This document shows positions 1 to 20,000 of a DNA stretch of 20,000 nucleotides, piece by piece. A program made the translations under genes and the position numbers. Position 1 is the stretch's first letter. Each line of letters begins with the position of its first letter. Under the pieces are notes generated by a model. That model did not search any database, was not told where the DNA came from, and saw nothing but the letters and a program-made list of their open reading frames with translations. Source of the DNA: an uncultured virus (IMG/VR IMGVR_UViG_3300028393_000045) (Duplodnaviria > Heunggongvirae > Uroviricota > Caudoviricetes). The stretch is from the IMG/VR virus record IMGVR_UViG_3300028393_000045. One strand, 5' to 3'.

Positions 1-264
1 ATCCAATGAGCACAGGTAACCTGCTCTCAGGAACGGCGTAATCATATCTTGCCACTGGTCCCAAGTGTTAGCATCGTTAACATCAGGATTGGGAAAACTC
101 ATGTTAGCACCAAAGTAGATATGCTCGCATCCGTTGATGTGTTGGGCAATATCATCTTCGGGTTGTACTCCGACTACAAACAGGGTTTTCTTACCGTATG
201 CAGGTGTGCGCTCAATTTCAATGCCGTAGAAGAAACTTACTTCTTCGTGACCTTCTCTAATCAT
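1..264 (-). CDS. Conserved phage hypothetical protein, 5' part only (runs off the window), translationally coupled to the TGT-like gene
   Basis: Not in the ORF track. ATG at 264 overlaps the TGA stop of the upstream gene (ATGA, 261-264). The frame is open for 88 codons to position 1: MIREGHEEVSFFYGIEIERTPAYGKKTLFVVGVQPEDDIAQHINGCEHIYFGANMSFPNPDVNDANTWDQWQDMITPFLRAGYLCSLD... Confidence 0.85.
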   Translation of the reverse strand, partial: MIREGHEEVSFFYGIEIERTPAYGKKTLFVVGVQPEDDIAQHINGCEHIYFGANMSFPNPDVNDANTWDQWQDMITPFLRAGYLCSLD

Positions 265-1892
265 GATATTTCCTTTTCTTCAAACAAATCATTAAACTTT
301 GTGCGACCGTTAAGGGCCTTCTTGCCAATGAATCCGCGACCACCAATAATATCCATCCAATAGTTACGGTAGTGTTCTATGATAGCCTCTGATTCTTCTT
401 TGACATCTGTAGCAAAGATAGCATCTACTATGTCTTTGAACATTTCATAATCGCCATTGTTTTTACGCATCATACCAGGATACTCGCCTGCATCGTATGT
501 TCTATTAGCACGTTGTACAGCCTCAATGTGGGTCCATACATTATGTCCCATCAATAATGCATAACTAAAACTATCCCAGCTAGTTTTACCTTCTTTGCCA
601 TTCTTATTTACATCACCCGGCTTGTAATAGCAAATGTCTTTCATTTTAAGCAGACTGCTAATGGGACTTTCGTCAAAGTGGCTAACCCACTTTTCTTGTA
701 CAGCAGTAACACCATATGGGCGCATATCAGTTGCATACTTCTTATCATCTACAATAGGGCTCATACGATAACACCATTTACCTTCGTGCGGCAAATCAAT
801 CTCATGATATACTTGTCCATTGGCAGTAGCTAAGAATGGGCTGGCGCAATCAAAGCTGATAGTAAAGGCTGGATTGACGTACTTTCTGACAGCTCTTTGT
901 ATGTCAGTTAACAATACTGCCCACTCTAATTTGCTAGTACCCAAGAAGTGCATCCAATCATGTACACCTTCTTGCAGCAAGTTGTCGTGGCGTAATGCTA
1001 CTAATCTTTTTAGTATAAGATGCACATCACACATATTCTGTCCGCCCATTGCCCAACCATCAAAGTGTTTATCTGGATAGACTGTAGGATCACAAAATAC
1101 TTTCATAGCCTGATACCAATCCTCGGCACTGGTATGATTATCACCTTGCAATACATTTAAGTATTTTGCACCACCGTTGTTCTTGCCACGGCGATGACGC
1201 ATAAAGTATTCGTTATTGTATTTTGTTGCTGCAACCGCCTCTGGCAAGGTAGTAATACCGCAGGCATTGCTGGCTTTCTTGTCATGAATAACCCAAGTTG
1301 GAATATCTAAGATCATTCCATAGTCAGAAATACTATCTAACCAAGTAAGCACACCGCCGCGTTTCTTTTGTGCTGCATCAATTTTATCTTGATACAGTTT
1401 GGCGTGATTAATGTTAACAGTCTTTGGTACACCTTTTTTCATTACAGGATTGCCAGCTTTGTCTAGTACAGGCCGAGCTTCGATACCCAATGCCTGCATA
1501 GCTGCCATTTTCTGTGTAACTTCTGGGCCATTAGGGTCACGCCATTCGCCTTCCCACAAGCCCTTGGCAATCTGAAATCCGCCCGAATCACCTAACATAA
1601 AAGTGCCAGGCTTGCGATTACGAACCATGTCCTCACTGGCGTCTGGTTTATTCAGATCTAAGTTGGCATGCCCTGCACTATAAAGACTCCAGCGATAAGG
1701 AAACAGACCTTTTTGATCATCTAACCAATTCATCTGCTCCATGTCTGTTAAGCCTTGAGGAAAACGTGCAGGATCTACGTAGTCGTTATTAACACGTTGT
1801 TTCCCCACAAAAGTAGCATAGAATCCCGATATAGCTGGTAAGAATACAGCGTAGTCGTTTTGTTTAGCGGTTAAATTATCCTGCGACATCAT
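261..1892 (-). CDS. tRNA-guanine transglycosylase (TGT)-fold protein; probable DpdA-like DNA base-exchange (7-deazaguanine insertion) enzyme
   Basis: TGT motifs appear in the expected order: DSGGFQ, MILDIP, VLQG, GWAMGG, HFLG, SFDCASP (catalytic Asp) and a late HN motif (MGHNV). There is no CxCxxC zinc cluster. The gene sits in the replication operon. A DNA rather than tRNA substrate is inferred from context. Confidence 0.8.
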   Translation of the reverse strand: MMSQDNLTAKQNDYAVFLPAISGFYATFVGKQRVNNDYVDPARFPQGLTDMEQMNWLDDQKGLFPYRWSLYSAGHANLDLNKPDASEDMVRNRKPGTFMLGDSGGFQIAKGLWEGEWRDPNGPEVTQKMAAMQALGIEARPVLDKAGNPVMKKGVPKTVNINHAKLYQDKIDAAQKKRGGVLTWLDSISDYGMILDIPTWVIHDKKASNACGITTLPEAVAATKYNNEYFMRHRRGKNNGGAKYLNVLQGDNHTSAEDWYQAMKVFCDPTVYPDKHFDGWAMGGQNMCDVHLILKRLVALRHDNLLQEGVHDWMHFLGTSKLEWAVLLTDIQRAVRKYVNPAFTISFDCASPFLATANGQVYHEIDLPHEGKWCYRMSPIVDDKKYATDMRPYGVTAVQEKWVSHFDESPISSLLKMKDICYYKPGDVNKNGKEGKTSWDSFSYALLMGHNVWTHIEAVQRANRTYDAGEYPGMMRKNNGDYEMFKDIVDAIFATDVKEESEAIIEHYRNYWMDIIGGRGFIGKKALNGRTKFNDLFEEKEIS

Positions 1893-2241
1893 AATCTCTT
1901 GTTAATGCCAATAGTAAATCTAATTTACTTTTAGCTTGTTCCACTTCTTCGATGGCACCTACTAGCTGTGGATACTGATCTTTAAGCAATTCTATATCAC
2001 GTTCTTGCTGCATCTTGTACTGGGCCCAGTCTATGGCCTCTTGTGCTTGATTGCTGAGTCCCACGGTAGCATAGCTGGTGTTCATGACAATCCAATTTGC
2101 GCCATTAAACACCTCCATGTTTGTACCGTTAATACGAAGCATACCTTGTGCGGGATTACTTGAATTGGTACTAATATAAGGCACAGAGGTATCGCCCCCT
2201 GTAACTATTACATGCCGCTCGCCCATGAGACCTTTTATCAT
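1876..2241 (-). CDS. Hypothetical protein (N-terminal beta-rich region, C-terminal coiled coil)
   Basis: 121-aa ORF with an ATGA overlap with the upstream gene (2238-2241); its 3' end overlaps the start of the TGT-like gene. Confidence 0.75.
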   Translation of the reverse strand: MIKGLMGERHVIVTGGDTSVPYISTNSSNPAQGMLRINGTNMEVFNGANWIVMNTSYATVGLSNQAQEAIDWAQYKMQQERDIELLKDQYPQLVGAIEEVEQAKSKLDLLLALTRDYDVAG

Positions 2242-2969
2242 TTTGTCATTGCAGGTATGGTGTAATTATAAACAGCAATGCCAGAATCAACTGTGATCTG
2301 TGCTGCACCTTCATCGCTAAAACGCATAGTTTTATCGCCCGGCAAACCTAAAATGTTTTTAACAACATTAACAGGCCATGGCCAACCTCTTGTTAAATTG
2401 CCTGAGATATTAGTTTCAAATACAAAGCTACCTGCATGGGTACTGTTGTCACCAAAATAGAATTTAAGATCCTTACCTTCTACTTTAGCAATGAATGTTG
2501 TTTCTTCGCTATTAGCCTGGCTTTGAAATACAAATCGTTGTATACCTAGCACAGTAGGAGCAACATCGACACCCCATTTAACATCTTTAAATTTCATTGT
2601 TTTGATCTTGTCGTTAACAATAGATGCACCCATAAAGCGATAGTCGTTTTTAAAGTCTCCTACTTTATTTTCAAAGTGGATGCCAGATGGTACTGCGGCA
2701 CCATTAACAGTTTGTCTGCTAATACTAATTTGTGCATCTTCCTTGTATTCAGGAATATTTAAAATAGTGTTTAGTTTGCCCAAGTTAGGCATTCCAAACT
2801 GTCCAATGAACTCTGCCACTGGACCATGAAAGGTAGCATCAAGAATAACACTTTTGTCTTCTGCAATAGCGTTAACAAGAGTTTCTTCTTCTGTACCTGT
2901 AATTTTAATTAAGTCAATCACACCCAGGTTGTGTGTGTGCTTGACCATATCTAATAGTGCGTCTTTCAT
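2238..2969 (-). CDS. Probable DNA polymerase sliding clamp / processivity factor (gp45/PCNA-like)
   Basis: 243 aa (typical gp45/PCNA size) with an alternating helix/beta pattern ending in strands (AAQITVDSGIAVYNYTIPA). It lies directly downstream of the B-family polymerase, which ends in a clamp-binding-like peptide. RBS AAGGA. The call rests on size, context and fold pattern. Confidence 0.65.
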   Translation of the reverse strand: MKDALLDMVKHTHNLGVIDLIKITGTEEETLVNAIAEDKSVILDATFHGPVAEFIGQFGMPNLGKLNTILNIPEYKEDAQISISRQTVNGAAVPSGIHFENKVGDFKNDYRFMGASIVNDKIKTMKFKDVKWGVDVAPTVLGIQRFVFQSQANSEETTFIAKVEGKDLKFYFGDNSTHAGSFVFETNISGNLTRGWPWPVNVVKNILGLPGDKTMRFSDEGAAQITVDSGIAVYNYTIPAMTK

Positions 2970-2992
2970 AGTGGTTCCTTATAATAGTTGAT

Positions 2993-3021
2993 ATAATACA
3001 TGATATATTTAGATTTTGCAA
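2993..3021 (-). promoter_or_regulatory. Sigma70-like promoter for the clamp/TGT operon
   Basis: Minus strand TTGCAA (3021-3016), 17-nt spacer, TATTAT (2998-2993), then AAGGA RBS and ATG at 2969. The spacer also contains CTAAATA, resembling the late motif. Confidence 0.6.
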
Positions 3022-3035
3022 ACGTTTCGATGAAA

Positions 3036-5696
3036 TTATTCAAACGTGAATAATTGATCAAATGTAGTTTTTGTTCCGGTATTGTCTCTAATGTCCCAAT
3101 CCAGAACTCCTAATAAGTTATCAACCTTTTGGTCAACAATAGTTGCTTCCATTAGGTCGTTATCAAATGGTAAGTCTTTAAACCATTGTGGTATGTGAGT
3201 TTCGTCAGTTGGATAGCCAACAGATGTAAATCCTAATGGATTTGCTTTTAGTTTACAAACAATAGTTTTCATTCCGTCGATTATGCTCATACTGCGATTG
3301 TCGCTATTCATACGCCTCAACGAATTCCAATTGATTGCTGCACGTACATGCCCTGGCATATTAGATCTACCTTTACGTTCCTCAAGTTCGGCAAACTTAG
3401 TTAAGTTGTTTACACGTTTAGGTGTACCTTTTTCCCAAGCCGGCCGCTCTTGAAAACTCAATTTAAAAGTTAACACACGTTGGTAGATTTCTTTCTTCTC
3501 GGCACCTGTTAGTACTGCTAATAATAGTTCACTTAAAAAGTCTTGTACAACCTTAGGAGTATCACTACGCTTTAAGTCCAACCCCATTGCCTTTACCTTG
3601 CCTAACTTACCATTGACATTCTGTTTGTTTCCTTCAAGGTCGACAATAAGAACTGCATAGCGTTTCTTTTTAATAAACAACCCTTTACTAGCTACTAGCT
3701 CTCGGCCGCCAACAATAATACTGCCCATTTCTCTTGGACAATGGAATGCTCTTTCCATGAACCCCGGGAAACTGGTATTAACTTGATCGGCGATGTTATC
3801 GTACAGTTCGATGCACATTTCTTCAGTCCACTTCATATTACCAGCAGCAACGTCATCCTTGATAACTGGCCACGCTGAGAAATAAACTGAGTCTGTGTCA
3901 CCGTAAATAATAGAGTCACCTGTATGATCGTACTTGCCTGTTATGCATTCATTGGTATGTGCATCCATATGTCTAGCAATAACACGCCCAGTTAAGGTAG
4001 TCGATTGGCCAATTCGCTTATCAAAAAACCTACAGCCAGGATTAAGAATAGCGCCGTACAAGCTGTTGAGATTAATCTTTTTAACCAGCTGACGTTTGTC
4101 CCAGAATGCTTTATCTTCATTTGTTTTAGCTTCCTTCTTCTTAGCCTGAAGTTCTTTACGCTCTGCATACCAACGTTCCAGTAATCCGGGCACAATACCT
4201 TTAGCATCGTACTTAAAGATAGTACCATTGGCACTAAGTATCCAAGGTTGATTGCCTTCGAATACTAAACGCCAAACATCAGCGGCAGACATAGTATCAT
4301 TACCGCCGCCCTCCCAGTCAATGGTTATGTCTGTGCCAGGCTCCATATTCATTACACTGGTATATTCTAAGCTACCAAACAAGTTTTCCCAGGCGTCTGC
4401 AAAACTTGAACCTGCATCCATTTTTTCTTTTATGTATTGATCGGTCCTTGTTTGTCTGAGCTGTCCGACAATAGTCTCACATGCCATGTTGAGGGCACGA
4501 ATAGCCGAGGGATAGAGCGAGTTGATGTCGATTGCTCCAATCCATTCGTGCATACCCTTTTTGGGGTAAGCAACGTAGGCACCTGCTGCTTGCGTTTCAC
4601 CTTGTTCATCTTGATTACTCCTATTTTGAACTATTAAACCTTGACGATGTGATTCATTAATAATGGCTTGTTCGGTAACAGCCACAGCCCCCATAGTAGT
4701 AGGAAGCAATACAGTATTGTCGTGTGCCAATTCGTTGGCAAGATCAATAAAGCGAAGTTTCTTATCCAACTTGGCCAACAACATGGTGTCTTGCCTGTTG
4801 TAGTCAATAAATTTAGGAAAATCTTTATTGTATAATTGATCCAATGTACCTTCGTACTGGAGTTTGCGTTCTTCAAGTTCGTACTCGCCGATAGCATCTA
4901 AGCTGTAGCTATGACGTTCTTCATATGTGTATTTGCGATACAGTTGCATATAGTCCATATGCACACGACCAATCAAGTCGAATGTGATGTTTTCAGCACC
5001 AAAACGTTCAAAGGTTCTCTTTTTAGGAAATTGATTCCATAAGCAATAACGACGGGTATCGTCTTTGCTGAGTACTTTGATAGTACGCATTACCATATAC
5101 GGAACGTCAAAGCCCTCTGAGTTCCACCCGCTTAGTATGTCTGCATCCTCAATGAGGTCAAGGAATGTTTTAATCATATCATCTTCGCGAGCAAAGATAA
5201 AACAATTATCAAACTGACTGGCTACTTCTTGTGCAGTATCCCAGCTATAGCTTTTTGGTGGTACTGCTAGTGTAATCAATTTATCAAGCCAAGACAAGTA
5301 AACTGAAATTGCAGTAATGGGATTAAATGGATCTTCGGGTCTGCTGTACCCGCGCACAGGATCAAAGTCCACCTCAATATCAAAAAAGCAAATGTTCAAA
5401 TTAGGTGCATCCTTACCTAAATAGTTTTCTTCTAAACATCTTACCAATGGTTTAATGTCAGATTCCCACAGTTTATTTTTTGGATGTATTTTAATTTCTT
5501 TATAGAACTCTTTGCCGTTACGAGTACTAAACCTGCTGACAGGCGTACCGTATATGGTTGTAAATTTACCTCTAGGGTCGTCGTAGTAGAATAGATAGTT
5601 AGCAGGATATTCTTGATATACCCTGCGACCTTCTACTCGTTCTACTACATGAATCCTGTCGTTCTCTTTATCAAAAAGTGCGTCAACATAACTCAT
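3036..5696 (-). CDS. Family B DNA polymerase with 3'-5' exonuclease (T4 gp43-like)
   Basis: ExoI FFDIEVD, ExoII GWNSEGFDVPY, ExoIII YNRQD; polymerase motifs DINSLYPS, KINLNSLYG, YGDTDS, KKRY; C-terminal TTFDQLFTFE. 886 aa, uninterrupted. Confidence 0.97.
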   Translation of the reverse strand: MSYVDALFDKENDRIHVVERVEGRRVYQEYPANYLFYYDDPRGKFTTIYGTPVSRFSTRNGKEFYKEIKIHPKNKLWESDIKPLVRCLEENYLGKDAPNLNICFFDIEVDFDPVRGYSRPEDPFNPITAISVYLSWLDKLITLAVPPKSYSWDTAQEVASQFDNCFIFAREDDMIKTFLDLIEDADILSGWNSEGFDVPYMVMRTIKVLSKDDTRRYCLWNQFPKKRTFERFGAENITFDLIGRVHMDYMQLYRKYTYEERHSYSLDAIGEYELEERKLQYEGTLDQLYNKDFPKFIDYNRQDTMLLAKLDKKLRFIDLANELAHDNTVLLPTTMGAVAVTEQAIINESHRQGLIVQNRSNQDEQGETQAAGAYVAYPKKGMHEWIGAIDINSLYPSAIRALNMACETIVGQLRQTRTDQYIKEKMDAGSSFADAWENLFGSLEYTSVMNMEPGTDITIDWEGGGNDTMSAADVWRLVFEGNQPWILSANGTIFKYDAKGIVPGLLERWYAERKELQAKKKEAKTNEDKAFWDKRQLVKKINLNSLYGAILNPGCRFFDKRIGQSTTLTGRVIARHMDAHTNECITGKYDHTGDSIIYGDTDSVYFSAWPVIKDDVAAGNMKWTEEMCIELYDNIADQVNTSFPGFMERAFHCPREMGSIIVGGRELVASKGLFIKKKRYAVLIVDLEGNKQNVNGKLGKVKAMGLDLKRSDTPKVVQDFLSELLLAVLTGAEKKEIYQRVLTFKLSFQERPAWEKGTPKRVNNLTKFAELEERKGRSNMPGHVRAAINWNSLRRMNSDNRSMSIIDGMKTIVCKLKANPLGFTSVGYPTDETHIPQWFKDLPFDNDLMEATIVDQKVDNLLGVLDWDIRDNTGTKTTFDQLFTFE

Positions 5697-5983
5697 TGTG
5701 TAAGCATCCTTGTTAATCCTATACTATCAATTGTAATCAGCAGTGAGTAGTTTGCCAGCATGCCAAAAGATCTACGGCTATAACTAGCCCACCCATACAT
5801 ACAACACTGAATAATAAAAACAGGATAAATGTAAATAAGAGGCGGATTAGGTACAGTGAGTGCCATAGTGATACTGCATCCAATTGAAATAACCCAAGCC
5901 GCAGCTTCAACGATAAAACGAACAGGGTTAGTTTTATAGTCGTTTTTGATCCACGTAAAAACATTACGGATACTGTCGTTCAA
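5693..5983 (-). CDS. Small membrane protein (about 3 TM helices), function unknown
   Basis: 96 aa with three hydrophobic segments; ATGA overlaps at both ends (5980-5983 and 5693-5696). Confidence 0.75.
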   Translation of the reverse strand: MNDSIRNVFTWIKNDYKTNPVRFIVEAAAWVISIGCSITMALTVPNPPLIYIYPVFIIQCCMYGWASYSRRSFGMLANYSLLITIDSIGLTRMLTQ

Positions 5984-6240
5984 AGTGTCTTGCCTACAGT
6001 TTCCAATATAGTATTTAGATCGTCGTGATCGCGATTGGTCTCGCCTAGTTTACTCTTGCTGGCTATCTTAATTGCTTTTTTAAGAATAGCAGGCTTAACT
6101 TCAAGTTCTTCAGCAATTGCTTTGATGGTTTCGTTGAGCCCTGTGCTTAGTGCTTCAACTTCGGCCATTACTTGCATGCCTTCATTGATAATTTGTGTTA
6201 GTTTAATTTTTTGATCGCCGCTGAACATACGTGCTGTCAT
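5980..6240 (-). CDS. Small helical dsDNA-binding protein, T4 DsbA / GapR (DUF2312)-like
   Basis: 86 aa, all-helical, with the pattern L..II.E...long helix...IKAIAEELEVKPAILKKAIKIA typical of DsbA/GapR-type proteins. First gene of the polymerase operon; RBS AAAGGA. Confidence 0.65.
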   Translation of the reverse strand: MTARMFSGDQKIKLTQIINEGMQVMAEVEALSTGLNETIKAIAEELEVKPAILKKAIKIASKSKLGETNRDHDDLNTILETVGKTL

Positions 6241-6268
6241 AAAGATCCTTTATAGTGAATTATAGTTA

Positions 6269-6297
6269 ATTATAGATTACTTATTTCACAAAAGCAA
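6269..6297 (-). promoter_or_regulatory. Sigma70-like promoter for the dsbA-like/DNA polymerase operon
   Basis: Minus strand TTGCTT (6297-6292), 17-nt spacer, perfect TATAAT (6274-6269). Confidence 0.7.
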
Positions 6298-6307
6298 GTG
6301 TTTAGAT

Positions 6308-6412
6308 AAAAAAAGTGCTCACTTTCGAGATTCCCGGTAGCGAATCGGGCCGTCCCGCGCCAGCAGCCGGCGCACACTTAATATAACGCAAAGGTCCTAA
6401 GATAGTGTGTTC
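6308..6412 (-). ncRNA. Candidate structured non-coding RNA / cis-element (family not identified)
   Basis: GC-rich island in AT-rich intergenic DNA. Minus-strand stems: CACACT/AGTGTG; GCGCCGG-CTG-CTGGCGC; CGGGA/TCTCG enclosing CCCG-ATTCGCTAC-CGGG; AAAGT-GAGC-ACTTT followed by a U-tract. Confidence 0.55.
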
Positions 6413-6415
6413 GTA

Positions 6416-6811
6416 TTAACCGTTAATGTAATTTGGATGCGCTTTATTAAACTTGCGCATAATAATGCCAGCTACGCTATTAGCTTCGTTTTCTTCATCA
6501 CTGCCAGTTTCGCCGCTGTTGGCATTAAGTTGATCTTCTTGGTGTTGTTTAAAATGAACAAGTTCGTGTGCCAGTGTTCTACAAATATCAATTGGATGTC
6601 TGCGATCTATACCCAAACTAATGGTCATATCTGATGGGGAAAAACTACCAAATGTAGGCTGCTCTTGTTGATTCATTGATTTGAAAATGTTAATTTCAGG
6701 TAAGTTAGTTAGTCCTAGTTCTTCCATGGCCAATGGAAGTAAATCCTTTATTGCACTGTATACAACTTGGTAGGATTCCTTTGATTCAACTAGGAATTCA
6801 ACAGCTCTCAT
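6416..6811 (-). CDS. Zincin-type (HExxH) metallopeptidase, ImmA/IrrE-like
   Basis: RTLAHELVHFKQ with downstream ENEAN (third-ligand Glu). The likely start is ATG 6811 (MRAVEFLVES; TAATG overlap with the upstream stop), giving 131 aa, rather than 6850. Confidence 0.8.
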   Translation of the reverse strand: MRAVEFLVESKESYQVVYSAIKDLLPLAMEELGLTNLPEINIFKSMNQQEQPTFGSFSPSDMTISLGIDRRHPIDICRTLAHELVHFKQHQEDQLNANSGETGSDEENEANSVAGIIMRKFNKAHPNYING

Positions 6812-9800
6812 TATTCTTGATCTCGCCAACGTTTCTCTGCAGAGTCCCAATATCTTCCACCAACTACATTTTTGGTTTCTGTTTTAGATTCTTCATATGG
6901 TTGCTCTTGTGTATCAGGCTCATTGGTAGCCGGTACAACTTGATCGTAGTCTTTCATGGTCAGAGTATTACCATTACTACTTAGATTTACTAGTTTTTCT
7001 GCCACATCGTGCAAATCTAAGTCAGTTTTTGCATCTTCTCTAGCAAATTCCATTACACGCAATAGCATAGGAACGTCCATGGTGACAGTATCAGTTGGAT
7101 TAGATGATGCTTCTTCGTCTAAGTTTATTAATTTTAGATAGTGGCGCTGTAGATATTCTTTAGCCCATTTTGCATCATCAAATAATGGACCAACACGCAC
7201 ACCTGAATGATTTAACACTTCAAATCTTTCGCCCTTGCTACCGTCCGGTCTCATGATATTAACTTTACGTACACGCGGTCTGCCAGATTTAATTTCTTCG
7301 CCCTCGGGAATCATACCATTGCGGGCACTGTCTTCTAATTCTAAGTATGCAGCCTTGGCTTTTTGATAGTTGGTCTCGTCACCAATTTTATCGTAATGTT
7401 GCATCAGGTCGTGCAGTCGATCTGCTTCTTTAATATAATCACGCATGCTCATTTTAGCAGGTTCGGCAGATTCGTTTTTATCTTGCCACCAGTAATTACC
7501 GTTAACAGGTTTTGATTTAGGCAACGATGGTGTTTTATTCAACATACGGCTACGTGCAGCTAGCGCCATTTTTTTTAATGTTTCTGGATCTTTGCCACTT
7601 AGATTGGGATGAGTGGAAGACTGGAAACGTTTAATCCATGTGTCTGGGGAATCGTTTGCAGTTAGTTTACCTTCGTCTATTTGTTGTGCTAGTATGCGTT
7701 CGACTTGTTTAATCCAGCTATTTAAATTATTCGATTCAATACCTTGTGCATTGTTTCCAACCATGCCTGCAACAGAATTAATAGCATCACTTACACGATC
7801 AGACCCATATTTTAGTAAATCTGGTCGTTTTTCTGTAATGCCCTTAACGATAGCACTTATAACAGAACTATTCGACACGCCTTCCGCCACATTTGACTTA
7901 TAACTTGGTTGTGTTTGTGCATCGGTTTCTTGAACTGCGGCTACTAATAATTTATTTCCAGCCTCTATTGCTTTTTCTAATGCTTGTTGTCTACTAGTCC
8001 ATATTATACCAGCATCTTTGAACATAGCAGGATTACGAACATTTACAGTAGGATTAGGTAATGGTTTTTCGTTTATAAAATATTCTTTATTGTTGGCATT
8101 TTGTAATATCCACTTGTTTACCTCATACCTGTCTTTTAAGAATTGCAGTTTGCCTTCGCCGCCTTTGCCATCAGTAGGGTCGAGTCCTGACTGCTCTAAC
8201 TGTTGTAAGAATTCTCCTTGATTTTGTGGATAAGCATCCATGTGTTGCACCAGGAGCCAAGCCGCATAAGGAGACGCAGGATATGACCCTTTACCGTCCT
8301 CACCTTTGTCTGCAAGTATAGTTTTTATATTTTGTTCTATATATGGCCAAACTTTGGCTTGGAAACTGGCTCGCTGTGTTGGATCTGCATTCATGCTTTG
8401 ATCTTGATTCATCCAGGCATTTAGAGTTTGCTGAACCTGATCGGGAGTTTGTTCCAAGCCTTCCGCCACACCCTGCTGTCTGCGTTCGTTATGCATATCT
8501 TTCAGTTGTGCTAGTGCTTCTTCTCTGTCGCTCATTCCATCAGCACCGTTGTCTGCTTTGTAATGAAAACAACCCCAGCCGTTTTCGTCTTGATAAATTT
8601 CGCCTACTGGCTTGCCATTTTTTGACTTGATTACTTCTGCGTTAGGGTAAACGGTATCATTGGTGCCTTCCGCCACACCCGGCTCAACAGTACCCATGTA
8701 GTGATGATCGTGTACCTTGTAACCTTTGCGACGATAGTGAGCAATGGCCTTGTTGATTGCTGCATCACGGTCTGCATGTGTTACCCGTATACTCTTCTGT
8801 ACAGTTTCGCCACGCTTGCCGACCATGGGATGATTGGGGTCGGTTACAGTGACACCAATGCGATGTACAGATTTTGTGCTTTCGTCAACTTGATCTCCGT
8901 TGCCAACTAATCTAATTAGATGCCCTTGTTTAAAATATGTTGGGTGATACATTACTACATTAAAGGTAGTATCGTTGTTATAGGAAATCTTTACATCACC
9001 TCCAGCAGCAACAATCTTACTTTTTATATCTTTTGTTGCTTGTGCATTTTTATTGGGCCCATACATAGCATTAGCCATTTGGTCTGCTAATTGTAATAGA
9101 TATTGTTTCTCGTCTCCGCCACCTTCATCTGGTGCAAACTCTTTTAATTTTCTTTGAGCATCAATTTGTGCCAATTGCTTTCTAGCAGACTGATCTCCGG
9201 AGTGGGCGCGATCTATTAGCTTTGCCATGTCAGCTTTTAATTTGGCTATTTTATTATCGATTGAATTAATATTACCTTTGACAACGTCATCTGGTACTGC
9301 GACTTTTGCACTGCCTGGGAAGTCTCTAAATTCGCCTTCGTTCATTACTCTGCTACTTAAATCGTTAATTTGAATTTCAAGATTTGCAATTTGTTTTTGG
9401 TCTTTAACTTTAACTGGATATGGTTTTCCATTCCACTCAAACTGTTGCGCACCTTGTTTAGCGGCTGCAAGATGTGCTTTTGCAAAAGCCAATGCTTCCT
9501 CTGTTGTACCAAATACTTTACTGGCTAGCCATTTAAGAGTTTTGTAAGTTATTACTCCGCCTAATACTGCCATTGCTCCTGTTAGCAAACCTGCACCCAA
9601 AGCTGGAGCAAATAAAGCAATACCGCCACCGGAGCTGGCCATAGTAACACCAGCAGTAGAACCAGCTAATCCTGCCCCTACACCAACCCCTAATGCTTTG
9701 TTTAACTCGGTATCGTGCATAAACGCATCTGCATTTCTTAATTTATTTCCTAGTTCACTTCCTGGAAATAGTGCTTCGTTTACTTCAGACTCGTTCTTAA

Positions 9801-10239
9801 CAAGTCCCATATCTTCAAGGTACTCAACTGCCTTTAATAAATTGGGTGTTGTTTTTTCTGTAGTCTTACCGTTATGCGTAATTCTTAATACATTTGTATC
9901 GCCATCGGTGCTGATAGTAGCAGTAACTTCTGAATTTTCTGGATCTATGTAACTTAATATTTCTTTAAATTTATCTTCTATAGTTTCTTTTTCTTTTTTA
10001 TCAGCGTAAGTTCCGTTTTTACCTCTGATTAAATTGTGTACTTTGCCTTCTTTGTCGGTTCTAGTCATTGCGGCAGGTTTAAGGAATGCAGCATCGTATG
10101 CAACAGCCGTTCCAAATTTCTTTTCCAATGTGGAAAGGTCGTATGCTTTTGCTTCTTTATCTTCGGTTTGAATTGTTTTATTTTTAATCTGACCTAAAAA
10201 TTCACGATCGTCATCGCTGAACATATCTAATACATACAT
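6811..10239 (-). CDS. Large modular protein, probable virion internal polyprotein; includes a DUF6624-like module
   Basis: The likely start is ATG 10239 (MYVLDMF; strong GGAGG RBS), giving 1142 aa. It is a chain of unrelated modules of about 40-200 aa separated by [VILM]-x-E sites (VNE, MNE, LKE, VDE, three VAE, IDE, IPE, LDE). The module at 7892-8457 contains DQ...AAWLLVQH.D...L.DR..VN. Confidence 0.7.
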   Translation of the reverse strand: MYVLDMFSDDDREFLGQIKNKTIQTEDKEAKAYDLSTLEKKFGTAVAYDAAFLKPAAMTRTDKEGKVHNLIRGKNGTYADKKEKETIEDKFKEILSYIDPENSEVTATISTDGDTNVLRITHNGKTTEKTTPNLLKAVEYLEDMGLVKNESEVNEALFPGSELGNKLRNADAFMHDTELNKALGVGVGAGLAGSTAGVTMASSGGGIALFAPALGAGLLTGAMAVLGGVITYKTLKWLASKVFGTTEEALAFAKAHLAAAKQGAQQFEWNGKPYPVKVKDQKQIANLEIQINDLSSRVMNEGEFRDFPGSAKVAVPDDVVKGNINSIDNKIAKLKADMAKLIDRAHSGDQSARKQLAQIDAQRKLKEFAPDEGGGDEKQYLLQLADQMANAMYGPNKNAQATKDIKSKIVAAGGDVKISYNNDTTFNVVMYHPTYFKQGHLIRLVGNGDQVDESTKSVHRIGVTVTDPNHPMVGKRGETVQKSIRVTHADRDAAINKAIAHYRRKGYKVHDHHYMGTVEPGVAEGTNDTVYPNAEVIKSKNGKPVGEIYQDENGWGCFHYKADNGADGMSDREEALAQLKDMHNERRQQGVAEGLEQTPDQVQQTLNAWMNQDQSMNADPTQRASFQAKVWPYIEQNIKTILADKGEDGKGSYPASPYAAWLLVQHMDAYPQNQGEFLQQLEQSGLDPTDGKGGEGKLQFLKDRYEVNKWILQNANNKEYFINEKPLPNPTVNVRNPAMFKDAGIIWTSRQQALEKAIEAGNKLLVAAVQETDAQTQPSYKSNVAEGVSNSSVISAIVKGITEKRPDLLKYGSDRVSDAINSVAGMVGNNAQGIESNNLNSWIKQVERILAQQIDEGKLTANDSPDTWIKRFQSSTHPNLSGKDPETLKKMALAARSRMLNKTPSLPKSKPVNGNYWWQDKNESAEPAKMSMRDYIKEADRLHDLMQHYDKIGDETNYQKAKAAYLELEDSARNGMIPEGEEIKSGRPRVRKVNIMRPDGSKGERFEVLNHSGVRVGPLFDDAKWAKEYLQRHYLKLINLDEEASSNPTDTVTMDVPMLLRVMEFAREDAKTDLDLHDVAEKLVNLSSNGNTLTMKDYDQVVPATNEPDTQEQPYEESKTETKNVVGGRYWDSAEKRWRDQE
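7879..7891 (-). repeat. VAEG junction repeat, copy 1 (TGTGGCGGAAGGC)
   Basis: Plus strand GCCTTCCGCCACA, identical to 13 nt of the copies at 8458 and 8665. Confidence 0.85.
8458..8473 (-). repeat. GVAEG junction repeat, copy 2 (GGGTGTGGCGGAAGGC)
   Basis: 16 nt identical to 8665-8680; 8460-8477 matches 11220-11237 at 17 of 18 positions. Confidence 0.9.
8665..8680 (-). repeat. GVAEG junction repeat, copy 3 (GGGTGTGGCGGAAGGC)
   Basis: Exact 16-nt direct repeat of 8458-8473, 207 nt (69 codons) away and in the same frame. Confidence 0.9.
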
Positions 10240-10240
10240 A

Positions 10241-10780
10241 TTAACCTCCCTGCCCTGGCATTTCTTGTTTTGCTTTGTTTGCAAGTGATGCCAATTGGCT
10301 TTGTGTTAGTCCAGCATTAGCTAACATTTGTGCCATTGCTGCTAACCCTTGTGGATTAATTGGCGGTGTTGGTTTTGGTGTTTGCCCCGGCGTGGAACCA
10401 ACTGTTGTTGTTTTTGGTGCAGTGTTGGCCGCAGTAGTAGGCGGTGTAGTTTGACCAGCAGATGTAGTTGGTGCAGCTTGCCCTGCAGATGCAGACGGTG
10501 TAGTTTGAGCTTGCCCTGCAGATTGCCCTACAGTTCCGACTACACCTACTTCGTTTATACTTCTTACATATTTTTGGTCTTTAAAATATTCAACCAATGA
10601 ATCGACACTATCGTGATAATCGATTCCTGATTCAAGCAAATCATTTACAGATTGTTTAATGAAATGTCTTTCATTCTCGGTTATACCGCCGTATACATTT
10701 TTATCTTCGACAATATCGTTTACACGTACCAGGCCTTCTACAATCCTGTTTAATAGTGTTGATGAAATAGAGTCAATCAT
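10241..10780 (-). CDS. Hypothetical protein with a Thr/Ala/Pro-rich low-complexity region; possible head-associated protein
   Basis: 179 aa with an ATGA overlap with the upstream gene. Several I-x-E sites (IVE, ITE, INE). SAGQA repeats (AGCTTGCCCTGCAGAT at 10475-10490 and 10508-10523). Confidence 0.7.
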   Translation of the reverse strand: MIDSISSTLLNRIVEGLVRVNDIVEDKNVYGGITENERHFIKQSVNDLLESGIDYHDSVDSLVEYFKDQKYVRSINEVGVVGTVGQSAGQAQTTPSASAGQAAPTTSAGQTTPPTTAANTAPKTTTVGSTPGQTPKPTPPINPQGLAAMAQMLANAGLTQSQLASLANKAKQEMPGQGG

Positions 10781-11676
10781 TTGCTGGTCCTTGACTTGGG
10801 ACGGCCACCAAACAATTCACCTGCTTGTTGTCCACCCATATTAGTTGCCATACCACCACTTGAACTAGCACCTGCCGTTGATTCAAATTCTGCATCTGGC
10901 GCATCTACATCGCCTATTTTACTAGAGTTCATTGTGATGCCTTTATATTTAATTTTTAGATTAGAATACATGTTACCACGTTGTCTTAAAAAATTACTTA
11001 ACCATTTGTCGGCCTGTATAATAACTTGTTTTGGCGCGCCTCCCCAATTATATTTTTCTATCATTGGTGTTAGATCAAATTCCTTATACTCACCACCCAT
11101 TAGCATAGATGCCATTAATTTATTTGGATCGGTCTGATCGGCTGCTTTTGCTAACCCAGGTGCCGCAGCAGTAGCAGCGGCAGCACCTGCTCCTTTAAGG
11201 AATCCCCTGCGGCTCATATCTTCCGCCACACCTTGCTCTTTACCCAGGTCTTTCTGACGCAGACTTTTCTTCATAGTGTCAATCTTTTTGCCTGCACCCA
11301 CTTGGTCGGTGTTGGCATCTTTTGCGGCTTGATTATACTTGCGTTTGGCTTGTTTTAGTGCCGAGCCTTCCTCCACAATACCAAGAGTATTCATGTTCTC
11401 GTCGGCAACTTTGTTCTCCATATGGGAACCCAACTCGTACTCTAGCCATTCTTTTACATTGCGTAAGTAGTCATTTGCCAAAGTTATCTTTTCGCTTGCC
11501 CACCCCGGTATGCCATCCTCCTCGCTGATTTTTTTAAGCATTCTATGCAGTTCCATGGCATTTGATGCAGAATGGTAACATTCTTCTCTGGCCATTTGTA
11601 CTTCGTGGTCCATATGCATAGACTCAGCTGCTTGTACAATTGGGTGTTTTTCGGGTATAAAATCTATAGGTTTCAT
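10777..11676 (-). CDS. Modular protein, probable virion internal protein, containing an internal Tat signal peptide
   Basis: 299 aa. N-terminus MKPIDFIPE; junctions GIVEEG and GVAED, then MSRRGFLKGAGAAAATAAAPGLAKA. Preceded by CATAAATA. Confidence 0.75.
   Translation of the reverse strand: MKPIDFIPEKHPIVQAAESMHMDHEVQMAREECYHSASNAMELHRMLKKISEEDGIPGWASEKITLANDYLRNVKEWLEYELGSHMENKVADENMNTLGIVEEGSALKQAKRKYNQAAKDANTDQVGAGKKIDTMKKSLRQKDLGKEQGVAEDMSRRGFLKGAGAAAATAAAPGLAKAADQTDPNKLMASMLMGGEYKEFDLTPMIEKYNWGGAPKQVIIQADKWLSNFLRQRGNMYSNLKIKYKGITMNSSKIGDVDAPDAEFESTAGASSSGGMATNMGGQQAGELFGGRPKSRTSK
11220..11232 (-). repeat. GVAE junction repeat, copy 4 (GGTGTGGCGGAAG)
   Basis: Plus strand CTTCCGCCACACC. 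It lies in a different gene from copies 1-3 but is read in the same codon phase. Confidence 0.85.
11365..11377 (-). repeat. Degenerate junction repeat, copy 5 (TGTGGAGGAAGGC; VEEG)
   Basis: One mismatch to the 13-nt core; 147 nt (49 codons) from copy 4, in frame. Confidence 0.65.
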
Positions 11677-11698
11677 AGTAGTAAATTGGTTAGTAATG

Positions 11699-11706
11699 TA
11701 TTTATG
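11699..11706 (-). promoter_or_regulatory. T4-like late promoter motif (CATAAATA)
   Basis: Intergenic, 22 nt upstream of ATG 11676. The same octamer precedes the genes starting at 13312 and 19093. The T4 gp55 consensus is TATAAATA. Confidence 0.6.
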
Positions 11707-11713
11707 TTACAGT

Positions 11714-13312
11714 TTAATACGCACTGTTGGACTTGATGATAACTTGATCAATTGGTAAACTAGCCACTGAGTTATTAAGACTATTCCAGGAATCAATTCC
11801 TGTATTCTTATTAGGGGTAAACAATACTTTATCGTTTTTAACTTTACCAGTAGCTATTCCCATTGGTTTACCTTTCCACCAGACAACATCGCCGCTTTTA
11901 ACACGCTCTGCTTTATTCAAAAATTGGTCTGGTGGTGTAATGCCTTCTGTTACTTTATTTTCTAACTTATTAAAGAATATTACGATTGCTTGTTTTACAT
12001 CTTCGGCAGCATATAATCTATCATTAGTGATAGCCAATCGTTTAGAAAACAGATCTCCGTCTTCTTTACTTTTAGCATATTCCTTTGCTGCAAGACTAGA
12101 AAAATGTGCTCGCGCTGCATATAGTCTACGTAATTCCATCCATTCTTCTTCGTCTGGCGTGGGTCTCGGATCGTGTTGCAGCAAAGACAATCGCTTCATT
12201 CTTTCTGCATATTTTACCAACTCTACAGCTACTTTTTCTGCAAGGTGACTTTCGTATGGTTTTTCTTGTATAGGGGTATAGTCATTGACATCGTCCCAAT
12301 TTGGATCTACAAGATCGCCTTCGGGATCGAGCTCGGAGCGTGACAAGTATTGAACAAGTTTTTTTGCTAGATTGCTGTTGGTATCAGACATTTTTAAAAA
12401 GGCAAGGCGTCCTGCATTCAGCCCCCTTTCTGCAAATAATCGTGCTAACTCTACTAATTCCCTAGTATCTTTTTCAACTTCGGGATCTGACTCGGGGTCT
12501 AAGAACGTTCTTGTAAATTTTATAATTTCGCTGGCATATTTATAAGGTCTGTAGTCTGTTACACGTTGTTTAAAATCTTCTTCTAAGTTAGTTGCAGCGT
12601 CAACAACTGGGTCATATGGTATTTTATTAAAAATATGTACCAACTCAGGGGTTGCTTGCCCGTATAATTGTGTTAAGAATTCTTTACTGGCACCCTCATC
12701 TTCTCTCACCATGTTCCATAACATCCTGCATTCAGTGCCATGGCTAGCATCGTATGTCTTTCCATTGATATTAACCTGTGCTGGTTTTTCTGCTACAACT
12801 ATTACATAGCTATGTTTGTCTGCTGTGGTTGATTCTGCAATGGATTTAAATGTTAAGAATGGTTTAAGATCACCAACATTTTTACCAGGCGGTATTCTGG
12901 ACTTCTTAGGTGACCCGTCTTTTTTTGGTTTGGGTGTAAATTGTGTATAGACACTATCAACTTCTAGTCGTTGTTTATCTGGTTCGCCCACAGCAAAAAT
13001 GGCTATTGTTTTACTAGGATCAAATCCTAATATTCTTGCATAATCTTGAATTTTGTAAGGTCGATTGGCTTCAACAATACGATCATTATGTACACCTGCG
13101 GCATGCATTAGCTGTACTTTATCAGTAAAGTTAAATGGACTTTTAGGTAGATCTACATTATTACTAGTACCAATGAATACATTATCACGACCAAATTTTC
13201 TTTGCAGTTCGTTAAAAACCGCACCATGCCCTTTATGAAACGGCTGGAACCTTCCTGGGTAAATAACCACAATGTGGGTTGCTTGGGATTCAAAAAGGTC
13301 AAATACAAACAT
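11714..13312 (-). CDS. HxGH nucleotidyltransferase (cytidylyltransferase-like) N-terminal domain fused to additional unknown modules
   Basis: VVIYPGRFQPFHKGH motif followed by SPFNFTDK. N-terminus MFVFDLFES. The C-terminal half is divided by LEE, IQE, LAE and VTE sites. RBS AAGGA. Confidence 0.8.
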   Translation of the reverse strand: MFVFDLFESQATHIVVIYPGRFQPFHKGHGAVFNELQRKFGRDNVFIGTSNNVDLPKSPFNFTDKVQLMHAAGVHNDRIVEANRPYKIQDYARILGFDPSKTIAIFAVGEPDKQRLEVDSVYTQFTPKPKKDGSPKKSRIPPGKNVGDLKPFLTFKSIAESTTADKHSYVIVVAEKPAQVNINGKTYDASHGTECRMLWNMVREDEGASKEFLTQLYGQATPELVHIFNKIPYDPVVDAATNLEEDFKQRVTDYRPYKYASEIIKFTRTFLDPESDPEVEKDTRELVELARLFAERGLNAGRLAFLKMSDTNSNLAKKLVQYLSRSELDPEGDLVDPNWDDVNDYTPIQEKPYESHLAEKVAVELVKYAERMKRLSLLQHDPRPTPDEEEWMELRRLYAARAHFSSLAAKEYAKSKEDGDLFSKRLAITNDRLYAAEDVKQAIVIFFNKLENKVTEGITPPDQFLNKAERVKSGDVVWWKGKPMGIATGKVKNDKVLFTPNKNTGIDSWNSLNNSVASLPIDQVIIKSNSAY

Positions 13313-13329
13313 AAAAATTCCTTATCTAA

Positions 13330-13337
13330 TATTTATG
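13330..13337 (-). promoter_or_regulatory. T4-like late promoter motif (CATAAATA)
   Basis: Lies between the terminator at 13362-13395 and the RBS/ATG at 13312. Confidence 0.6.
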
Positions 13338-13361
13338 GTCATTGATAAGAATCGTTGAATC

Positions 13362-13395
13362 AAAAAAAAAGACTGAAATTTTTCAGTCTTTTTTT
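13362..13395. terminator. Intrinsic terminator (potentially bidirectional) ending the dnaJ-clpA-glycosyltransferase operon
   Basis: A9-GACTGAAA-TT-TTTCAGTC-T7: an inverted repeat flanked by A and T tracts, just after the stop at 13409. Confidence 0.8.
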
Positions 13396-13408
13396 ATGTA
13401 TTGTAATT

Positions 13409-14263
13409 TTATTCTGCTGGTGTTGGTGCTTTTGGCGCCTTAGAAAAGTCCGGCATTTGACTCAAATCACCTTTGTATTCATAGTGCCCGATGTGATTTA
13501 ACAAGACTTTGTTATGTGCCCAAATTTCGCCGCCAACGGCTTGCCAACGTCGGCAAAATAACCAATCTTCGCTGAGATAGTGACCTTTTGCATCAATTGC
13601 TGTGTCAAATATAGCATACATCATTGGTTCGTATTGCTTGCCTAACCCTACATCATCTACATACTTGGTTTCTGGATGTGCAGCAATTAGTTGCTCATAT
13701 ACGCTACGTTTAAAGATTAAAAATCCAGTTCCCATAGTATCTACTGTAAAGATATCGCCCTGTATTTTAGTCTGCGGCAACAAGTTAATCACATAGTTAC
13801 TAGGAATGCTTTTCTTAGGATACAATCCGCCGATGACATCTTTTTCATAAACAAGCATTTGAAATATTGATTCTGCATCAAATCTGATATCTGCATCAAT
13901 GAACATAAAATGTGTAGCCTTATCATTAGTCATCATTTTAGCCATTAAATTATTACGGCCACGAGTAATTAAACTCTCGTTAACCATAGTATCTAAACTC
14001 CAATTGAGTCCTGTCCGTTGAGCCATTAATATGAAACGTAATAAACTGGTCATAGTGGGTTCACTGCACATACCGCCATAACATGGGATTCCGATATGTA
14101 AATGCAATTTACTAAAATCGTATGGAGTACCGTTTTGTTGAGTAGACTGCACTTGATTTGCGTTTTGCTTCTTCATTATATCGGCAATTTTTTGTACAAC
14201 TTCTGTAGCTGTATCGCCTGGCACATTGATTGGATTGCTCGAATCTGATTGATTGTTTTCCAT
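13409..14263 (-). CDS. Glycosyltransferase, GT-A fold
   Basis: IGIPCYGG, ESLITRGRN, DxD motif FIDADI, GTGF, LSEDWLFC and C-terminal HIG. Confidence 0.8.
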   Translation of the reverse strand: MENNQSDSSNPINVPGDTATEVVQKIADIMKKQNANQVQSTQQNGTPYDFSKLHLHIGIPCYGGMCSEPTMTSLLRFILMAQRTGLNWSLDTMVNESLITRGRNNLMAKMMTNDKATHFMFIDADIRFDAESIFQMLVYEKDVIGGLYPKKSIPSNYVINLLPQTKIQGDIFTVDTMGTGFLIFKRSVYEQLIAAHPETKYVDDVGLGKQYEPMMYAIFDTAIDAKGHYLSEDWLFCRRWQAVGGEIWAHNKVLLNHIGHYEYKGDLSQMPDFSKAPKAPTPAE

Positions 14264-14273
14264 TTTTTTCTTT

Positions 14274-14990
14274 CTATTGATTTTTCTGATTGATTATAAT
14301 CTGATTTACCGACCCAATTAAGGATGGTGCTAACATTTTGAGTATATCTAACATCTTGATGTCATTAAGATATATGAAGCCGCCTTGAAAATATTTATAT
14401 CTATCTGACAGTCTCTCTAATATAAATTTTGATATTTTTATCTCGCTATCTAAATTTTTTATATAATTTACTAGTGCATGTCGATCCTCAAGTTTGATGA
14501 AACCTTCTTTTAAGCGCACCTTATAAGGATGGTCGCTTTCTTTTTTAGTGATAATAAAACCTTGATCTAACAATTTTTTGTCCGAATCAAATTCTAACAA
14601 GGAAATTGAACTTAATCTAGCTTTATGCTCGCTTAAAATTTCATTAGCTACATTATACAAGTAAGATTCAGAATCTGCAAATACAGTGAAAGAATAATAA
14701 CTAATTCTAAATTTTACTTTAACATCAGGTGGTGTTGTATAATATTTGTAAAAGTCTTCTAGTGTTTTTAAACTTGCATTTTGATTTTTGTACCTGACGA
14801 ATCTGTCTGTGTTTCTATAATTAAAAGCCTTCACAGTTGATGGCAACTTATCGGCAGTTTTACAATTAATCAAACATCTAGCACCTTGCAAATTATAAGT
14901 TAAACTGTAACAAAACTCGTTAAAAAATTTCTTCTTAGTATAAAGAAAACGCAGGTCTTGATTTAGTTTACCCCACTCTGATAAATCCAT
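14274..14990 (-). CDS. Hypothetical protein
   Basis: About 238-aa ORF. ATG 14990 (MDLSEW) is preferred over TTG 14999. It overlaps the clpA 3' end; no motif recognised. Confidence 0.7.
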   Translation of the reverse strand: MDLSEWGKLNQDLRFLYTKKKFFNEFCYSLTYNLQGARCLINCKTADKLPSTVKAFNYRNTDRFVRYKNQNASLKTLEDFYKYYTTPPDVKVKFRISYYSFTVFADSESYLYNVANEILSEHKARLSSISLLEFDSDKKLLDQGFIITKKESDHPYKVRLKEGFIKLEDRHALVNYIKNLDSEIKISKFILERLSDRYKYFQGGFIYLNDIKMLDILKMLAPSLIGSVNQIIINQKNQ

Positions 14991-17271
14991 TTTCGTCAAC
15001 TGATGGTACCCCTTCGATTAATAGCTGCATGTTATAGGCAATTACAGTAAAAGTCAAATCTTTTTCCTGGCAATCTACATTAATAACAGATCCGTTTTCT
15101 AAATTCCCAAACAATATTTTTTTACTGATGGGCACTTTAATCAGATCGTTAATTACACGATTCAACGGTCTTGCACCCATTTTCTTATCAAATCCTTTTT
15201 CAACTAATAAGTCAACTGCCTTTTCAGTTAATCGTAATTTAATTTGTCTGTCGGATAGTAAGTCATTGATCTCTGACATAAATTTAGCGACAATCTTTTT
15301 CATGCTAAATTGATCTAGTGTTTTAAACTTACATATAGCATCAAGTCTGTTTCGAAACTCTGGTTTAAAAAATTCTTTAACTGCCTTATCGTCTTCACCT
15401 GTGCGCTCTAACGATTGGCCAAATCCAATAGTATTACGTTCGTTATCGGCAGCACCCAAATTACTGGTCATAATTAAAATTGAGTTACGTGCATCGGCTT
15501 TTTTACCATTGCTACCAGTAATAAATCCTTCATCCATAAATTGCAACAAAATATTTGTTACGTCAGGATGAGCTTTTTCAATCTCATCTAATAGAATAAT
15601 TGAGTTTGGATTTTGTTCTAAAGCACTAATTAATAATCCACTGCCAGCTGCCGAATCTTCATATCCAACATATCCCGGAGGTGCACCAATCAACTTAGCC
15701 ATGCTATGTTTTTCTTGGTACTCACTCATATCGTAACGAACCATCTTCATTGACAAATTAGTTGCAAGTAACTTAGCCAATTCGGTTTTTCCAGTACCAG
15801 TTGGTCCTAAGAATAAAAAGCTACCAATTGGTTTGTTAATTGATTTAATTCCTGCTTTGCTTACAAATATTCTCTCTAACACAGAAGTTACAGCATCTTC
15901 TTGACCGTACAGTCCTTGATTTATATTAATTTCTAAATTAACAAGACTATTGGTGTTATCGCTGCCAATTTGATCAACTGGAATTTTAGTAGCGCGACTC
16001 AATGCTTCAACAATCTGCGATTTACCTAATACAAAGTCTGCATCTTGTTTGATTTGTATTTTTTGTTTAGCACACGCAGTATCCATTAAGTCTATTGCTT
16101 TGTCTGGCAGCTTTTTGTCGGGTTGGTATCTAATGCTATAATCAACCGCAGCGTCAATTGATTCATCTGAAATTTTAATGTTATGGAATTTTTCAAAGTT
16201 TAATCTAATACCTTTAAGTATAAGTTTTGAATCACTTGCACTAGGCTCGTCTACAGTTAATCGTTGAAATCTACGCATTAATGCGCGATCTTTTTCAAAA
16301 CTTTGTACGTATTCATCCCATGTAGTAGATGCAATAACTTTAATCTTGCCTTTAGTTAATGCAGGTTTAATCATGTTACTAAAGTCAACTGAGCTAGACG
16401 ACCCGCCGCCAGCACCGCGCATCTGATGTGCCTCATCAATAAATAGTATAGTTTTTTCTTTAGTTATTAATGCTTTGATAACGTTCTGAAATTTTTCTTC
16501 AAACTCACCTCTATACTTACTTCCAGCCAATAAGCTACCTATATCTAAGTTATACACAGTATATGACTTTAGATATTCTGGTACATTACCGTCTACTATA
16601 TTTTTAGCAAGTCCTTCTGCAAGCATTGTTTTACCAACGCCCGGATCACCAACTAATAAGATATTGGCTTTATTACGTTTAGCCAATATATGGGACATTT
16701 CTGTTAGTTCAAACTCTCGTCCAATAATAGGATCAAGCTCGCCTTTCTTAGCCAGGTTATTCAGATTTGTACAAAACTCATCTAACATTTCTTCGGCACG
16801 TTCTGCATTTATAGTTGGAGAATTTAAATCTAATTCGGTATTAAATTTTTTGTATAGTTCCATTAGGGTAGCACGATCAATTCCGTACTTTAGCATAAAA
16901 TAGAATGCATAGCTATTGGATTCCATTGAAATGCTTAATACTAAGTCAATGATTTTAATACGGTTAGATCCGTGAAACAACACTTGTGTTAGTGCTCTAT
17001 TAAACACACGTTCTAACGTTTGTGTTTTTCTTGGAGTATTTGATTCTTCAACTACCAAATGTGTTTGTGAATTTAAATAATGACTCAGTTCACCCACTAG
17101 GCCATTTACATCAAAATTTAATTTTATCAATATCTTTTTAAAAGGACTGTATTGAAAAATAGCCAATGCTAGGTGTTCTAAAGTTACATATTCATGTTTA
17201 AGTGACTTAGCGGCCTCGCTGGCTTTAAGTATAATTTCTTCAATCTCTGCATTTGGTCTCATTGACGACAT
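14968..17271 (-). CDS. clpA: ATP-dependent Clp protease ATP-binding subunit, ClpA-like (Hsp100, two AAA+ domains)
   Basis: N-domain HEYVTLEHL; NBD1 GDPGVGKT and LFIDEAH; YRGEFEE pore loop; LPDKAIDL; NBD2 GPTGTGKT and LLDEIEKAH; GAPPGYVG; ClpP-docking IGF loop (NTIGFG); GARPL. No ClpB middle domain; 767 aa. Confidence 0.92.
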   Translation of the reverse strand: MSSMRPNAEIEEIILKASEAAKSLKHEYVTLEHLALAIFQYSPFKKILIKLNFDVNGLVGELSHYLNSQTHLVVEESNTPRKTQTLERVFNRALTQVLFHGSNRIKIIDLVLSISMESNSYAFYFMLKYGIDRATLMELYKKFNTELDLNSPTINAERAEEMLDEFCTNLNNLAKKGELDPIIGREFELTEMSHILAKRNKANILLVGDPGVGKTMLAEGLAKNIVDGNVPEYLKSYTVYNLDIGSLLAGSKYRGEFEEKFQNVIKALITKEKTILFIDEAHQMRGAGGGSSSSVDFSNMIKPALTKGKIKVIASTTWDEYVQSFEKDRALMRRFQRLTVDEPSASDSKLILKGIRLNFEKFHNIKISDESIDAAVDYSIRYQPDKKLPDKAIDLMDTACAKQKIQIKQDADFVLGKSQIVEALSRATKIPVDQIGSDNTNSLVNLEININQGLYGQEDAVTSVLERIFVSKAGIKSINKPIGSFLFLGPTGTGKTELAKLLATNLSMKMVRYDMSEYQEKHSMAKLIGAPPGYVGYEDSAAGSGLLISALEQNPNSIILLDEIEKAHPDVTNILLQFMDEGFITGSNGKKADARNSILIMTSNLGAADNERNTIGFGQSLERTGEDDKAVKEFFKPEFRNRLDAICKFKTLDQFSMKKIVAKFMSEINDLLSDRQIKLRLTEKAVDLLVEKGFDKKMGARPLNRVINDLIKVPISKKILFGNLENGSVINVDCQEKDLTFTVIAYNMQLLIEGVPSVDENGFIRVG

Positions 17272-17281
17272 TACAGTTCCT

Positions 17282-18115
17282 TTATGTTAATAAATTTTCT
17301 AATGCTTTATGCTGATCCGATGTAATAGTCGACGGAACAGTTAGTGAAATTTCAACATGCAGATCGCCACGTATAGGTTGATTTACATCCCATAACCCTT
17401 GAGATGGAATTCTAAATTTAGAATTATTTTGTGTACCCGGCGGAATTCTAATTTCAAATTGTGTATGATCTAACCCTGACACCATTGCCTTTGTTCCTAC
17501 TACAGCATCGATACAATTAACACTTATTGTTTTTATTAGATTCAACCCGGCTATTACAAATTCAGGGTGCGGTCTTAATCGTAAATCAACTAATAAGTCC
17601 CCTGGAGGCAAGTTGGCATGAGACGTATCACCTTTTCCTTGATATCTAATTTGCATACCAGTCTGGACTCCTCTAGGGATTTCAATCTCTACAGTTTTAT
17701 TTGATCCATTGGAATTTCGTACATTAATATGATGTGATTGAGTCTCTAATGTTGATTCTAATTCCAATTCAATTCCTACCCTTAGGTCTGCATTTTTAGC
17801 AGGCTGTCCGTGCTGCCTAAAATTAAATCCTCCTGCAAATTGTCGGAATAGATCATCAATTCCACCACCGCCGCCAAAACTAAAATGATGGAAATTGCCA
17901 CCACCTCCGCCTTGCCCGAACATTTTTTGTTGTTCCCATTGGGCACGTTTTTGTGGATCTGTTAGTGTTGAGTATGCTTCCTGAATCTCTTGGAATTTAT
18001 TTTGATCACCGCCCCTGTCTGGGTGATGTTGCATAGCCAATTTTTTATACGCTTTCTTAATCTCGTAATCGCTCGCGTTAGCGTTGACACCTAAAATATT
18101 AAAATAATCAGTCAT
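17282..18115 (-). CDS. DnaJ-class co-chaperone, CbpA-like (J domain, G/F region, C-terminal domains, no zinc finger)
   Basis: DYFNILGV...IKKAYKKLAMQHHPDRGG (HPD motif), G/F-rich linker, PGDLLV, IPPGTQ, GDL. The likely start is ATG 18115 rather than TTG 18130. Confidence 0.92.
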   Translation of the reverse strand: MTDYFNILGVNANASDYEIKKAYKKLAMQHHPDRGGDQNKFQEIQEAYSTLTDPQKRAQWEQQKMFGQGGGGGNFHHFSFGGGGGIDDLFRQFAGGFNFRQHGQPAKNADLRVGIELELESTLETQSHHINVRNSNGSNKTVEIEIPRGVQTGMQIRYQGKGDTSHANLPPGDLLVDLRLRPHPEFVIAGLNLIKTISVNCIDAVVGTKAMVSGLDHTQFEIRIPPGTQNNSKFRIPSQGLWDVNQPIRGDLHVEISLTVPSTITSDQHKALENLLT

Positions 18116-18132
18116 AGTTATATAGTACAAAC

Positions 18133-18167
18133 AAAAAAAGGTACAGCAGTTATAATACTATACCTTT
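18133..18167 (-). terminator. Probable intrinsic terminator for the holin-like operon, overlapping the dnaJ promoter
   Basis: Minus strand AAAGGTATAGTA-TTATAAC-TGCTGTACCTTT followed by a T run (12-bp stem including G-U pairs). Confidence 0.55.
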
Positions 18168-18180
18168 GAGGAAATGTCAA
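18152..18180 (-). promoter_or_regulatory. Sigma70-like promoter for the dnaJ-clpA operon
   Basis: Perfect TTGACA (18180-18175), 17-nt spacer, TATTAT (18157-18152). Confidence 0.7.
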
Positions 18181-18188
18181 TATATTTA

Positions 18189-18437
18189 TTATTTCTTTTT
18201 CTTGTCCTCGGGAATTTCCGTTCCTTCTAACTTTTTATGCACTTTGATCTTTTTGCAATCTTGTGCTTGTTTTCCGGTTTTTTTGTCCATAACTGGTTTC
18301 CCAGCTTTGTCCACTTTATCGTGGCAAACTTCTTTCATTTCGCCACCGGCATGAGCAGTGCTAGACATTATAACTGTACTAGCCATAAAGCATACAGTAT
18401 ATATACCTATGAGTTGTGCTATTAATAATTTTTTCAT
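18189..18437 (-). CDS. Small secreted protein (Sec signal peptide, two Cys, Lys-rich)
   Basis: The likely start is ATG 18437 after an AAAGGA RBS, giving 82 aa. MKKLL plus a hydrophobic stretch and an AHA|GG cleavage site; the mature part has one Cys pair. Confidence 0.75.
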   Translation of the reverse strand: MKKLLIAQLIGIYTVCFMASTVIMSSTAHAGGEMKEVCHDKVDKAGKPVMDKKTGKQAQDCKKIKVHKKLEGTEIPEDKKKK

Positions 18438-18456
18438 GTTGTTTTCCTTTAATTTT

Positions 18457-19047
18457 TTATAACATTGGTTGCTGTGGTTGCATTGGTGCTGGTTTGCCAC
18501 CAAACCCTGTTATAACTGTTGCTGTGCCACCAAACCCACCTGCTGCTGGTGTACCAAACCCACCTGCTGCTGGTGTACCAAACCCACCTGCTGCTGGTGT
18601 ACCAAACCCACCTGCTGCTGGTGTACCAAACCCACCCGGTGCAGCAGCGCCAAATCCGCCTCCACCCATAGCAGGTTGATTACTTAGATTGACTTGTCCT
18701 TGTCCCGGTGGAACATATGTTGTTCCTGCGTTGGGTGGCATTTGCATGCCGCCATTGTTAGCACCACCCAATTTTTCTTGTGTGCGTCCATATGCAGCAA
18801 TACCAAGTACGGCGCCCATGGCAATGTGGAACAATCCTGCACCTTGTAATGTCAATGGTTGCCATTGTGAATTAATTGTTCCGTGAACTGTTGCTTGCAG
18901 CAGGCTCCATAGTACGGGAAACAGCATAAAATCACATGTACAAACACCCATGTACATCCAACCCATCATTGGACGCCATTTGCTGTTCATCCAATCTTCT
19001 TTTTTCTTTTCGCTTGCGCTGATTTTTTCTGCTGTTTCGTCTGCCAT
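18457..19047 (-). CDS. Holin-like membrane protein (3TM / GTA-release holin family) with a Gly-rich repeat tail
   Basis: WRPMMGWMY motif, hydrophobic helices and GAVLGIAAYGRTQEK, matching this family's WRP..GW...LG...R..EK pattern. RBS AGGAG. Confidence 0.7.
   Translation of the reverse strand: MADETAEKISASEKKKEDWMNSKWRPMMGWMYMGVCTCDFMLFPVLWSLLQATVHGTINSQWQPLTLQGAGLFHIAMGAVLGIAAYGRTQEKLGGANNGGMQMPPNAGTTYVPPGQGQVNLSNQPAMGGGGFGAAAPGGFGTPAAGGFGTPAAGGFGTPAAGGFGTPAAGGFGGTATVITGFGGKPAPMQPQQPML
18529..18636. repeat. Perfect 24-bp coding tandem repeat, 4.5 copies (GGFGTPAA)
   Basis: ACCAAACCCACCTGCTGCTGGTGT starts at 18529, 18553, 18577 and 18601, with a half copy at 18625. Confidence 0.95.
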
Positions 19048-19064
19048 AATTGAAATCTCCTAGT

Positions 19065-19084
19065 GTAAATATTTACCATAAATA
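19065..19084. promoter_or_regulatory. Back-to-back late-type promoter motifs for the divergent holin-like and oxygenase genes
   Basis: Palindrome GTAAATATTTAC (19065-19076) gives GTAAATA on the minus strand; CATAAATA on the plus strand (19077-19084) sits 8 nt before ATG 19093. Confidence 0.55.
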
Positions 19085-19092
19085 CTAATAAT

Positions 19093-19713
19093 ATGATGAC
19101 TCGAACAATTTTAAATCAAAATCCATTCATTGCTACACTTGATAATGCAATTCCTACAGAAATAATAAGACAAATGGTGTCAGAAAACGATTATGTTAAT
19201 AGTTTGGGATACGTTCATGATAGCAAATCAAGTAGCGCAGTTGATCATCGTACAAGTATGTCATGTTTTGATCCTAATAACAAATATGATAATGTAAGAA
19301 GAATAGTACTTAGCTGTTTAGAAAAAGAATTTAATTGTATACATTCAATTGATGCATGCGAAACTTGGCAGTTTACGCAATACTCTTCTAATCAATACTA
19401 TAAACCACACTGGGATTTTTTTAATGTAAACGATCCCCGTTATACCAACTCGGTGCATAACGATCGTGTTAGTACGGTTATTATATATTTGAATGATTCA
19501 TACTCTGGCGGCACTACAAATTTTACTAAATTAAACTTATCTGTAACACCAAAAGCCGGTAGAATTCTTTATTTTAACTATCCAACTGTGCATGGTGATA
19601 GTTATGTAAGAGATTTAACATTACACGAAGGCGCAACTGTTCATACTGGAATTAAACGTATAGCCACCATGTGGATTAGGGAAAGTGCAATTATTCCGGG
19701 TGCCATTTTATAA
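19093..19713 (+). CDS. 2OG-Fe(II) oxygenase, prolyl 4-hydroxylase-like
   Basis: RTS, YKPHWDFF (HxD), RVSTVIIYLND, GGTTNF, LHEG (distal His) and KRIATMW. Confidence 0.9.
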   Translation: MMTRTILNQNPFIATLDNAIPTEIIRQMVSENDYVNSLGYVHDSKSSSAVDHRTSMSCFDPNNKYDNVRRIVLSCLEKEFNCIHSIDACETWQFTQYSSNQYYKPHWDFFNVNDPRYTNSVHNDRVSTVIIYLNDSYSGGTTNFTKLNLSVTPKAGRILYFNYPTVHGDSYVRDLTLHEGATVHTGIKRIATMWIRESAIIPGAIL

Positions 19714-19721
19714 CCATTGGT

Positions 19722-19729
19722 TATAAATA
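19722..19729 (+). promoter_or_regulatory. T4 late promoter consensus TATAAATA
   Basis: Exact octamer 4 nt upstream of ATG 19734. Confidence 0.5.
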
Positions 19730-19733
19730 CAGG

Positions 19734-19853
19734 ATGCATTTCAACATAATCATCACATTTAACGATCTACTATTTTTACTAGGGTGTGTGCCATTGGTTA
19801 TGATATTTTGGGTCATGTTTAAAGATTGGTCCAACGACAGAAATAGGTATTAA
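19734..19853 (+). CDS. Small single-pass membrane protein (39 aa)
   Basis: Not in the ORF track. MHFNIIITFNDLLFLLGCVPLVMIFWVMFKDWSNDRNRY; it fills the gap exactly and its stop overlaps the convergent gene's stop (TTAA). Confidence 0.55.
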   Translation: MHFNIIITFNDLLFLLGCVPLVMIFWVMFKDWSNDRNRY

Positions 19854-19999
19854 CCACCGTTTTTGCTCGCGGATTCAAGTTGTTTCTTTTGTTCCTGTTC
19901 TCTAGCCCATTGTTGTTCTCTACGAATTTTTAAGGCTTTTGCCTGTGCAGCCTCGAACTCTTTTTGTTGTTCAGCCATGCTGTAAAATTGAACGCCGAG
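19850..19999 (-). CDS. 3' end of a coiled-coil hypothetical protein entering from outside the window
   Basis: Open frame ...LGVQFYSMAEQQKEFEAAQAKALKIRREQQWAREQEQKKQLESASKNGG* with TAA at 19852-19850. Confidence 0.65.
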   Translation of the reverse strand, partial: LGVQFYSMAEQQKEFEAAQAKALKIRREQQWAREQEQKKQLESASKNGG

Positions 20000-20000
20000 C

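Follow-up and report, generated by a model that had tools for sequence, protein, structure and literature searches.

A block of modular genes in a giant T4-related phage

The 20,000-nucleotide stretch of DNA analysed here (hereafter the window) belongs to a giant T4-related phage from freshwater, an uncultured jumbo phage of the T4 superfamily. Five adjoining minus-strand genes (6416-13312) form a block coding for proteins made of independent modules, which are unrelated to one another and are connected by a short linker, Gly-Val-Ala-Glu-Gly (GVAEG), conserved to the letter in its DNA. Two related records were used for comparison: G001 (109 kb, 31% complete), a near-identical record, one end of which matches part of the window at 100% identity, and G002 (199 kb, 57% complete). 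A search of a phage collection returned no DNA match to the window and no match to its larger cassette (cassette B, below), and we found no paper describing a GVAEG linker in the literature.

The large polyprotein gene (6811-10239, minus strand) has a conserved N-terminal part, a variable cassette array and a conserved C-terminal part of 355-356 residues. As listed, its open reading frame (ORF) comprises 1157 codons from a TTG start at 10284; because the orthologs P0001-P0004 begin at query residue 16, the true start is likely the ATG at 10237-10239 (MYVLDMFSDDD...). Judged from homology borders, the ORF holds at least four modules, and the polyprotein matched no family in Pfam or PHROGs. Cassette A (8473-8664, minus strand), a 69-codon unit, is a small module also present in four other host proteins (P0034, P0043, P0044 and P0045), and cassette B (7894-8457, minus strand), a 193-codon unit, occurs in 32 of 46 homologous proteins alongside many different partner domains. 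Structure prediction indicates that cassette B is an autonomous all-helical domain: its AlphaFold model has a mean pLDDT of 84.8 and a pTM of 0.83, and the two ends, where the junction residues lie, fall below a pLDDT of 50. Searches of Pfam, PDB sequences, Foldseek, VIA and Atlas gave no useful match to it.

The 299-codon gene (10777-11676, minus strand) encodes a leader and N-terminal module, a swappable 49-codon cassette (11233-11364, minus strand) and a module with a twin-arginine (Tat) export signal. The leader, MKPIDFIPE (11650-11676, minus strand), ends in I-P-E and resembles the T4 capsid-targeting sequence. The Tat signal, DMSRRGFLKGAGAAAATAAAP... (11158-11220, minus strand; residues 153-173), begins one residue past a junction Glu and matches Pfam PF10518 (E = 2e-06, 27.9 bits, cut-off 22.7; E = 6e-07 in a scan of the C-terminal part by itself). 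Between the two polyprotein genes lies a 179-codon gene (10241-10780, minus strand), whose product begins with MIDSISSTLLNRIVE followed by G and ends in a low-complexity Thr/Pro/Ala tail. The 532-codon gene (11714-13312, minus strand) encodes a cytidylyltransferase-like (NMNAT-type) N-terminal domain behind the leader MFVFDLFE/S (here and below, a slash marks a putative cut), then a degenerate junction, NKVTE/G, at 11945-11953 and, at the C-terminus, a module of some 75 residues; in the homologs P0012 and P0042, the same enzyme is fused to GVAEG-bounded cassettes.

At the other end of the block, a 131-codon gene (6416-6811, minus strand) encodes an HExxH protein (HELVH at 6554-6568; leader MRAVEFLVE at 6785-6811), so that the first-pass annotation of this DNA, which had seen no protease gene in the window, was not entirely accurate. 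Its match to Peptidase_M78 is weak (19.1 bits, cut-off 22). Its AlphaFold model (pLDDT 82.7, residues 1-9 below 50) has a minimal zincin-like metallopeptidase fold, the best Foldseek rows being abylysin, selecase, jannalysin, Wss1 and IrrE/PprI (E 7e-3 to 0.1, TM 0.4-0.6). Among the matches listed, the HExxH motif is kept in 120/120 homologs and the strict leader pattern in 54/120. The protein is a candidate alternative junction protease or packaged effector.

Five in-frame copies of one word

A scan of the window with GGTGTGGCGGAAGGC found five matches with 0-3 mismatches, all on the minus strand, all in frame and all direct repeats of one another; none of 200 dinucleotide-preserving shuffles of the window gave five copies (mean 0.18, maximum 2). 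Three copies lie in the 1157-codon ORF (6811-10284): the exact 15-mer PGVAEG at 8665-8679 (0 mismatches), which forms the upstream border of the cassette array; the exact 15-mer QGVAEG at 8458-8472 (0 mismatches), between cassettes A and B; and SNVAEG at 7879-7893 (2 mismatches, AAT replacing GGT), at the downstream border. The 299-codon ORF holds the other two, QGVAED at 11218-11232 (2 mismatches) and the degenerate GIVEEG at 11365-11379 (3 mismatches). Every copy encodes V-[AE]-E and then G or D. The first-pass annotation had described five in-frame copies of one word in two ORFs, with module spacings of 69, 193 and 49 codons, the spelling GTG-GCG-GAA in four copies and GTG-GAG-GAA in the fifth, and 16/16 and 17/18 letters shared between copies. 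Scan, shuffles, ORF reading and direct reading of the sequence agree with this description, except that the copy placed at 11220 starts at 11218.

Modules are exchanged at the word

When the window was compared by blastn with the related locus L003, the stretches 12000-11365, 11237-8682 and 7891-6001 matched at 95-98.5% identity, and the gaps were only the stretches between word copies, with different cassettes inside. A 95% block ends at 8682 and a 98.5% block begins at 7891; a 96% block ends at 11365 and the match resumes at 11237, and in between L003 carries an unrelated cassette of about 62 codons in place of the 49-codon one. A copy of cassette B in L016, 97% identical in DNA, stops at 7881 and runs on into a different module, and matches to cassette B in other loci begin at 8462-8481. 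Orthologs of the large gene have some 525-664 N-terminal and 355-356 C-terminal residues in common, and their arrays are unlike even at 85-99% identity: counted in codons, the window has 69+193, and others have 97+54+65, 142+62+136+69+62+84 and 63+62+53+136+103+53+68. Most module families (76/93) were singletons in a sample of 48 proteins.

In the 32 proteins with a cassette B homolog, homology ends at the word, and the partners include GGACT, GNAT, amidoligase, NT5C, LysM, ParB_N and cytidylyltransferase domains; the related locus L005 carries a dCMP deaminase. A [VIL]-x-E motif lies within 10 residues past the module end in 28 of the 32, as read from the list of matches, and P0043 has up to ten internal junction sites in one chain. 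The alignments with L003 and L016 and the ortholog arrays bear out the expectation of the first-pass annotation that modules would be gained, lost or replaced exactly at the word and that one module would appear in different host genes (cassettes A and B alike). As judged from these comparisons, the exchange of cassettes at the word is demonstrated.

The contigs of four sequencing runs had loose ends at 8457-8478. No circles and no credible excision joints were found in these contigs, and the word-spanning joints, with sides of only 19-24 letters, reflect repeats and not excision.

The spelling of the word is frozen

The core of the linker reads [K/E]-Q-G-V-A-E-G and is spelled AAG CAA GGT GTG GCG GAA GGC. 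At 21 non-redundant GVAEG sites, GGT was used in 21/21, GTG in 21/21 and GCG in 20/21, compared with background shares of 41% of Gly, 16% of Val and 7% of Ala codons, taken from ORFs of 200 codons or more in the window and in related loci. Public viral contigs held at least 141 sites encoding KQGVAEG in any codons, at least 138 of them inside ORFs of at least 60 codons; among the matches listed, these represented 121 distinct contexts, and the three sites outside ORFs were all spelled with other codons. Across the 121 contexts listed, AAG was found in 102, GGT in 114, GTG in 102, GCG in 106 and GGC in 89, and the conserved block was a sharp 21 nt, with flanking bases at 0.4 bit or less. In line with the earlier suggestion of conservation at the nucleotide level, silent positions are frozen both in the GVAEG sites and in the listed KQGVAEG contexts. 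The freezing has exceptions and a modest control: GGT-GTG-GCG is altered in 30/121 contexts listed, some of them clearly shuffled, and in a codon alignment of cassette B from eight loci, restricted to identical four-fold residues, codons were identical in 93/126 cases in the word columns versus 913/1476 in the module interior. The altered spellings and the only modest contrast in this internal control count against the reading that we prefer below.

Head protease, leaders and predicted cleavage

Outside the window, G001 and G002 encode a Peptidase_S77 protein (PF03420, E = 3.2e-25, 84.8 bits, cut-off 27) and a Gp23-type capsid protein (PF07068, E = 1.2e-80) in the order protease, scaffold-like ORF, capsid protein; the capsid protein has LLE/G and LAE/T near its N-terminus. 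The word reads V-A-E/G, and so looks like a fit to the Glu-specific cut rule of T4-type head proteases. For T4, that rule has Leu or Ile at P3. The proteases of T4, phiKZ and SPN3US all cut after Glu, in SPN3US at A-x-E (PMC5694885). The Val at P3 of the word departs from both patterns and counts against a cut site.

The T4 capsid-targeting sequence is MKTYQEFIAE (PMC8442874). Leaders that resemble it in sequence begin the 299-codon (MKPIDFIPE), zincin-like (MRAVEFLVE) and 532-codon (MFVFDLFES) products, and relatives carry MRASEFLTE, MKPSDFLTE and MRYQEIIAE; the large ORF, with MYVLDMFSDDD, fits the pattern only loosely, which speaks against the preferred reading. A looser leader pattern was found in 6/11 junction-bearing ORFs versus 14/68 others (p 0.026, with the window and L003 orthologs counted twice). 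Furthermore, a second [LIVF]-x-E occurs within 8 residues past the word in 23/120 contexts listed, compared with 6, 2 and 8 of 120 in later windows, and distant lineages change the linker and keep [VIL]-x-E (QGVNEA, NVAENFADGK, ESVEEA). In the L003 ortholog of the 299-codon protein, the Tat signal directly follows QSVTE/A, in which V-x-E is kept and the word is lost. The T4-like leaders and the Tat signal directly past a junction may be taken as indirect support for cleavage and capsid loading, and the disordered junction residues in the cassette B model and the second [LIVF]-x-E as indirect support for cleavage.

A proposed double role for the linker

The reading that we prefer, to which we give about an even chance, is that the linker is cut by a protease and that its DNA also provides a short homology for ordinary recombination; here we infer cleavage, packaging and the route of recombination alike. 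The N-terminal leaders, M-[KR]-x-x-[DE]-F-[IL]-x-E, would carry the chains into the prohead, where V-x-E/G would be the cut site of the phage's gp21-type prohead protease, and the chains would be cut in the capsid into separate proteins and delivered with the DNA, as are the T4 internal proteins and Alt. At the DNA level, the identical 15-21-nt word is the sole homology common to otherwise unrelated cassettes, and general recombination between co-infecting relatives may connect cassettes there, always in frame. New junctions would arise only from junctions with the canonical word, so that mutated copies would fall silent and the canonical spelling would spread; such spread would freeze silent sites without a dedicated recombinase. 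A word of 15-21 nt offers little length for homologous recombination to be efficient, and metabolic enzymes (dCMP deaminase, NT5C, NMNAT-like), which account for many of the host domains, are not obvious capsid cargo; both points count against this reading.

The linker might instead stay uncut, GVAEG being a flexible hinge in true multidomain (polyvalent) proteins and its DNA being kept uniform by gene conversion. Support for cleavage is indirect, the linker is disordered in the AlphaFold model, and polyvalent phage proteins with 2-15 domains are known, some of them packaged unprocessed (PMC5512222). We nevertheless hold a hinge to be rather unlikely. Since a Tat signal needs a free N-terminus, its position mid-chain, directly past V-x-E in two orthologs whose junctions are spelled differently, argues against an uncut linker, as do the distant lineages that vary the linker yet keep [VIL]-x-E and the enrichment of a second [LIVF]-x-E just past the word; a hinge has no need of a Glu at a fixed position.

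A further alternative, which we consider unlikely, is that the junctions are cut in the cytoplasm, by the adjacent 131-residue zincin-like protein or by a host enzyme, and that the products act in the infected cell and are not capsid cargo. The gene for the HExxH protein, with its minimal zincin-like fold, lies directly downstream in both the window and L003, many cassettes are metabolic enzymes and a Tat-exported product would make sense in the producing cell; zincin peptidases are also among the proposed processors of polyvalent proteins (PMC5512222). Across 11 other polyprotein loci, however, only 2/83 ORFs of at least 110 codons have an HExxH motif, and neither of them is this small protein. 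Zincins usually select a hydrophobic P1' residue, which counts against a zincin as the junction protease. The zincin-like protein, moreover, carries a T4-like leader itself, with its first 9 residues disordered, and so looks like cargo, and a Glu at P1 is a hallmark of the gp21 family (PMC5694885).

We consider decidedly unlikely a dedicated site-specific system in which the 21-nt word is read by a recombinase or nuclease from another part of the genome, with integron-like, in-frame excision or insertion of cassettes. We rate just as low the wider proposal that the word is the site of a dedicated nuclease, recombinase or template-switching machine that moves in-frame cassettes between genes or genomes, the site doubling as a protease signal; if true, this would be an integron for protein domains. 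The 21-nt block is sharply bounded by unconserved flanks, as in a protein recognition site, the same spelling recurs in at least 91/121 distinct contexts listed, arrays vary among orthologs of 85-99% identity, and the related genomes could be searched only to 31% and 57%. Against this, the word is non-palindromic, lacks attC-like paired arms and occurs only as direct repeats, and the contigs hold no credible excision joints. Phage_integrase (PF00589) and Resolvase were absent from G001 and G002, with matches in the control genomes (14/14 for PF00589), and PF00589 was likewise absent from the 15 window ORFs; neither the window nor the 109 + 199 kb of related records (31% and 57% complete) yielded a tyrosine or serine recombinase. 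Pfam and PHROGs identified no recombinase or homing nuclease among the 15 ORFs, as the first-pass annotation had said of recombinases.

That the spelling is frozen for translation or RNA, for instance with two Shine-Dalgarno-like AAGG elements that cause a ribosome pause at domain borders or an internal start, is very improbable: local genes do use AAGGA-type ribosome sites, the word contains cAAGGt and gGAAGGc, and an ATG stands two bases past it ahead of the Tat signal, but the spacing to that single ATG is poor, no start codon follows the word elsewhere (the next residue being S, L, K, D, A etc.), and a 4-5-nt element has no need of 21 fixed bases.

Relation to known systems

Like T4 IPI, IPII, IPIII and Alt, several chains of the GVAEG junction system begin with a short putative leader ending in hydrophobic-x-Glu (MKTYQEFIAE in T4; PMC8442874), the same phage has a T4-type prohead protease and capsid protein, and the predicted cut falls after a Glu at P1, with a small or hydrophobic residue at P3 (rule from PMC5694885), here as a fit of sequence only. 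Unlike the T4 internal proteins, which are cut once at the leader, up to ten internal sites are predicted to free unrelated modules, and the DNA of the site is frozen and marks exchange points. In SPN3US, phiKZ and 201phi2-1, A-x-E-type motifs mark cuts after Glu in many of the packaged proteins, and propeptides contain further sites (PMC5694885); these targets are single proteins with propeptides and without cassette arrays, and a shared nucleotide word is not reported in the available part of that source.

The polyvalent proteins of phages and conjugative elements (Iyer, Burroughs, Anand, de Souza, Aravind 2017, PMC5512222) are likewise long chains of unrelated domains that include amidoligase, ParB, GNAT and LysM, and the proposal for them is packaging and injection with release by proteolysis. 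Here, too, the large ORF joins several modules in one phage chain, and its relatives combine unrelated enzyme and other domains with cassettes. Embedded zincin or assemblin-like peptidases were proposed for polyvalent proteins (PMC5512222), whereas here the zincin-like gene is separate and next door, and Pfam found no embedded peptidase domain in either window polyprotein or in 43 related chains. The main text of that paper has no occurrence of 'linker', and the paper describes no uniform junction peptide or frozen word.

In the PeSL cassettes of T4-type phages, short conserved flanking sequences mediate modular shuffling by recombination (Arbiol et al. 2010, PMC2839356). The PeSL, as the available part of that paper describes it, is an intergenic sigma-70-type promoter and stem-loop terminator that moves whole genes and forms mini-circles; here, the repeat is coding, in frame and connects protein domains, and the contigs of the four runs showed no circles. 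Integrons and shufflons resemble the present system in outcome, with variable cassette arrays bounded by a short repeat, and differ in that the cassettes here are parts of one reading frame. An integron is not supported, with no IntI-type tyrosine recombinase found in the window or in the 31% and 57% of the genomes covered by G001 and G002 and no self-complementary attC arms in the word, and neither is a shufflon, with five same-strand direct repeats, no inverted repeats and no Rci-type tyrosine recombinase found in the same sequences. Thus, the dual-use word put forward by the first-pass annotation survives in part: modular exchange at the word and its frozen spelling stand, and the integron- or shufflon-like mechanism is not supported, given direct repeats, no palindrome, no conserved flank and no recombinase found in the window or the incomplete related records.

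If the preferred reading of a cut and recombining linker holds, freshwater jumbo phages of a large, widespread group make the proteins that they inject, or that act early, as polyproteins, a strategy known from RNA viruses and not described for tailed phages, and renew them by exchanging ready-made domains at a single standard joint that stays in frame. The word would then illustrate, in nature, selection on a single sequence both as peptide and as DNA, and a leader with V-x-E joints would be a simple rule by which packaged effectors and their borders could be spotted in metagenomes. It would likewise provide a tested layout by which a single gene could supply a T4-type capsid with several foreign proteins. 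The pool of cassettes seems large and mostly lacks assigned function, and may thus be a source of candidate proteins for host takeover or counter-defence.

The locus and its relatives

In the ORF listing, the minus strand holds all long ORFs of the window except one, and Pfam and PHROGs identified among them, each on that strand, a family-B DNA polymerase (3036-5696), a ClpB-like ATPase of 767 aa with two AAA domains (14968-17271), a DnaJ-like protein of 282 aa (17282-18130) and a holin-like protein (GTA_holin_3TM; 18457-19047). The adjoining ClpB-like and DnaJ-like genes make up a chaperone pair within a phage genome (14968-18130, minus strand), and the holin-like gene carries 4.5 perfect 24-nt tandem repeats (18529-18636) encoding GGFGTPAA units. 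An imperfect 27-33-nt tandem repeat (10416-10523) encodes the Thr/Pro/Ala/Gln-rich tail of a 179-codon ORF (10241-10780, minus strand), the end of which overlaps the listed TTG start of the large ORF (6811-10284).

The polymerase has its best match, at 50.9% identity, in a Sinorhizobium phage of 469 kb, followed by Atu_ph07 and 350-kb enterobacterial jumbo phages; in 50,697 phage records, there was no match to 6811-11676 by blastn or to cassette B, the 193-codon unit of the large ORF, by tblastn. The nearest record is G001, with 109 kb and an estimated completeness of 31%. It has half of the window's sampled words in common with the window and is 100% identical to the large gene over the part that it reaches. 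This record terminates within cassette B (L002, L018), which probably reflects an assembly break caused by a cassette present in multiple copies in the community. A second record, G002 (199 kb, 57% complete), contains the whole locus at 95-98.5% identity. In both, genes for a gp23-type capsid protein and a scaffold-like protein accompany that for a T4-type prohead protease. Among the matches listed, the window was at least partly present in 24 of 24 sequencing runs, and the runs with at least half of its words all carry a freshwater metagenome label. In the more distant loci L005, L009 and L010, a cassette-B-bearing polyprotein is encoded a few kb upstream of a family-B polymerase gene, making the locus syntenic across phages with 66-68% identical polymerase DNA.

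Modules are exchanged at the junction word

The first-pass annotation had described five in-frame copies of a DNA word encoding GVAEG. All five are present and in frame on the minus strand, a number reached in 0 of 200 shuffles; four had been placed correctly, whereas the copy given as 11220 really starts at 11218. The reported module spacings (69, 193 and 49 codons) and statements on codon use were also accurate.

Nucleotide comparison with the close relative L003 yielded three matches, 12000-11365, 11237-8682 and 7891-6001, and the two gaps coincide exactly with the between-word stretches of the 299-codon gene (10777-11676) and of the large gene. What fills these gaps in L003 is unrelated to the window sequence and of unequal length; in the encoded protein, a cassette of ~62 residues stands in place of the 49-residue one. 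Likewise, the 69+193 array is exchanged for other arrays in four orthologs, which have the N-terminal part and a 355-356-residue C-terminal part in common. In line with the first-pass expectations, modules are thus gained or lost at the repeat in relatives, and one module recurs in different host genes: of 46 proteins retrieved as matches to the large ORF, 32 contain cassette B, with varied partner domains (GGACT, GNAT, amidoligase, NT5C, LysM, ParB_N or cytidylyltransferase), and a related locus encodes a dCMP deaminase. In most of the 32, the homology sets in between query residues 601 and 615; it ends near 795-808, both limits being word positions in the large ORF. In L016, 97% identical cassette B DNA ends at 7881 and is followed by a different module.

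Contigs from four runs have loose ends that cluster at 7879, 8457-8478 and 11219-11239, and a cassette B depth 2-10 times that of its flanks, both of which are expected if the cassette occupies several contexts within one community. No excision of cassettes is seen in these contigs, in which none of the excised circles suggested as a check in the first-pass annotation appeared. Joints from 8472/8477/8478 to 11219/11220 in Logan contigs were rejected as alternative junctions, since their sides of 19-23 letters are the shared word itself; one candidate joint in X6, which goes back, is longer-sided at 44 letters.

Cassette B had no match in Pfam even at E up to 5 and no usable match in the Atlas, and its single match among PDB sequences had an E of 0.27. 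With the predicted structure, the best Foldseek E was 0.78, and a VIA-wide comparison gave a best Z of 7.1, to generic helical repeats. A literature search of openly accessible papers found no description of the GVAEG linker; the one paper matching the junction peptide was an unrelated fungal study, and by title or abstract none of the listed works on jumbo-phage polyproteins or prohead protease concerned such a linker. In the accessible portions, PMC9503650 uses 'polyprotein' (7 occurrences) for RNA viruses, and PMC5512222, on polyvalent proteins, was not found to cover it.

The DNA spelling of the word is frozen

In these phages, GTG accounts for 16% of Val codons, GCG for 7% of Ala and GGT for 41% of Gly. 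Of 21 non-redundant GVAEG sites, by contrast with these shares, GTG is used at 21, GCG at 20 and GGT at 21. A fully degenerate GVAEG pattern matched G002 four times, on the coding strand only and each time spelled GGTGTGGCG, consistent with the nucleotide-level conservation suspected at first. Scanning the whole collection for KQGVAEG in any codons returned at least 141 sites in at least 126 loci. Within ORFs lie 138 of the 141 listed sites, in 121 distinct contexts (107 left sides, 115 right sides), where the codons are AAG in 102, CAA in 117, GGT in 114, GTG in 102, GCG in 106, GAA in 113 and GGC in 89, while the flanks hold at most 0.4 bit over 30 bases on each side. The three listed sites beyond ORFs all use other codons and are chance matches.

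Among cassette B homologs, silent-site identity is 62% (913/1476) inside the module versus 74% (93/126) in the aligned word columns, a control weaker than expected in which variant junctions in L004 and L005 lower the contrast. Given this modest difference, the strong argument lies in how uniform the word is across unrelated contexts and not in the contrast within one family. In the distant lineage L012, the QESVSE junctions (n = 2) are unlike at a silent site, AGT versus AGC. Internal translation starts or ribosome sites were rejected as the cause of the frozen DNA, although they may apply locally to the Tat module of the 299-codon ORF.

The junction peptide as a putative cut site

Enzymes of the gp21 family cleave after Glu, according to PMC5694885, and the phage has a gp21-type enzyme; judged from sequence and models, the junction peptide is probably a cut site. 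In distant lineages the linker is altered and [VIL]-x-E is kept (QGVNEA, QGVTEG, NVAENFADGK, ESVEEA), and one and the same junction reads QSVTE|A in L003 and QGVAE|D in the window. In both, a textbook Tat signal starts one residue past this junction; in the window it lies mid-ORF (11158-11220, minus strand) within the 299-codon ORF. A Tat signal functions only from a free N-terminus. An ATG is found two bases past the word ahead of the signal, and for this module alone an internal start at that ATG may take the place of cleavage.

For cleavage at the junctions more generally, the confident model of cassette B has disordered junction residues at both ends. A second [LIVF]-x-E occurs within 8 residues past the word in 23 of 120 listed contexts, versus 2-8 of 120 further in, recalling the SPN3US propeptides, which likewise have extra sites (PMC5694885). 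About one fifth of the junctions listed for L025-L150 run on as G-[SNRQ]-L-[NDE]-E-[FLI], a leader-like second Glu site, as if the fused modules retained the beginning of a formerly separate gene. Degenerate junction-like sites, all on the minus strand, are NKVTE|G (11945-11953) in a 532-codon gene and GDQVDE|S (8881-8889) and QQIDE|G (7672-7680) in the large ORF; the degenerate site at residue 466 is a homology border between modules common to other proteins. At L151 (2440-4374; G002 178839-180773), a 644-codon ORF contains the canonical QQGVAEG followed by a C-terminal module of ~120 residues. The 521-aa ORF just downstream is likely, by sequence, the large terminase gene, which argues that the system also reaches the packaging/structural region.

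Leaders and a candidate zincin

The leaders of this block (MKPIDFIPE, MRAVEFLVE, MFVFDLFES) have counterparts in relatives such as MRASEFLTE, MKPSDFLTE and MRYQEIIAE, and the starts of the block's genes and of many relatives resemble the T4 capsid-targeting sequence as given in PMC8442874, a further hint that the junctions may be cut. The strict leader pattern occurs in 3 of the 259 ORFs of G002, two of them inside this block. Taking MKKAGKKPKQGVAEG as an N-terminal leader proved wrong, the ORFs starting 30-70 codons further upstream.

The first-pass annotation saw neither recombinase nor protease in the window; Pfam and PHROGs uphold this for the recombinase, but ORF 6416-6811 (minus strand), with an HELVH motif and a weak M78 match, is a candidate protease. 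In Foldseek, its confident model has weak but consistent matches to Wss1 and IrrE as well as to minimal zincins. The family has more than 349 members; among the members listed, HExxH is present in 120 of 120 and a strict T4-targeting-like start in 54 of 120. The nine-residue leader MRAVEFLVE, of the same type as those of the block's other genes, is disordered in the model. We read the predicted zincin either as a cargo protein or as a competing candidate for the processing enzyme. It was rejected as a constant companion of polyproteins, HExxH being found in only 2 of 83 ORFs at 11 other loci.

Mechanism of exchange

The proposed integron- or shufflon-like mechanism was not borne out. The copies are direct, the word has no paired arms, and no integrase or resolvase was found in the window, G001 (109 kb, 31% complete) or G002 (199 kb, 57% complete); ordinary recombination at the sole shared sequence is therefore the most likely route. 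Arbiol et al. (PMC2839356) report exchange of this kind for PeSL cassettes, which lie between genes in T4-type phages. Alternatively, a dedicated enzyme encoded in genome parts beyond the sequenced records may drive the exchange. With ordinary recombination, a canonically spelled junction would be able to yield new junctions and a mutated one would not, and the canonical word would thereby stay common without selection for evolvability.
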